The position numbers and the translations under genes are program-made. DNA of 63,964 nucleotides, filler included, from Acidimicrobiia bacterium (lineage in GTDB: Bacteria > Actinomycetota > Acidimicrobiia > Spongiisociales > CAZKJJ01), in the NCBI GenBank assembly GCA_046759765.1. It is 3 parts of 3 records of this genome, joined end to end, with 100 filler letters (N's around TTAATTAATTAA, not from the genome) between each part and the next. Parts side by side here need not be neighbours in the genome. Positions count along the whole stretch, not along the records: positions 1 to 27,039 come from JBHICV010000018.1; 2 more parts are not named here. The stretch is one strand, 5' to 3'. This document shows positions 1 to 63,964 of the stretch, one piece after another (positions within the stretch are counted from its first letter, which is position 1; the number at the start of each line of letters is the position of its first letter). Below the pieces are notes generated by a model, which saw nothing but the letters and a program-made list of their open reading frames with translations, did no database searches and was not told where the DNA came from.

Positions 1-1145
1 CGAAGCAGTGAGGCGGCACCGACCAGGATCCCAGTTTCAATCGATGCTTCGTCGACGTCGAAGTTAGAGGCGTGGAGTGCCCGTCGTTCGGTCAGCGCGG
101 CTCCAAGTCGGACCATGGCGCCTTCCGCATGATCCAGGAACCGGGCGAAGTCCTCGGCTCCGAGGCTCGGCTCGGTGTCCGAGACGGCCTCACCACCGAG
201 GGCCTCGACGACTGCGAACTCGACTTCGGCGATGACCTTGGCTGAGTTGATGACGGGCGGGATCCCGCGCTGGTAGTGAACGACGGCTTTCGCTCCGGTC
301 GGCGCAACCACGTCGTTGGCCAGCTGGTCGACCAGACCCGGCAGCTCCTCCCACAGCTTCCGATCGAGCGCACGCGCGGTTCCAGAAAGCTCGACTCGCG
401 CCGGGATCACATTGTCGGCTGTTCCTCCGTGCACTTGGCCGAAAGCGACCGCCATCGGTCGGCGGGAGTCGACCAGACGCTGGAGAAGCGCAGGAACCTG
501 GGTCGCGACGAGCGAAGCCGCGTAGATCGTGTCTACGGTCTCGTGTGGGCGGCCCGTGTGCCCGCCGGGGCCTTCCACGGTGATCTCGAATCGGTCCGAC
601 GAGCTCGTGATTGCGCCGGTTCGCAATCCAATTCGCCCGGCCTCGAGGCTCGGGTCAACGTGGAAGGCAAGAATCGCCCCGACACCTTCCATAGCCCCCT
701 CGGACACCATGTCGGAGGCGCCGCCGTGAGTTCCCTCCTCGGCATGTTGAAAGATGAAGCGGACTGAGCCATCAATTCCCAGTCTGTTCAAAGCGAGCGC
801 TATGCCGACGCCGATGGCGGCGTGGACATCGTGTCCGCAGGCGTGCATTCGTCCCGCGACCGCGGAGGCGTAGGTAACCTCGTTCGCTTCGTGGATGGGC
901 AGACCGTCCAGGTCGGCTCGGAACGCCACGATGGTGTCTCCGCCTCCGATGTCGGCGAGCACACCAACACCGGCTTCGCGGATTCGAGCTGGAATCCCAG
1001 CTTCGTTGAGGGTGTCGGCCACCAGTCTCGACGTGGCGTATTCCTTGTTACTGAGTTCGGGACGGCGGTGGAGAGCGCGGCGAAGCTCGACACACGCGGG
1101 CGCGACGCCCGCCACCACGCGTCGAAGCTCTTCTGTGCTGGGCAT
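1..1145 (-). CDS. M20D family amidohydrolase (3' end runs off window)
   Basis: Not in ORF track (no stop in window). Manual translation from ATG 1145: MPSTEELRR..LHRRPELS..FRADLDGLPI..MHACGHDVH..FQHAEE..GAEDF, typical M20 motifs. Confidence 0.9.
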   Translation of the reverse strand, partial: MPSTEELRRVVAGVAPACVELRRALHRRPELSNKEYATSRLVADTLNEAGIPARIREAGVGVLADIGGGDTIVAFRADLDGLPIHEANEVTYASAVAGRMHACGHDVHAAIGVGIALALNRLGIDGSVRFIFQHAEEGTHGGASDMVSEGAMEGVGAILAFHVDPSLEAGRIGLRTGAITSSSDRFEITVEGPGGHTGRPHETVDTIYAASLVATQVPALLQRLVDSRRPMAVAFGQVHGGTADNVIPARVELSGTARALDRKLWEELPGLVDQLANDVVAPTGAKAVVHYQRGIPPVINSAKVIAEVEFAVVEALGGEAVSDTEPSLGAEDFARFLDHAEGAMVRLGAALTERRALHASNFDVDEASIETGILVGAASLL

Positions 1146-1210
1146 TCTCACCGTCCGACTGGACCGCGCTCGATGCTAACGGACGGGCCTACTACGTAGG
1201 ATCGGAGACG

Positions 1211-1972
1211 ATGCGATTGCCAGGTAAGACGGCACTCATCACCGGAGGAAACTCCGGCATAGGGGAAGCAACCGCACGGCTGTTTGCGGAAGAGGGCGCA
1301 TCCGTGGCATTGGCCGCAAGAGACGCGGACAAGACGGCCAGAGTTGCCGCAGAGATCGAAGCCGGCGGAGGCCGGGCCCTTCCGGTTCGTTGTGACGTCC
1401 GCTTAGTTTCCGACTGCGAAACGGCGATTACCGAAACGGTGGCCGAGCTCGGCGGGCTCGACATTCTCTTCAACAACGCCGGGGTCATCTTCCGGGAGAA
1501 AAGCGCGCCCGAGACCTCGGTGGAGGAGTGGGACGAGACCATGGCCATCAATGCTCGAGGAACCTTCTTGATGTCCAAGTACGCCGTGCCATACCTGGCC
1601 GCGTCGCGCGGCGTGATTATCAACAATGCCTCCTACTTCGGTCTGGTCGGCGGACGCGGTACGGCCGCTTACAGCGCCTCCAAGGGAGCCGTCGTGGCCT
1701 TGACCAAGGCCATGGCGCTCGACCACGCCGCAGCCGGTATCAGGGTCAACTGCATCTGCCCCGGCAGCGTCGACACGCCGATGCTGCGGCAGGAGATCGA
1801 GGAGATGGGAGGCGAAGCGAACGTGCGGTCCCAGTTCGAGTCCAAACATCCGATCGGACGGATATCGACGCCCGACGAGGTGGCCCGCGCGGTGCTGTTT
1901 CTGGCGTCAGATGATGCCTCATTCATCACCGGCGCCGCAATCCCGGTCGACGGGGGAATCACGGCCCAGTGA
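1211..1972 (+). CDS. SDR family oxidoreductase
   Basis: TGGNSGIG, NNAG, YSASK, GIRVNCICPG. Confidence 0.95.
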   Translation: MRLPGKTALITGGNSGIGEATARLFAEEGASVALAARDADKTARVAAEIEAGGGRALPVRCDVRLVSDCETAITETVAELGGLDILFNNAGVIFREKSAPETSVEEWDETMAINARGTFLMSKYAVPYLAASRGVIINNASYFGLVGGRGTAAYSASKGAVVALTKAMALDHAAAGIRVNCICPGSVDTPMLRQEIEEMGGEANVRSQFESKHPIGRISTPDEVARAVLFLASDDASFITGAAIPVDGGITAQ

Positions 1973-1979
1973 GCCGTTT

Positions 1980-2013
1980 CCCCCTCCCCTCAGGAGGGGG
2001 TTAAGGGGGAGGG
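1980..2013. terminator. C/G-rich hairpin between convergent SDR genes
   Basis: CCCCCTCC-cctca-GGAGGGGG followed by a second GGGGGAGGG arm. Confidence 0.5.
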
Positions 2014-2020
2014 TTCGCCG

Positions 2021-2770
2021 CTACTGCGCGGTGTAGCCACCGTCCACCGTCACCAGAGCTCCGGTCATGTAGGAGGCGTCGTCGGAGGCGAGAAAAGCAA
2101 CCACCCTTGCTACTTCCTCCGGCTCCGCCAACCGCTTCAGAGGGATGGTCTCGTCGGCCAGTTGCTGCAGGTCGTCCGCCGTCAGCGGCCGGGACCTCTC
2201 CGCGACGAGCATGGGAGTATTCACCTCTCCCGGGCACACCGCGACGACGCGAATGCCGTCGGTGGCATGATCGAGAGCCATTGCCTTCGTTAGCTGATGA
2301 ACAGCTCCCTTCGTCACGCAATAGGCGGCATGTCCGGCCATCGCTACCGAACCCCATATCGAGCCGAAATTGACGATCACGCCGCTGCCTTGGTCTCTCA
2401 TCTGCCGGACGGCGGCCCGGCTTAGATAAAAGACGCCGTCTACGTTGACAGCCATTGCGCGGCGCCACTGCTCATCGGTGGTGTCCGCCGCGGACGCACG
2501 GACAATGATCCCCGCGCAGTTGACGAGCACGTCCACGCGTCCGTGTCTCCTTACGGTCGTCGCCACGGCCTCCTCGCAGAACGCGGGACCGGCGACGTCG
2601 CCGATAAGGGGAGAGCCCGCGTCGAGCTCTCCGGCGATGTCGTCCGCGCCCTCAGCATTGATGTCGAGCAGGACCAGCTGTGCTTTCCTGCGACGAAAGA
2701 GCCGCGCGGTGGCCGCGCCGATACCTGAGGCCGCCCCTGTGATGAGGGCGACCTTGCCCTCCAAAGTCAT
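2021..2770 (-). CDS. SDR family oxidoreductase
   Basis: MTLEGKVALITGAASGIG, NCAG, YCVTK; start moved to ATG 2770. Confidence 0.93.
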   Translation of the reverse strand: MTLEGKVALITGAASGIGAATARLFRRRKAQLVLLDINAEGADDIAGELDAGSPLIGDVAGPAFCEEAVATTVRRHGRVDVLVNCAGIIVRASAADTTDEQWRRAMAVNVDGVFYLSRAAVRQMRDQGSGVIVNFGSIWGSVAMAGHAAYCVTKGAVHQLTKAMALDHATDGIRVVAVCPGEVNTPMLVAERSRPLTADDLQQLADETIPLKRLAEPEEVARVVAFLASDDASYMTGALVTVDGGYTAQ

Positions 2771-2789
2771 CCGCAGCGAGGTTAGAGCT

Positions 2790-3410
2790 CTAGCTCGAGT
2801 CGAGGACGGTGAAGCCGGATGGAGCCGGGTTTCCATCCAGCGGTTCGAGCGTCACCCAGAGCCTCGGAACTTGAGACCGGGGAACACCCGACCATAGAAC
2901 GACATCCTCACCGCTGCGGAAGCTTCCGGCCGAGACGATCCTGTCCGGCGCTGACAGCCACAACTCGTAATAAAAGCCGTCCGGAGCTGCAGGGAGAGCA
3001 ACGGCCTCGAGCTCGATGCGGCTTCCGCCGTCGGTGTCCCAGCCCGAAACGGTCGCAAACGCACCGGGAGCCCCGCCTGTTCCAGCCATGACGACTTCCC
3101 AGTCTGGACGCCCGGCGGTCAGCGCCAACGTAGTGACGGCGGCGGTGGCCGCGATGAGAGCAACCGCGGCTGCCGTCCACATCCACCAGCGGCTCCGTGT
3201 GCTCCGTTCGGGGTGGCCGGCTATCTCGTCGACGATGAGGGTCTCCATCCGTTGGTTCGGCTCCTCCCAGATCTCCGGCTCAGACAGCACAGAACGGATC
3301 TGATCCAGCCGCGGCAGCTCAGCCCGGCAATCGGTGCAGTGTCCGAGATGGGCACGTACTGCCCTGTCGTCACCGGCGAGGTATTGAGCTTGGAACTCTT
3401 CGCAATTCAT
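2790..3410 (-). CDS. Zinc-binding transmembrane anti-sigma factor (RskA-like)
   Basis: HLGHCTDC ZAS motif, one TM helix, C-terminal YYELWL..SAGSF; 4-bp overlap with the ECF sigma gene. Confidence 0.85.
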   Translation of the reverse strand: MNCEEFQAQYLAGDDRAVRAHLGHCTDCRAELPRLDQIRSVLSEPEIWEEPNQRMETLIVDEIAGHPERSTRSRWWMWTAAAVALIAATAAVTTLALTAGRPDWEVVMAGTGGAPGAFATVSGWDTDGGSRIELEAVALPAAPDGFYYELWLSAPDRIVSAGSFRSGEDVVLWSGVPRSQVPRLWVTLEPLDGNPAPSGFTVLDSS

Positions 3411-3964
3411 GCGGTTGCCTCTCTCGTGTGGGCCAGAAGGTCGGCGAGCTTCTGGTAGGCGCGGTGTGATCGCGACTTGACCGTGCCGACTGGAATGCCG
3501 AGGTGTTCTGCGGCCTGGGCGTGAGTTAGTCCCAGATAGTGAGTAGCTCGGACGACCTCGCGCTCGTCAGGGGGGAGACGGTCCAGCGCCACTCTCACTT
3601 CCCAGACCTCCCAAGTGTGCTCGAAGGTGGTTGGGAGCGCGACAATCTCCGGCTCGTCCTCCATCGGGTCGGCCCGGTGCTTTCGCTCCCGGCGGTAGAC
3701 GTCGACGGCTACCCGTCGGGCGATGGCATATAGCCATGGGTCCAAGGGGCGGTCGGCGTCGAAACGAGAGGCGGCTCGCCAAGCCTGGAGGAATGTCTGC
3801 TGAACGGCCTCCTCCGCCAGGCTGCGGTCGCCGAGGGATCTCAGTGCCAATGCAAAGATGGCGCGGCCATATTGGGCGTACAACTCTCGAACTGCGTCAG
3901 GGTCTCCGGCGCGAAAGCGGCGCGCCAGACGTTGGGAACGAGTGCGGTCTGACCGAGTACTCAA
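3407..3964 (-). CDS. ECF RNA polymerase sigma factor
   Basis: AEEAVQQTFLQAW (region 2), LGIPVGTVKSR (region 4); TTG start at 3964 inferred. Confidence 0.9.
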   Translation of the reverse strand: MSTRSDRTRSQRLARRFRAGDPDAVRELYAQYGRAIFALALRSLGDRSLAEEAVQQTFLQAWRAASRFDADRPLDPWLYAIARRVAVDVYRRERKHRADPMEDEPEIVALPTTFEHTWEVWEVRVALDRLPPDEREVVRATHYLGLTHAQAAEHLGIPVGTVKSRSHRAYQKLADLLAHTREATA

Positions 3965-3975
3965 CTGTATGAGGA

Positions 3976-4001
3976 TACGGGGAGCCGGCTCGGGCGGTTC
4001 C
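3976..4001 (-). promoter_or_regulatory. Putative ECF-dependent (autoregulatory) promoter
   Basis: GGAACC-N16-CGTA on the minus strand just upstream of the sigma gene. Confidence 0.55.
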
Positions 4002-4040
4002 ACCGGGGTCGATGCGACGCTCCTCGATACACTCGAATGG

Positions 4041-5750
4041 ATGCGATATTTCAGGATTGCAGGTGGGCAGATCAACCCGACCGTGGGAGATCTCGACGGC
4101 AACGTCGAGCTCATCTCCGGGGCGATGCGGTGGGCGGACAACGCCAACGCGGATCTTCTGTTGCTTCCGGAGTTGGCCGTGTGCGGATATCCGCCCGAAG
4201 ATCTCGTTCTGCGCGAGAGCTTTGTCGCTGACAATCGGTCGGCTGTTGAGGAGCTTGCGCGTCACTCCGGCTTCACCGTCACGGTCGTCGGCTTTGTCGA
4301 TCGCGCCTCAGGTTCGCCAAGGGGTGCTGTGGATGCGGTCGATCGCCACGTAGCCAACGCCGCGGCAATCCTCTGCGAGGGCGAGATTCGGGGCATCTAC
4401 CACAAGGTGCTGCTTCCTAACTATGGGGTGTTCGATGAGGACCGCTACTTCGTTCCCGGCAACGAGCCCGGCGCGGTTTGGAGTATTGGCGGAGTGGTGG
4501 TCGGGATCTCCATCTGCGAGGACATTTGGGTCCCGAAGGGCCCGCCCGCCGAGCAGACGGAGGCAGGCGCCGAGCTATTAGTCAACATCAACGCCTCGCC
4601 TTATCACGTCGACAAGATGAGACAACGCCTCGGGCACCTACGTAACCACGCCCTCGGCGGAGATGTTCCGGTCGTCTATTTGAACCAGTTCGGCGGCCAG
4701 GACGAACTGGTCTTCGATGGTTCGAGCGTCGCGCTGGATCGGAAAGGTGAGGTTGTCTTCCGAGCGCCCGCATTCGAGGACAGCCGCTTCCTTCTCGATG
4801 TCGAGATCGCTGATAGGCCGGGCGAGCACGCGGCTCGCCTCGTTAGGAAGGAGTCGCAGGACGAACGTGCTCCCTTGCCGGAGCCCGCCACGGAACCTGA
4901 CCTGGAATCGGAGGAGGAGATCTATCGAGCTTTGGTGACGGGTCTTAGGGATTACGTTCGCAAGAACGGCTTTGAACGAGTGATCGTCGCCGTCTCAGGT
5001 GGCATCGACTCCGCCCTCACCGCCACCGTGGCGACCGATGCGCTCGGACCGGAGGCCGTTTGGGGACTCTCGATGCCTTCACGCTTCAGTTCCGAAGGCT
5101 CGGTGTCGGACGCCAAGGAGCTGGCGGCACGGCTGGGCATCCAGCTCGACATTCTTCCCATCGAGGGCATCCACTCTGCATTGGGGGCGGCGCTCCAGCC
5201 CGTGTTCGAGGACACGGAGGTCGGTGTCGCGGAGGAGAACCTGCAGGCACGGATCCGAGGCGGCCTGCTGATGGCCATCTCGAACAAATTCGGAGCGCTT
5301 GTCGTGGCCACAGGCAACAAGTCGGAGATGGCGGTCGGCTACGCCACTCTCTACGGAGACATGGTGGGCGGCTTTGCGGTTCTTAAGGACGTGCTGAAGA
5401 CGACTGTGTATCGCCTCGCCGAGTGGCGAAACCGGCAGGAGGAGGTCATACCGGAGGCCATTCTCACCAAGCCCCCCTCCGCGGAGCTGAGACCCGATCA
5501 ACTCGACACGGACACCCTGCCGCCGTATGACCTGCTCGACGAGATCCTGGTGCGATATGTCGAGCGTGACCTCTCAGTGGACGACATCGTTGCGGACGGC
5601 TTCGATCGCGAGACCGTCGAGCGGGTAGCCGAGATGGTCGACCGCAACGAGTACAAGCGCCGCCAAGCCCCGCCCGGCGTAAAGATCACGGAGAAGGCCT
5701 TCGGCAAGGACCGCCGGCTTCCGATCACAAACCACTACGGCCAGAGGTAA
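4041..5750 (+). CDS. nadE: Glutamine-dependent NAD+ synthetase
   Basis: Nitrilase domain (PELAVCGYPPED, ICED) plus SGGIDS, ENLQARIR, TGNKSE, KPPSAEL, EYKRRQ. Confidence 0.97.
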   Translation: MRYFRIAGGQINPTVGDLDGNVELISGAMRWADNANADLLLLPELAVCGYPPEDLVLRESFVADNRSAVEELARHSGFTVTVVGFVDRASGSPRGAVDAVDRHVANAAAILCEGEIRGIYHKVLLPNYGVFDEDRYFVPGNEPGAVWSIGGVVVGISICEDIWVPKGPPAEQTEAGAELLVNINASPYHVDKMRQRLGHLRNHALGGDVPVVYLNQFGGQDELVFDGSSVALDRKGEVVFRAPAFEDSRFLLDVEIADRPGEHAARLVRKESQDERAPLPEPATEPDLESEEEIYRALVTGLRDYVRKNGFERVIVAVSGGIDSALTATVATDALGPEAVWGLSMPSRFSSEGSVSDAKELAARLGIQLDILPIEGIHSALGAALQPVFEDTEVGVAEENLQARIRGGLLMAISNKFGALVVATGNKSEMAVGYATLYGDMVGGFAVLKDVLKTTVYRLAEWRNRQEEVIPEAILTKPPSAELRPDQLDTDTLPPYDLLDEILVRYVERDLSVDDIVADGFDRETVERVAEMVDRNEYKRRQAPPGVKITEKAFGKDRRLPITNHYGQR

Positions 5751-5762
5751 GTGGAGTCCTTC

Positions 5763-5811
5763 GTTCTTGTGTCGTTTGAGCACCGTAGAGGTAGTTGAGC
5801 GTCACGAGAAC
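5763..5811. repeat. 49-bp palindromic REP-like element, subfamily A
   Basis: GTTCTTGTGTCG..CGTCACGAGAAC; near-identical to copies at 24421, 24481, 37694, 37754. Confidence 0.9.
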
Positions 5812-5847
5812 GAATTGAACAGACCGGCCAGGGCTAGCCTTTTCACC

Positions 5848-6660
5848 GTGCCGGTTCTCATCGACGGCGTCCCTACTTCGGATCCGACCATCTCGGTTGT
5901 GGATCTGGCCGTTCTGCGCGGCTACGGGTGCTTCGAGGTGCTCCGTTCCTACGACGGGCGGCCTTTTCGGGTCGGCGACCATGTCGAGCGCATGGCCCGT
6001 AGTGCGGCGCTTCTGGATCTGGCGATGCCCGACCGCGGCAGCGTCGAGGAGTGGATCAACGAGGTGGCCAGGGAAGGGGGCGATGGCTTCGTCCGAGTGG
6101 TCCTCAGCGCAGGCGGGACCGATACCACCGCCACCCCTCCGAGGACGATCGTGATGTGGGAGCCCAGGCTGCCGGAGCCCAACGAGGTACGACTGAAAGA
6201 GGTCGTCGCCCCCTGGCACCCGGCGGGCTTCCCATGGGAACTGACCGGCGCCAAGACCTTGTCCTACGGGCCCAACCTTTCGGCCACTCGCGTTGCACAG
6301 CAGGCCGGCTTCGACGATGCGTTTCTCCTCAGCCGGGAGGGCTACCTGCTGGAGGGCCCGACCTTCACGGTTGCGTGGGTGCTCAACGGCACACTCGAGA
6401 CTCCCGAGCTCGGCCTCGGCATTCTGGAATCGGTTACCAGGCGGGTGGCTCTATCTGAGGCCCAGAGGGAGGGAATCCCCATCAGCGAGGGCCGTTTCGC
6501 CCTCGATCGCTTGGATGATGCGTCCGAGGTTATGGCCATGTCCACAACTAAGGAGATCCGCCCGGTCACTGCTGTGGGGGATCGGGCTTTCGCTGAAGGG
6601 CCCGTAACGCTCCAACTCGGGCTGGCCTTCGCCCGCCGTGTGGCCGAGGAGCTCGGCTAG
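5848..6660 (+). CDS. Aminotransferase class IV (IlvE/PabC/Dat-like)
   Basis: GYGCFEVLR, HVERM, AKTLSY, LLEGPT, LGILESVTR; GTG start after the repeat. Confidence 0.9.
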   Translation: MPVLIDGVPTSDPTISVVDLAVLRGYGCFEVLRSYDGRPFRVGDHVERMARSAALLDLAMPDRGSVEEWINEVAREGGDGFVRVVLSAGGTDTTATPPRTIVMWEPRLPEPNEVRLKEVVAPWHPAGFPWELTGAKTLSYGPNLSATRVAQQAGFDDAFLLSREGYLLEGPTFTVAWVLNGTLETPELGLGILESVTRRVALSEAQREGIPISEGRFALDRLDDASEVMAMSTTKEIRPVTAVGDRAFAEGPVTLQLGLAFARRVAEELG

Positions 6661-6663
6661 AGG

Positions 6664-6712
6664 TTTCTTGTCAATCGCAATGTCGCCTGGCGGCACTCAG
6701 ATTGACAGAAAC
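6664..6712. repeat. 49-bp palindromic REP-like element, subfamily B
   Basis: TTTCTTGTCAATC..GATTGACAGAAAC between convergent genes. Confidence 0.9.
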
Positions 6713-6721
6713 GCGTAGACC

Positions 6722-7465
6722 TCAGTTCTCTAGCTGACGACCGAGTTCCCGGGCGCCGGCGTTGGCGATCGCCAGGTGATGGTTGTGCCACCTCCGCAAC
6801 CGGCCCAGCCGCGTCGACGAGAGGCGGCCGCAGGCGTAGTCCCAGTGGAGAGCCACATCGTCCCCGGAAGAGAACTCGCTCCCCACGCCTCGCTCCACGA
6901 TCTCAGTCCGCGGGGCTCCCAGGGCAAGGTTTCGCCCATCCCAGTTCAGACGTTGCGAGCGGACCTCCATAGCTCCGTCAGAGACCGAGACGACTCGGCC
7001 CCAGCGAATTCGGCAGCGATCGAGCACGTGAAGGGCCTGGTCCGTGGCACCGGAGCGCAGAAGGCCGACCCACGGGTAAATACAGAAGACGTGGAAAGCA
7101 TGATTGGGGACGCCGCCCCGGGCAATCGCCTCCGACAGCTGCGGCCACTCCCATCCCGCTCGTCGGCGGAAGCGCTCGTCAACCGAGTTGCCCCAGGTCC
7201 CCTTGTCCATCCGGGACAGGAGGGGATGGCCGATCCAGTAGGCCTCGACAACGGTGGCGTCGAGAGGATCACGTTCGGCGATCGCTCCGATCAACTCCAG
7301 GTAAGGCCACGCGCCGGCGAACTCGCCCGCGACTCGTCGCAGGTCATCTGACGCCTCCCTGCCCGCTCGCACAAGCTCACCGAGCAACGTGCCATCCGAC
7401 GGTCCGCAGTACCCCAGCAGGTTGGGTGGGTAAGCAAAACGGGCAAATAGTTCCGGGCCTGTCAC
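6722..7465 (-). CDS. DUF6390-like hydrogenase-associated protein with HypC-like C-terminus
   Basis: FARFAYPPNLLGYCGP, VVEAYWIG, PNHAFHVF, DRCRIRWGRV, GDDVALHWD; GTG overlaps the stop of the upstream EamA gene (GTGA). Confidence 0.8.
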   Translation of the reverse strand: MTGPELFARFAYPPNLLGYCGPSDGTLLGELVRAGREASDDLRRVAGEFAGAWPYLELIGAIAERDPLDATVVEAYWIGHPLLSRMDKGTWGNSVDERFRRRAGWEWPQLSEAIARGGVPNHAFHVFCIYPWVGLLRSGATDQALHVLDRCRIRWGRVVSVSDGAMEVRSQRLNWDGRNLALGAPRTEIVERGVGSEFSSGDDVALHWDYACGRLSSTRLGRLRRWHNHHLAIANAGARELGRQLEN

Positions 7466-8373
7466 GCCGGTTGCGGCGCTCGCCGCCATTTCGACCGAAT
7501 CAGCACACTGATTCCAGCCACCAGCAGCCCAATACCCGCCAGGGAAGGCAGAGCTCCTCCGGCCGCAGTTCGCAGCAGGGCTGTGATTATGGCTCCACCC
7601 ACCAACACAGCGGTGACGTCGACTGCCGGCGCTCGCGCCAGTGCAGCGAACCAAGTACCGACGTAACCCGCCAGGAAAACGCCTGTGACGAGAACCCAAG
7701 CTACGTGCTCGATCGTTACGCCGGACAGCTCGGCAAACGCTCCCCGGGCGAGCCCGTAGGCGACCAAGAGGGCCACGCCGCCGGCCATCCGGGCGACGCC
7801 GACCGTGAACGATGACACGTCCGCGAGTAGTCGCTTGGCCAGCACGACCTCGGCGGCCCAGAGCAAAGTAGCGACCAGGATCATCAACTCACCGCGACCA
7901 AATGCGAGGTCACCGATGCCACCGACGAGCGCCACCTGTCCGATCAGCAGTAGCCCGATGGCGGCCATATGAGGTAAGCCAATCCGCTCGCGAAGCAGTG
8001 CCACGGCGAGGATGGCGACCCAAATGACCAGGGTCTTGTGGATGAAGGCGGCCTGCACTGAAGAGGCAAGGGCCAGGCCTTCGAAGAAAAGCACGAAGGC
8101 CACGCTTCCGCCGACAACCGCCACTGCACCCAGCCCGAGCCGAGTCACCCTTCCAGTCGGGGCGACGGGACGGAAGGTCGAGGGAGACCTGCTCGCTGCT
8201 CCCAACGCGCCGATCAGGATTACTGCTGCCACAAGGTTTTTCAGCGTCGTATACGTCGTCGGGTCCGAAAACTGTGACCAGGCGCGCACGCCGTAGCCGT
8301 TGACGAAGACCGCGAAACCGCTGATCAGCGCGGTACCCAGTGCAAGCAGGAGGCCTTTCCGGTGCACGCTCAT
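7462..8373 (-). CDS. EamA/DMT family transporter
   Basis: About 10 hydrophobic segments, LLRERIG motif. Confidence 0.85.
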   Translation of the reverse strand: MSVHRKGLLLALGTALISGFAVFVNGYGVRAWSQFSDPTTYTTLKNLVAAVILIGALGAASRSPSTFRPVAPTGRVTRLGLGAVAVVGGSVAFVLFFEGLALASSVQAAFIHKTLVIWVAILAVALLRERIGLPHMAAIGLLLIGQVALVGGIGDLAFGRGELMILVATLLWAAEVVLAKRLLADVSSFTVGVARMAGGVALLVAYGLARGAFAELSGVTIEHVAWVLVTGVFLAGYVGTWFAALARAPAVDVTAVLVGGAIITALLRTAAGGALPSLAGIGLLVAGISVLIRSKWRRAPQPA

Positions 8374-8430
8374 CGCCAGGCAGCGTACGCCGATCCCACC
8401 GACCCGTGACGAGTCCAACGTCGGAAAAGC

Positions 8431-8474
8431 ACGGTCGATCGTCCCTGACCTCACCGAGCCGGCGGAACTATCGT
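8431..8474 (+). promoter_or_regulatory. DosR/OsdR-like box + -10 of hydrogenase operon (leaderless)
   Basis: ACGGTCGATCGTCCCT (13/16 to AGGGCCGATCGGCCCT), 22 nt, TATCGT, 7 nt, GTG start. Confidence 0.7.
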
Positions 8475-8481
8475 CACGCGC

Positions 8482-9594
8482 GTGGAGGCGCGCGCCCTCG
8501 ACCGATCCGAGTTCGGCCAGCTCTTCTCCGCCCTATCGGGAGCCGGCTACAGCATCGTTGGGCCCAGGGTTGCGGAGGGAGCAATCGTCTACGACGAGTT
8601 GAGCTCTGTCGCCGATCTGCCGATCGGCTGGACGGATGAACAGGAGGCCGGCACATACCGGCTGGTCGAACGCGGCGACCAAGCGCTGTTCGGCTACGCG
8701 GTTGGACCCCACTCCTGGAAGAAGTACCTCTTCCCGCCGAAGGTGACCCTCTGGAGAGCCGAACGAGAGAACGGGTCGTTGAAGTTCGTCGAGGGAGATC
8801 CTCCTCGGCGGCGCCTTGCCTTCCTCGGTGTGAGAGCTTGCGAGCTTGCGGCGCTCGACATTCAGGACAAGGTTTTTCTCGGCTCGGGCGCCCAGGATCC
8901 CACTTACGGGACTCAGCGAGGTAACGCCTTCGTGATAGCTGTCAACTGCGCGGTGGCCGGCGGTACTTGCTTCTGCGTGTCGATGGAAACCGGGCCGGCG
9001 TGTGAGGATGGCTACGACCTTGTCGTCACCGAGATCATCGACGACGAGCGGCACGACTTCCTCATCGATGCTGGAACCGAGGCCGGAGAGCAGATTCTCG
9101 GAGAGCTCGGCGGGAGTCCCGCCACCGAGAGCGACGCAGCTCGCGTGGACCAGATCCTGGCCCACACGGCTTCATCGATGGGAAGGGCCATGGATACCGA
9201 GGGCATCTACAGCGTCCTCATGGACAATCTCGAGCACCCGCAGTGGGACGACGTCGCCGAACGCTGCCTGGCCTGCACGAACTGCACGCTCGTATGCCCG
9301 ACCTGTTTCTGCTCGACGACGGAAGACGTTGCGAATCTCGCGGGCGAAGCCGCGGAACGATCTCGACGCTGGGACTCGTGCTTCACGCTCGATTTCTCCG
9401 GCCTCCATCAAACCCCCGTGCGGCCCTCGATCCGCTCCCGCTACCGCCAATGGCTGACCCACAAACTGGCCACGTGGTATGACCAGTTCGGTTCGTCAGG
9501 GTGCGTCGGATGCGGCCGCTGCATCACCTGGTGTCCGGTCGGAATCGACCTGACTGCCGAAGTCGTGGCCTTGCGGGAGGAGGTGCCGGCATGA
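8482..9594 (+). CDS. hyhB: Group 3b [NiFe]-hydrogenase (sulfhydrogenase) beta subunit, 4Fe-4S
   Basis: [44 protein letters not shown]. Confidence 0.92.
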
Positions 9595-10046
9595 ATCTCG
9601 AGCCAATACGCGAGAAGAGCAACCTCCTGGCCCATCTACCCGGGCCTGAGATGCGCTTCTTCGAATCCGTAGCCACAGAAGCGACCTTCGAGGCGGACGC
9701 TGTCCTCTTCGACGAAGGGTCGGCCGCCGACATGTTCTACATAATCGGGGTCGGCAGGGTCGCCCTTGAGATCGCGAGCCCCGGCAAGGCTCCGATCGTC
9801 GTCCAGACGCTAAGCGACGGCGAGCTGGTCGGGATATCGTGGCTGCTCCCGCCCTACCGGTGGCAGTGGAGGGCGCGGGCTCTCATTGGTACGGACGCAG
9901 TTGCTTTCGACGCCGCCGCCGTTCGGAAGGAATGCGAACTCGACAAGGAGCTGAGCCTTCGAGTGCATCAGGCCGTCGCCGCCGAAGCCGCCCGGCGGCT
10001 CCATCACACGCGACTCCAGCTGCTCGATCTCTACGAGAAGGTGTAG
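9591..10046 (+). CDS. Stand-alone cyclic-nucleotide-binding-fold protein
   Basis: [22 protein letters not shown]; no HTH; ATGA overlap with hyhB. Confidence 0.85.
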
Positions 10047-10874
10047 ATGGCTTCGGCTGATCCCATGCTCCCGCGGACCTTTCGAGTCACGAACCGCCGT
10101 CAGGAGACACCTGAAGTCGTGACTCTGACTTTCGAGCCGGCCGACCACGGTTCGGCGCTAGGAGGCGACCCTGGTCAGTTCACAATGGTCTACGTGTTCG
10201 GGATCGGCGAGGTGCCGCTCTCTGTGGCAGGGGTCGAGAACGGCCGCCTGATTCATACTGTGCGGCCGGCGGGCGCCGTGACCAAGGCGATCTGTGCGCT
10301 GGAACCGGGAGAGCTGGCCGGGGTCCGGGGCCCGTACGGGGCCGGCTGGCCCCTCGCCGAAGCAACCGGGCACGATGTCGTAATCGCTGCCGGGGGGTTG
10401 GGTCTAGCTCCGCTCCGTCCGGTGATGACGGCTCTGCTCGAAAACCGGACCGACTTTGAGTACGTATCCCTCGTCTATGGGGTGCGATCTCCGTCGGATC
10501 TCCTGTACGCCGATGAGCTCCATCAGTGGCGCTCCCGCTTCGATGCTGAGATTGAGGTGACCGTTGACCGATCCGAGGCCGGTTGGCTCGGCGATGTCGG
10601 AGTCGTTACGACGCTGCTGGGACGAATCCCGTTCGACCCGGCGAACACAACGGCGATGGTTTGCGGTCCTGAGATCATGATGCGAGTCACTGCACGTGAG
10701 CTTGCTGATCGGGGCGTGCCTGGGTCATCGATTCATTTGAGTCTCGAACGCAACATGAAGTGCGCGATCGGCTTCTGCGGCCACTGTCAGTTCGGGCCCG
10801 ACTTCATTTGTCGGGATGGCCCTGTGCGCCCCTTCGACTTGGTGGCCAACCGGATGCGGATTGCTGAGCTATGA
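10047..10874 (+). CDS. hyhG: Group 3b hydrogenase gamma subunit (FAD/NAD(P)-binding, 2Fe-2S)
   Basis: [41 protein letters not shown]. Confidence 0.92.
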
Positions 10875-11635
10875 GCAACCCCAAGCTGGCCGTTTGGAAG
10901 TTCGCCTCCTGTGACGGGTGCCAGCTGACATTGCTCGATTGCGAGGATCAGCTCCTCGACATAGTCGGTGCGGTCGAGCTTGCCTACTTCCCCGAAGCCA
11001 CCCGGTCCGAGATCGAGGGACCGTATGACCTGTCGCTTGTGGAAGGCTCTATCACCACCGCCGACGATGCTCGCCGGATAGTTGAGATCAGAGAGATGTC
11101 GGAAGTGTTGGTCACGATCGGAGCGTGCGCCACGGCGGGCGGGATCCAGGCCCTTCGGAACTTCGCCAACGTTGATGACTACCTCCGGATCGTTTACGCC
11201 GAACCCTCCTACATCTCAACGCTCGAGACCTCGACCCCGATCACGGACCACGTAGCGGTGGATTTCGAGCTGCAAGGCTGCCCGATATCCAAGCCGCAGC
11301 TTCTTGAGGTCATTGATGCCTATCTCCGGGGCAGACGGCCTGCGATTGCGACACACAGCGTCTGCGTCGAATGCAAGATGCGGGGCACCCCTTGCGTGAT
11401 GGTGGCGCAGGGCATCCCGTGCCTGGGACCGGTGACGCAGGCCGGATGCGGTGCAATCTGTCCTGCCTACAACCGCGGGTGCTATGGATGCTTCGGCCCC
11501 GCCGCTCAGCCCAACATGGAGTCTCTCTCCAGCTGGTGGGGAGGTCTCGGAGTTACGCCCGCCGAGGAAGTTCGGGTGCTGCGCACGTTTAACGCCTACG
11601 CCCCCGAGTTCAAAGAGGCATCAGATGGCCGCTGA
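10871..11635 (+). CDS. hyhS: Group 3b hydrogenase small (delta) subunit
   Basis: [40 protein letters not shown]. Confidence 0.92.
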
Positions 11636-12923
11636 CCGGGAGATTGCGGTCGACTATCTGGCCAGGGTCGAGGGTGAAGGCGCCATGTACTTGAAGCTCG
11701 AAGGCGAGGAGGTGGTTGATCTTCGCTTCAAGATCTTCGAGCCTCCGCGATTCTTCGAGGCACTGCTCGCAGGACGCCACTTCTCCGAAGCCCCCGATCT
11801 GACGGCGCGCATCTGCGGCATCTGCCCAGTCGCTTATCAGGTCAGCGCCGTCAACGCGATGGAGGATGCGGCTGGTGTCGATGTCGGCCCAGCCCTCAGA
11901 GACCTCCGCCGTTTGATCTATTGCGGGGAGTGGATCGAGAGCCACGTCCTTCACATCTTTCTCCTCCACACGCCCGACTTTCTTGGCTACGAGGGGGTGG
12001 CGGAACTAGCCGCCGACTTTCCGGAGCAGGTAAAGATGGGCCTCCGTCTCAAGAAGGTCGGCAACCTTCTCATGAGCGTTATCGGGGGACGAGAGATCCA
12101 CCCGATCAATGTCCGTGTGGGTGGCTTCTACCGGCTGCCGACTCCAAAGGAACTACAGACCCTTGTCAGTGAGCTGGAGTGGGCCCGCGACGCAGCCGAG
12201 GCCACGGTCCGATGGGTTGCCGATTTTCCGTTCCCAGATTTTGAACGCGACTACACGTTCGTCGCGCTCCGGCACCCCGACGAGTATGCGATTGCCTCGG
12301 GACGGGTGGTCTCCAACCGGGGTCTCGACGTGTCCGTCCAGGAATGGCCCGAGCACTTCGAGGAGACCCATGTTGAGTGGTCCAATGCGCTCCATGCTCG
12401 GCTTCACGACGGCGGCTCGTATCACGTCGGAGCTATGGCCCGCTACAGCCTCAACTCGGAGCAGTTGAGTCCCCTCGCACTGCGTGTGGCGGCCGAGGCG
12501 GGCCTCGGAGAAACATGCCGGAATCCGTTTCAGAGCATCGTCGTCAGAGCGGTCGAGGCTCTCTACTCGGTCGAGGAGGCCCTCCGCCTCATTGACGGCT
12601 ACACGCGCCCGCCGGAGCCCTACGTCGAAGTGGAGCCGCGCTCGTCGGTCGGCCACGGGGCCAGCGAGGCGCCCCGAGGTCTTCTTTACCACCGATATGA
12701 CGTCGACTCCGATGGACTGATCGTAGAGGCACACATCGTTCCACCTACCTCCCAAAATCAGCTCTCGATAGAGGACGACCTGCGGGCCTATGTTGAAGGA
12801 AGAACGCACCTCGACGACACCCAGCTGCGGTGGCAGCTGGAGCAGGCCATTCGCAACTACGACCCCTGCATCTCATGTGCCACACACTTCCTCGACCTCA
12901 CTGTCGACCGGGAGGAGGCCTGA
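11625..12923 (+). CDS. hyhL: Group 3b [NiFe]-hydrogenase large (alpha) subunit
   Basis: RVEGEG, L1 [16 protein letters not shown]2 DPCISCATH plus a cleavable C-terminal tail. Confidence 0.95.
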
Positions 12924-13342
12924 TGGCTCGCCTCGTCGTAGGGCTCGGGACCGATGATCGGGGCGACGATGCTGCCGGCCTGGAGGTCGCTCGAAGAGTG
13001 CGAAAGGCTGAGGGCAGACCAACGCCGAACCCACTTGAACTCATCGATCTTCTTGAGGAGTGGGAAGAGGTGGTGGTTGTCGATACGATGCGGTCCGGTG
13101 AGGCTCCGGGCACTATCCGCAAGTTCAATCTTGACGACGAGTCATTGCCCGGCCACCCGTTCGTATCGAGTCACTTGGTAGGCCCGTTCGAGGCGCTGGC
13201 CCTGGCCCGCTCTCTGGGCCTCTCACAATCTGGCCTGGTGGTCTACGGAATTGAAGCCGAGAACGTCGAGGTTGGAGAGGGTTTATCGGCCCCGGTCCGT
13301 GAGGCGGTTGAGGCGCTGGTGAAGGAGATTGACAGTGCATGA
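12923..13342 (+). CDS. Hydrogenase maturation protease
   Basis: VVGLG..RGDDAAG, VVVD, SSH; TGATG coupling to the large subunit. Confidence 0.88.
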   Translation: MARLVVGLGTDDRGDDAAGLEVARRVRKAEGRPTPNPLELIDLLEEWEEVVVVDTMRSGEAPGTIRKFNLDDESLPGHPFVSSHLVGPFEALALARSLGLSQSGLVVYGIEAENVEVGEGLSAPVREAVEALVKEIDSA

Positions 13343-13559
13343 GCTCGGCGTGGTGCGGGACGTGCTGAAGAGGGCCAGTGAGAGTGCGACCATCGAAGGC
13401 GGTCAGCTCGTGTCCCTTCGTGTACGGATCGGCAACCTGTCGGGCGTCGATCCGGGCTTCTTCCGTGACCAGTTGTCTCTGCTGGCTCCTGATGTGGACC
13501 TGGCGATCGAGCCGGCAGACGATCAGCGCGTGAGTCTGGTGTCCGTGAAGGTGCGGTAG
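13335..13559 (+). CDS. hypA: Minimal HypA-like nickel chaperone (no Zn finger)
   Basis: GTG start after AAGGAG gives MHELG; VRIGNLSGVDP; 74 aa, no Cys. Confidence 0.75.
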   Translation: MHELGVVRDVLKRASESATIEGGQLVSLRVRIGNLSGVDPGFFRDQLSLLAPDVDLAIEPADDQRVSLVSVKVR

Positions 13560-13561
13560 CC

Positions 13562-13780
13562 ATGTGCGTAGCGCTCCCAGGCAGGGTGACATGGGTTGGA
13601 CCCCGAAGCGAGAGCACAATCCCGGCCCGGGTGGAGCTACCCACCGGAGTGGTCGAAGTCGATCTGGTGTTGGTTCCAGACGCTGAGATCGATGACTACG
13701 TCGTGGCGCATTCCGGGTTCGCGTTGCGCCTCATCTCGCAAGACGAGGCGGAGAGAACCCTTGAGCTAGCTGGATTCTGA
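13562..13780 (+). CDS. hypC: HypC/HupF hydrogenase chaperone
   Basis: MCVALPGRV..DYVVAHSGFA..EAERTL. Confidence 0.92.
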   Translation: MCVALPGRVTWVGPRSESTIPARVELPTGVVEVDLVLVPDAEIDDYVVAHSGFALRLISQDEAERTLELAGF

Positions 13781-13784
13781 CGGC

Positions 13785-13828
13785 ACTGACTTTCGGCCCT
13801 GGCCGGCCTCTCCATCGACGAGTATCAA
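13785..13828 (+). promoter_or_regulatory. DosR/OsdR-like box + -10 upstream of candidate ncRNA
   Basis: ACTGACTTTCGGCCCT (11/16), 22 nt, TATCAA. Confidence 0.5.
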
Positions 13829-13833
13829 GTAGG

Positions 13834-13927
13834 CGAGGCGCATAGCAACCGGCCGCGTCCTGTTGCGCAGCAGGTGACCCTCCAATGCTGAGCCATCGCG
13901 ACGGGCCTGCGGCCGGGCGCCGTCTCG
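13834..13927 (+). ncRNA. Candidate rod-shaped small RNA (unassigned family)
   Basis: Nested helices GGCGC/GCGCC, CCGGCCGC/GCGGCCGG, GTCC-GTTGCG/CGCGAC-GGGC, CAGCA/TGCTG; G-U pairs only on + strand; no credible ORF. Confidence 0.55.
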
Positions 13928-13933
13928 GGAGAG

Positions 13934-13982
13934 ATTCGTGTCAATGCCCGCGTCGGAAAGCGACGTGTCGATTGACAGGAAC
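13934..13982. repeat. 49-bp REP-like element, subfamily B
   Basis: ATTCGTGTCAAT..ATTGACAGGAAC; close inverted match to the copy at 43081. Confidence 0.9.
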
Positions 13983-13988
13983 GGTGCC

Positions 13989-14918
13989 CTACGCAGCCAG
14001 GTCGTCGTCGCCGATCTCGGCGGCGATGGTGGTAAGAGCTTCTTGCGCGAGCTGCCTTACACGCTCGGGCGTTAGCCCGACGCGCTCTCCGACCTCGGCC
14101 AGAGTCCAAGGACGCCCGTCCTCGAGGCCGAATCGGAGCTTGACGATCTCGGCTTCCTTATCGGACAGACGCGCGATCGCGTCATGGAGCGCACGCCCCT
14201 GTAGCGCTCGGTCCGTGGCCTCGAACGGGTCCTCAGCACCCTCATCGTGGATGAAGTCGGCCAGCTCCGCGCCGTCCTCACCGACGGGCTCGTCGATCGA
14301 GACGATGCTGCCGACGCCCAGCGCCTGCGACACGGCCTTGGTCTCGAGCCCGGTCTCGGCGGCGATCTCTTCTGCCGTGGGCTCTCGGCCGAGCTGGGAG
14401 GCGAGATTTGCTCGGGTAGCGCGGACCACTCCCAGAATGTCGTGGAGGTGGACGGGCAGCCGAATGGTGCGTGAATGCTGCGCCACCGCCCGCTGCAGTG
14501 CCTGGCGAATCCACCACGTTGCATACGTGGAGAACTTGAAACCCTTGCGCCAGTCGAACTTCTCGACTGCGCGGATCAGCCCGAGGTTCCCTTCCTGGAC
14601 GAGGTCGAGGAGATCCATGTCCGAGTGGCCGACATACCGGCGCGCATTCGCGACGACGAGGCGAAGATTGGCAGCCACGAAGGCCTGCTTGGCCACCTCA
14701 CCTTCGGAGGCCGCCTGCTCCAACTCTCTCTTCTCTGCCTTGGACTTGAAGTCCGAGGCGTCCAACCGCTTCTGTGCCGCCAGTCCGTCTTCCATGTGGC
14801 GCGCCAAAGCGATCTCCTGCTCGGCGGTCAGGAGCTCGTATCGACCGATCGCGTCGAGATACTGGCCGACGGAGTCGGTCAGTACGCGCACGTCGGACTC
14901 CGGGCGTCTTCCAGTCAT
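13989..14918 (-). CDS. Group 2 sigma-70 factor (SigB/HrdD-like)
   Basis: [56 protein letters not shown]; no region 1.1; GGAGG RBS. Confidence 0.93.
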
Positions 14919-14936
14919 GCCGCTACCTCCAGTATG

Positions 14937-14952
14937 TCGAACAAACGTTCGG
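14937..14952. promoter_or_regulatory. LexA (SOS/Cheo) box
   Basis: TCGAAC-AAAC-GTTCGG, fits CGAAC-RNRY-GTTCG. Confidence 0.6.
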
Positions 14953-14965
14953 TGGCAAGTATTCC
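14940..14965 (-). promoter_or_regulatory. SigH/SigE/SigR-type promoter of the sigma gene
   Basis: GGAAT-N18-GTT on the minus strand. Confidence 0.7.
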
Positions 14966-14972
14966 CAGAAGT

Positions 14973-15016
14973 TGGGACGTTCTGCCCTGGCTCCACACAG
15001 GGAGCAAGCATACGTT
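14973..15016 (+). promoter_or_regulatory. DosR/OsdR-like box + -10 of hsp20
   Basis: TGGGACGTTCTGCCCT (12/16), 22 nt, TACGTT. Confidence 0.65.
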
Positions 15017-15035
15017 GGGCGCGAAAGGGGGTGTT

Positions 15036-15482
15036 ATGGCGATTGCACGCTGGACACCTTTCGGCACCCTCGCCGCGTGGGAACACGACATGGAATCCAT
15101 GCTGGACCGCTTCCTCGGTAGGGATTGGTTCAACGGCGAGCGGCTCGGGTGGAGGCCACGGGTAGACATGTTCCGCCAGAAGGGCGACCTCATCATCCGT
15201 GTGGAGCTACCGGGAATCGATCCCAACGAGCTCGACATCCAGATGGAAGGCGAGGTTCTCCACATTGCAGGTGAGCGCACCTTCGACGAAGAGGTCACTG
15301 AAGAGGACCGCTATATGAGGGAGCGCTTCTATGGCCGCTTCGAGCGCCGCCTGATGCTTCCCGAAGGCACTGACGCCGATCAGCTGGAGGCCACTTATAC
15401 AGACGGCGTCCTCACCATGAAGGTTCCGCTTCCGGCGGAGGTGCTTCCCAAGGCTCGCAAGATCGCGGTCCACACGGACTGA
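15036..15482 (+). CDS. Hsp20/alpha-crystallin small heat-shock protein
   Basis: [34 protein letters not shown]. Confidence 0.95.
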
Positions 15483-15499
15483 TCTGCGAGATGCACGGG

Positions 15500-15533
15500 C
15501 GAAGGGGGCGGGGGGTCGACCCCGCTCCCTTCG
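15500..15533 (+). terminator. Hairpin terminator after hsp20
   Basis: CGAAGGG-GGCGGGG..CCCCGCT-CCCTTCG. Confidence 0.65.
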
Positions 15534-15686
15534 AGCTCGAGACGCGGCTGGCTCTGATTAGGTTGCCTCGTGTCCGGAGAGACCCGGCAAAAGATGCCGA
15601 TGCAGTTCCTTTTCTCCTTGCCCACTGGACGCAGCCATAGGAGCATGTCCGGCGGGGGAGGAGGGGATCTGATCGGGGAGGCAGCC

Positions 15687-17030
15687 ATGACCAGCGAGGA
15701 TCTGAACCTGCTGCACGCGGTCCGGGTGCAATTCGAGCGAGCCGCACCGTTCGCAGGCGACCTCAATGGTTGGCGGGGCATATCGGAGTGGCTCTTCCGA
15801 CCCGAGCAGACAGTCAAAGTGGAGCTACCGGTCGTACTGGATGACGGCTACGTCCACATGTTCACCGGCTATCGGGTGCTGCACTCGACGCTGCTGGGTC
15901 CGGGAAAAGGAGGGATTCGTTTCCATCCTTTGGTTGATGAGGATGAAGTCCAGGCGCTCGCCGCATTGATGACGTGGAAGTGCGCTCTGGTCGACATTCC
16001 GTTTGGAGGCGCCAAAGGCGGCGTGCAATGCGATCCGACGAGCCTGACGCTGTCGGAGAAGCGGAGGCTGACCCGGAGGTTCATCGCCGCCCTGGGGGAC
16101 AACATCGGGCCTCACACCGACATCCCCGCTCCAGATCTCTATACCGACGAAGGAATCATGGCGATCGTCTATGACACGTACGCCATGCTCCACCCGGGCG
16201 AGAACAACCTGCCCGCGGTCACGGGCAAGCCCGTGAACTTAGGCGGCTCGTATGGCCGGGCCGCAGCCACCTCCCAAGGCCTTGTATACGCCACCGAGCA
16301 CCTGCTTGGCGTTGGAGGTGTCCCGGGCATGACCAGCCTCCAAGACGTGGAGGTAGCGATACAAGGCTTCGGTAACGTCGGCGGCAACTCCGCCCGATTG
16401 CTGCACGATGCGGGCGCGTCCGTGGTGGCGGTCAGCGACAGCTCTGGTGGGATCTACGACCCCGACGGTCTCGACATTTCCCAGGTCGCTTCCCACAAGG
16501 AAAAGACGGGAAGCGTGACCGAGTTTCCGGATTCCAAGCCGCTGGCGCCGAGGGAGATCTTCGAGGTGCCCTGTGACATCCTCGTCCCGTCTGCGATCGA
16601 GGGTCAGCTCACGTCAGGAAACGCCCATCTCGTCCAAGCCAAGCTGGTGGTGGAGGGGGCTAATGGACCAACAACACCCGAGGCAGATCTCATTCTCGGC
16701 GAGCGGAAGGTCGCGGTTTTGCCCGATCTGCTCGCCAACGCCGGCGGAGTCATCGTCAGCTTCTTCGAGTGGGTTCAGAATCTCGATAACCAGCGCTGGG
16801 AGGACCGACAGGTCGACGAGCAGCTGCGTGACAGGATCCACTCGGCCGTTGATCACATCGTCACGCGCAAGGCTGCACTGATCGAGGGGCTCGATGGCTA
16901 TCGGGCAAGGTGGAGAGACGCCGTGCCTGACGCTCAGGAGTTGCCCGCGCCCGACTTCCGGACGGCTGCCTATTCGATTGCACTGGAGCGACTACGGCTG
17001 GCGATCGATCAGCGAGGCGTCTGGCCCTAG
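15687..17030 (+). CDS. gdhA: Glutamate dehydrogenase (Glu/Leu/Phe/Val family)
   Basis: GPGKGGIRF, GGAKGG, DIPAPD, TGKP, QGFGNVG, EGANGP, NAGGV. Confidence 0.92.
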   Translation: MTSEDLNLLHAVRVQFERAAPFAGDLNGWRGISEWLFRPEQTVKVELPVVLDDGYVHMFTGYRVLHSTLLGPGKGGIRFHPLVDEDEVQALAALMTWKCALVDIPFGGAKGGVQCDPTSLTLSEKRRLTRRFIAALGDNIGPHTDIPAPDLYTDEGIMAIVYDTYAMLHPGENNLPAVTGKPVNLGGSYGRAAATSQGLVYATEHLLGVGGVPGMTSLQDVEVAIQGFGNVGGNSARLLHDAGASVVAVSDSSGGIYDPDGLDISQVASHKEKTGSVTEFPDSKPLAPREIFEVPCDILVPSAIEGQLTSGNAHLVQAKLVVEGANGPTTPEADLILGERKVAVLPDLLANAGGVIVSFFEWVQNLDNQRWEDRQVDEQLRDRIHSAVDHIVTRKAALIEGLDGYRARWRDAVPDAQELPAPDFRTAAYSIALERLRLAIDQRGVWP

Positions 17031-17042
17031 ACGCGAGAGCAG

Positions 17043-17660
17043 CTACGGCTGAAGGTATCTGACGAACCAATTCGTGGCGAGCTCGGCCACCTCGTCGAGT
17101 GTTCCGGGCTCTTCGAAAAGATGGCCGGCCCCGGCGACTATCTCGAGCTCGACCTCGGCGGTCATTTCCTCCATAGCCATCTTGTTGAGGTTGATCACCT
17201 GCAGGTCGCGGCTTCCGACGATGAGGAGCGTCGGCGCCGTCACCTTGGAGAGATGCTCTCCCGCCAGGTCGGGTCGCCCGCCCCGGGAAACCACTGCGGC
17301 CACGTCGGCGGCATCTGCTGCCGCAACTAAAGCGGCGGCGGCGCCGGTGCTGGCGCCGAAATAACCGACCGGTCCTACCAGCTTGTCGCCGAGCCAGTCG
17401 GTTGCCTCCCGAAGGCGTTGAGCTAGGAGAACAATGTCGAAGACGTTGCGTCGATCCTGCGCTTCGGCGGGGGTGAGCAGATCGAACAGAAGAGTTCCGA
17501 GTCCGGCTTCTGACAACACATCTGCGACGGCCTGGTTGCGTGGGCTCAGCCGGCTACTTCCACTTCCGTGCGCGAACACCACCGCACCAAGGGGGTTGTC
17601 GGGAAGGGTGACCAGACCGGCTAATTCGGTGTCAGGCGTCTCAATAATCACCTCTTCCAT
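17043..17660 (-). CDS. Dienelactone-hydrolase-like alpha/beta hydrolase
   Basis: FAHGSGSSRLSPRN, GYFGASTG, SRGGRPD, HLFEEPG. Confidence 0.9.
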   Translation of the reverse strand: MEEVIIETPDTELAGLVTLPDNPLGAVVFAHGSGSSRLSPRNQAVADVLSEAGLGTLLFDLLTPAEAQDRRNVFDIVLLAQRLREATDWLGDKLVGPVGYFGASTGAAAALVAAADAADVAAVVSRGGRPDLAGEHLSKVTAPTLLIVGSRDLQVINLNKMAMEEMTAEVELEIVAGAGHLFEEPGTLDEVAELATNWFVRYLQP

Positions 17661-17753
17661 TCCCATGATCCAAGCAGGATCAGTGCCGCCGAGTGCGGCT
17701 AACCACGGGATGACTGCGCGCGGCACCTCTACGATGCCGCGAGGAGGAGCGAG

Positions 17754-18716
17754 ATGAGGCTGGCGCTGGCGGGTGACACGATGCTCGGTCGAGGAGTGGC
17801 CGAAGCGATCGAAGCGAAGGGTCCGACGAGCCTCTTCGCACCCGGGATAAGGGATCTCCTCTCCGATGCCGACCTGGTGGTTCTGAATCTGGAGTGTTGC
17901 ATCTCGAATCGCGGCGAGCGATGGCCGGACCCCCGCAAGCCGTTCTTTTTCCGGGCTCCCCTGACTGCCGCCGAGACACTCCTCGATCTTGGTGTCGATT
18001 GCGTCACGCTCGCCAACAACCACGCCCTGGACTTCGGCGTGGAAGCCCTGGCTGACACTCTGGAGGTTCTCTCTGACGCCGGGATCGCGACAACAGGTGC
18101 CGGTCGAAACGTGGAAGAAGCACGGCGGCCGGCGATTCTCGACGGCAACGGCCGACGGCTGTGCTTCGTCGGTGTGACCGACCATCCGGCAGACTTCGCC
18201 GCTGGGTCTCGGCCCGGTGTCGCGTTCGCCGACCTACAGGGTGGCCAGACCCCGACCTGGCTGACCGATCTCATCTCGGATCTGGCCGAGGACTGTGACG
18301 ATGTGATCGTCACCCCCCACTGGGGTCCCAACATGACGACTACGCCTCGCAGTCACGTACGAGCGGCGGCGCGATCCTTCCTAGAAGCGGGGGCGACACT
18401 GATTGCGGGACATTCCGCCCATGTCTTTCATGGGATTGATTGGCCGGTGCTATACGACCTTGGGGACTTCGTGGACGACTACGCCGTCGATCCGCAGCTC
18501 AGAAACGACCTGGGCCTGCTTTGGCTGGTGGATTTCGATGCGTCTGGACCGAAGAGAGTCGAGGTTGTTCCTCTGGCCCTCGACTTCTGCTTCACGAGAC
18601 TCGCCAATGATGATGAGTCGGCATGGATCGCCACCCGGTTCCGCCGCGCCTGCGCGGAATTCGATACAGAAGTCCACGAGACCTCGACCGGGAGCCTCGT
18701 GACCGGGCCCATTTGA
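17754..18716 (+). CDS. CapA family metallophosphoesterase
   Basis: GDTMLGR, NLE, LANNHALD, HWG, GHSAH, YDLGDF. Confidence 0.92.
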   Translation: MRLALAGDTMLGRGVAEAIEAKGPTSLFAPGIRDLLSDADLVVLNLECCISNRGERWPDPRKPFFFRAPLTAAETLLDLGVDCVTLANNHALDFGVEALADTLEVLSDAGIATTGAGRNVEEARRPAILDGNGRRLCFVGVTDHPADFAAGSRPGVAFADLQGGQTPTWLTDLISDLAEDCDDVIVTPHWGPNMTTTPRSHVRAAARSFLEAGATLIAGHSAHVFHGIDWPVLYDLGDFVDDYAVDPQLRNDLGLLWLVDFDASGPKRVEVVPLALDFCFTRLANDDESAWIATRFRRACAEFDTEVHETSTGSLVTGPI

Positions 18717-18722
18717 TGATCC

Positions 18723-18766
18723 AGGGGCTTATCACCCTGGCAGCGAGCCTCAACAGATGGCAGAGT
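18723..18766 (+). promoter_or_regulatory. Weaker DosR-like box + -10 upstream of the baeRF gene
   Basis: AGGGGCTTATCACCCT (palindromic ends, 9/16), 22 nt, CAGAGT. Confidence 0.4.
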
Positions 18767-18858
18767 AGGGACGGAGGTGCAAGCGAGACGTCGCCGACTG
18801 CAGTCGTTCTGTCCTCACCTTTCGTGTCCTTCGTCGCCTTCCGCCCCACGGAGATGAT

Positions 18859-19995
18859 TTGATTTTCGACGACCACGCGTTTGGGCGCCTACTTGCCAGT
18901 ACGGCGTTCCCCAAGGTGTCCCTGTTGATGCCCACACACGGAGCTCAGGCCTCAGCAGCACAGGATCCGATCCGGTACGAGCACCTGGTACGGGACGCGG
19001 AGCAAGAAATGCACATCGTCGGCACCGATCGGGATCTCATCCGTCAACTCGGCCGCAATCTGCGCGGCCTGGTCAAGCCGGGCGGGTTCTGGCGAGCCCA
19101 ATCCGCCGCGCTGGCCGTGTTCACCTCGCCCGAGGGCACACTGTCATACCGGATCCCACTGAAGGTAAGTGAGCTGTCGATCGTCGGGGTGGAGTTCCAG
19201 CTGGCTCCCCTGGTCCCGGTAGCGCGAGCGGCGCGTTTCGCGGTCTTAGCGGTGAGTCGGGCCGCGGCCCGTCTATTCGAGGGAAACCGCTTCGAGCTGA
19301 GGGAGTTCGAACTCAAGGGTGCGCCAAGTGGACTCGACGACATCACGCAGTACTACGAGCTCGAACGCCAGCTTCAGTTCCGTCAGGCCTCGACTGCCGG
19401 GAGAGGAACTCAGGTGGCGATGTTCCACGGCCACGGGATCGGAGAAGGACGCGGCAAGGAGATGGTCCTTCAATACCTGCGAGCAGTCGATGAAAGCGTG
19501 CGGAGGGCCCTTCCCTCGGGCAGGGTTCCCCTATTAGCTGCAGGGCCGGCCGAGCTCCCCGCGCTCTACGGCCAGGTCTCGACCTATGGCTCTCTCCTGG
19601 ATAGGCATCTGGAGCTGAACCCGGATGGGCTCGATGAGAAGACGCTCCGCGAGAGGGCTCTCGAACTGATCATGCCCATGCTGAAGGAACGGGTGCAGGA
19701 GGCCGTGGATCAATATCTGGCTTTGGCCGGCACGGGCAGAACCTCTACCAGCATCCCGGAGCTGGCCGCAGCTGCCTTTCAGGGCCGAGTAGACACGCTC
19801 CTCGTGAGCGACCTGACCCCGGTCTGGGGAACTTTCGACCCTGAATCCTCGAAGGTCGAGGTGCACGACTCCCGGCAACCGGGCGACCGAGAGCTGATCA
19901 ACTTGACCACCGTGAACACTCTGCGGAACGGCGGAAGCGTCATACCGGTAACGCCTGACGCCGCTCCCGAAGTGGCCGCCGTTTTTCGTTTCTAA
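18859..19995 (+). CDS. baeRF-type (aeRF1-like) protein, possible Balon-like hibernation factor
   Basis: VSLLMPTH, QDPIR, LAVF, RLFEG, FHGHG, GRVDTLL, TLRNGGSV, AAVFRF C-terminus; no GGQ. Confidence 0.8.
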   Translation: MIFDDHAFGRLLASTAFPKVSLLMPTHGAQASAAQDPIRYEHLVRDAEQEMHIVGTDRDLIRQLGRNLRGLVKPGGFWRAQSAALAVFTSPEGTLSYRIPLKVSELSIVGVEFQLAPLVPVARAARFAVLAVSRAAARLFEGNRFELREFELKGAPSGLDDITQYYELERQLQFRQASTAGRGTQVAMFHGHGIGEGRGKEMVLQYLRAVDESVRRALPSGRVPLLAAGPAELPALYGQVSTYGSLLDRHLELNPDGLDEKTLRERALELIMPMLKERVQEAVDQYLALAGTGRTSTSIPELAAAAFQGRVDTLLVSDLTPVWGTFDPESSKVEVHDSRQPGDRELINLTTVNTLRNGGSVIPVTPDAAPEVAAVFRF

Positions 19996-19998
19996 CCG

Positions 19999-20024
19999 GG
20001 AACTGAACCCTCGGAAGGTCCGTT
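19999..20024 (+). promoter_or_regulatory. SigH/SigE/SigR-type promoter
   Basis: GGAAC-N18-GTT upstream of the lipoprotein and AhpD-like genes. Confidence 0.5.
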
Positions 20025-20057
20025 AGTCGGGCAGTGACAGGAGCTACGGTGTCCACC

Positions 20058-20537
20058 ATGCCCCGCGTTGCGGCCACCCTCGTACTCGGGCTGATCGCGT
20101 CGGCCTGTACCGCAGACGAATTGGCGAAACCGCCTGCCACCACCGCAGCCGTTGTCACGACCGCTGCCCCTACGACGACGCTGGCTCCTACGGCTTCGGC
20201 GACGACCATCAGCTTGCCCACCAAGACGATTCCTTCGTATCAGGTAGTCGAGAGAGTTGCGGGCACCGAAGGAGACGTCCTCATCGTGCTGCTGGAGGAA
20301 GGAACGTACGACGACCTCGATATCGAGAACCTGATGCTCCATCTGGTCGATGAATTCGCTCCTTTCGGAATCCACGTCGTCAATAACGAGGCCGCGGTTG
20401 AGCTGGTGCTGGCTGAGGATATGGAGCTCGATGACCCAGTATTGGCCGAGCACTACTTGGCTCGGCTGGAAAACGGAAACAAGGTTGTGTTTGCCGGTCC
20501 GCTCGCCGGAGAGGGCTGGTTCCTGGTCGGCTCCTGA
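20058..20537 (+). CDS. Hypothetical lipoprotein
   Basis: Signal peptide ending ASAC, Thr/Ala/Pro linker, acidic domain. Confidence 0.75.
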   Translation: MPRVAATLVLGLIASACTADELAKPPATTAAVVTTAAPTTTLAPTASATTISLPTKTIPSYQVVERVAGTEGDVLIVLLEEGTYDDLDIENLMLHLVDEFAPFGIHVVNNEAAVELVLAEDMELDDPVLAEHYLARLENGNKVVFAGPLAGEGWFLVGS

Positions 20538-20582
20538 CCCAACGCCCTAGGTTCATCTCCACAGATCAGAAGGGGAAGATCG

Positions 20583-20921
20583 ATGGGCCACTATCACGAC
20601 CTACAGAGGGCGCTGTCTGCTTCAGGGCGGGAGCTCCGAGGCCATATTCCCGGCGTGTACGAGGGGTACTCCCAGATGAGCCGGAGCGCTCTCGAAGACG
20701 GTGCTCTCCCCGGCCGCGTAAAGGAGCTCATGGCACTCGCCATCGCAGTGGTCGAGGAGTGTGATGGTTGTATCGCGGCGCATGCCCGACGGGCGGCGCG
20801 GCGTGGCTCCTCTCCCCAAGAAGTGGCGGAGGCGCTGGGCGTTGCGATCTTGATGTCGGGAGGGCCCGCCACCGTCTACGGACCCCGAGCCTGGGACGCC
20901 TTCCAGGAGTTCAGTCAATGA
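20583..20921 (+). CDS. Carboxymuconolactone decarboxylase/AhpD family protein
   Basis: KELMALAIAV..ECDGCIAAH..EVAEA. Confidence 0.9.
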   Translation: MGHYHDLQRALSASGRELRGHIPGVYEGYSQMSRSALEDGALPGRVKELMALAIAVVEECDGCIAAHARRAARRGSSPQEVAEALGVAILMSGGPATVYGPRAWDAFQEFSQ

Positions 20922-20923
20922 GG

Positions 20924-20972
20924 GTTTCTGTCAGTAACGGGCGCCCCTGGCGGGACCACGACTGACACGAAC
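20924..20972. repeat. 49-bp REP-like element, subfamily B
   Basis: GTTTCTGTCAGT..ACTGACACGAAC between convergent genes. Confidence 0.85.
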
Positions 20973-20977
20973 GCGTC

Positions 20978-21718
20978 CTAGCCCGGGTAGGGCACTAAGG
21001 ACTCGGCGACGGCCAATGCACGGGCGAGGTCGAGCCCTGACTCGATCCGAGCGGTTACCCCGTCCCGGACGAACAGCAGCGTGTTACCGACCAGACGGGC
21101 CCGGTCCTCTCGGATCTCTCCCGAAGGGTCGAGCACAAACAAGACATGGTCTCCTTCGACCCAGAATCCCGAATCTCCACCGACGCTCACGACAGTTACG
21201 CTGCCCTCCGGGCCGACCGCTTTCTCGAGGAGCCCCATGTCGGTCTGACCAGACATCTGAGTGATGACGAGTCCGTAAGTGCCATCACCCGATGAGTAGG
21301 CCAGCGTGACGAGTCCGCCGGCAATGGATTGGTCGAGAAAAACGAGGTCTGGCGGGCCCGCGGCCTCGGGCACCAACAACTCGAACTTCACGGCTGACTG
21401 GGCTTCCTCGAGGCTCGCAGGCTCGCCCGTGAACTCAGATGCCGCCGGAACGGCCGGTAGTTCAGGAAGGATCGCGATGCTCACGCCTCCGATTCCGAGG
21501 AGTTCGGCCACCGCCCTACGGGGACCGGGCAAGGCGACGACCAGGGCGACGACAAGCGCGACCGCCACGGTGGCGATCCTGAGCAGCCGGCGAGGTGCGC
21601 GAGCGGGGGGCCGAGAAGGCAGCCGGGCCGTGACCGCCTCGGCTAAGTCGGGCGTTGCCGGGAACGCCACGTCGCTGCCGAGATCGAGCAGCAGGGCCTC
21701 CAGCCTTCCCTCATCCAT
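20978..21718 (-). CDS. Putative transmembrane anti-sigma factor
   Basis: Short N-terminus, one TM, extracytoplasmic domain; overlaps the ECF sigma stop. Confidence 0.65.
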   Translation of the reverse strand: MDEGRLEALLLDLGSDVAFPATPDLAEAVTARLPSRPPARAPRRLLRIATVAVALVVALVVALPGPRRAVAELLGIGGVSIAILPELPAVPAASEFTGEPASLEEAQSAVKFELLVPEAAGPPDLVFLDQSIAGGLVTLAYSSGDGTYGLVITQMSGQTDMGLLEKAVGPEGSVTVVSVGGDSGFWVEGDHVLFVLDPSGEIREDRARLVGNTLLFVRDGVTARIESGLDLARALAVAESLVPYPG

Positions 21719-22277
21719 GACCGTCACCTTCATCCATGGCTACCCTCAAGCGACCGAGCGCCCGGGACAGGCGCGATTTCACAGTTCCACGAGGAATCCC
21801 CACCACCCTGGCCGTCTCGTCCGTGGTCAGCTCGAGGAAGTATCGAAGTCCCACGATCATTCTCTCCCGGTCGGGGAGGTCATTGACGGCTTGGAGCAGG
21901 GCGCGTCGAGTCTCCGCCTCCTCGAGGACCACCTCGGGGGACGGGACCGCGTCCCCCGAGGCGACCTGCCGTCCTGCCTTCGTCTCATAGACCAGGCGGC
22001 GGCCCGACGACCGGCGTCGATTCTTTGCCTCGTTGGCGACGATCCGTAGCAGCCAAGGACGGAAAGCCGATCCGGCTCGAAACCGATCAAGGGAAGAGAA
22101 GGCCTTGACGAATGCCTCCTGGGTTGCGTCCTCCGCCTCGGCTGCCGAGCCCGTGATGAGGTAGGAGACCCTAAAGGCGATCTCACTGTGTAGCTCCACG
22201 AGCTCGGCAAAGGCGGCACGATCTCCCTCCTTGGCCCGGGTGGCCAACTCTGCGTCGCCGAGTGGTCGGTCCCCCAC
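21711..22277 (-). CDS. ECF RNA polymerase sigma factor
   Basis: AEDATQEAFVKA, FRPWLLRI, GIPRGTVKSRLSR. Confidence 0.93.
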   Translation of the reverse strand: MGDRPLGDAELATRAKEGDRAAFAELVELHSEIAFRVSYLITGSAAEAEDATQEAFVKAFSSLDRFRAGSAFRPWLLRIVANEAKNRRRSSGRRLVYETKAGRQVASGDAVPSPEVVLEEAETRRALLQAVNDLPDRERMIVGLRYFLELTTDETARVVGIPRGTVKSRLSRALGRLRVAMDEGDGHG

Positions 22278-22290
22278 CCTGATGTTCGTT

Positions 22291-22971
22291 TCACGGCACG
22301 CTTACGCGCCGCGGGCGCCTCCTCGTCGCCCACCAGACGCCTGCACCGCTCGCAGCCACGATCAGGATGATTACCGGCAACCTCGGGAATGCAGGAGCCG
22401 AAGCATCGGGCACGGCGAATTCGGTCGCTTCAGCAGCCGGCGCATCCCTCGGGGCCCCTTTCGGTTCGGTCTCGACCGGTATCGCGGTGGAGGCTCCAAT
22501 CACGGGAACGCCGTAGGAAGCCATAAGGTCCAGGAGGGTCGGTTCGGCGGCGAACCAGCCCCCAACCGTCTCGGTTTCGAAGTCCTCGATTGTGATCCCA
22601 GGCTCGACGAAAATAAGAGGACCGCCGTCGGCGCGGGGATAAACGTTCGCCTCGATGCGGTTCCGCAGTAGATGCCAGGTGACGACATAGGCGGGTCCGA
22701 GGTCGGTAGATGGCGGTGCGGCAACCGTCTCTCCCATCTCAGAGCGGATCCCTTCGGCGCCGAACACCAGATGCCAGAAGCCGGTTGCCTCGATGAACTT
22801 CGAGAATTCACTTCCGTTGGAGAACTCGCCGGATCCTCCGATGACGATTGGCTCACCAATACCGGGTCCGGTGATAGTTGCTCCCTCGGGTCCTTTGGCC
22901 CAAGCAACTCCTGCCATAGCCGATAACAACAGCAGTATGACAAGGGTCGGGACGACAAGACGTTTCCGCAT
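22291..22971 (-). CDS. Hypothetical secreted protein with C-terminal membrane anchor
   Basis: Signal peptide (AWA-KGP), C-terminal TM plus basic tail; GGAG RBS. Confidence 0.75.
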   Translation of the reverse strand: MRKRLVVPTLVILLLLSAMAGVAWAKGPEGATITGPGIGEPIVIGGSGEFSNGSEFSKFIEATGFWHLVFGAEGIRSEMGETVAAPPSTDLGPAYVVTWHLLRNRIEANVYPRADGGPLIFVEPGITIEDFETETVGGWFAAEPTLLDLMASYGVPVIGASTAIPVETEPKGAPRDAPAAEATEFAVPDASAPAFPRLPVIILIVAASGAGVWWATRRRPRRVSVP

Positions 22972-23001
22972 AGTTACTCCTACATAGTGGCTCAACGCTC
23001 A

Positions 23002-23027
23002 TACACCGCTCGAGCCGCCCGGGTTCA
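23002..23027 (-). promoter_or_regulatory. Putative ECF promoter of the three-gene operon
   Basis: TGAACC-N16-TGTA on the minus strand. Confidence 0.4.
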
Positions 23028-23043
23028 CGAATTTCGTCGGTAC

Positions 23044-24408
23044 TCAGAGGAGAAGCGTGGCGACGAGGAGGAAGCCACCGAACCCGACGAGATCGGTGAT
23101 CAGGGTCAAGAAAATGTTGGAGGCTTGCGCCGGGTCCCGCCCTAAGCGCCGAAAGACGATGGGGATTCCCGCACCGGCAAATCCGGCAATCGTCATGTTC
23201 GCCAATACCCCGAGGCCGACGACGACGCCAATCCGGAGGTCGGTCAGCACCGCCGCGATCAGACCCGAGATTGCACCCATCGCCAGGCCGTTGAGAGCGC
23301 CGATGATTGTCTGGCGGCCGATCACCGACCACTCCCGATTCGGCGGTACATCTCCGACCGCCATCGCCCGGATCACAACGGCCAGGCTCTGGGCGCCAGT
23401 ATTCCCTCCCATTAGAGCCACCACCGGCATTAGTGCAGCCAGGATCGTGTTGGCTTCTATCACCCCGGTCTGACGCTCGACCACCACGGCGACGATGGCT
23501 GCCAACACAAGATTGACCGCGATCCAAGGAAGCCGCATGCGAATCGAACGAGGAACAGGGGTGTAGACGGTCTCGGTCGCGCCGGCACCAACCGCCTGGG
23601 CGAAGTCCTCCGAGGCCTCCTGCTGGGCGGCCTCTATGGCTTCCTCAACGCTGACCATCCCGAGCAGGCGGCGATCATCGTCGATGACCGGGAGGCTGAA
23701 CAGGTTGTAGCGCTTGATGAGATCGGCGACTATCTCGCGGTCGGTCTCAGCCGTGACCGCCACCGGGTTGTGAACCATCACCTGGTCTAAACCCGTGGCC
23801 GGTCGGGCAAAGACGAGCTCACGAAACGAGAGCACTCCCACCAGCCTCTCGCCCTCGTCCGTGATGTAAACGTAGGAGAGGTCGTCGAGCGTCTCGTGTA
23901 GGCGCCGAAGTGCCTCAACTGCCTCCCCGACATCCATGCCGATCGGCAGACGAGCGACGGCGGTCTTCATCATCCCGCCCGCCGAGTCGGGCGGATAGGT
24001 CAGAAGCTGTTCGATGTGGGCGATGGCGTAGTCGTCCATCTCGGCCATCACCGCCTCATACATCTCAGGCTCGAGCTCGGCGACCAGATCGGCGGCCTCG
24101 TCGGCCTGCATCTGTTCGATGAGGGCGGCGGCAGCGGCGGCCGGCAGCTCCGCCAGCAGATCGGCTCCCATCTCGGGTCGCATCTCGTCGAGAACGTACG
24201 CCGCGCTCTCTTCCTCGAGCTCAGTGATCAGGCCTGCCGCCGCTTGGTCGTCCAGCTCCTCGAGGATGTCGGCGGCGTCGTGAGGATCAGCTTCCGCCAG
24301 TTCCTCCCACTCACCGGTGTGCTCGTCGAGGTACTCCTCTACCTGCTCGGGACGGCGACGCGCCAAGTCGCGAAGGCGCATCGCGAGCTCGCGGGGCCGT
24401 CTCAACAT
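23044..24408 (-). CDS. mgtE: Magnesium transporter MgtE
   Basis: Acidic N domain, YPPDSAGGMM, CBS pair, RLPW, GGNTGAQ, DPA..TD. Confidence 0.95.
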   Translation of the reverse strand: MLRRPRELAMRLRDLARRRPEQVEEYLDEHTGEWEELAEADPHDAADILEELDDQAAAGLITELEEESAAYVLDEMRPEMGADLLAELPAAAAAALIEQMQADEAADLVAELEPEMYEAVMAEMDDYAIAHIEQLLTYPPDSAGGMMKTAVARLPIGMDVGEAVEALRRLHETLDDLSYVYITDEGERLVGVLSFRELVFARPATGLDQVMVHNPVAVTAETDREIVADLIKRYNLFSLPVIDDDRRLLGMVSVEEAIEAAQQEASEDFAQAVGAGATETVYTPVPRSIRMRLPWIAVNLVLAAIVAVVVERQTGVIEANTILAALMPVVALMGGNTGAQSLAVVIRAMAVGDVPPNREWSVIGRQTIIGALNGLAMGAISGLIAAVLTDLRIGVVVGLGVLANMTIAGFAGAGIPIVFRRLGRDPAQASNIFLTLITDLVGFGGFLLVATLLL

Positions 24409-24420
24409 GGCGACCAACCC

Positions 24421-24529
24421 GTTCTTGTGACGTTTGAAGACCGTATGGGTAGTTGAGCGTCACAAGAACGTAACGGCCCAGTTCGTGTGTCGTTTGAAGA
24501 CCGTATGGGTAGGTGAGCGTCACAAGAAC
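24421..24529. repeat. Tandem pair of 49-bp subfamily A elements (60-bp period)
   Basis: Copies at 24421-24469 and 24481-24529. Confidence 0.92.
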
Positions 24530-24583
24530 AAAGGGTCGACATCTGGAAAGCTCCTGATGGCCGGCGACAGCGTACCGGGCGGC

Positions 24584-25060
24584 TCAGCCGTTGAAGGGTC
24601 GCACACCTCGGACGGTGACTCGAAACGTCCCGCTAGGGGCCTCGTAGGAGACGACCTCGCCCACTTCGGCACCGAGGACAGCTCGCCCGATCGGGCTGGT
24701 GGGGGAAGCGAGAACATAGCCGGGGACCTTGTTTTCGGTCGGTGCAACGAACAGCTCCATCTCGCTTCCGTCTTCGTCGCTCAGTGTCACGACACACCCG
24801 ATCTCGACTCGTTCGGTGGCCTCTGGCGTGCTGATCTCAGCCTGGTCGAGTAAGCGCCGGATCTTGCGAATACGAGCTTCGAGCAGGCCCTGTTCGTCCT
24901 TGGCGGCTTCGTAGTCGGCGTTCTCCCGGATGTCCCCGTGCGAACGCGCCTCGGCCAGCCGGTCAGCCGCGTCCGCTCGTCCTTCTGTCTCGAGATACTG
25001 CAGCTCCTCGATCAATCGCTGGTGAGCGTCGGGCGTCAGCCAGGTGGTGTCCTCAGTCAC
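24584..25060 (-). CDS. greA: Transcription elongation factor GreA
   Basis: ARSHGDIRENADYEAAKDEQ, SPIGRAVLG. Confidence 0.95.
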   Translation of the reverse strand: MTEDTTWLTPDAHQRLIEELQYLETEGRADAADRLAEARSHGDIRENADYEAAKDEQGLLEARIRKIRRLLDQAEISTPEATERVEIGCVVTLSDEDGSEMELFVAPTENKVPGYVLASPTSPIGRAVLGAEVGEVVSYEAPSGTFRVTVRGVRPFNG

Positions 25061-25079
25061 GGCGGGGCAGGATAGCTCT

Positions 25080-26000
25080 GTGCAGCAGCCGGCCTCTGCG
25101 GACCGAGACCCAGACGCACGCGCGGCCCGTGGGGTGGTTCTTTCACTCCTCGCCGCGTCGCTGTGGGGCGTAAGCGGCGCCATCGCAGCAGGTGCCTTTT
25201 CTTCGGTGTCACCCTTTCGAGTGTCGCAAGGGCGGTTCGTCGTCGCGGCGCTCGTTCTGGTCCCGTATGCCGTCTGGCGAGGTGCCCGTGTACCTCAAGG
25301 AGAAGCAACCCCACTCCTGGTATTCGGCATCAACATGGCTCTGGTTACCGGTGCCTTCTACACGTCGATCGATCGGCTGGGCGTGGGTCCGGGAGCGACG
25401 ATCCAGTTCCTCGGTCCGATCCTGGTTCTGTTCTGGATGAAGTATCGGCAGAAGCGACGGGTCTCGGACGTCGTCTGGGTCGCCGCCGTCCTGGCCCTGA
25501 TAGGGACAGCCTTTCTCACGCAGGCCTGGGACTCGGCTTCCCTCGACATGTTGGGCCTGCTAGCAGGACTCGCCGCCGCGGTGCTGTTCGCCTCCTATCT
25601 GCTCATTGGAGAGGCGCTCAGCCATCGCGTGGGACCGATGACTGCGGTAACCGGCGGCGTGGTTGTCGCGGCCGCGTTCTGGCTCCTCGCCGTGCCCTTC
25701 TGGCAGCAGACCTACGCTCTGTCCGCTGACGTCTGGGCGGCTCTCTTATGGGTGGGGATTGCGGGAACCGCCCTTCCCTTTCTTGCTGAGCTGGCTGCGC
25801 TGCGGTATGTCGCCTCCGGAGTCGTGGGGGTGATCGCGACCGTCGAACCCGTCATCGCCGCGATTGCAGCGTGGGTGCTGCTCGAACAGATCCTCGAGCC
25901 GATCCAGATCATCGGTGGTCTTCTGGTGATCGCGGCAGTGGCCTCTGTTCAACGGTGGGGGCTGCCCCAAATCGAAGTGCCGATCGATGCCGGTCGCTAG
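25080..26000 (+). CDS. EamA family transporter
   Basis: About 10 TM, SLWG, EPVIAAIAAWVLLEQ. Confidence 0.9.
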   Translation: MQQPASADRDPDARAARGVVLSLLAASLWGVSGAIAAGAFSSVSPFRVSQGRFVVAALVLVPYAVWRGARVPQGEATPLLVFGINMALVTGAFYTSIDRLGVGPGATIQFLGPILVLFWMKYRQKRRVSDVVWVAAVLALIGTAFLTQAWDSASLDMLGLLAGLAAAVLFASYLLIGEALSHRVGPMTAVTGGVVVAAAFWLLAVPFWQQTYALSADVWAALLWVGIAGTALPFLAELAALRYVASGVVGVIATVEPVIAAIAAWVLLEQILEPIQIIGGLLVIAAVASVQRWGLPQIEVPIDAGR

Positions 26001-26038
26001 GGCCGTAACATTCCCGCCCCAGTGAACGGAGCGAGCCC

Positions 26039-27039
26039 TTGAGCCTTCCCGAGATCGAGACCCCGCGCTCGGATGTTGTAGATGACTATCACGGCACCGT
26101 GGTCGCTGATCCATTCCGGTGGGCAGAAGACATGGATGCTCCAGAGACGGAGAAGTGGGTTGAAGCGCAGAACGAAAGGACTGCGTCTTATCTGGCGGAC
26201 ACCTCCCAGGCTGAGATCCGAAGTCGCATCGAGCAGTTGTGGGACTTCCCGCGAACGGCGGTTCCGCGCCGGCGCGCAGACTGGTACTTCTTCACTCACA
26301 ACGACGGTCTGCAGGACCAGCCGGTGTTGTATCGCCGCCGCGGCCTCAACAGCTCGGACCACGTGGTTCTGGACCCGAACACTTTCAGCGAGGACGGGGC
26401 GGTGGCACTGGTCGACTACTCGGTCACGGACGCCGGGTCCCTGATGGCCTATACCGTGGCCGAGGCGGGTAGTGACTGGCAGACCGTCCGGGTGTACGAC
26501 CTGGAGCAGGGCCGTGAGCTGCCCGACGAGCTCCACTTCGTCAAGTACACCTACCTGCCTTGGCTTCCGGACGTGTCTGGATTCCTCTATGAGCGTTTCC
26601 CGGAGCCCGGCCCGGACGTCCGTCCCAGCACTGACCAGAAGGTCTACTTCCACACTCTCGGGACTGATCAGGATGAGGACGTCCTCGTCTATGAACGGCC
26701 CGACGACCCCGACCTCGGCTTCATCACCACCATCTCTGACGACAAGGAGTACCTATTCCTTTACACGTGGCGTGGTACGGAGCCGCGCAACGGTCTTTAT
26801 TATCGGTCGCTCGCAGACGATGGCGACTTCGTCCGGCTTCTGGAAGACGGAGAGGCCAAGTACGAGCTGGCAGGGAACGTCGGGAGCCGAATATTTCTTC
26901 TAACCGACCTCAGCGCCGATCGGGGCAAGATCATCGCCATCGATCTCGAGGACCCAGCTCGCGAAAACTGGGAGCACGTTGTCCCCGAGGGTGACGACAC
27001 TTTGCAGACGGCGGTGATCGTCGGCGACCGGATTCTGGC
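26039..27039 (+). CDS. Prolyl oligopeptidase (S9A), N-terminal part, truncated by contig end
   Basis: DDYHGTVVADPFRW.ED, NDGLQDQ, LDPN, GSDW. Confidence 0.92.
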
Positions 27040-27139
27040 NNNNNNNNNNNNNNNNNNNNNNNNNNNNNNNNNNNNNNNNNNNNTTAATTAATTAANNNNN
27101 NNNNNNNNNNNNNNNNNNNNNNNNNNNNNNNNNNNNNNN
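27040..27139. other. Artificial contig linker
   Basis: N44-TTAATTAATTAA-N44 (stops in all frames). Confidence 0.98.
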
Positions 27140-27575
27140 GGTTTGACGTTCAGTTTGGAGGGGGTGCCGCCTGCGGGGGCGTCGATCGATCCGGTGTCGG
27201 GGGTGTTCTCGTGGACGCCGTCGGAGGCGCAGGGTCCGGGGGTTTATCCGGTCACGGTGCGGGTGACTGACGACGGCACCCCCAGTCTGTTCGACGAGGA
27301 GATCGTGTCGGTGACCGTCAATGAGGTGAATGTGGTGCCGGTCCTGTCTCCGATTGGGGCGCAGTCGGGTGATGAGGGGACGTTGATCACGTTCACGGCG
27401 ACTGCCACTGATGCGGATGTTCCGGCTAACGGTTTGACGTTCAGTTTGGAGGGGGTGCCGCCTGCGGGGGCGTCGATCGATCCGGTGTCGGGGGTGTTCT
27501 CGTGGACGCCGTCGGAGGCGCAGGGTCCGGGGGTTTATCCGGTCACGGTCCGGGTGACTGATGACGGCACTCCCA
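27140..27575 (+). repeat. 291-bp intragenic tandem repeat
   Basis: 27140-27258 is identical to 27431-27549. Confidence 0.95.
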
Positions 27576-29665
27576 ACTTGTCCGACGATGAGTCGTTCAC
27601 CGTCACCGTCAACGAGATCAACCAGGCCCCGACCGTCGGCCCAATTGCCGATCAGAGCACTGATGAGGGCGTTCTCGTAAGCGTGCCGGCCAGCGCCTCG
27701 GATCCCGATACACCCGCCAACACGCTGACTTGGTCGGCGACCGGTCTGCCGTCAGGTCTGTCGATCAACCCTTCGACCGGCGAGATATCAGGAATAGTCG
27801 ACTACACAGCCGCGGCCGGCTCTCCATATTCGGTCACGATCATTGCTACCGACGACGGAACTCCCAATCTCAGCGGTCAGACTTCCTTCACGTGGACTGT
27901 CATAGACAATCTCAACCCGGTGGCCAATCCCGATATCTACAACCTCACAGAGGGCACGAGCATCACGATCTCCGCTCCTGGCGTTCTCGCCAACGATGTT
28001 GATCCGGAGAACGACCCGCTGACGGCGTCGCTCGTCGCCGCTCCGACCGAAGGGACGCTCACGCTCAGTTCCGATGGGTCGTTCACCTACGTTCACCAGG
28101 GCCCCGGTTCGACCGACGACTCCTTCATCTATCAGCTCAGCGACGGAACCGGGAACTTCTCGGTCGGCGTGGTCACTCTTGAGATTGACGAAGCGAACTT
28201 GGCACCATCACCAGCGGACGATTCGTTGACAATCAACGAGGACACGCCTATGGAGATACCCGTCACCGCCAACGACACGGATCCCAACGGTGATCCGCTC
28301 ACGGTGACGTCGGTTACCCAGCCTTCCGCGGGCGCGGCGGTCATCACGAGTACCGGAAGCGTTCGCTATGTTCCGTCGGTCGACTACTGGGGCACGACCA
28401 GCTTCACGTATACGGTGTCAGACGGCCGCGGGGGGGAGGCCACTGCCACCGTCAACGTAAATGTCCTGGCAGTGAACGACGTGCCAGTTGCGTTCGGGGA
28501 GGACTTCAACCTTACGACCTACGTAACCAGTGAATTCGGTGTCCTCTCCAATGACTGGGACCCTGACGGTGACCCACTGACCGTGGTCATCGGTGACGAA
28601 CCGGAGTTCGGTCAGGCCACTACCGACGGCAGGCTGGTTTTCTTCACTCCCCAGAGCGGATGGGTGGGAACCGTTACCTTCACCTATCTGGCGATGGATC
28701 CGAGTGGAGCTCGCGATGCTGCGACCGTATCCGTCACGGTGTCGCAGGCGGTGCTGACCGGAGCGGAGCAGCTTGCCGGCCAGCTTGGGGTGGCCGCGGT
28801 TCCCTTTGAGTCTCCGGCCCCAATCTTCGATACGACAGAGCTGGTCATGGCGCCCGCCCAGAGCATCACGCTTATCGCGGACGCCTTTTACCAGACTGTC
28901 CAGGCCCTCCGCCTTCCCCTGTCCTTCCTGGGCCTTGCGCTTTTGATGCTCATCGGCCTGGGAACCGCGACGCGGGTCCCGTTCATACTGGCTGGTGCCC
29001 GTCACCGATTCTGGGCCGTAGTTCTCCTCGATAGGGAAGAGGTCCTGCCGGCCTACTCCGAGCCGGGCGGGACAAAGCTCATCTACAACTTCGATCCAAC
29101 GATGTCCGAGATCGTCAGTACGGGCAAGCCGAGGCGGATCGGTGTTTCCCAATGGCTCCCGGTGGACACTCCCAATGGCGAGGGGTGGGTAGATCGTCAA
29201 TACCTGACCGAGCAGGTGGACCTGCATGCGTTCATGGCAGATCCACGACCGGCGGAGCTCGTCGATCGCCTGGCCAAGCAGCTGCGAACCGGCGGAGACC
29301 TCACGTCTCTCATCGCCGGCAGGGGTCTCGTAGTTGCTCTCACCGGTCCACCAACCCGGATTCCACCGGAGCGGCTGGCCGGCCTGCTGGGCGAGTCACA
29401 GCTCCGTCGCCTGCATACGGTGGCCGGGACGCTGGACGCCGAAGACGATTTCCGCGTTGCCGTCGCGGAGCCATTCCTGGAGGCATACCACGGGACGAGT
29501 GCCGTCAGCGCGGAGACTCCGCACTCACGCACGTCCCTGATCCCGACTGAACTCTGGAACTTCCCGTACCTGGCGTTGGGTGAGCAGGGCGTCCAGCCTT
29601 GGCTCGTGTTCTTCGAGTACAGACGCGGCAGGGCCTGGATCGCCGCGCTCGGAATCGACGAGTAA
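27140..29665 (+). CDS. Large repeat surface protein (Ig/cadherin-like + Big_9 repeats, TM, C-terminal SH3-like domain), 5' truncated
   Basis: ASIDPVSGVFSWTP repeats, ANDVDPEND/ANDTDPNGD repeats, LPLSFLGLALLMLIGLG TM, WLPVDTPNGEGWVDRQYL. Confidence 0.88.
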   Translation, partial: GLTFSLEGVPPAGASIDPVSGVFSWTPSEAQGPGVYPVTVRVTDDGTPSLFDEEIVSVTVNEVNVVPVLSPIGAQSGDEGTLITFTATATDADVPANGLTFSLEGVPPAGASIDPVSGVFSWTPSEAQGPGVYPVTVRVTDDGTPNLSDDESFTVTVNEINQAPTVGPIADQSTDEGVLVSVPASASDPDTPANTLTWSATGLPSGLSINPSTGEISGIVDYTAAAGSPYSVTIIATDDGTPNLSGQTSFTWTVIDNLNPVANPDIYNLTEGTSITISAPGVLANDVDPENDPLTASLVAAPTEGTLTLSSDGSFTYVHQGPGSTDDSFIYQLSDGTGNFSVGVVTLEIDEANLAPSPADDSLTINEDTPMEIPVTANDTDPNGDPLTVTSVTQPSAGAAVITSTGSVRYVPSVDYWGTTSFTYTVSDGRGGEATATVNVNVLAVNDVPVAFGEDFNLTTYVTSEFGVLSNDWDPDGDPLTVVIGDEPEFGQATTDGRLVFFTPQSGWVGTVTFTYLAMDPSGARDAATVSVTVSQAVLTGAEQLAGQLGVAAVPFESPAPIFDTTELVMAPAQSITLIADAFYQTVQALRLPLSFLGLALLMLIGLGTATRVPFILAGARHRFWAVVLLDREEVLPAYSEPGGTKLIYNFDPTMSEIVSTGKPRRIGVSQWLPVDTPNGEGWVDRQYLTEQVDLHAFMADPRPAELVDRLAKQLRTGGDLTSLIAGRGLVVALTGPPTRIPPERLAGLLGESQLRRLHTVAGTLDAEDDFRVAVAEPFLEAYHGTSAVSAETPHSRTSLIPTELWNFPYLALGEQGVQPWLVFFEYRRGRAWIAALGIDE

Positions 29666-29706
29666 CAGCCATCTTTCGTGTCAGGCTGCGCGCCTACAGT
29701 GCAGGC

Positions 29707-30138
29707 GTGGATCCCGTCGACGTTCCCGTCGAGATTCCCCTATTGGGCGATGCCCGGCGCAAGAACTGGGCGAAGGTGGTGTACGGCGTGGACGAGGACC
29801 GCTCGACGGGCTGGGCATTCGAGGGAGCGTTCATCGCCACGGGCGGCGTGCAAGATGTACCGATCGGCTCCGTCATCGTCGTATACGGCGAGAAAGGGTC
29901 CCGCGACAACCCTCAGATCGAGTCGCGGGTCTACACGGCGAATGCCGACGGGACGCTGACACATCACAAGACCGCCACCGGCCGGGCTTGGGCCCGCACT
30001 TTGAGGGACCTCGTTGTCGATCTGATGGCCAATCAGGAGGACCTGACAATGTCGCCTCTCGAGTGGAGCCCGGAGCTCTTGCGTTACTCGGATGGGGCTC
30101 TCCTCGAAGAGTTGCGCCGCCGTGGGCGGGAGATTTAG
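29707..30138 (+). CDS. Hypothetical protein
   Basis: Coding-like composition; TACAGT-6nt-GTG leaderless start. Confidence 0.7.
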   Translation: MDPVDVPVEIPLLGDARRKNWAKVVYGVDEDRSTGWAFEGAFIATGGVQDVPIGSVIVVYGEKGSRDNPQIESRVYTANADGTLTHHKTATGRAWARTLRDLVVDLMANQEDLTMSPLEWSPELLRYSDGALLEELRRRGREI

Positions 30139-30181
30139 AGACGACCGCCCTTCATCCCCGACCCACCTACAGTGGAAGAGA

Positions 30182-30529
30182 ATGCACATCGATTCATATC
30201 GCCACGGACGAATGGTCATCGACGGGCGGCCAGAGACGCGTGATCTCATCCTTCTGGGTGATGAGGTAAAGGGAAATTGGTGGAGAGCAGAGGGGCATGT
30301 TCTCTCGCCCGACGATCTCGTCACTGTCTGGGAGCATCAACCGGAGCGGTTGATCGTCGGAACTGGCAGCACAGGCCTTATGCAGCCCAGTCCGCTTCTG
30401 GCAGGCGAGCTCGCCCGCCGCGGCATCGAGCTCGAAGTCATGCCGACGGCAGACGCAGTGGAGAGGTTCAACGAGCTGTCGAAAGACCATGGCATCGACG
30501 TCGCGGCTGCGTTCCATCTGACCTGCTAG
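30182..30529 (+). CDS. Mth938-like (DUF498) protein
   Basis: IDSY..GRMVIDG, WWR.EGH, IVGTG, AAFHLTC. Confidence 0.9.
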   Translation: MHIDSYRHGRMVIDGRPETRDLILLGDEVKGNWWRAEGHVLSPDDLVTVWEHQPERLIVGTGSTGLMQPSPLLAGELARRGIELEVMPTADAVERFNELSKDHGIDVAAAFHLTC

Positions 30530-31527
30530 TGGCCACAGCCGAGCAGCTCGACGAGCCTGAACCGATCGAGCAGCGGCCACTACGGACGGTGGACCATTCC
30601 GATGTCGCTGCGGGCCCAGGGGAGGTTCTAATTGAGGTCGGAGCCTGCGCGGTATGCCGCACCGACCTCCAGATTGTCGAAGGGGATTTGCCCGCTCGGC
30701 GACTGCCGATCATTCCCGGCCACCAGGTGGTGGGGTGCATTCGAGAAGTCGGCGAAGGTGTGGCGGACCGATTCATCGGACAACGGGTCGGAGTCGGCTG
30801 GCTGGCCGGAACGTGCGGCGTGTGCGGCTTTTGCCGGACTGAGCGCGAGAACCTCTGTGAGCAGGCGACTTTCACCGGCTGGGACCGCCCCGGTGGGTAC
30901 TCCGATCTGATCACTGCCCGGGCGGACTTCACGTATCTGCTCCCGGAAACCAAGAGTGACGAAGATCTCGCCCCGTTGCTGTGCGGAGGCGTGATCGGAT
31001 ATCGAGCGCTGCGCCTGGCCGGGATTCAGGCCGGCGGTCGGCTGGGACTGTTCGGATTTGGAGCGTCAGCTCTGCTGGTGATTCAGGTAGCCACCTATTG
31101 GGACTGTGAGGTGTACGTCGCTACCCGCTCGGAAACGGAACAACAGAGAGCCCTCGACCTCGGGGCGGTGTGGGCGGGCTCGTACGAAGACGATATCCCG
31201 GCCCCTCTCGAGGCCGCGATCACGTTCGCGCCGGTCGGTGACGTGGTCATTGCCGCCCTTCGGTCGCTGGACCGAGGAGGAACCGTGGCGATCAACGCTA
31301 TCCACCTGGACCGGGTGCCCGAGTTTCCCTACGAGCTGCTTTGGTGGGAGCGACAGCTGAGAAGCGTGTCGAACTTCACGCGACGTGACGCAGAGGAGTT
31401 CCTCGCACTGGCGGATGAGATCCCGATACGAACCGTGATAGACGGGTATCCGTTGGCAGACGCCAACGAAGCTTTGGCGGAGCTGAAGCACGGCCGTGTC
31501 AATGGCGCGGCAGTTTTGTCTCCGTAG
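30529..31527 (+). CDS. Zinc-dependent alcohol dehydrogenase
   Basis: CRTD, PGHQVVG, CGVCGFC..C, LLCGG, FGFGAS. Confidence 0.92.
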   Translation: MATAEQLDEPEPIEQRPLRTVDHSDVAAGPGEVLIEVGACAVCRTDLQIVEGDLPARRLPIIPGHQVVGCIREVGEGVADRFIGQRVGVGWLAGTCGVCGFCRTERENLCEQATFTGWDRPGGYSDLITARADFTYLLPETKSDEDLAPLLCGGVIGYRALRLAGIQAGGRLGLFGFGASALLVIQVATYWDCEVYVATRSETEQQRALDLGAVWAGSYEDDIPAPLEAAITFAPVGDVVIAALRSLDRGGTVAINAIHLDRVPEFPYELLWWERQLRSVSNFTRRDAEEFLALADEIPIRTVIDGYPLADANEALAELKHGRVNGAAVLSP

Positions 31528-31530
31528 GGG

Positions 31531-32202
31531 TCAGTGGGCACCTCCGATCAGCTGCTGGGCGGCTTCCTGTATATCGCCGGCGACGAGATCGGGCGGCGGG
31601 TAGGCCGGGTTCGGGAAGACGCCCGGCCGGGTCACGAGCAACCCACGGCACCCGGCTGCCATCGCGCCGGCAACATCCCAATCGTGAGCCGCCACCATCC
31701 ACATGTCGGCCGTCGTTACGTCCAGCTCGGAAGCCGCCATCCGATAGGGCTCGGGCGCGGGTTTGAATCGGTGGACGCTGTCAACCGAGAGCGTCTTCTC
31801 GAAGAAGCGGATGAGGCCGGCGGAGGCCAGCTGGGCACCTGCGATCACGGGAGGTGAGTTTGTAAGCGCGGCCATCCGAAAGCCGGCTTCCTCCAGGGCC
31901 GAAAGCCCGGGACCGGCATCAGGGTAAGCAGGGAGGGATCGCATCACAGCTATCAGCTCGTCTGCGTCCTCGTCGGTCAGCGTTACGCCGTGTCCGGCGG
32001 CAACCATCTCGAGGGATGCCCGGCCCAGCGCCCCAAAGTCCATGTAATTGCCGGTGAGGGAAACCGTCATCGAGGCCTGCAGCAGTCGCCCGAACCACTC
32101 CCGCGTGACACTCGCATCTCCGAATAGTCGGTCGAAGACAGGAAAAAGGGCCCTTAGATCGAGAAGGGTCTGGTTGACGTCGAAGACGACGACTCGACTC
32201 AC
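31531..32202 (-). CDS. Haloacid dehalogenase type II
   Basis: FDVNQTLLD, LTNS, FKPAPEPY, AAHDWD. Confidence 0.92.
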   Translation of the reverse strand: MSRVVVFDVNQTLLDLRALFPVFDRLFGDASVTREWFGRLLQASMTVSLTGNYMDFGALGRASLEMVAAGHGVTLTDEDADELIAVMRSLPAYPDAGPGLSALEEAGFRMAALTNSPPVIAGAQLASAGLIRFFEKTLSVDSVHRFKPAPEPYRMAASELDVTTADMWMVAAHDWDVAGAMAAGCRGLLVTRPGVFPNPAYPPPDLVAGDIQEAAQQLIGGAH

Positions 32203-33971
32203 TTGCCTACCTCCGTCGGAACGTGGACGACCCGCGCCATCTGGCTCGACCGGGCGAGGTCGACGAGCGCTCGGACCAGCTCCGCGGCCTCGCTGCTTTC
32301 GCGCCGCTCCGGTAGTGGCAGCGTCTTCGGGCGGGGGAACACTGTCAGCTTGACTGTTTGGTCTACTGGAATCTCGACTAGTTCCTTGGCAAGCGCAACG
32401 GCACGTTCGAGCCCTCCCAGCTCGTCGACGAGCCCGAGCCGGTGCGCGTCGCGGCCGGACCAGATCCTCCCCTTGGCCACCTCTTCGACCACTTCGAGGT
32501 CAAGAATGCGGCCTTCTGACACCCGTGCTTTGAAATCGTCGTATACCGCGTCGAGGTAAGCATCGAACCGTTCTCGCTCTGCGGCCGTGTAACGGCGGTC
32601 GGGGCTCGAGAAGGTGGCGTTCTCGCCCAGATGGACCTCGTCCCAGGAAACTCCCAGCCGTCCCCAGGCCGATCTCGTCACGAGCTTTCCGTACACAACG
32701 CCGATCGATCCTGTGATCGTGCCCGGCTGTGACACGATCCGGTCAGCGGCAGCAGAGACCCAATAGCCGCCGCTGCCCGCCACATCCCCCATAGACACGA
32801 CAACGGGCTTGCCGGCCTCCTTGGCTCGGATCGTCTCGCGTCTCACCACCTCCGAGGCAACAGCCGACCCCCCGGGTGAGTCGACGCGGAACACGATCGC
32901 TTTGACTGCGTTGGAGTCGATCGCCTTGCGGAACGCGTCGGCTACCGCGTCGGAGCCCATCGACGAGCCCCTAGTCAGCGGATCGAACCGGGGGCTCCCT
33001 CGCTGGATGGATCCCACGCCGTATATAAGTGCGACAGATGCGCCGCGGCGGTGAGGCCGGCCAGCCCGTTTGAGATACTTGTCAAAGTAGATCAGCCGGC
33101 CGCCTTCCTCGCCCTTGGCGGCTTCGTACGCTTCATCCCGGTAGGACAGCTGGTCGACGAGCCCGGCTTCCAGGGCCTGATCAGGGAGCAGAGGCGCCTG
33201 GTCAATGAGTGCGCGAACCCGCTCCGGCCTGAGGTCCCTAGCCTCGGCAATTCCGGTGACGATGTCCTCCAGCTGCGAGTCCATGACAGCCAGCGTTGCT
33301 TCCGCATGTGGCTCGGTGTAGTGGTCCTCCGTCAATAGATACATGGCCGCCTTGTACTCGCGCCGATGGTCGAGGTCGGCTCCAATGCCGAACTTCTCGA
33401 GAAACTGCTTGAAAAAGGGGTTGCGGCTTATCAGGCCGCCTATGTTCAGCTCGCCGTTTGGCTGTAGATGGATCTCGTCGAATGCCGTGGCGAGGTAGTA
33501 CGGGATCGTGGCCAGCCCGCCCTCACCGAAAGTCTCTGCGTAGACGATGGTCCGCTTGCCGGCGTCCGAGAATCGACGCACCGCATCCCTCAGCTCCTGA
33601 GCTTGTGCGAGTCCGATGTCACCGCCGCCCACTCGGGCGACCGCGCCGACTACACGGGCATCACCCGCTCCGCGATCCAGCGCTTCGACGACGTCCCGTA
33701 GCGTCACCGCACCGGAAGCCAACGCGCGCCCGATGGGCTCGGTTGGAACCTTCTCCACAATGCCCTTGTCCAGATCGATCTCCAGGACCGTCCTGCGCGG
33801 TATGTCGCGGCGGGCCACCCGCAACACCAGGAGCGCAAGCAGACTCGCGATGACGAGTATGAGGAGCGCTAGCGGCCGGATGAGGAAGCGAACGACGATG
33901 ACCAGCAGTGTTACCACCGTCAGCCCGGCAAGTCCGTAGGCGATTTTACGGATTCGATTGAGCTGTTTCAC
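32199..33971 (-). CDS. sppA: Signal peptide peptidase SppA (67K type)
   Basis: EYKAA, RVDSPGGS, AGSGGYW, TGSIGV, KGRIWSG, GLVDELG. Confidence 0.93.
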   Translation of the reverse strand: MKQLNRIRKIAYGLAGLTVVTLLVIVVRFLIRPLALLILVIASLLALLVLRVARRDIPRRTVLEIDLDKGIVEKVPTEPIGRALASGAVTLRDVVEALDRGAGDARVVGAVARVGGGDIGLAQAQELRDAVRRFSDAGKRTIVYAETFGEGGLATIPYYLATAFDEIHLQPNGELNIGGLISRNPFFKQFLEKFGIGADLDHRREYKAAMYLLTEDHYTEPHAEATLAVMDSQLEDIVTGIAEARDLRPERVRALIDQAPLLPDQALEAGLVDQLSYRDEAYEAAKGEEGGRLIYFDKYLKRAGRPHRRGASVALIYGVGSIQRGSPRFDPLTRGSSMGSDAVADAFRKAIDSNAVKAIVFRVDSPGGSAVASEVVRRETIRAKEAGKPVVVSMGDVAGSGGYWVSAAADRIVSQPGTITGSIGVVYGKLVTRSAWGRLGVSWDEVHLGENATFSSPDRRYTAAERERFDAYLDAVYDDFKARVSEGRILDLEVVEEVAKGRIWSGRDAHRLGLVDELGGLERAVALAKELVEIPVDQTVKLTVFPRPKTLPLPERRESSEAAELVRALVDLARSSQMARVVHVPTEVGK

Positions 33972-34026
33972 CTTCCCTCCTTGAGAAGCGCCTTCGAGCC
34001 TAGATGCGGCGGCTACGGTCCTCGCC

Positions 34027-34554
34027 ATCGGCTATCGCATTCTGCTCCGAGGTCGACCTGGGATCGGCAAGACCACCATCGCGCGCCGAGTTGTCGACGA
34101 GCTCTTTCGCATCGAGGCGACTGTGACGGGTTTCTTTACCGCCGAGATCCGGCAGGCCGGCGCCAGGACCGGGTTCGAAGTCGAGGCCCTTTCAGGAGCG
34201 AGGGCCATACTGGCGCATGTGGACCTCCCCGGGCCACCACGGGTGGGTCGGTACGGAGTCGACCTCGATGCCTTCGAGCAGGTGGCGCTGCCGTCGATCT
34301 CACCGCCCTGGGACGGAGTGGTTGTCATCGACGAGCTCGGCCCCATGGAGCTCGCCTCCGACCCATTCATCTCGGCCGTCGTTGGTCTCTTCGAGGCGGA
34401 AGAGGTTCCAGTGCTGACGACCATTCACGCCAGGCGGCATCCTTTCACCGATCTGCTTATCGGACGTAACGACACCGACCTGGTCGAAGTAACTCATGAA
34501 AACCGGGACAAACTCGCCGGTTTGGTCCTCGACAGTCTGACGGCTGAAAGCTGA
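34027..34554 (+). CDS. THEP1-type nucleoside-triphosphatase; non-canonical (ATC) or damaged start
   Basis: In-frame GRPGIGKTT upstream of the track ORF; GFFTAEIR, VGRYGV, IDELGPME. Confidence 0.85.
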   Translation: MGYRILLRGRPGIGKTTIARRVVDELFRIEATVTGFFTAEIRQAGARTGFEVEALSGARAILAHVDLPGPPRVGRYGVDLDAFEQVALPSISPPWDGVVVIDELGPMELASDPFISAVVGLFEAEEVPVLTTIHARRHPFTDLLIGRNDTDLVEVTHENRDKLAGLVLDSLTAES

Positions 34555-34566
34555 CAGCTGACGGCT
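34537..34566. repeat. Heptamer tandem repeat (CTGAMRG)x4
   Basis: CTGACGG CTGAAAG CTGACAG CTGACGG spanning the NTPase stop. Confidence 0.7.
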
Positions 34567-34578
34567 TAATCTGTTCCT

Positions 34579-35619
34579 ATGGTCACCGTTGGTCTTCCGG
34601 CCGCCATGACCGGATTCATGCTGGAGCCCTTCGAGCCCGCCTACATGCGGACCTGGCGCGAGGAGGGCTTCGGAGAGCGGGTAGCCCGCGCCCAAGAAGA
34701 GCTGGCCGACTGCAAGGCCTGCCCGCGTGATTGCGGCGTCAATCGGCTGGCCGACGAGCGCTCGATCTGTCACACGGGCCGCAACCCTTACGTGGCAAGC
34801 GCTTTCCATCACTTTGGAGAGGAGGACTCGCTTCGTGGCTGGAACGGCTCAGGCACGATCTTCTTCACTTACTGCAACTTGAAGTGCGTCTTCTGTCAGA
34901 ACTGGGACATCTCCCAGGAGGAAGCGGGACGCGAGTGTTCGCCGGCGGAGATCGCCGCGATCATGCTGCAGCTTCAGGACGAGGGCTGCCACAACATCAA
35001 CTTCGTGACCCCCGAGCACGTGGCGCCCCAGCTGGTCGAGGCAATAGCAATCGCAGTTCCGGCCGGCCTGGAGTTGCCGATCATCTACAACACCTCTGCC
35101 TATGACGCCATCTCGTCGCTTCGGCTGATGGAGGGCCTAGTCGACATCTATATGCCCGACTTCAAGTTCTGGGAGCCACAAACATCACGGAGACTGGCCC
35201 GCGCGCTGGACTATCCCGAGCACGCTCGGGCAGCCATCTCCGAGATGCACCGCCAGGTGGGCGAACTCAGATTCGGTCCCGACGGCCTGGCCCGTCGCGG
35301 GCTGCTGATAAGGCACCTGGTGATGCCCGGCCAGATCGAGGAGGCTGCCGCGATCTTCGGCTGGATCGCCGAGGACCTCTCGCCCGACACCTACGTGAAC
35401 ATCATGGGTCAGTACCGGCCTGAGCACCGGGTTCCGGGCAACCAGCGGTACGAGGACATCGATCGGCATCCAATCGGCTCCGAGATGGAGGATGCATTCG
35501 CGTCGGCCCGAGCGGCGGGCCTATGGCGGTTCGATGAGTGCTGGCTGCGTCCCAGTCAGATCCGCTGGGTCTCACCGGACTGGGTTCCTGTCAATCTGAA
35601 GGTCGCTCAGCGCAACTGA
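34579..35619 (+). CDS. Radical SAM protein (PflX-like)
   Basis: CKACPRDC, HFGEE, CNLKCVFCQN, HNINFVTP, YMPDFKF, RHLVMPG. Confidence 0.92.
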   Translation: MVTVGLPAAMTGFMLEPFEPAYMRTWREEGFGERVARAQEELADCKACPRDCGVNRLADERSICHTGRNPYVASAFHHFGEEDSLRGWNGSGTIFFTYCNLKCVFCQNWDISQEEAGRECSPAEIAAIMLQLQDEGCHNINFVTPEHVAPQLVEAIAIAVPAGLELPIIYNTSAYDAISSLRLMEGLVDIYMPDFKFWEPQTSRRLARALDYPEHARAAISEMHRQVGELRFGPDGLARRGLLIRHLVMPGQIEEAAAIFGWIAEDLSPDTYVNIMGQYRPEHRVPGNQRYEDIDRHPIGSEMEDAFASARAAGLWRFDECWLRPSQIRWVSPDWVPVNLKVAQRN

Positions 35620-35632
35620 GATTGACACGAAC
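35584..35632. repeat. 49-bp REP-like element, subfamily B (overlaps radical SAM stop)
   Basis: GTTCCTGTCAATC..GATTGACACGAAC. Confidence 0.9.
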
Positions 35633-35637
35633 CGGAC

Positions 35638-36657
35638 CTAGGCCGCCAGCTCCTTCTCCATATCGGGCGTGTAGCTGCCCGACCGTGCCAGCCCGTTCAT
35701 CTTGGCCCGGTGATAGAAAGCCCGCTGGGCGGCCTCGAGCTGATCCTCGCGGCCCGCCCAGGCGCGGAGAGCGGACTGCTGCAGTGCCCGCCCGTAGGAG
35801 AAGCTGAGTTCCCACGGCTGCGGTCCCAGACGGTTCATGGCGTTCAAGTTGGCGGTCGCCTCCTCCTCGGATTGCCCTCCCGACAAGAACGCGATCCCCG
35901 GCACGGCTGCCGGAACCACCTCGTGGAAACAGTCGATCGTCATCTCCGCGATGTTCTCCGCCGAGGCTGGTTGAGGAGACTTCTTTCCCGGTATGACCAT
36001 GTTTGGCTTAAGAACCATTTCGTCGAAGCCGACTCCTGCGGTGGCCAGCTCGGAGAACACGGTCCTGAGCGTCCAATGCGTGACCTCGTAGCAGCGCTCG
36101 ATCCCGTGTGCTCCGTCCATCAGCACCTCGGGCTCGACGATCGGAACGATCGATTGCTCCTGACAGAGAGCCGCATACCTTGCTAGAGCATGTGCATTGG
36201 CCCGAACCGCGTTGGTGGTCGGGATTCCATCCGCGATGTCGATCACTGCCCGCCACTTGGCGAAGAGCGCTCCTAGCTCGCGGTATTCGGTGAGACGTCC
36301 ACGAAGGCCGTCGAGGCCCTCGGTGACGACCTCACCCGGCGAACCCGGGAGCGGATGGGCTCGGGTATCGACCTTGATACCGGGGATGATCCCTTTCCGG
36401 CTCAGTATCTCCGGGAACGGGGTGCCGTCTGCCGTAGCTTGGCGGATTGTCTCATCGAACATGATCACGCCGGAGATGAACTTCTCGGCGCCGTCAGTCG
36501 TGAAGAGGAGTCCGCGGTAGGTCCTGCGGTTCTCCTCCGTGGACTCAACGTTGATCGAATCGAGACGCTTTTTGATCGTGCCGCTGCTCTCGTCGGCTGC
36601 CAGGATTCCCTTGCCCGGAGCGACCATCGCACGGGCGGTTTCCCGCATCGCTGTCAT
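35638..36657 (-). CDS. Class I fructose-bisphosphate aldolase
   Basis: GKGILAADES, GIKVD, FAKWR, VPIVEPE, LKPNM, FLSGGQ, FSYGRALQ. Confidence 0.96.
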   Translation of the reverse strand: MTAMRETARAMVAPGKGILAADESSGTIKKRLDSINVESTEENRRTYRGLLFTTDGAEKFISGVIMFDETIRQATADGTPFPEILSRKGIIPGIKVDTRAHPLPGSPGEVVTEGLDGLRGRLTEYRELGALFAKWRAVIDIADGIPTTNAVRANAHALARYAALCQEQSIVPIVEPEVLMDGAHGIERCYEVTHWTLRTVFSELATAGVGFDEMVLKPNMVIPGKKSPQPASAENIAEMTIDCFHEVVPAAVPGIAFLSGGQSEEEATANLNAMNRLGPQPWELSFSYGRALQQSALRAWAGREDQLEAAQRAFYHRAKMNGLARSGSYTPDMEKELAA

Positions 36658-36724
36658 CTCTCCTCCACCTCACCGGGAAGATTACTGGTCGGATGCCATT
36701 GCTCTCCCACCGAAGCGATTGTCT

Positions 36725-37660
36725 CTACGGAGGCGCCTCCCGAAGAGGAGGCGGTGCCGGCTTCGGGCTCCGGGCCGCCGCCGTCACTATTACGAACACG
36801 GCTGTGACGATGAGCGCTCCCCCCAAGACGAGACGTGCGTCAAGCGGCTCGTTTCTGAGCGCCGTGCCCAGCATGACTGCAATCACCGGGTTTACGTAGG
36901 CGTAGGTCGAGACGAGAGAGGTTGGAGCTGCGCCAAGAACCCAGATGTAGGCCGGGAACGCGATCATCGAGCTGACTACCACCAGGTAGAAGAAGGCGAC
37001 GACCGAGGACGTGGAGAACTCTCCCAACTGGACGTCCTCTACCTCTCCGACCATAACGCCCAACAAGAGCATCAAGGCGCCGCCGGCGAGCATCTGCATT
37101 GACACTGCCAGGAGCGTGCTTGAGGGAGCCTCCAGTCGCGGGGAAAGGATGGAGCCGGCGGCCCAGGCGATGGATGCGATTAGTACGACAGACACGGCCA
37201 GAAGGCTCGCCCCCTCGGCCGGCCGGCCGACCAAAACCACCACGCCGACGAAACCCACGCCGATCCCGATCCACTCGGCTCTGCTTGTCCTGGTGGAGAA
37301 GAAGACACTCGCGCCGAGCACCATCCAGAACGGGACTGTGGCGATAAGAAGAGACGCCAGACCGGACGGAACGGTCTGTTCGGCGACGGAGAGAACGCCG
37401 TTCGCTCCGACGAGAAGCCCCCCGACAACGAGTGCGCTTCGCCAATGGATGGCCTTCGGAGCCTCGTCGGCGCGCCATCGGACGAGCAGGTAGAGGAGAG
37501 CTCCGGCGAGAACGAAGCGGGCGCCGGAGGAGAGCAGAGGCGGAATCGTCTCGACCGTTACGGCGATGGCGAGGTAGGTAGAGCCCCACACGACGTAGAT
37601 CGTTCCGAGTGCGAGCCATACCCGCGCGCCAGGCGTGTTGGTGGTGGGAGGGCCCGACAT
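36725..37660 (-). CDS. EamA family transporter (YedA-like)
   Basis: YVVWGSTYLAI, STYAYVNPVIAV. Confidence 0.92.
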   Translation of the reverse strand: MSGPPTTNTPGARVWLALGTIYVVWGSTYLAIAVTVETIPPLLSSGARFVLAGALLYLLVRWRADEAPKAIHWRSALVVGGLLVGANGVLSVAEQTVPSGLASLLIATVPFWMVLGASVFFSTRTSRAEWIGIGVGFVGVVVLVGRPAEGASLLAVSVVLIASIAWAAGSILSPRLEAPSSTLLAVSMQMLAGGALMLLLGVMVGEVEDVQLGEFSTSSVVAFFYLVVVSSMIAFPAYIWVLGAAPTSLVSTYAYVNPVIAVMLGTALRNEPLDARLVLGGALIVTAVFVIVTAAARSPKPAPPPLREAPP

Positions 37661-37693
37661 CAGAAGGGCGGGACTCTACCGGCTCCCCGAACC

Positions 37694-37802
37694 ATTCCTG
37701 TGACGCTCACCTACCTATACGGTCTTCAGACGCCACAAGAACCAAACGCCCCCGTTCTTGTGACGCTCAACTACCTATACGGTCTTGGAACGACACACGA
37801 AC
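37694..37802. repeat. Tandem pair of 49-bp subfamily A elements (60-bp period)
   Basis: 37694-37742 and 37754-37802; reverse complement of the 24421-24529 pair. Confidence 0.92.
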
Positions 37803-37804
37803 GC

Positions 37805-38707
37805 TTACGCGCGCTGCCGATACTGGTGCAGTGCACTGCTCGCCCGCAGGAAGCCATCGGTGGTCGCGGGCGCCGTTCGGATCATCACCTCATCAGCCGC
37901 GGCTTCATCGAAGCCGGCTAGCAGCTCGGCTAGATCACTGCTCGATGCGTCGACGTAACGCTCCACCCTTGGCGGCTCATCCGAAAGATCTGGATACCAC
38001 ACCACCAGCTCGGCGGTGGCGGCGATCGTCGCCGGGTCTCTCTCCGCGTCCTCGCACGCCTTCTTCAGAAGACCACGTTTGTCTTCGAACTCGTTCGGGG
38101 CGCTGACGTCCCCGCTATTCCACATATCCGCGTGGCGGGCAGCCAGACCGAGCATCCGCTGACCGGTAGAACCGACCAGAATCTTCGGGCCCTGGGGACT
38201 TGGGCCACGCGGAGTGATCACGCAGTTCCTGGCTTGGTAGAAGGCGCCATCGAAGTCGACCTTCCCGTCTCGGAGGAGCGGAGCGATGATCTCGATGGCT
38301 TCCTCAAATCGGGAAACGCGGTGGTCCCATGGGAATCCGAACGCATCGAACTCCGGGCGATTCCATCCCGCGCCGAGACCGAGAGTGAAGCGGCCTCCCG
38401 AGACCTCGTCCAAGGTCGCCGCCATTTTGGCCAGCAGCGTTGGGCTTCGGAACTGCGTACAAACCACCAGGGCACCTATCCCGACGGTGGTGGTGGCCTC
38501 AGCCAGAGCCGCGAGCATCGTCCAGCACCCCCAGATTCCCAGGGTTGACTCGTCGTCCCGATAGAGAAGATGGTCGTATAGCCAGATGCCGTCCCAACCG
38601 TTGGCTTCGGCAGCTAAGGCCCGAGCGCGAATCTCTGAGTAGCGCGGTGCCGAACCAGGGCCGACTTCCCTGCGGTCGGAGAGCATCACGACGAAGGAGA
38701 CCCGCAC
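37805..38707 (-). CDS. LLM class flavin/F420-dependent oxidoreductase
   Basis: WLYDH, LAKMAATLDEVSGGRFTLGLGAGW, ADMWN. Confidence 0.92.
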   Translation of the reverse strand: MRVSFVVMLSDRREVGPGSAPRYSEIRARALAAEANGWDGIWLYDHLLYRDDESTLGIWGCWTMLAALAEATTTVGIGALVVCTQFRSPTLLAKMAATLDEVSGGRFTLGLGAGWNRPEFDAFGFPWDHRVSRFEEAIEIIAPLLRDGKVDFDGAFYQARNCVITPRGPSPQGPKILVGSTGQRMLGLAARHADMWNSGDVSAPNEFEDKRGLLKKACEDAERDPATIAATAELVVWYPDLSDEPPRVERYVDASSSDLAELLAGFDEAAADEVMIRTAPATTDGFLRASSALHQYRQRA

Positions 38708-38752
38708 GGCACCGGACAGTACCGTCGCTGGGTTCAGACCGAGCTTCCAGGC

Positions 38753-38974
38753 CTAGTCCGTCCGCACCCAGTCGATATGGTCGAGGTCGACGTCACTCCA
38801 CGCGGCTCCGGCCAGCAGCCTGACCTCACCCGGTTCGGACAGCTCGCCGCCGTCCCGCTCCAGGACTGCGGTGTGCCCGTGCAGAACGAGGCTCTCGCCT
38901 GGTGTGGTCGCCAGGGTTACCTCAATCGATCCATCGAATTGGCTCAGATATTGGATCAGCTCGGCAGCCGTCAT
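38753..38974 (-). CDS. Small hypothetical protein (73 aa)
   Basis: GGAGG RBS; MTAAELIQYLSQFD N-terminus. Confidence 0.65.
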   Translation of the reverse strand: MTAAELIQYLSQFDGSIEVTLATTPGESLVLHGHTAVLERDGGELSEPGEVRLLAGAAWSDVDLDHIDWVRTD

Positions 38975-39084
38975 CAAACCTCCCCCAAGAGGGTCACTCC
39001 CGGCGGGGAGTCTGGCACGTCGTGTCGGCCTCAGCTCGCGAAACCGAGACTTATTTTCAAAAGGTGCAGGCTGGGAAGGTTGCC

Positions 39085-40266
39085 CTAGAGGACGTCCTTC
39101 AACGCCCGGGCTAGAAGCTCGTACTGGGCTGGTTCGTTGTAGAGCTGGGCCGAGATCCTGACCAGACGCTTGGGCCACGCAGGCCAAGGGACCAGAGGAA
39201 CTTCGATCCGCCAGCGGGAGAGGAGATCGTCCTGAAGCGGATCGCCGTAGAGCGACGACTCCGGCGGATCCGCGTCTTCGGCATCAGGAAGAGGCACGCT
39301 CGCCATCGAGCCGATCATCTCGTCCGGAGCCGGATCCTCGACGCCCAGGGACTGGGTAACGATGTCACGGCCAGCCAAGGCGAGTGTCCGGTTAGTGTCC
39401 ATCACTTCCGCCCAGCCGCCGGGTACCAAGTCACTCATGAAGTCGAGCGCGGCGGGTACGGCCAGCATCGGCGTGGGATCACCTGTTCCGGTCCAGTCGA
39501 ACAGGAGCCGAAATCGGGAGCGGTCCTTGCGCGGCGAGTTCGCTCCGTGGCTTATCGCGGTCGGGACAATGCGGTCCTGGAGATCTGGTCGGACGTGCAA
39601 GAACCCGGCTCCCTTGGGGGCGCATAGCCACTTGTGGCAGTTGCCGGTGTAGTAGGTGGCATTGATCTTGGAGATCTCCACGGGGACCATTCCCGCGGCG
39701 TGAGCTCCGTCGACGAGCGTGTCGATACCGCGTTCGGCCAGCTCAGCGACGATGCGCTCGATCGGGAATATCAGCCCTGTGGGACTGGCGACGTGATCGA
39801 TCAGCGCCAGGCGGGTTTGGGGGCCCGCGGCCTCGAGGATGCTGTTCAGGACCTGATCGGGGGACTCAAGCGGGAACGGGACTCGGGCGACGACCACCTC
39901 AGCGCCGCTTCGCGCGGCCACGTACTCGAGGGCGTTGCGACACGCGTTGTAGGCGTGATCGGTAGTAACTAATTCGTCGCCGGGCCCGAACTCGAGGGAG
40001 CGAAGAACTGCATTCACTCCTGCTGTGGCATTGGGCACCCAGACCAGGTCAACCGGATCGGCTCCGAGAAAGGAGGCCAGCCGCGCCAGAGCCGAGTCCA
40101 GATGGCCTTCGATTCTTCGCACAAAAAAGTCCACCGGCTGAAATTCCATTTCCGACCGCCAGCGTGATTGCTCGTCGAGCACAGGCCGCGGGCAGGCCCC
40201 GAAGGAGCCGTGGTTGAGGAAGACCAGGTCGGGGTCGAGATCCCAGTGTTCAGCCAACGTTGTCAC
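39085..40266 (-). CDS. Class V PLP enzyme (isopenicillin-N-epimerase / C-S lyase-like)
   Basis: FLNHGSFGACP, NAT, DGAH, GNCHKWLCAPKG, WTGTGD. Confidence 0.9.
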   Translation of the reverse strand: MTTLAEHWDLDPDLVFLNHGSFGACPRPVLDEQSRWRSEMEFQPVDFFVRRIEGHLDSALARLASFLGADPVDLVWVPNATAGVNAVLRSLEFGPGDELVTTDHAYNACRNALEYVAARSGAEVVVARVPFPLESPDQVLNSILEAAGPQTRLALIDHVASPTGLIFPIERIVAELAERGIDTLVDGAHAAGMVPVEISKINATYYTGNCHKWLCAPKGAGFLHVRPDLQDRIVPTAISHGANSPRKDRSRFRLLFDWTGTGDPTPMLAVPAALDFMSDLVPGGWAEVMDTNRTLALAGRDIVTQSLGVEDPAPDEMIGSMASVPLPDAEDADPPESSLYGDPLQDDLLSRWRIEVPLVPWPAWPKRLVRISAQLYNEPAQYELLARALKDVL

Positions 40267-40305
40267 GGGCTGATGGTTAGCAGGACCGGCCCGAGCGTGT
40301 TGGGC

Positions 40306-41649
40306 CTAACCCTCCTCGACCGGCTCTCCGACGTGCCCTACGAAGAGGAGCTCTCCCGTGCCGTCGTGTTGGATCAGGAAGATGAAGGGGCGGTCGAGGG
40401 TGAGCGCCGCTTGTGGAAAAGCAGCCGTGAGGCCCATCACCACCCCGGTGGCAGCCGCCGCCTCGGTGCCCTCTTCGTCCACTGCGACGAAGGCCTCATG
40501 AACGACGTCCTGGATGTAGAGCTCGGGTGGGGGAGGCGTGATTCCCGTGAAGTCTGCCGTGCCAAGACCTGGGGGTGGTGCGAAGGATGCTTCCATTCCA
40601 AGACCCGTGAGGATTTCCTTCATCGCCAGCGACGACCGGAAGGAGAACCTAGGCATTTCGAGGTCGACGTCGTGGACCAAAAGGCTGCCGCGCACCTCGG
40701 CCAACAGTTCCGAACCGAGATCGAAGCCCTCGAAGTCTTCGGGCAGGATCACGAGCATCGAGGCCGGGCCGGCGTACCGCAGGCGCACCGCCTGGTAGCC
40801 GGCGCCCTGGGCGTAGTCGACCCTGGCGTTCTGCTTCATCATCGGTACTGAAACCGTCCGGCTATCCCGTGTCGTGAACTGACCGTCAAACGTGTTCCCT
40901 CCGTCGAATGGGGATAGCCAGCTCGCTTTGAAGTAGACCGCGTTGACTAGGACTAGCCGAGTGAGAGTGCTGATCAATCCCTGCGGGATCAGGTCTTCGA
41001 TTCGTCCCTCCGTGTCGATCGACACGGATTCGTTGATGGCCAGCCGCGCTCCTTCCGGATCGCCGGCGAAGTTCACGAGGTTCATTCCCGCGTCGTAGTG
41101 GAGGGCCAGAAGCTCGAGAAAGGCCGGTACAAAGTCGTATCCGTGCTGGCCCCACAGGCTATTGACGCTCCGAAACACGAATGGATCCCAATCGCCGGGC
41201 GGCAGCTCGGGTCCGGGGTCTCCGAGCCGGAGGTTCAACTCATTGCGGCCTGGATGGACGCGGTCGTCGGTCAGCCCGAGCTGAAGTATCTCCCTCATTT
41301 CGCTGGCTGTCTCGCCATGAGCACCCGCGTAGGTCATCGTGAGTGCTTCCGCCGCGCTGTAAGGAGAGAGGAAGACGTTGAGTTCATCCCGAACTGCCCC
41401 ATAGAGCTCGAGTGCAAAGTCGGTGTTCCCCGCCACCAGGTCGGAAAGCTCTACATCGGTTACGTCGGTTGACGTGATGCGGGGGAGATCAGCCTTCATT
41501 ACCTGAGGGCCGCCCAGAGGGTCAGGTGTCGGCAAGCTAGATGTCGCCGTCGGCTGTGTTGAGGGGGGCGACGGTGGGGCCCCTTCGGGCGGCACGGCGC
41601 ACGACAGGAGCGCGACAAATGCGACGACCCCGGTGGCCAGAACTCTCAC
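40306..41649 (-). CDS. Serpin, predicted lipoprotein
   Basis: Lipobox LLSC; NVFLSPYS, LVNAVYFKASW, VDEEGTEAAAAT, DRPFIFLI. Confidence 0.95.
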   Translation of the reverse strand: MRVLATGVVAFVALLSCAVPPEGAPPSPPSTQPTATSSLPTPDPLGGPQVMKADLPRITSTDVTDVELSDLVAGNTDFALELYGAVRDELNVFLSPYSAAEALTMTYAGAHGETASEMREILQLGLTDDRVHPGRNELNLRLGDPGPELPPGDWDPFVFRSVNSLWGQHGYDFVPAFLELLALHYDAGMNLVNFAGDPEGARLAINESVSIDTEGRIEDLIPQGLISTLTRLVLVNAVYFKASWLSPFDGGNTFDGQFTTRDSRTVSVPMMKQNARVDYAQGAGYQAVRLRYAGPASMLVILPEDFEGFDLGSELLAEVRGSLLVHDVDLEMPRFSFRSSLAMKEILTGLGMEASFAPPPGLGTADFTGITPPPPELYIQDVVHEAFVAVDEEGTEAAAATGVVMGLTAAFPQAALTLDRPFIFLIQHDGTGELLFVGHVGEPVEEG

Positions 41650-41700
41650 AACAGTGAGACGGGCCAGGGTTTGCTCTTGGTTCCCGCTACGGCTGTAGGT

Positions 41701-42081
41701 CTACGAGAAGAAGTCGTTCACGGCCTGCGTGTCGTCGGCGAAGCTCCACCGGTGGGTGATCTTCCCTTCGTCGTCGACGTGGTGGATCTCGACGGTCTTG
41801 TAGTTGAAGATGTCGTCGCCCTTCTTGCCGACCGCTTCGGTCAGTGCGACCAAGTGCTCGTCGTTGGCCAGGACGTCGTGCACGCTGGCGGTGATCTCCC
41901 ATTTGCCCATCTGCTTCTCGAAATGGGCGAGGAGGTTCTCTTTGCCTCTGATCGGCTGCGACCCGCCAACTTCCCACCACTCGACGTCGTCGGCCAGTGA
42001 GTCGATGAAGGGCTGGAAGTTTCCCTTCTCCATATCGTCCGCCATGCGCCGATACCGCTGCGCGTGTGGATGTTCTCCCAT
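41701..42081 (-). CDS. SnoaL/NTF2-like protein
   Basis: LADDVEW, HDVLANDEH, GKI..W. Confidence 0.85.
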   Translation of the reverse strand: MGEHPHAQRYRRMADDMEKGNFQPFIDSLADDVEWWEVGGSQPIRGKENLLAHFEKQMGKWEITASVHDVLANDEHLVALTEAVGKKGDDIFNYKTVEIHHVDDEGKITHRWSFADDTQAVNDFFS

Positions 42082-42158
42082 GTGCCTCCCTCTCTACGAT
42101 CGACCAAACGATAACTGTTGTGGGTGATGCCTAACCCCTGCTTGCGAGAATCAGACGA

Positions 42159-43070
42159 ATGGTCGAGGTCACCAACCCCACCAAAGTGATCTTCCCCGAA
42201 GCCGGCCTCACCAAGGCCGACCTGGTCGGTCACTACCGGCAAGTGGCCGAGAGGATGGTGCCGCAGGTGGCCGGCCGGCCCCTGACGTTGCAGCGGTTTC
42301 CCAACGGTGTCGGGGAGTCCGGTTTCATGCAGAAGAATGCTTCCGAGTACTTCCCCGAATTCATCGAGCGGATCACCGTCCGCAAGAGCGAAGGCACGGT
42401 CACCCACCCTGTGGTGAGAGATCCCGAGGGCCTCGCCTATTTGGCCAACCAGGCGACCGTCACATTCCACGTATGGACTTCGACCGTCGACGATCTCATG
42501 CGTCCGAACCGGGTGATTTTCGACCTCGACCCGCCTGAAGGCGACGTTGATGCAGCTCGGTTCGCGGCCCGCGCGGTGGGCGAGCAGCTCGACGTTTTGG
42601 GGCTGGCGGCCTTTCCGATGACCACCGGTTCGAAGGGATACCACGTCGTAGCGCCATTGCTACCGCAGGTGGAGATCTGGAAGGTCGACGAGTTCAGTCA
42701 GGGCTTCGCCGCGCTCCTGGCGGCCCGCCACCCCAATCGCCTGACGCTCGAGTTCCGCAAGCGGGAGCGGCGCGGGCGGGTCTTCTTGGACTGGCTCCGT
42801 AATCGCTACTCCGCTACGAGCGTTGCTCCCTGGTCGCTCAGGCCACGGCCCGACGCGCCCGTGTCGGTGCCGATCTCATGGGATGAGCTCGACGAGATGG
42901 CCCCCGACCATTGGAAGCTCCCTGGAGTTTTCAAGCGACTGGCCCAGCCGGATCCGTGGCAAGGGCTCGAGGAGGCGGCCGTCGACCTTCGGCCGGCTGC
43001 GGAAGCCGTGGCCGAGCTCGTGGCGGAGGCCGGTATCACCCTGGAGACATTCGACCGCTTCCGAAGCTGA
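42159..43070 (+). CDS. Stand-alone LigD-type primase-polymerase
   Basis: TKADL..HY, RFPNG, FDLDP, TTGSKGYH, FLDW.RN, APWSLR. Confidence 0.92.
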   Translation: MVEVTNPTKVIFPEAGLTKADLVGHYRQVAERMVPQVAGRPLTLQRFPNGVGESGFMQKNASEYFPEFIERITVRKSEGTVTHPVVRDPEGLAYLANQATVTFHVWTSTVDDLMRPNRVIFDLDPPEGDVDAARFAARAVGEQLDVLGLAAFPMTTGSKGYHVVAPLLPQVEIWKVDEFSQGFAALLAARHPNRLTLEFRKRERRGRVFLDWLRNRYSATSVAPWSLRPRPDAPVSVPISWDELDEMAPDHWKLPGVFKRLAQPDPWQGLEEAAVDLRPAAEAVAELVAEAGITLETFDRFRS

Positions 43071-43080
43071 GCCTTGTTGC

Positions 43081-43129
43081 GTTCCTGTCAGTCGACGCGT
43101 CGGAAACCGACGCGGGCATTGACACGAAC
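43081..43129. repeat. 49-bp REP-like element, subfamily B
   Basis: GTTCCTGTCAGT..ATTGACACGAAC between convergent genes. Confidence 0.9.
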
Positions 43130-43135
43130 CGGCGG

Positions 43136-44644
43136 TCACCCGCCTTTGCGTAGCGCCCGGACCGCGTCGATCGTGTCTGTCTCATCCGCCGCCTTGTCGT
43201 CGCGGTAGCGCTTGACTCGGGCGAAGCGAAGTGCGACCCCGCCCGGATACCGAGGGCTGCCCTGCACCCCGTCAAAAGCAACCTCAACAACCTGCTCCGG
43301 GCGGACATAAACGACCCTGCCGTCCTCGCGCTCCTTGAGCTGGAGAAATCGCTCCGTCTGCCACGCCAGCATCTCGTCCGTCAGACCCTTGAAGGTCTTA
43401 CCGAGCATGACGAAGCCACCGGTGGTCGGGTCACGCGCACCCAAATGGAGGTTGGAGAGCCAACCTTCGCGTCGACCGGAGCCCCACTCGACACCAAGAA
43501 CGACGAGATCCAGCGTGTGGGCAGGCTTCACCTTGAGCCACGCGGCACCCCTTCTGCCCGCCTGGTAGGGAGCGTCGAGGTCCTTCACCATCACTCCTTC
43601 CTGTCCCTGGGCCAACGCGTCGTCATAGAAGTCTTTGGCCTCTTCCGGGTCGTCCGTGGCGAGTCGACTAACGACCAGGTCTCCGGCGACCGCCGCCAGC
43701 TCACTGAACCTCTCCCTGGAAGGCAGATCGATGAGATCACGACCATCTAGGTGCAGGCAGTCGAAGAACACCCCTACCAGGCCGCCACCTGATTCCTGCT
43801 GGGCGAACCGACTGATTGTGTCCTGAAACGCTTCTGGGGTTCCGTCGCTAAAGAAGGACATGGCCTCACCGTCCAAGATCAGACTCTCTGCTTTCAGCTC
43901 TCGAACGGCTTCTGCCAGCTCGGGGACGGAATTGGTGATGTCCCGCAGGTTGCGCGTGTAGACGGCCACTCGATCGCCGTGCCGATGAACCTGGACGCGA
44001 GCTCCGTCATACTTGGCCTCCACCGAAGCGGCCCCGATCTTCGACAGTGCCTCCTCGACGGACCCGGCGGTCTGGGCCAGCATCGGCTTGATCGGAACGA
44101 ACAGAGTGAGCCGGAATCGGGCCAACGCGGTTTCTCCTTGTCGCAACGCGGCCGCGCCGGCTTGCGGGAGGCTCCCAGAGAGCATCAGGGCTCGGCGCAC
44201 GGCGGTCGCGGAGGCTCCGGACGCGGAGGCGATGGCCTCGACCATCACCCCTTCCAGAGCGCCTTGTCTCAGCTCACCGAGTATGAGCCCGCGGAAAAAT
44301 GCTTGCTCGGGTTCGGTGGCGCGCCCGAGCAGTTCCTCGAGTAGCTCGGCACGTCGGCTCTTGGACCCCGGTCCTCCGACACGCGTGAGCTGCTGGAAGG
44401 CGTCGTCTACCACTGTCAAGGTCAAGGTGGGCCGGCCCGCCGCCGGAACAGCTGTGTCGTAGAGCGTGCGGTAGCCGACCCCGAGCCGACCTTGTCGTGG
44501 CTCTCCGGCCAGGAAAGACACGCCGATCTCGATCTCAGAGTCGTCCAGCTGTTCGAGCCGAGAGGCCAACAGTTCGATTTTGGCCTTCCTTGACCGCGTG
44601 TCCCGCACCGCATCCCAGGTATCAACGAGCTCGGCCAACAGCAT
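43136..44644 (-). CDS. ligB: ATP-dependent DNA ligase (LigB type)
   Basis: PMLA, EAKYDG, LDGEA, EGVMVK, WLKVK, ALRFARV. Confidence 0.93.
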   Translation of the reverse strand: MLLAELVDTWDAVRDTRSRKAKIELLASRLEQLDDSEIEIGVSFLAGEPRQGRLGVGYRTLYDTAVPAAGRPTLTLTVVDDAFQQLTRVGGPGSKSRRAELLEELLGRATEPEQAFFRGLILGELRQGALEGVMVEAIASASGASATAVRRALMLSGSLPQAGAAALRQGETALARFRLTLFVPIKPMLAQTAGSVEEALSKIGAASVEAKYDGARVQVHRHGDRVAVYTRNLRDITNSVPELAEAVRELKAESLILDGEAMSFFSDGTPEAFQDTISRFAQQESGGGLVGVFFDCLHLDGRDLIDLPSRERFSELAAVAGDLVVSRLATDDPEEAKDFYDDALAQGQEGVMVKDLDAPYQAGRRGAAWLKVKPAHTLDLVVLGVEWGSGRREGWLSNLHLGARDPTTGGFVMLGKTFKGLTDEMLAWQTERFLQLKEREDGRVVYVRPEQVVEVAFDGVQGSPRYPGGVALRFARVKRYRDDKAADETDTIDAVRALRKGG

Positions 44645-44722
44645 GTAGGAAACGTAGCGAGTAGGCCAGGCTTCGCTAAACGGTCCGGTGGGTCGGGATC
44701 GGGCAGGTAACGTAAGCCGGCT

Positions 44723-45649
44723 GTGCCCACGCCACTCGTTGAAGCTCGTCAGCTCACCAAACGGTTCGAGGATCTCACCGCAGTCGACGCGATCGACTTC
44801 GTCGTGAACCATGGCGAGGCATTTGGATTCCTGGGTCCCAACGGAGCCGGGAAGACATCGACGATGCGGATGATTGGGGCTACCTCACCGGTCACCGAGG
44901 GCTACTTGGAAGTGCTAGGGATGGATCCTGCCACACAGGGCCGGCCGATCCGGGCCCGGCTGGGCGTCGTGCCCCAGGAGAACAATCTCGACACGGAATT
45001 GACCGTCTTCGAGAACCTCTATGTGTACGGCCGCTACTTCGATCTCCCCGGAAAAATCATTCGGGAACGCGCTGAGGAGCTCCTGCAGTTCGTGCAGCTG
45101 TCAGAACGCAGCGACGACCGGGTCGAACCGCTGTCCTCAGGCATGAAGCGCCGCCTGATCATTGCGAGAGCCCTCATCAACGATCCCGACGTTCTGATCC
45201 TGGACGAGCCGACCACCGGTCTCGATCCGCAGGCCCGCCATGCGCTCTGGGATCGGCTCTACAGGCTCAAGCAGCGGGGAGTCACGCTCATCATTACCAC
45301 TCATTACATGGAGGAGGCTGAGCAGCTCTGCGACCGACTCGTGGTTATGGACAAGGCGAAGATCGTGGCCGAAGGTTCACCTCGGGAGCTGATCGCGACC
45401 TACTCGCCGCGCGAGGTAGTCGAGTTGCGTTTCGTGCCCGGGGAGCAGGAGGAAGCCATCGCGCAGCTCGACGGCATCGCCAAGCGGGTTGAGGTGCTTC
45501 CCGACCGCGTTCTTCTCTATACCGACGACGCCGACCAAACCACGCTCGATTTGCATGAGCGCGGGATCTTCCCCGAGGCGCTGCTCGCACGTCGCAGCAC
45601 GCTCGAGGATGTCTTTCTCCGCCTGACCGGCAGGACGCTGGTCGACTGA
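44723..45649 (+). CDS. ABC transporter ATP-binding protein (NodI/DrrA-like)
   Basis: GPNGAGKT, LSSGM, LDEPT. Confidence 0.95.
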   Translation: MPTPLVEARQLTKRFEDLTAVDAIDFVVNHGEAFGFLGPNGAGKTSTMRMIGATSPVTEGYLEVLGMDPATQGRPIRARLGVVPQENNLDTELTVFENLYVYGRYFDLPGKIIRERAEELLQFVQLSERSDDRVEPLSSGMKRRLIIARALINDPDVLILDEPTTGLDPQARHALWDRLYRLKQRGVTLIITTHYMEEAEQLCDRLVVMDKAKIVAEGSPRELIATYSPREVVELRFVPGEQEEAIAQLDGIAKRVEVLPDRVLLYTDDADQTTLDLHERGIFPEALLARRSTLEDVFLRLTGRTLVD

Positions 45650-46422
45650 TGGCCACTCCACTCGTGCTCAGGGTGGCCGAGGGCGACGCCCGTCGATATC
45701 GGCGGTCATGGCGGGGAAGTGTGATCACCAGCTTCGTCAATCCGGCGCTGTACCTGGTGGCGATGGGCCTGGGCCTGGGGACGTTGGTCGATGCGGGTCC
45801 GGCGGGGTTTGCGGACATCACGTATCTCGAGTTCCTGGCGCCAGGCTTGCTGGCCGCAACCGCGATGCAGACCGGCGTGGGGGACGGATCTTGGCCCGTC
45901 CTGGCCGGTCACAAATGGCTGAAGACCTACTACGCGACGCTCGCGACTCCTATAACCGTCCACGGCCTGGCCACCGGACACCTCGTTTGGGTCGGAGTTC
46001 GCGTGGCGTTCGTTTCGCTCGTGTTCGTTGGGATGATGGCCCTCTTCGGTGCCACCAGCGTGTGGCTGGGATTGCTAGCTCTCTTTCCCGCGCTGCTGAC
46101 AGGGCTCGCCTTCGCCGCCCCTGCGTCCGCGTACGCGGCTTGGCTCGACGACGCACCCGGTTTGGCCACATTGTTCCGTTTCGGAGTCGTTCCCATGTTC
46201 CTCTTCTCCGGGACCTTCTTTCCGATCACCCAGCTCCCCGCGTGGCTACAGCCGCTGGCATACGTCACGCCTCTATGGCACGGCGTTGCCTTGTGTAGGG
46301 CGATCGCGCTCCAGGTGGAGCCGCCCCTCGCCTGGGGAGTACACGTCGCATACCTGCTGATGTGGGTCGTTGTCGGCCTCGGGCTGGCGTTCTTCTTCTT
46401 CCGTCGGAGGCTGGTCCATTGA
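45649..46422 (+). CDS. ABC-2 permease
   Basis: YLEFLAPG, FSGTFFP..LP. Confidence 0.92.
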   Translation: MATPLVLRVAEGDARRYRRSWRGSVITSFVNPALYLVAMGLGLGTLVDAGPAGFADITYLEFLAPGLLAATAMQTGVGDGSWPVLAGHKWLKTYYATLATPITVHGLATGHLVWVGVRVAFVSLVFVGMMALFGATSVWLGLLALFPALLTGLAFAAPASAYAAWLDDAPGLATLFRFGVVPMFLFSGTFFPITQLPAWLQPLAYVTPLWHGVALCRAIALQVEPPLAWGVHVAYLLMWVVVGLGLAFFFFRRRLVH

Positions 46423-47234
46423 CGACCGAGACCACGCTGCTCGGGCGGGTGGTGCCGCCTGGTCTCATGGGTGGACGTAGGGCGCGCTATCTGCTGGAGC
46501 GGAACGTCAAGGTCTACCGGCGTTTCTGGCTGGTCATCTTCTCCGGGCTGTTCGAGCCGGTCTTCTATCTGTTTGCCATCGGAGTGGGGATCGGCCAGTT
46601 GGTGGGCGACCTCGTCGCACCGGACGGCAGCCCGGTCTCCTATGTCGCCTTCGTGGCGCCGGCCATGCTGGCCGCCTCGGCGATGAACGGCGCCGTTTAT
46701 GAGTCGACGTTCAACATCTTCTCCAAGTTGCGTTGGGAGAAGACCTATGACGCGGTGCTCACAACGCCTCTGAAGCCGGGAGACATCGCCCTGGCGGAGA
46801 TGACCTGGTCGCAGATGCGCGGCACGGTTTACGCCACGGTGTTCCTGGGCGTGATGCTGGTGATGGGGCTGATCGAATCGTGGTGGGGAGTCCTGGCGCT
46901 GCCGGCGGCGGTTCTGATCGGCTTTGCGTTCGCGGGCGCCGGGATGGCCGCCACGACCTTCTTCCGAACCTGGCAGGACCTCGATCTGGTGACGTTGGTC
47001 ACCTTGCCGCTCTTCCTCTTCTCGGCGACCTTCTATCCGCTCGAGGTTTATCCGCCGGCCCTGCAGGCGATCGCGCAGCTCTCTCCGCTCTATCACGGCG
47101 TGGTACTGATCCGGTCGCTGACCCTGGGCGTCGTCGATCCATCGCTGTGGTGGAACGTCATCTACTTGCTCGTGATGGGCGCGGTGGGGTTTCTGATCGC
47201 CTCGCGTCGGCTGGGCAAGCTGCTCCTCCCTTAG
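46419..47234 (+). CDS. ABC-2 permease
   Basis: FEPVFYL, FVAPAM, FSATFYP; TTGA overlap. Confidence 0.92.
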   Translation: MTTETTLLGRVVPPGLMGGRRARYLLERNVKVYRRFWLVIFSGLFEPVFYLFAIGVGIGQLVGDLVAPDGSPVSYVAFVAPAMLAASAMNGAVYESTFNIFSKLRWEKTYDAVLTTPLKPGDIALAEMTWSQMRGTVYATVFLGVMLVMGLIESWWGVLALPAAVLIGFAFAGAGMAATTFFRTWQDLDLVTLVTLPLFLFSATFYPLEVYPPALQAIAQLSPLYHGVVLIRSLTLGVVDPSLWWNVIYLLVMGAVGFLIASRRLGKLLLP

Positions 47235-47240
47235 CAAGGG

Positions 47241-47350
47241 CTTCGTGTCAATCTGAACCGCGCTTTCCGCGGCTGGGATTGACAGGAACGCGACGCCCGC
47301 GGTTTCAGTCAATCTGAATTCCGCCAGGCGACACTGAGATTGACAGGAAC
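47241..47350. repeat. Pair of 49-bp subfamily B elements (61-bp period)
   Basis: 47241-47289 and 47302-47350, between convergent genes. Confidence 0.9.
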
Positions 47351-47356
47351 GCGGCC

Positions 47357-48394
47357 CTAGAAGCGGTCGATCACCGTCACGCCGACACCGGCGAAGGAGC
47401 TCATTCCTTCCAACTCGGCTGAAGCCTGATCCAGAGCGACGGTCTTGGTGACGAGCCTTCCGAGGTCCATCCCGGTTTGCGAGATCAGCTCGAAGACACG
47501 TGGATACTCGGTGGCGGGTAGCCCCCGGCTGCCGATGATCTCCAGCTCCTTCATGATGATCGGCTCCATGGCGATCTCGATCGATGAAGCGTCCTCGTAC
47601 ATCAGGCCGACCTGCACGTGGCGGCCGTGCTTCCGAAGCGACCTGATCGAGTTCGATGCGGTGGGCGCACTACCCAGGGCGTCGATCGACACGTGGGCGC
47701 CGCCCGTTGCTTCGTGTATGGCCCTGCCGACGTTGCCGACCTCGGAGGCGTCGATCGCAACCTCAGCTCCCAGCTCCTCGGCCAATGCCCGCTTCTCCGG
47801 TGCAATGTCGACCGCTATGACCCTGCCCCCGAGAGCATGGCCGATCATGATCGCTGAGAGCCCGACGCCGCCGCAGCCGTGGACGGCGAGCCAGTCGCCT
47901 TCCTGCAGACGACCCTGATCGACGATGGCGTGAAAAGAAGTAATGAAACGGCAACCCAGCGCGGCCGCATCCACTGAGCTCACCTCCGCGGGCAGTGCCA
48001 CCAGGTTGACGTCGGCGTGGTCGATCGCCACCAGCTCGGCAAAGGATCCCCAATGGGTGAACCCCGGTGTGAATGGCCGGTCGCAGGTGTTGAGGTAACC
48101 AGCGGCGCACGAGGCGCACATGCCACAGCCGACAGAGAATGGGACGGTGACGCGCGCTCCCGGCTTCCAGCGGGTCACCTCGGCTCCAACGGTTTCGATA
48201 ACTCCTGCCATCTCGTGGCCCGGCACATGAGGCAGCGCCGGAAGGTTCTCGTGGCCGATCCAAGCGTGCCAGTCGGATCGACAAACACCGGTTGCCAGCA
48301 CCCGAAGGACTACTCCGTCCGCGGAGGGTTCCGGATCGTCAACTTCGATCACCTCGAGGGGCTGGCCGAAGGCGGTTATAAGGGCGGCGCGCAC
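47357..48394 (-). CDS. Zinc-dependent alcohol dehydrogenase
   Basis: CRSDWH, GHE, CGMCASC..C, GCGGVG. Confidence 0.92.
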   Translation of the reverse strand: MRAALITAFGQPLEVIEVDDPEPSADGVVLRVLATGVCRSDWHAWIGHENLPALPHVPGHEMAGVIETVGAEVTRWKPGARVTVPFSVGCGMCASCAAGYLNTCDRPFTPGFTHWGSFAELVAIDHADVNLVALPAEVSSVDAAALGCRFITSFHAIVDQGRLQEGDWLAVHGCGGVGLSAIMIGHALGGRVIAVDIAPEKRALAEELGAEVAIDASEVGNVGRAIHEATGGAHVSIDALGSAPTASNSIRSLRKHGRHVQVGLMYEDASSIEIAMEPIIMKELEIIGSRGLPATEYPRVFELISQTGMDLGRLVTKTVALDQASAELEGMSSFAGVGVTVIDRF

Positions 48395-48431
48395 GTCGCT
48401 CGACCCTACTGCGGGAGTTAGCGTCCCGACG

Positions 48432-49538
48432 GTGCTTAACCCCAGCCTCCTCCATCTCAGGTGTTTCTCCTGTTCCACCCGGTATCGCCCTGAGAGTTGG
48501 ATCGATGTCTGCCGCCACTGCGGAGGCACGCTCCGAGTCGAATACGACGCCACCCTGCCGTCCACCGGCTCGGTGCGTTCTCTGTGGAGGTACGACCGCG
48601 TACTTCCGGTTCGGCATCGGGATGCAGTCAGCCTGGGGGAGGGGTGGACGCCTCTGGTAGAGGTCGCGGAGAACCTCTGGATCAAGGACGAGGCTCTGAA
48701 CCCCACCGGTTCGTTCAAGGACCGAGGCATGAGTGTGGCCGTTTCTGCCGCGGCCGCGCTGGGCGCCGGCGGCCTGACCACAGCCTCGGCTGGAAACGCG
48801 GCGGAGTCGCTCGCTCGGTACGGGTCGGCCGCGGGAGTGCCTGTATTGGTGGTAATGCCCTCTGACACACCGCCCACGTTCGTTGAGGCCTGTCGAAAGT
48901 ACCGGGCGAAAGTCGAGCTCATTCCCGGGACGATCTCGGAGGCCGCCGGCTGGCTCGGTGAGCATCAACCAGACGGCTACGTCAACCTCGGGACGTTACG
49001 TGAGCCCTTTCGGCTAGAGGGCAAGAAAACCCTCGCCTACGAGCTATACGAGCAGCTCGGTGGGCACCTCCCGGACGTGCTCGTCTTCCCTACCGGCGGC
49101 GGTACCGGAATCGTCGGCATGTGGAAGGCCTTCTCGGAGATGGAGCAGCTGGGATGGACCGACTCTTCGCGTCCCCGGCTGGTACTGGTTCAATCGGCCG
49201 GTTGCGCGCCGATAGTCCGAGCCTACGAAGCCGGTGACTCTGAGACCACTTCATGGGAGAGAACCGAGGCTGGTGCCCACGGGTTGAGGGTTCCCGACCC
49301 CTTTGGCGGTCCGCTCTGTCTGCGGGCCTTGCGCGAGACATCTGGTATCGCAGTGGCGGTTCCGGACGCGGAGCTGTACGGCGCGGCCGAGGTTCTCTCC
49401 GCTCAGACTGGGCTGGACATCTGTCCGGAAGGAGGCGGTGCCTGGGCGGCCTTCGAGCAGCTCCGCGACGAGGGCTGGATCTCTCCTGGCGAGGAAGTGG
49501 TCGTCTTCAACACCGGTGCCGGTCGGAAGTACTCCTGA
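48432..49538 (+). CDS. thrC: Threonine synthase (fold-type II PLP enzyme)
   Basis: LGEGWTPL, NPTGSFKDRG, SAGNA, EGKKT, PTGGG, NTG. Confidence 0.88.
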   Translation: MLNPSLLHLRCFSCSTRYRPESWIDVCRHCGGTLRVEYDATLPSTGSVRSLWRYDRVLPVRHRDAVSLGEGWTPLVEVAENLWIKDEALNPTGSFKDRGMSVAVSAAAALGAGGLTTASAGNAAESLARYGSAAGVPVLVVMPSDTPPTFVEACRKYRAKVELIPGTISEAAGWLGEHQPDGYVNLGTLREPFRLEGKKTLAYELYEQLGGHLPDVLVFPTGGGTGIVGMWKAFSEMEQLGWTDSSRPRLVLVQSAGCAPIVRAYEAGDSETTSWERTEAGAHGLRVPDPFGGPLCLRALRETSGIAVAVPDAELYGAAEVLSAQTGLDICPEGGGAWAAFEQLRDEGWISPGEEVVVFNTGAGRKYS

Positions 49539-49564
49539 TCTGTCCCACCGTTAACGTTTCTTCA

Positions 49565-50359
49565 ATGTCGTGGATTCTTCTTACCAATGACGACGGACCG
49601 GACAGTCCGGCTCTTGTCCCGTTCGCCCGCGCGCTGGCGCCGATGGGCGAGCTGAGGGTGGTGGTGCCGCGAGAGGAGCGGAGCTGGGTCGGCAAGGCCA
49701 TTACCCGCTTCGAGCCGGTGCACGTCGAAAAGGCTGACCGGGACGGCGTTTCTATGTGGCTGTGCTCGGGATATCCGGCGGACGGAGTCCAGCTGGGAAT
49801 CAATGGTCTGTTCAGCGAGCCACCCGAGCTTGTCATCTCGGGGATCAACCTCGGGTACAACCATGGCGCCGGCTACATCCTGTCGTCCGGAACGATTGGG
49901 GCTGCGTTCGAGGCGTGGGTAAGCGGCGTCCCCGCCCTCGCTTTCTCCACTGGGACCATGTCCGACTGGAACGAGTGGCGTGCCCGTGCCAAGTCGCCCC
50001 AGGCCGCCGACGACTGGATTCGGCTGGGCCGGTTGTGCGCCGACATGACGGCAGAAATCAGAGGTACGACCCTGGCCGACGAAGCTGACATCGTCAGCGT
50101 CAACCTTCCGTACGAATCGGACGAGCACACTCCCCGGCAAGTCACCTCCATTGCCCGCGTCGGCTACGACAAACTCTTCCGAGCCGACGGGGAGGGACGT
50201 TTTGTCCATTCGTTCGGAGGCGCATTCCGCCAGTTCGACGTGCTGGACGGAACCGATGTCGACGCCGCCCATCGGCGTCAGATATCGATTACGCCTATCC
50301 GCATGCCACAGGCTGCGTCCCTCTCGGAGGAAATGATTCGAGAGCTCGAACAGAGCTGA
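49565..50359 (+). CDS. surE: 5'/3'-nucleotidase SurE
   Basis: ILLTNDDG, GYPAD, SGINLG.N, SGTIGAA. Confidence 0.92.
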   Translation: MSWILLTNDDGPDSPALVPFARALAPMGELRVVVPREERSWVGKAITRFEPVHVEKADRDGVSMWLCSGYPADGVQLGINGLFSEPPELVISGINLGYNHGAGYILSSGTIGAAFEAWVSGVPALAFSTGTMSDWNEWRARAKSPQAADDWIRLGRLCADMTAEIRGTTLADEADIVSVNLPYESDEHTPRQVTSIARVGYDKLFRADGEGRFVHSFGGAFRQFDVLDGTDVDAAHRRQISITPIRMPQAASLSEEMIRELEQS

Positions 50360-50372
50360 CGGCCACGCTCAA

Positions 50373-51203
50373 TCACAGCGTGAAGGAGGGCACCTCCGTC
50401 GACTCCTTATCCGAGGCGAGTCTCCTTTCGTGGTCTTGCACGCCGATCATGGCCCGGACGAGGCTCGAAACCGCCAGTGCGATCTCCGGATCGACCTCTC
50501 CGGCTTCGACCCTTTCGATCAGATGGTCCAGGTGGCGGTAGAGCCTGCTAAGCCGCCGCGGTCGTCGTCTCGGACGACGCGGTGGCCGTTGAGGATCGTG
50601 AGCGGCGCAGAAGCCCGTTTTGCCGAGGATCTGTGAACGACACGGCATCCCGTCCTGCCTTCGACCGCGGCAACGAACGGCCTCAGCGGGCTCTGCCTCC
50701 GGCGGGGGAACCGGCAAGTCCTCCTTGAAGTCCTTGAATACGTCATAGGGGACTTTCTCGGCGTCCTTGTCGGAGAGATCGATCGTGAGGTCGACCGGCG
50801 AAGGAACGCGTTCCCGGGTCAGCGTCGTTGTCGAGTGCGGTGCGGCTGCCGGTCCGGGCTCGGGATCAAGGGGCTGAGGTGCCGTCAGCCACGTCCATAG
50901 CCTGCCGAGCGTCCCCGTGGTCTCGGAAGAACCCAATACCGGTGAGGCGTCGTAGCTGAATCGCACCGGATCGTCGGGAACGAAGTGGGTGGTGTCTTCA
51001 TCCACCACCAGTGAGAACCGGCCGTCGTCGAGCGCGGCGAGAGCGACCTCAGCCAGTGGCCACGAGCCGAGCTCCTTGGCGCCGGCCGTCACCACCACCC
51101 GTTCACCACTTATCTCGAGGACGACTCTGAGTTCAGCGGCTGGATCGTTCGGGACTAGCAGCTGTCCAGCAAACCGCATCGCACTCTTCCTCCTGTTAGC
51201 CAC
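50373..51203 (-). CDS. Hypothetical protein with CCCH-type motif
   Basis: C-x9-C-x9-C-x2-H (CRGRRQDGMPC..FCAAH). Confidence 0.7.
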   Translation of the reverse strand: MANRRKSAMRFAGQLLVPNDPAAELRVVLEISGERVVVTAGAKELGSWPLAEVALAALDDGRFSLVVDEDTTHFVPDDPVRFSYDASPVLGSSETTGTLGRLWTWLTAPQPLDPEPGPAAAPHSTTTLTRERVPSPVDLTIDLSDKDAEKVPYDVFKDFKEDLPVPPPEAEPAEAVRCRGRRQDGMPCRSQILGKTGFCAAHDPQRPPRRPRRRPRRLSRLYRHLDHLIERVEAGEVDPEIALAVSSLVRAMIGVQDHERRLASDKESTEVPSFTL

Positions 51204-51253
51204 TCCCCGTGGCCACTCTCGCGCTCAGAGTGAGGAAAGTCAATAGTGGCCCG

Positions 51254-51302
51254 GTTTCTGTGACGCTTAGCCATACATACGTTGGTCAGGCGTCACCGTG
51301 AA
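51254..51302. repeat. Degenerate 49-bp subfamily A element
   Basis: GTTTCTGTGACGC..GCGTCAC. Confidence 0.65.
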
Positions 51303-51362
51303 GAAGGGGCGACTAACCGGCGACCCGTTAGCAGCGTAGATTTCGGGGTTAAGGAGGCCGCC

Positions 51363-53923
51363 ATAACCCAGCTACCCACCGGCACCGTGACGTTCTTGTT
51401 CACGGATATCGAGGGCTCTACCCGGCTGTGGCAAGAGCATCCGGACGACATGCGAGCCGCTCTCACGCACCACGACGAGATGCTGCGCGAAACCATCACC
51501 CACAACGGGGGACATCTCATCAAGAGCACGGGCGACGGCGTCTACGCCGTGTTCGATCGAGCCAACAGCGCCGCGGCGGCGGCCGTTCTTGCCCAGAGCC
51601 GATTCCAGGGAGTCGAATTTCCGGGGGTTGGTCGCCTGAACGTGCGCATGGCCCTGCACACCGGCGAGGCGGACGAACGGCAAGGCGACTACTTCGGCCC
51701 CGCTCTGAACCGAGCGGCCCGGCTTCTCGGCACAGGCCACGGGGGTCAGATACTCGTATCAGCCGCGACGAAAGAGGTTCTCGGCGAGAATGACTACGAC
51801 CTCGTTGACCTTGGCGATCACCGCTTGCGTGACCTCGCCCGACCCGAGCGGGTGCACCAACTCCTGTCTCCAGGGTTGCCGGCCGAGTTCCCGCCGTTGG
51901 TGAGCCTCGACGCTCAGCCCAACAACCTCCCCTTCCAACTCACGACCTTCGTTGGGCGGGATGCTGAGCTGAGCCAGATCACGCAGCTACTTAGCGAGGC
52001 GCGTCTCGTCTCGCTCACGGGAGTTGGTGGTGCCGGCAAGACGCGTCTCGCGCTCCAGGTGGCGGCTGAGCTGCTCGACTCCTTTCCCGACGGCGCCTGG
52101 ATGGTGGAGCTAGCTCCCATCTCCGACCCTTCCCTGGTCATCAACCAGGCCTCCGAGCCCTTCGGCGTCCGCGACATGGAGACCGACAGCGGGAGGCTAC
52201 TGGTCGACGTGCTGAGCGACTATCTCAAAGACAAAGAGTTGATGGTCGTCTTCGACAATTGCGAGCACCTCATCGAGGAGAGTGCCGGCCTGGCCGAGAC
52301 GCTCCTCACCCGATGTCCCCACATCAGGATCTTGGCGACGAGCCGAGAGCTGCTCGGCGTACCGGGCGAGGCCGTTTACCCGGTTCCTCCGCTCGGGTTG
52401 CCGGCAGAAGAGCAGATAGAGGTCGAAGAAACCGACGCCGTTTTCTTGTTCACGGAGCGCGCCACCCAGATACAGCCAGGCTTCCGGCTCGACAAAGACA
52501 ATTCCTTGGCAGTGGCGGAGATCACGCGTCGACTCGACGGCCTGCCGCTGGCCATCGAGCTAGCTGCCTCCCGAACGAACGTCCTGACTCCGCACGAGAT
52601 CCTTCTGAGACTCGACAACCAGTTGCAGCTGATTGCTTCACGTCGTCGGGGCGGCGGGCGGCACGCAACCCTGGAAGCCGCCATGGATTGGAGCTACGAG
52701 CTGCTGTCAGACGAGGAGCAGCAGCTGTTCCGAAAGCTCTCGGTCTTCGCCGGAGGATGGACGCTGGAGGCCGCTGAAGTCATCTCCGCACTGCCGGGGC
52801 CTGGTGTGCTCGATCTACTGAGCCATCTCGTCGAGCAGTCGCTGGTGGAGGTTTCCGACACGGACGGTGCCAGCCGCTACCGGCTGCTGGAACCCGTGCG
52901 CCAATACGCGGCCGCCAAGCTGTCCGAGGCTGGAGAGGACGACGAAATCCGTCAGCGGCATGCCCTTTACTTCATGGGACTTGCCGAGACGTCTGTATCG
53001 GGACTGCGCGGCGCCGAGCAGGCGGCGTGGACTCGTCGGATGGAGATGGAACACGACAACGCGCGAAGCGCTATCAAGTGGTGTCTCAATGCCGATGCGG
53101 ATGAGGTAGCACTTCGGCTTGTGGGGGCAATGGGCTGGTTTTGGTGGGTCCGGGGCCACTGGAAAGAGGCTCACCGGTGGTTCCGGCGGGTTTACGAGGC
53201 CACGCCCGACGCCGACGCCGTTCTCCGAGCCAGGCTCGTATACAAGGTAGCGGCCCTCGAGATCCAGCGAGCCCGGCCCGCCGAGGTGAGACCGCTGGTC
53301 GAAGAGGCTCTCGCCACCTTCCGTGAAAGTGGCACCCAAAACGATGTTGCCTGGGCGGCAATTCACCTTGCGGACGCCCGAGGCCGCGAAGCCGGTCTCG
53401 AGCTTGCAGCGGAGAGCCTGGGACTCTTTGTAGCGGTAGGCGACAGCTGGGGAGAGTCCTTTGCGAGGTTCATCCACGGCTTGAAGCTGGATGAGCTTGG
53501 GGAGGCCAAGGGCCTCAGGCAAATGGGGAAGGCCGTGGATGCGTTGGTCAGCCTGGGGGATCGATGGGCCGCGGGCTGGTTCGCGTTCATTCTCGGACAA
53601 GCGTTGGCGGGCAGGGGCAAATACGAAGAAGCGAGGGCGATGATCGAGCGCAGCCAAGAACTCGTCGATGGGACGGGCGACCGGTGGGTGCGCCCGCATT
53701 GCCGGAGCCGCCTTGGGTTAGTCGCGGCTATGACCGGCGATTCAGAGGACGCCAAGCGGCTATTTGGAGAGGCTCTTCCGGTCCATCAGCAGATCGGGGA
53801 CGAGAACTGCACTGCTCTCGTTAACACGTATCTAGGTGAGGTCCTCACCAGCGAAGGCGACTACGTACGAGGCGAGGAGCACCTCGTAGTGGGCCTCGAG
53901 GAGTACCAGGATCTCCGCAATCC
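51363..53923 (+). CDS. Class III adenylate cyclase + STAND/NB-ARC ATPase + TPR protein, 3' truncated; probable ATA start
   Basis: FTDIEGST, KSTGD, DYFG..NRAAR, GVGGAGKTR, DNCEH, TSRE, GLPLAIELAA; AAGGAGG 5 nt before ATA. Confidence 0.92.
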
Positions 53924-54023
53924 NNNNNNNNNNNNNNNNNNNNNNNNNNNNNNNNNNNNNNNNNNNNTTAATTAATTAANNNNNNNNNNNNNNNNNNNNN
54001 NNNNNNNNNNNNNNNNNNNNNNN
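53924..54023. other. Artificial contig linker
   Basis: N44-TTAATTAATTAA-N44. Confidence 0.98.
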
Positions 54024-54722
54024 GAGGATCTCCGGCTTGGCGAACGCCGAGTCCATCTGGACGAAACGATCCCCTTGCGTGACGTGGGGGATGACATCCA
54101 GGTCCCCGTAGGTGCGACGTTTCTCACCATTGGAGAGGCGATTCATGCCGTGATAGGCGAGAGAGACGTGGCCGTATCGGTCGACCTTGATGATGTTGCC
54201 GAGCTGGATGTCGAGCCCGTCTCCGAAGGGGTATCCCCACAAATCGGAGAGTTGGTCGAGATCCTGGACGACCTGCTGCTGGCCGCCCGCGAGGCGCGCA
54301 CCGTGCCGCTGTCGGGCAACGTCATGCTTGACCGTGAGGAGCTCCTGGCCCAGCTCGAACGTATCAAGGAACTACTGCCAGAGGAGCTAAGGGCCGCCCG
54401 CTGGATGGTCCGGGAAAGAGAGTCGTTCGTCGCTCGTACCAACGAGCAGGCCAAAGCGATTCAGCTGCGGGCTCAGGAGGAGGCCCGTCGGCTCGTCTCT
54501 GAGTCGAACATCGTGTCCGAGGCAGTGGAGGAGGCCAATGCGCTCGTCCGCCGAGCGGAGGGAGAGGCGCGGCGGATAAGACTCGAAGCGGAGGACCTGG
54601 CCGAAGACCGGCTCGAGCATCTGGAGGTCCTATTCGGCAACCTGTTGCGGCAGATCCGCGATGCGCGGGCCGAATTCCATCGTGCTCGGCCTCCCGAACC
54701 TGAGGTACCGATCTCCGAATAG
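54024..54722 (+). CDS. SepIVA/DivIVA-like coiled-coil protein, 5' truncated
   Basis: ARTVPLSGNVMLDREELL..LPEELRAARW; synteny with yceD-rpmF-rnc. Confidence 0.75.
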   Translation, partial: EDLRLGERRVHLDETIPLRDVGDDIQVPVGATFLTIGEAIHAVIGERDVAVSVDLDDVAELDVEPVSEGVSPQIGELVEILDDLLLAAREARTVPLSGNVMLDREELLAQLERIKELLPEELRAARWMVRERESFVARTNEQAKAIQLRAQEEARRLVSESNIVSEAVEEANALVRRAEGEARRIRLEAEDLAEDRLEHLEVLFGNLLRQIRDARAEFHRARPPEPEVPISE

Positions 54723-54742
54723 AACGGCAATAAGATTCGGTC

Positions 54743-55237
54743 GTGCGCAGCCCATATGAGGTATTGGTATCCGATCTGCTCTCCGGCCGCGAGTCCAGCC
54801 GCCGCGTGTCGTCGACGGCCCCGCTCGCCCTGAGCTTGGAGCAGGCCGAGGTCGAAGGTCAAGCGCAGCTGGATCTCGAGCTAAAGGGCGTTGGAGATCG
54901 AGTGTCCGCCACCGGCACGGCCGGTGTGAATATCCAACTCACTTGCGTCCGCTGTCTCACCGGCTGGACCGAGACCCTGGCTGTGGAAGTCTCGGCCCTA
55001 TTCGCCCGCGAACCGAGTTCGGAGGAGTATCCCGTGTCAGCCGACACCACCGTCGACCTAGAGCCGGCGGTCAGGGACGACGTGGCCTCAGCGATGCCGC
55101 TTCTTCCCTTGTGCCGGCCCGACTGCGCGGGACTTTGCCCAGTGTGCGGAACTGACTTGAATAATGGGAGGTGCCCAGGGCACGAACTCGAGGAAGACTC
55201 GCCGTTTGCTGCCCTCCGCTCCCTGATCCAGGACTAG
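54743..55237 (+). CDS. yceD: YceD/DUF177 family protein
   Basis: CVRCL, PLCRPDCAGLCPVCG, SPFAAL. Confidence 0.92.
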   Translation: MRSPYEVLVSDLLSGRESSRRVSSTAPLALSLEQAEVEGQAQLDLELKGVGDRVSATGTAGVNIQLTCVRCLTGWTETLAVEVSALFAREPSSEEYPVSADTTVDLEPAVRDDVASAMPLLPLCRPDCAGLCPVCGTDLNNGRCPGHELEEDSPFAALRSLIQD

Positions 55238-55247
55238 GACGCTGCAA

Positions 55248-55427
55248 GTGGCCGTTCCCAAGAAGAAGATGTCTCGGTCGCGGACTCGTCGGCGCAAAGC
55301 CGGCTGGAAGCTCCGCGCGCCGCGGTTATCAGTTTGTCCGCGCTGCGCGAGCCCCAAACGGCCCCACCACGCTTGCGAAAACTGCGGTACCTACCGGGGC
55401 CGAGAGGTCCTGAGCGACCTCTCCTAG
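55248..55427 (+). CDS. rpmF: 50S ribosomal protein L32 (Zn-ribbon form)
   Basis: Below track cutoff; MAVPKKKMSRSRTRRRKA..CPRC..PHHACENCGTY. Confidence 0.97.
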   Translation: MAVPKKKMSRSRTRRRKAGWKLRAPRLSVCPRCASPKRPHHACENCGTYRGREVLSDLS

Positions 55428-55487
55428 CTCCATGGCCCGCACCTTTCGGGGGCTTGCGGCTCGACTCCAAGAGGGCACGTCCGGTCG

Positions 55488-56171
55488 ATGATCGAGGACA
55501 CACTGGGTCACAGGTTCCGCCGGCGGGAACTCCTCGACCAGGCGTTGATTCACTCGTCGTATGCGGCTGAACGCCCGAACATCTCGGACAATGAGCGGCT
55601 CGAGTTTCTGGGTGATGCAGTGCTCCAGCTCGTAGTAACCGACTATGTCTTTGACGCTTGGCCGGACCTTCCCGAAGGCGAGCTCGCCAAGATCCGGGCC
55701 GCATCCGTCAGTGGGGAGCAGCTGGCTTCTGTTGCCAGATCGATTGGACTGGGCGTGCATGTTGCTCTGGGCCGAGGAGAGGAGTCGAGTGGTGGGCGAA
55801 ACAAGGACTCGATCCTCGCCGACACCATGGAAGCTGTGCTGGCGGCCGTTTATCTCGACGGAGGATACGAAGCCGCTCGGGACGTGGTCTTGAAGCACTG
55901 GGAGGAACGAATTGACGCATCAGCCGCCGATCCGGGCCGAAAGGACTTCAAGACCCGCCTCCAAGAGTTGCTGGCGAGACGAGGAGTGCGGCCCGTCTAC
56001 CGAATAGCCGAAGAGGGCCTCGACCACGACAAGACGTTCACTGCCACGGTCGAGATCGAGAACACAGCCTTTGGGACGGGCGTCGGCCGAACCAAGAAAC
56101 AGGCCGAACAGCGCGCGGCACGGACGACCCTCGACGAGATTGGGGACAACGAGAGTGCCGGAGCTACCTGA
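55488..56171 (+). CDS. rnc: Ribonuclease III
   Basis: NERLEFLGDAVL, ADTMEA, dsRBD KKQAEQ. Confidence 0.97.
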   Translation: MIEDTLGHRFRRRELLDQALIHSSYAAERPNISDNERLEFLGDAVLQLVVTDYVFDAWPDLPEGELAKIRAASVSGEQLASVARSIGLGVHVALGRGEESSGGRNKDSILADTMEAVLAAVYLDGGYEAARDVVLKHWEERIDASAADPGRKDFKTRLQELLARRGVRPVYRIAEEGLDHDKTFTATVEIENTAFGTGVGRTKKQAEQRAARTTLDEIGDNESAGAT

Positions 56172-56973
56172 GGTCGAGACGATACGGCGTCATCTCAGCC
56201 CGCTCCTAGAAGGGCGAACCGTGCGGAGCCTGGAGGTCCGCCACCCTCGGATGCTCCGCTACCAGCCGGAAGGACGATTGCCGACCGTGCCCGGGCGTCG
56301 TGTATTGGAAGTCGGGAGGCGCGGAAAGTACCTGCTCATCACGCTGGACGGGGGACTGACTTGGGTCACACATCTCGGAATGTCCGGCCGGGTCCGGCTG
56401 ACGAACCCCGAGGAGCCTTTCGCGGCTCACACCCATGTGGTGGCCTCCTTCGATGGAGGCATTCAGCTCCGTGTCATCGACCCGAGAACGTTCGGGTTCG
56501 TCCAGTTTCTCGATGAAGACCAAATGGCCAAGAGCAGCGTGGGTCGGCTGGGGCCCGATGCACTGGAAGACGGTGCCGCTTCCATCGGTCCCCGTCTCGA
56601 GGGACGTCGCGCGGCTATCAAGAGCCTGCTCCTCGACCAGCGCTTCATCGCCGGAATCGGCAACATCTACGCCGACGAGATCCTGTACCGAGCCCGAATT
56701 CGCCCGAAGAGGCCGGGAGGAAGCCTGTCGGCTGCTGATGCGAAGCGTCTCCAGTCCTCAGTCCGGCCCGTGCTTCGCGACGGCCTTCGGTGGGGTGGCA
56801 CCAGCCTGGATGATCTCGCTTACCGGCTTCCGGACGGGTCTGCCGGTGACTTCTTGCAGAAGCTTCGAGTGTATGGCCGCGAGTCCGAGCCGTGCCGGCG
56901 CTGCCAGACACCGATCCGGCGCACTGTGATCTCGGCCCGAAGCTCATTCTGGTGTCCCACTTGCCAGAAATAG
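56155..56973 (+). CDS. mutM: Formamidopyrimidine-DNA glycosylase
   Basis: PELPEVE, RRGKY, HLGMSG, GIGNIYADE, CRRC..CPTCQ. Confidence 0.97.
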   Translation: MPELPEVETIRRHLSPLLEGRTVRSLEVRHPRMLRYQPEGRLPTVPGRRVLEVGRRGKYLLITLDGGLTWVTHLGMSGRVRLTNPEEPFAAHTHVVASFDGGIQLRVIDPRTFGFVQFLDEDQMAKSSVGRLGPDALEDGAASIGPRLEGRRAAIKSLLLDQRFIAGIGNIYADEILYRARIRPKRPGGSLSAADAKRLQSSVRPVLRDGLRWGGTSLDDLAYRLPDGSAGDFLQKLRVYGRESEPCRRCQTPIRRTVISARSSFWCPTCQK

Positions 56974-57242
56974 CCGACCTTCATGTGATCGTCCACGGCC
57001 GAGTTCAGGGCGTCGGGTTTCGCTATGCGGTCGTCAGCTATGCCGTTGCCCATGAAATCCAGGGTTGGGTGCGGAATCGGTCCGAAGGATCCGTGGAGGT
57101 AGCTGCCCGAGGCGAACCTGAGTCAATCGCTGCACTGCTCAGCTGGCTCCAGGTAGGTCCGCCGGGCGCGAGAGTGGAAAGCATCGAAGTGCTTCCCACG
57201 GAAACCGACGCGCTGACCGCGGGCTTCCAGGTCCGTTACTGA
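56961..57242 (+). CDS. acyP: Acylphosphatase
   Basis: VHGRVQGVGFR, GWVRN. Confidence 0.95.
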   Translation: MPEIADLHVIVHGRVQGVGFRYAVVSYAVAHEIQGWVRNRSEGSVEVAARGEPESIAALLSWLQVGPPGARVESIEVLPTETDALTAGFQVRY

Positions 57243-57319
57243 ATCGCGCGCTAAGACGTGATGCAAACACCCTGTGTGGTAGCCTCGCCGCCCGTCGAAT
57301 GACAGCCTCGTAACTTCCC

Positions 57320-60300
57320 GTGTACCTCAGCGAACTCAAGCTCGCGGGCTTCAAGTCCTTCGCCGATCGCACCCGTCTCAATCTCCAGCAGGGAGTGGCG
57401 GTGATTGTGGGCCCGAACGGTTCCGGGAAGTCGAATCTCGTGGATGCAATCGCGTGGGTGATGGGTACCCAGTCTCCGAAGGCCCTCCGTACTCAGAAGA
57501 TGGACGACGTGATCTTTGCCGGGACGGCGACCCGGCCGGCGTTGGGACGCGCCGAGGTGACGCTGATCTTCGACAACCAAGACGGCGCTCTGCCGCTCGA
57601 TCTCGATGAGGTATCGATCACCCGCCGGCTGTATCGGGACGGGACCAGCGAGTACCTGATCTCTGGCACCGAGTGTCGGCTCACCGACATACAGGAGCTG
57701 CTCTTCGACAGTGGCGTGGGAAGGCACCAGCACACGATCGTCGGTCAGGGCGAGATCGACGCGATCCTCAGCGCCAGTGCCCAGGACCACCGCGCCGTTA
57801 TCGAGGAGGCCGCCGGTGTCCTCAAACACAGGGTCCGTAAGGAGAGAGCTCTACGACGCCTTGAACGCACTGGCGCCGATCTCGTGCGTCTAGCAGACAT
57901 TGAACGGGAGCTGACGCGACAGATCCGCCCGCTGAAGCGGCAGGCGAAGGCGGCCGAGCGCTACGAGGCTCTGCGCGCCGAGGCGCGCGCACTCCGCCTC
58001 CATGTCGATGGGCGGGACCTTCAAAGGGTGGGTGACGAGCTCGCAGAGGCCCAGGAGGAGGAGGGAGCCTTGGTTCGGCGCGAGGAGCAGGCTGCTGCTG
58101 AGTTCGGCCGTGAGACAGTCGCGGGTACGAGCGGAGAGAAGGCCGTGACCGAGGCACGTACGGCGTTGGAGGCCGATACCGGCGCGGCTGCCCGCCTGGA
58201 GACGTCCCGCGAGCGGTTCCGACGCATCGCGCAAGTAGCCCACGAGCGGCTTGCCGTCGCCAAGGATCACGTAGAGCGAGCGGAGGAGCGATACGGGGAG
58301 CTGCAGTCCGAAAAGGCAGCCGTCGATTCGGCGCTCGAGGCCGATCGCCGAATCCAACAAAGACTCGCGGTCGAAGTGGAATCTGCCGCAGCCCGAGCAG
58401 ACGCGCTTGCTTCCGAGGAGAGGGTGCTGGCGGATCAGGCCTCGATGGTCGCCGAGGGTGTGGCGGCGATGCTCCGAGGCGAGATTTCCGGGTTCGAGCG
58501 GAGCGACGAACGTGACCGAACGGAGCGATCCGAGCTCGCGACGAAACTGCAGGTTCTGGCGGATCGCCTGGAGGCGACCCGAGCCAATCGCCAGCGGCTG
58601 GAAGAGGAGATCCGGTCGCTGGACGAAGCTGCCTCCGAGGCGAGCCGCACTTACGAGACCGTCCGAGAGAGCAGTCGATTGGAACAAAGACGCTGGGAGA
58701 GGGCGGAGGAGTCGCTGGCCGAGACAAGACTCACGCTGGCGGGAGCGGAGGCAGGCGTCGCTGCGCTGGAGGAAGCGTCCGGCAGCCGGAAGCCGGATGC
58801 CGCACTCGAAACGCCCGGCGTCAGCGGCTTTCTTGTCGAGTTGCTCGATTGCCCACCCCGGTTGGTAGCAGCACTTCGGATCGCACTGGGAAGCTGGGCG
58901 GAGGCCGTTGCCCTGGAGCCCGGAAGCGACCTCACCGATGTCCTCGACGAGCTCAAGCGTCGGGGAGCGCCAAGCCTCTCGGTAGTGCGGGACCTCGAAG
59001 CTAGCTCCGCTGAGACACCGGCCGAGCGGGCTGGTCTCCGCTGGGGAGTCGAGCCGCTCGCCGCCGCGCTCGGACCTCGGGCGCGGACAGATTTGGCACG
59101 GGCATTGTTAGGCGACGTTCTCCTGGTCGAGAGCTGGTCGGCCGGTTGGCAACTCGTAGCACGAGAAGAGGGAGTGCGCGCCGTAACGCCCGAAGGTGAC
59201 CTCATCTCGACCGAAGGCGTTGCGCTGCACGACTCCCAGAGGGGGATACCGCAGCTACTCGAGGAGTCGCGCGGTGAGCTGGAGGCCTTCCGAACGGAGA
59301 CGGCCAGGCATGAGAGCCTGCTGGCTGCCGCCAAGCGATCCTTTGACACGATTCGAACGTCGGAGCGGGAAGCGCTCGAGGCGCTCGAGCGAACCGAGGC
59401 TCTCCTGGCCGGAGCGACCGAAGCGCTCGATCGATCGGCTCGTGAGGAGGCCGAGCAGGAGGCTGAGCACGACCTGCTGGCGGCTCGGCTTTCGGTGGTT
59501 GAACAAACGATGAGCAGTCGAGCCGCCCACCTCGAGGTGCTACGTGGTCGCCTTGCTCGCATGGAGGAGGAGGGTCCAGAGTCCAAGCAGCTGAGGGAGG
59601 AGACAGCTCGACGCAGAGACGACGTGGCCAAGAAGCGGAGGCTCGTCGAAGCCCAACGAGACCGGGCTGCTGCAGACATGGCCGCCGCCCTGGAACGAGT
59701 CAGGATCGCGGAAGAGCGTCAGGGCGCGATTACGGACGAGCTTCGAGCCTTCGAAAGTCCGGTCCAAGCCGAGGATCTCGACAGGCTCTCGAACATACAA
59801 GCCACGGCCGGAGCTGCCCTGTCAATCGTCTCCTCTCATATCGATGTCCTGCAAGATCGGGAAAGGGTGAGGCGGGCGGAGCTGACCGAGAAGGAGAAAC
59901 GCCTGACAGTGGCTATATCTGAACGGGACCGTCTCAGCCGGGAGATCACCCAGATGCGCGAGCGAAGGACCGCGCTCGCCGTTCGCCTGACCGAACTTCG
60001 ACTTCGCGTTGAATCCATCGCAGAGGGCCTGCGACGGGATCTCGATGCCACCGCCGAGGATGCACTTGCCGCCGACGTACCCCAGCTCGAACCTGATGTC
60101 TCCCCCCATGCTCGCCTCGAGGAGCTGGAAGCACAGCTACGCAGAGTCGGCCCGGTGAATCCGTTGGCCAGCGAGGAATACCGGGAGCTCTCGGACCGAG
60201 CTTCGTTCTTGGCAGGCCAAATGGAAGACGTCGAGTCGTCGCGTCGAAAGCTGTCCGGCCTGATCGCCACCCTGGACGCTGAGATCGCGGAGCTCTTCCG

Positions 60301-60745
60301 CTCGGCGTTCGAGCAGGTTGCCTCGCTTTTCGAGGAACACTTCCAGCTGCTATTTCCCGGGGGTCGAGGCAAGCTGCGGCTAACCGATCCGGATGATCTG
60401 CTTTCCACCGGCGTCGAGATCCTGGCGCAGCCAATGGGTAAACGTGTGTCCCGGCTCTCCCTCCTGTCAGGTGGTGAGAAGTCGCTGGCTGCGCTCGCCT
60501 TTCTCTTTGCCGTATTTCGTGCCCGCCCCAGCCCCTTCTACCTCCTGGATGAGGTCGAGGCTGCACTCGACGATGCCAACTTACGACGGTTTCTCCGTCT
60601 GCTAGGAGAGATCCGGTTCGATGCCCAACTGATCATCGTCACCCATCAGCAGCAGACGATGGAGGCCGCTGACGTGCTCTACGGCATCACTCTCGAGCCG
60701 GGAGGTTCCACCCAGGTAGTCGGGAAGCAGCTGGTGGCAGTCTGA
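57320..60745 (+). CDS. smc: Chromosome segregation protein SMC
   Basis: GFKSF, GPNGSGKSN, coiled coils/hinge, LSGGE, LDEVEAALD. Confidence 0.97.
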   Translation: MYLSELKLAGFKSFADRTRLNLQQGVAVIVGPNGSGKSNLVDAIAWVMGTQSPKALRTQKMDDVIFAGTATRPALGRAEVTLIFDNQDGALPLDLDEVSITRRLYRDGTSEYLISGTECRLTDIQELLFDSGVGRHQHTIVGQGEIDAILSASAQDHRAVIEEAAGVLKHRVRKERALRRLERTGADLVRLADIERELTRQIRPLKRQAKAAERYEALRAEARALRLHVDGRDLQRVGDELAEAQEEEGALVRREEQAAAEFGRETVAGTSGEKAVTEARTALEADTGAAARLETSRERFRRIAQVAHERLAVAKDHVERAEERYGELQSEKAAVDSALEADRRIQQRLAVEVESAAARADALASEERVLADQASMVAEGVAAMLRGEISGFERSDERDRTERSELATKLQVLADRLEATRANRQRLEEEIRSLDEAASEASRTYETVRESSRLEQRRWERAEESLAETRLTLAGAEAGVAALEEASGSRKPDAALETPGVSGFLVELLDCPPRLVAALRIALGSWAEAVALEPGSDLTDVLDELKRRGAPSLSVVRDLEASSAETPAERAGLRWGVEPLAAALGPRARTDLARALLGDVLLVESWSAGWQLVAREEGVRAVTPEGDLISTEGVALHDSQRGIPQLLEESRGELEAFRTETARHESLLAAAKRSFDTIRTSEREALEALERTEALLAGATEALDRSAREEAEQEAEHDLLAARLSVVEQTMSSRAAHLEVLRGRLARMEEEGPESKQLREETARRRDDVAKKRRLVEAQRDRAAADMAAALERVRIAEERQGAITDELRAFESPVQAEDLDRLSNIQATAGAALSIVSSHIDVLQDRERVRRAELTEKEKRLTVAISERDRLSREITQMRERRTALAVRLTELRLRVESIAEGLRRDLDATAEDALAADVPQLEPDVSPHARLEELEAQLRRVGPVNPLASEEYRELSDRASFLAGQMEDVESSRRKLSGLIATLDAEIAELFRSAFEQVASLFEEHFQLLFPGGRGKLRLTDPDDLLSTGVEILAQPMGKRVSRLSLLSGGEKSLAALAFLFAVFRARPSPFYLLDEVEAALDDANLRRFLRLLGEIRFDAQLIIVTHQQQTMEAADVLYGITLEPGGSTQVVGKQLVAV

Positions 60746-60766
60746 GCGTGCGGTCGTAGGATCGCA

Positions 60767-61747
60767 GTGCCTGTGGAATTGCTGCTGCTCGTTGTCGTGG
60801 TGGCCGCGGCAGGCTTAGCGGTCGGCTTACTCGTATTTCGGCGCGGTCGCTCGTCGGTCGAGGCAACGTCCCTCCAGACCGGGCTCGCTCGGACGAGGAC
60901 CTCGCTTCGGGATCGCCTGCGAGCGGTCTTTGAACGCGAGTCGGACGAACGGTTCGAGGATCTGGAGGATGCCCTCATCTCTGCGGACATCGGTGTCCAC
61001 CTCAGTGGTCAAGTGACGGACCGCGTCAAACAGAACAACCCCACCGGTCCAGAGGAGACTCGCATAGCCGTGCGCAGAGAGCTGCTCTCTTGTCTCGAGG
61101 GGCGGGACCGTTCGCTCAAGCTATTGGGGAAGCCTGCCGTCATAGTGGTGGTGGGGGTGAATGGAACTGGTAAAACGACCACTGTCGCCAAGCTCGGTCA
61201 TTATCTCCGGCAGCACGGCTACCAGCCTCTCTTGGCGGCGGCGGACACCTTTCGAGCCGCAGCCGATCAACAGCTCCGGATGTGGGCGGATCGGCTCGAC
61301 ATCCAAGTCGTGGCCTCGTCGCCGCGTTCTGATCCGGCTTCGGTCGCCTTCGACGCTCTGCAGGCGGCTCGGGCGCGAGAACGGGACGTTGTGATTGTGG
61401 ATACGGCCGGGCGCCTGCACTCCCATCAGAACCTCATGCATGAGCTCGCCAAGATCGTCAGGGTTCTCGGCCGCGAGACCGACCACGGAGTAGACGAGGT
61501 GCTTCTCGTCATGGACGCCACGGTCGGCCAGAACGGTCTGGCCCAGGCTCGGGAATTCACGGGAGCGGTCGATGTAAGTGGCATAGTGCTTACAAAGCTC
61601 GACGGAACGGCCCGTGGAGGCATCGTGATTGCCGCTGAGCAGGAATACGACATACCGGTCAAATTCGTTGGCGTGGGCGAAAGAGCCTCTGATCTCATTC
61701 CGTTCGACTCGGAGGACTTCGTGGACGCCATATTGGAGGGCACATGA
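60767..61747 (+). CDS. ftsY: SRP receptor FtsY
   Basis: GVNGTGKTTT, DTFRAAA, DTAGR, TKLDGTARGG; N-terminal TM. Confidence 0.97.
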   Translation: MPVELLLLVVVVAAAGLAVGLLVFRRGRSSVEATSLQTGLARTRTSLRDRLRAVFERESDERFEDLEDALISADIGVHLSGQVTDRVKQNNPTGPEETRIAVRRELLSCLEGRDRSLKLLGKPAVIVVVGVNGTGKTTTVAKLGHYLRQHGYQPLLAAADTFRAAADQQLRMWADRLDIQVVASSPRSDPASVAFDALQAARARERDVVIVDTAGRLHSHQNLMHELAKIVRVLGRETDHGVDEVLLVMDATVGQNGLAQAREFTGAVDVSGIVLTKLDGTARGGIVIAAEQEYDIPVKFVGVGERASDLIPFDSEDFVDAILEGT

Positions 61748-62133
61748 GTGACGATCTGATCGACCGAGCCCGTCAGGCGGCTGAGCGGGCTTACGCTCCC
61801 TACTCGAACTTTCGAGTCGGAGCCGCAGTTCTCACCGAAGACGGCTCGGTTTTCGAGGCCGCCAACGTGGAGAACGCGGCTTATCCGTCCGGCCTCTGCG
61901 CCGAATCGGGAGCAATCGTTGCCGCGGTATCGGCGGGACATCGCAAGCTGCGGTCGTTGGCCGTCGCTTGCATCGATGCGAAGGAGGTCGATGAGTCGTA
62001 TCCCTGCGGACAATGCCGCCAAAGGATGAACGAGTTCGGCGTCGAAGAGGTCCTGATCGCCACCGCTGATGGTGAAGTCGCTCGATATGCCCTCGCCGAC
62101 CTACTACCTCATGGTTTCCGGCTCGGGCATTGA
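61744..62133 (+). CDS. cdd: Cytidine deaminase
   Basis: YAPYS.F.VGAA, NVEN, CAE, PCGQCRQ. Confidence 0.96.
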   Translation: MSDDLIDRARQAAERAYAPYSNFRVGAAVLTEDGSVFEAANVENAAYPSGLCAESGAIVAAVSAGHRKLRSLAVACIDAKEVDESYPCGQCRQRMNEFGVEEVLIATADGEVARYALADLLPHGFRLGH

Positions 62134-63235
62134 CCGCGATCGATTGACAGGAGGCCCGGGGATCGGGCTCGGGGGGATTCTTCTCGTCGTGGCGGTGCTC
62201 CTACTGATAGGCGCGGGCGTCTGGTACGTGGGATTCCGAAGCCCCGGTGAGAGTGTTCCGGTGGCCGCGACGACCACCACGTCGACTTCACCCGAAGAGA
62301 CAGGCACGACGCTGGAAGGGCAGACCACTACGACTGGTCCGGTCACCGCGACAACGATCGCGCCGGTCGGCGAGTTGGTCTCTATCCCCGTTCTCACGGA
62401 GGCGGAGGCCTACCGCGGGGAGCAGGCCCGGCTGGTGTGGCTACCCGGGTCACAGTCGGCTTGGATCGTTGACATGCAGGCGGCGACGGTGGGAAGGTTG
62501 CTCGATATCCCGGCTGGCCCGCGGGGGTGGGGAGCACCGGCGCGCGACGGGTCTCTCATCGTCGACTTCAGCGGCCGGATACTGCGTCGTACGCCCACCG
62601 GGGAATGGCTGGACATGTCTCCTTCGGGAGACCGCTCCTACCGAATCCTCGATACCAGGACGGGCCAAGACCACTTGCACATCTACGCCATCGAATCAGG
62701 CGACACCGACCGCCTTCTCAACCTGATGTACCGATACGACGCTCCGGATGTGTTCGAGGAGAAGTGGGTTGCGGACGCCACCGACATCGTTCGTGCTTCG
62801 GCGTCGAAGTCGATGCAACTGGTCATCGTCGAGCTCACGCCGTCGGCCGCCGGAGCCCCCCGTTACCTGTTGCTCTCCGAGCAGTCCGGCCGGCAGACAA
62901 CCCGGAGCGCCTTCCCAAAGAGCGTGGAGGGTTCCAGGTATGTGTGGGGAGTCGAGTTCGCCGGCGGCTCTGACCTCTTCTACATGCAGTGCGAAGCGGC
63001 CACCTACGCCGAGTGCGGCGCCAGCGACGGGTTCCTGGTGAATCTCAGTTCGGGAGCGCTTTCGCCGGTAGGCGATGCCTATCCGGGCTGGTCACGGGAG
63101 TGGGAGACGCCATTAGGCGTGCCCAGCTTTACCAACTCGTTCGGGGGACTTGGTCTTCTCGTACGGACGAATGTGGACGTCGGCGACCTCCAGTCGGGAG
63201 AGCGCGGTCGCCTTATCTCGGCCCGGGACTACTAG
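62111..63235 (+). CDS. Hypothetical membrane-anchored protein
   Basis: N-terminal TM, Thr-rich linker, beta-rich domain; start uncertain (62111 or 62144). Confidence 0.75.
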   Translation: MVSGSGIDRDRLTGGPGIGLGGILLVVAVLLLIGAGVWYVGFRSPGESVPVAATTTTSTSPEETGTTLEGQTTTTGPVTATTIAPVGELVSIPVLTEAEAYRGEQARLVWLPGSQSAWIVDMQAATVGRLLDIPAGPRGWGAPARDGSLIVDFSGRILRRTPTGEWLDMSPSGDRSYRILDTRTGQDHLHIYAIESGDTDRLLNLMYRYDAPDVFEEKWVADATDIVRASASKSMQLVIVELTPSAAGAPRYLLLSEQSGRQTTRSAFPKSVEGSRYVWGVEFAGGSDLFYMQCEAATYAECGASDGFLVNLSSGALSPVGDAYPGWSREWETPLGVPSFTNSFGGLGLLVRTNVDVGDLQSGERGRLISARDY

Positions 63236-63963
63236 GCGCGGGCGCGAAGGGCTTCGACCAGAGGAGGCAGGACCTGGTGGAGGTCTCCGACGATGCCGAG
63301 GTCAGAAACGGTGAAGATAGGCGCTTCGGGATCCTTGTTGACGGCGATGATGACCTTGGCGTCCTTCATCCCCACTAGATGCTGCATGGCGCCTGAAATA
63401 CCCAAGGCGATGTAGACATCGGGCTTTACGGTCTTGCCCGTCTGGCCGACCTGCTTTGCATACGGGACCCATCCCGCGTCGACGATTGCTCTCGTGGCCC
63501 CGGTCGCGGCGCCAAGCTCGGCCGCCAGGTCCTCGATCAGCGCGAAATGCTCGGGAGCGCCAAGCCCACGTCCTCCTGAGACGATGATGGCAGCCTCCTC
63601 TAGCTGTGGGCCCTCCTTTGCCTCGGTAAATCGGTCCACGACGGTCGCGGAGCCGGAGTGGCCGACTGAAGGAGCTTCGACGGCGACGACCGCCGGGGTG
63701 GAGGGGGCTCCCTCGGTTGCCGGGAAGGACTTGGGACGAACAATGACAAGATGCGGTGGGGAGGCCCTGAAGACCGTGTCGACAAGTGTGGTTCCTCCAA
63801 ACATCTCGTTCGTTACCGCAAGCCCGTCCCCACCGACTGAGACCGAAACGGCGTTGGAAATGACGGGTAACCCGAGACGGGCACTCAGCCGCCCTGCCAC
63901 GTCCCGATCCGTGTAGGTTCCTCCGAAGAGTATGACCTCCGGGCGTTCCGCTTCTACGAGGCT
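63232..63963 (-). CDS. etfA: Electron transfer flavoprotein alpha subunit (5' end outside window)
   Basis: SGGRG, QVGQTGKTV, GISGAMQH, AVNKD. Confidence 0.95.
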   Translation of the reverse strand, partial: SLVEAERPEVILFGGTYTDRDVAGRLSARLGLPVISNAVSVSVGGDGLAVTNEMFGGTTLVDTVFRASPPHLVIVRPKSFPATEGAPSTPAVVAVEAPSVGHSGSATVVDRFTEAKEGPQLEEAAIIVSGGRGLGAPEHFALIEDLAAELGAATGATRAIVDAGWVPYAKQVGQTGKTVKPDVYIALGISGAMQHLVGMKDAKVIIAVNKDPEAPIFTVSDLGIVGDLHQVLPPLVEALRARA

Positions 63964-63964
63964 T

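Follow-up and report, generated by a model that had tools for sequence, protein, structure and literature searches.

Genomic context of the locus

The window analyzed here, a stretch of 63,964 nucleotides, belongs to the genome of an Acidimicrobiia bacterium (G000). Runs of N at 27040-27139 and 53924-54023 show that it consists of at least three joined contigs, positions 1-27039 corresponding to contig C18. The locus under study is a 208-nt gap (13781-13988) with hypC upstream on the plus strand and a convergent sigma-70 gene on the other side (Table 1). The likely start of the sigma gene is the ATG at 14918, behind a GGAGG Shine-Dalgarno sequence, which gives a protein of 309 aa; the gene has at least eight paralogs in the genome. 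A preliminary description had placed a small RNA with its own promoter in this gap and had assigned it to the end of the hydrogenase operon. A point absent from that description is that the candidate RNA is convergent with the sigma-factor gene and fully antisense to its 3' flank.

Table 1. Coordinates of the features at the hairpin locus and of the two sister promoters in the window
Feature	Position	Strand	Details
Sister promoter, hydrogenase operon	8434..8475	+	box + 21 nt + TATCGT
hypC	13562-13780	+	Pfam HupF_HypC
Activator-type box	13787..13807	+	core GACTTTCGGCCCTG at 13788-13801; occupies the -35 place
Spacer, box to -10 hexamer	13808..13822	+	sequence free, length fixed
-10-like hexamer TATCAA	13823..13828	+	TATCAG in G001, TATCA kept
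Candidate RNA, 94-nt rod-like hairpin	13834..13927	+	fold, consensus with G001, single copy
Apical loop, part kept in G001	13874..13883	+	GUGACCCUCC, C-rich, contains CCUCC, 10/10 identical in G001
REP-like palindrome	13935..13983		more than 30 matches in G000; between the hairpin and the sigma stop codon
Sigma-70 gene, group-1/2-type, convergent	13989..14918	-	Pfam regions 1.2, 2, 3, 4; stop at 13989
Sister promoter, hsp20	14976..15016	+	box + 21 nt + TACGTT; hsp20 at 15036-15482

The gap holds no credible ORF, as had been stated before. Only shadow ORFs were found in 13781-13988, one on the minus strand (13825-14109) and one on the plus strand (13885-15165). The plus-strand ORF runs antisense to the sigma gene with coinciding third codon positions and is thus a shadow of it, and the minus-strand ORF has no match in Pfam. 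A third coding reading, a small minus-strand ORF behind the GGAGGG loop, was also rejected: by our own reading, its frame differs between G000 and G001, a relative from another genus that is the sole other genome of the family (84% complete).

The REP hairpin reported on the 3' side of the element is present as well. It has multi-copy depth in the DNA contigs and is without a counterpart at the same place in G001; this palindrome is not part of the conserved element. The REP-like family consists of 49-nt palindromes of the GTGTCAATGCC...GATTGACA type, whose copies often match in both orientations and at which contig assemblies of the DNA runs break.

Upstream of the gap lies a 7.1-kb block (6661-13786) that comprises a DUF6390 gene, an EamA transporter and the NiFe-hydrogenase operon with hycI, a hypA-like gene and hypC. 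From its Pfam subunit set, the hydrogenase is tentatively assigned to group 3b. The block is an island-like indel that reaches the box with its right end (13786/13787), and no integrase or transposase occurs among its Pfam hits.

Structure and copy number of the hairpin

On the plus strand, the 94-nt element folds into one nested hairpin, as the preliminary description had proposed (-51.3 kcal/mol, z -2.93, 3 of 200 shuffles as good); the corresponding values for the minus strand are -45.6 kcal/mol and z -1.27. The minimum free energy fold contains most of the helices described earlier, namely the 8-bp helix CCGGCCGC/GCGGCCGG, the inner helix and CAGCA/UGCUG, together with the loop GGUGACCCUCCAA. 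The basal helix is the exception: in the minimum free energy fold it is CGAGGCG/CGUCUCG, and the GGCGC/GCGCC pairing given before is an alternative register that is used in the consensus fold with G001. The hairpin of G000 has four G-U pairs that work on the plus strand only and become A-C mismatches on the minus strand.

The stability of the fold is modest when placed against the rest of the window. Among the 10,580 plus-strand windows of a sliding scan (94 nt each), the 12 best had GC-corrected z values of -3.8 to -4.4, and the hairpin framed exactly has a z of about -3 (our own arithmetic from the regression of the scan). Since the 12 best windows surpass it, the fold energy alone is not exceptional. 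The strongest local plus-strand fold, at 15439-15545 (GC-corrected z about -4.3), directly follows the stop codon of hsp20 and is probably a terminator or stabilizer stem of hsp20.

Both BLAST and the covariance model found the hairpin in single copy in G000, so it is not a mobile repeat. The scan of 13000-14800 against Rfam 15 (cmscan, E up to 10) returned four weak matches, none of them on the hairpin or the promoter; the families covered include 6C, RsaE, 6S and DrrS-type entries. RF00305 is among the four, at 17.2 bits for a gathering score of 120; it begins in the REP palindrome at 13957 and extends into the sigma coding sequence. The G001 locus gave one weak miRNA match only, outside the element. 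No intrinsic terminator (a GC-rich stem followed by a U-tract) was found on either strand in 13500-14300. Taken as a non-coding, structured, single-copy element with a promoter-like signal of its own, the element agrees with its first description.

The contigs assembled from four DNA runs carry no variant in 13500-13964, and a third version of the sequence is absent from them. Within the sigma gene (14183-14241), short contigs of DNA runs X1 and X2 show 11 differences in about 150 nt; these reflect either a co-occurring strain or the misplacement of sequence from a sigma paralog.

Promoter-like box and its sister sites

The box ahead of the hairpin has a poor left half-site. The combination of GWCKWTCKKCCCTG, exactly 21 nt and a TA-hexamer is found at three sites on the contig (8434, 13788 and 14976), all within 7 kb, which bears out the claim that the hairpin shares its promoter geometry with the hydrogenase operon and hsp20. 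No further box-hexamer sites stand out from the shuffle level in G000 with a relaxed pattern (18 real matches vs. 25-28 in shuffles). The hsp20 box is found in G001 with 11/14 identical positions and the same spacing; of five extra box matches in G001, none is clearly a promoter.

The first gene of the hydrogenase operon (8470-8484) has a GTG codon 7 nt after TATCGT and no Shine-Dalgarno sequence; therefore, the hydrogenase mRNA is probably leaderless. In three leaderless-looking cases (hydrogenase, L053 and L054), 6-7 nt separate the hexamer from the start codon. Because transcription starts in such cases would fall 7-8 nt after the hexamer, transcription ahead of the hairpin is predicted to begin at about G13835. 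This position, predicted and not mapped, is the second base of the stem and lies next to the start near 13834 suggested earlier, where the stem begins.

The intergenic region between the sigma start (14918, minus strand) and hsp20 contains a perfect palindrome of Cheo/LexA type, CGAACAAACGTTCG, at 14938-14951; the palindrome and the adjacent GTGGCARGTATTCCCAG are kept in G001. The sigma gene's own promoter carries a LexA-type box. In the whole G000 genome, CGAAC-N4-GTTCG occurs 23 times vs. about 3 expected, many copies directly after TATGAT, which suggests an SOS regulon that includes the convergent sigma factor.

The same layout is observed in other genomes. In a metagenome scan for the box followed by 19-21 nt and TATCA, all four matches (three distinct loci) lie 15-85 nt upstream of an ORF on the same strand. 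The hairpin covariance model had no match at these metagenome loci, which are promoters without the hairpin. When 149 further genomes from the order were scanned, 11 box matches were obtained vs. 3 for the reversed control; the unpublished genomes G004 and G015 enter these tallies, solely among those without a match. Ten of the 11 matches are upstream of a same-strand ORF of at least 70 aa, and the eleventh (L052) is without such an ORF by the simple criterion used. The products encoded behind the boxes include TIR-domain, SRPBCC, Rrf2, DUF302, DUF4389, NosZ-like, CHAD and EamA proteins. Examples from other families of the order are provided by a NosZ-like gene with box, 21 nt and TA (L056, G040:C4), by an Rrf2 regulator whose -10 is overlain by a second palindrome (L053, G059:C210) and by a conserved TIR-domain protein headed by the box (L049/L050). 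Judging from these sequences, the box + 21 nt + TA layout appears to be a genuine promoter type elsewhere, and it may represent an order-wide regulon responding to low oxygen or NO.

Conservation of the element in a related genome

DNA search among 40 relatives identified the element in G001 only, and the covariance model, applied to 151 genomes of the order, detected only G000 and G001. The search for homologs thus provided one homolog and no third. Six other matches of the covariance model, with E of 0.3-1 per genome, are noise. An exact search for the loop pattern over all species genomes gave two loci: L046 is a chance match without a hairpin, and L047, which coincides in position with the G001 locus, contributes nothing new.

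In G001, genes for NAD synthase and a class IV aminotransferase are followed by 346 nt, the box-hairpin element and the convergent sigma gene; there the hairpin adjoins the sigma stop codon at 1 nt and the REP palindrome is absent. Compared with this arrangement, G000 has 7.1 kb extra (6661-13786) between the aminotransferase gene and the box. The first protein of the hydrogenase operon was not found in G001 (84% complete). Since the element and the sigma gene stand together in G001 at a place that lacks the hydrogenase, the element does not belong to the hydrogenase operon, and this part of the preliminary description has to be abandoned. In these two genomes, the element appears to travel with the convergent sigma gene as its synteny partner.

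The block is conserved more strongly than its neighbors. Nucleotide identity between G000 and G001 is 79% for NAD synthase, 69% for the aminotransferase and 73% for the sigma gene vs. 81% for the box and hairpin (13787-13924). The sigma proteins share 80% of amino acids, and only 27/93 fourfold-degenerate sites of the gene are identical, so neutral sites are saturated. The box is identical at 21/21 positions. The spacer, with 5/15 identical positions and no indel, matches the neutral level of the fourfold-degenerate sites. A kept box, a free spacer of fixed length and a kept TATCA form the footprint expected of a promoter, and we predict one here.

Conservation of the hairpin follows its fold. 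The consensus fold of the two sequences has 30 pairs, none of them broken; one pair change is compensatory (G-C to A-U), and two are GU/GC switches. The columns that differ comprise 4 of the 60 paired positions, all pair-preserving, and 12 of the 33 unpaired ones (Fisher p 0.0009). Changes at unpaired positions are concentrated at the junctions between helices, and three unpaired motifs are kept: UAGCAA (7/8), the apical GUGACCCUCC and AGCCA (5/6). For the covariation score, calculated from n=2 sequences, 267 of 500 shuffles reach the observed value, and this control is uninformative. Taken together, the pattern of substitutions indicates that the block is under strong purifying selection.

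The evidence on the strand is mixed. The orientation of the box and hexamer, which is that of the hydrogenase and hsp20 promoters, favors the plus strand, and so do the four G-U pairs of G000. The asymmetry of the fold is not kept in G001, where the hairpin has -48.5 kcal/mol on the plus strand (z -2.2) and about -51.0 kcal/mol on the minus strand (z -1.9). Hence the earlier statement that G-U wobbles work only on the plus strand holds for G000 and fails for G001. The position of the G001 hairpin directly after the stop codon also suits the 3' end of a sigma mRNA.

Relation to DosR and to known small RNAs

The preliminary description had called the promoter DosR-type. The consensus of DosR (DevR) is given in PMC2275270 as the 20-bp TTSGGGACTWWAGTCCCSAA; the same source describes sites of 14-20 bp with GGGAC/..CCC halves that overlap the -35 element. 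Scored against this M. tuberculosis consensus, the hydrogenase, hairpin and hsp20 boxes match at 11/20, 10/20 and 11/20 positions, respectively, which is background: 45% of 3000 random 66-nt windows of the genome reach at least 11/20. Because all three boxes match at background level, the label denotes an analogy and no demonstrated membership, and the claim cannot be upheld as it stood. Higher scores are observed for the G001 copy of the hairpin box (13/20, reached by 3.6% of windows) and for the best metagenome sites, which read TTCGGGACTTTCGGCCC (15/20). The right half of the boxes described here differs from that of a DosR site, being GGCCC, TGCCC or GTCCC followed by an invariant TG. The geometry of DosR promoters is reproduced: 34 bp separate the end of the core (13801) from the predicted start G13835, and the box overlaps the -35 place. 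By analogy, the label is reasonable with respect to this geometry and to the company of genes, a hydrogenase and hsp20. The DosR-activated hypoxia proteins of M. smegmatis include HspX and the group 3b hydrogenase Hyh (bioRxiv 10.1101/2023.09.11.557286).

The closest known system is DrrS (MTS1338) of M. tuberculosis, described in PMC5360333 as a DosR-regulated small RNA of 108-109 nt. According to that report, the DosR site lies 34 bp upstream of the start and overlaps the -35 element, a stem begins at nucleotide 1, there is no U-tract, and the 3' end probably arises by processing. The candidate resembles DrrS, as described there, in its size of about 94 nt, the box overlapping the -35 place, the stem at the 5' end and the lack of a U-tract. 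A further likeness is a regulon in which, elsewhere, an hsp20-type chaperone is found, joined in M. smegmatis by a group 3b hydrogenase. The two differ in sequence, with no likeness at this level or in Rfam, as had been noted before. They also differ in architecture: DrrS is depicted with a 5-bp 5' stem and a separate long stem, whereas the candidate is one rod. Unlike DrrS, the candidate is convergent with a sigma gene, and its box is only DosR-like.

Other small RNAs provide parallels for the loop. The 6C/B11 RNA is a small RNA of high-GC Gram-positive bacteria. By the title of PMC6486639, it binds mRNA targets via C-rich loops, independently of chaperones. Like 6C/B11, as far as that title goes, the candidate is a small, highly structured actinobacterial RNA with a C-rich loop, which here is the best-conserved unpaired segment. 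It differs from 6C/B11 in having one loop instead of two, in the lack of an Rfam match up to E of 10 and in its occurrence in two genomes, whereas 6C is present in the whole phylum. The C-rich motifs of RoxS pair with Shine-Dalgarno regions; this RNA is controlled by the ResDE two-component system and has a canonical terminator. RoxS/RsaE of Firmicutes is, by the title of PMC4409812, a nitric-oxide-regulated small RNA of redox homeostasis. The candidate is unrelated to it in lineage and sequence and has no Rfam match. By analogy, the candidate would work most like DrrS and the C-rich-loop RNAs 6C/B11 and RoxS/RsaE, being a member of none of these families.

Possible function and alternative explanations

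The locus probably represents a new gene for a stress-induced small RNA, arranged tail-to-tail with the sigma gene. We infer that it is transcribed, on the plus strand, as an independent gene. A regulator-binding box overlapping the -35 place, in a class-II-like arrangement, would together with TATCAA start transcription at about G13835. As this start is the second base of a three-helix hairpin, the RNA would be born with a 5'-terminal stem. The same box heads the hydrogenase operon and hsp20 and, elsewhere, nosZ and Rrf2 genes, so the RNA probably belongs to a small stress regulon, whose most likely inducing signal would be low oxygen or NO. The hairpin itself probably constitutes the mature RNA: no U-tract terminator is present on either strand, so processing back to the stable stem would generate the 3' end, as has been described for DrrS.

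The kept unpaired motifs point to a contact in trans, because pairing with an own antisense would not constrain them. This contact would most likely be made with a protein or with mRNA regions that are G-rich or carry Shine-Dalgarno sequences. The 10-mer complement of the loop has 11 matches in the genome, about the chance number (by our own rough estimate, ~11), with no clear enrichment at start codons. Pairings with the ribosome-binding sites of the sigma and hsp20 genes, identified by eye, extend over 6-8 bp, no more than for any strong Shine-Dalgarno sequence. In full, the block 13787-13927 would be an independent, box-activated small RNA gene on the plus strand whose product has its own 5' stem, is trimmed to the hairpin and targets either a protein or G-rich or Shine-Dalgarno sequences by means of its kept unpaired motifs, chiefly the C-rich loop. 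We give this complete scenario about an even chance of being right. Since the gene fires toward the 3' end of the sigma gene, read-through or hairpin-hairpin pairing could also act on the sigma mRNA.

Another scenario, which we consider unlikely, sees in the element no more than a device that acts on the sigma gene in cis, by antisense pairing or by transcription interference. The sole part of the hairpin would be to stabilize a longer antisense RNA at its 5' end, or else it would pair with its mirror hairpin so that a double-strand RNase removes the protective 3' stem of the mRNA; sigma output would fall when the regulon is on. Both genomes have the element in convergent position beside the same sigma gene, with a different flank on the other side, and in G001 the hairpin is 1 nt from the sigma stop codon; read-through would be expected, as there is no terminator-like site on either strand. 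However, linkage is only weakly supported by one kept flank in two genomes, and in G000 the 49-nt REP palindrome and its flanks are tolerated between the hairpin and the sigma gene. An antisense RNA pairs perfectly whatever its sequence, which leaves the kept GUGACCCUCC, UAGCAA and AGCCA next to varying junctions unexplained. Because loops are not constrained by mere antisense pairing, a role in trans is ranked above a purely cis one.

The hairpin could also function on the minus strand, as a 3'-UTR stem of the sigma mRNA (a terminator, an exonuclease block or a 3'-UTR-derived small RNA with a GGAGGG loop), with the box being unrelated or vestigial. Conservation of the stem fits this reading too, as do the placement of the hairpin right behind the sigma stop codon in G001 and the minus-strand fold of that genome, which is as good as the plus-strand one. 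A terminator is at odds with the lack of a U-tract after the stem on the minus strand, given that the mycobacterial RNA polymerase is reported to need one (as cited in PMC5360333). Further, the promoter-like footprint and its identity with two gene promoters would be left unexplained, the four G-U pairs of G000 become A-C on this strand with the weaker fold given above, and the small ORF behind the GGAGGG loop is, by our own reading, not kept in frame. We regard this explanation as decidedly unlikely.

A more elaborate scenario combines both partners in a two-way switch. The RNA induced by low oxygen or NO would mirror the 3' hairpin of the sigma mRNA, a kissing interaction would strip the stem, and the C-rich loop would silence Shine-Dalgarno sequences in trans, coupling oxygen status to an SOS-controlled sigma factor. 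We mention this speculative model as an improbable one. The least probable explanation is that the block has no RNA function, being a DNA-level element (a boundary or insertion hotspot by the hydrogenase island) or a chance GC-rich palindrome: the hydrogenase-operon indel does end exactly at the box (13786/13787) and comparable fold energies occur elsewhere in the window, but identity is 81-89% where neutral sites are saturated, stems and loops are under different constraint, and the element is single-copy and no mobile repeat, with no integrase or transposase among the Pfam hits of the block.

Implications

Acidimicrobiia are a widespread, uncultured class of Actinobacteria. Our search of the literature for regulatory RNAs or low-oxygen regulons of this class returned almost nothing; no publication dealt with DosR, and the matches for small RNAs were unrelated by title or abstract. 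The candidate small RNA appears credible and unusually well conserved, on the basis of two genomes. The scope of the finding is narrow, as it concerns these two genomes and as a stress-regulon small RNA with a C-rich loop is of a well-known kind. Still, the locus provides a clean example of a non-coding block that is conserved more strongly than the neighboring genes.

If transcribed, the element would be the first candidate small RNA family for Acidimicrobiia. The shared box would then define a small regulon that comprises a fermentative-type hydrogenase, hsp20 and the RNA, and in relatives nosZ, Rrf2 and other genes. Such a regulon would offer a handle on the sensing of oxygen or NO by these vent bacteria.
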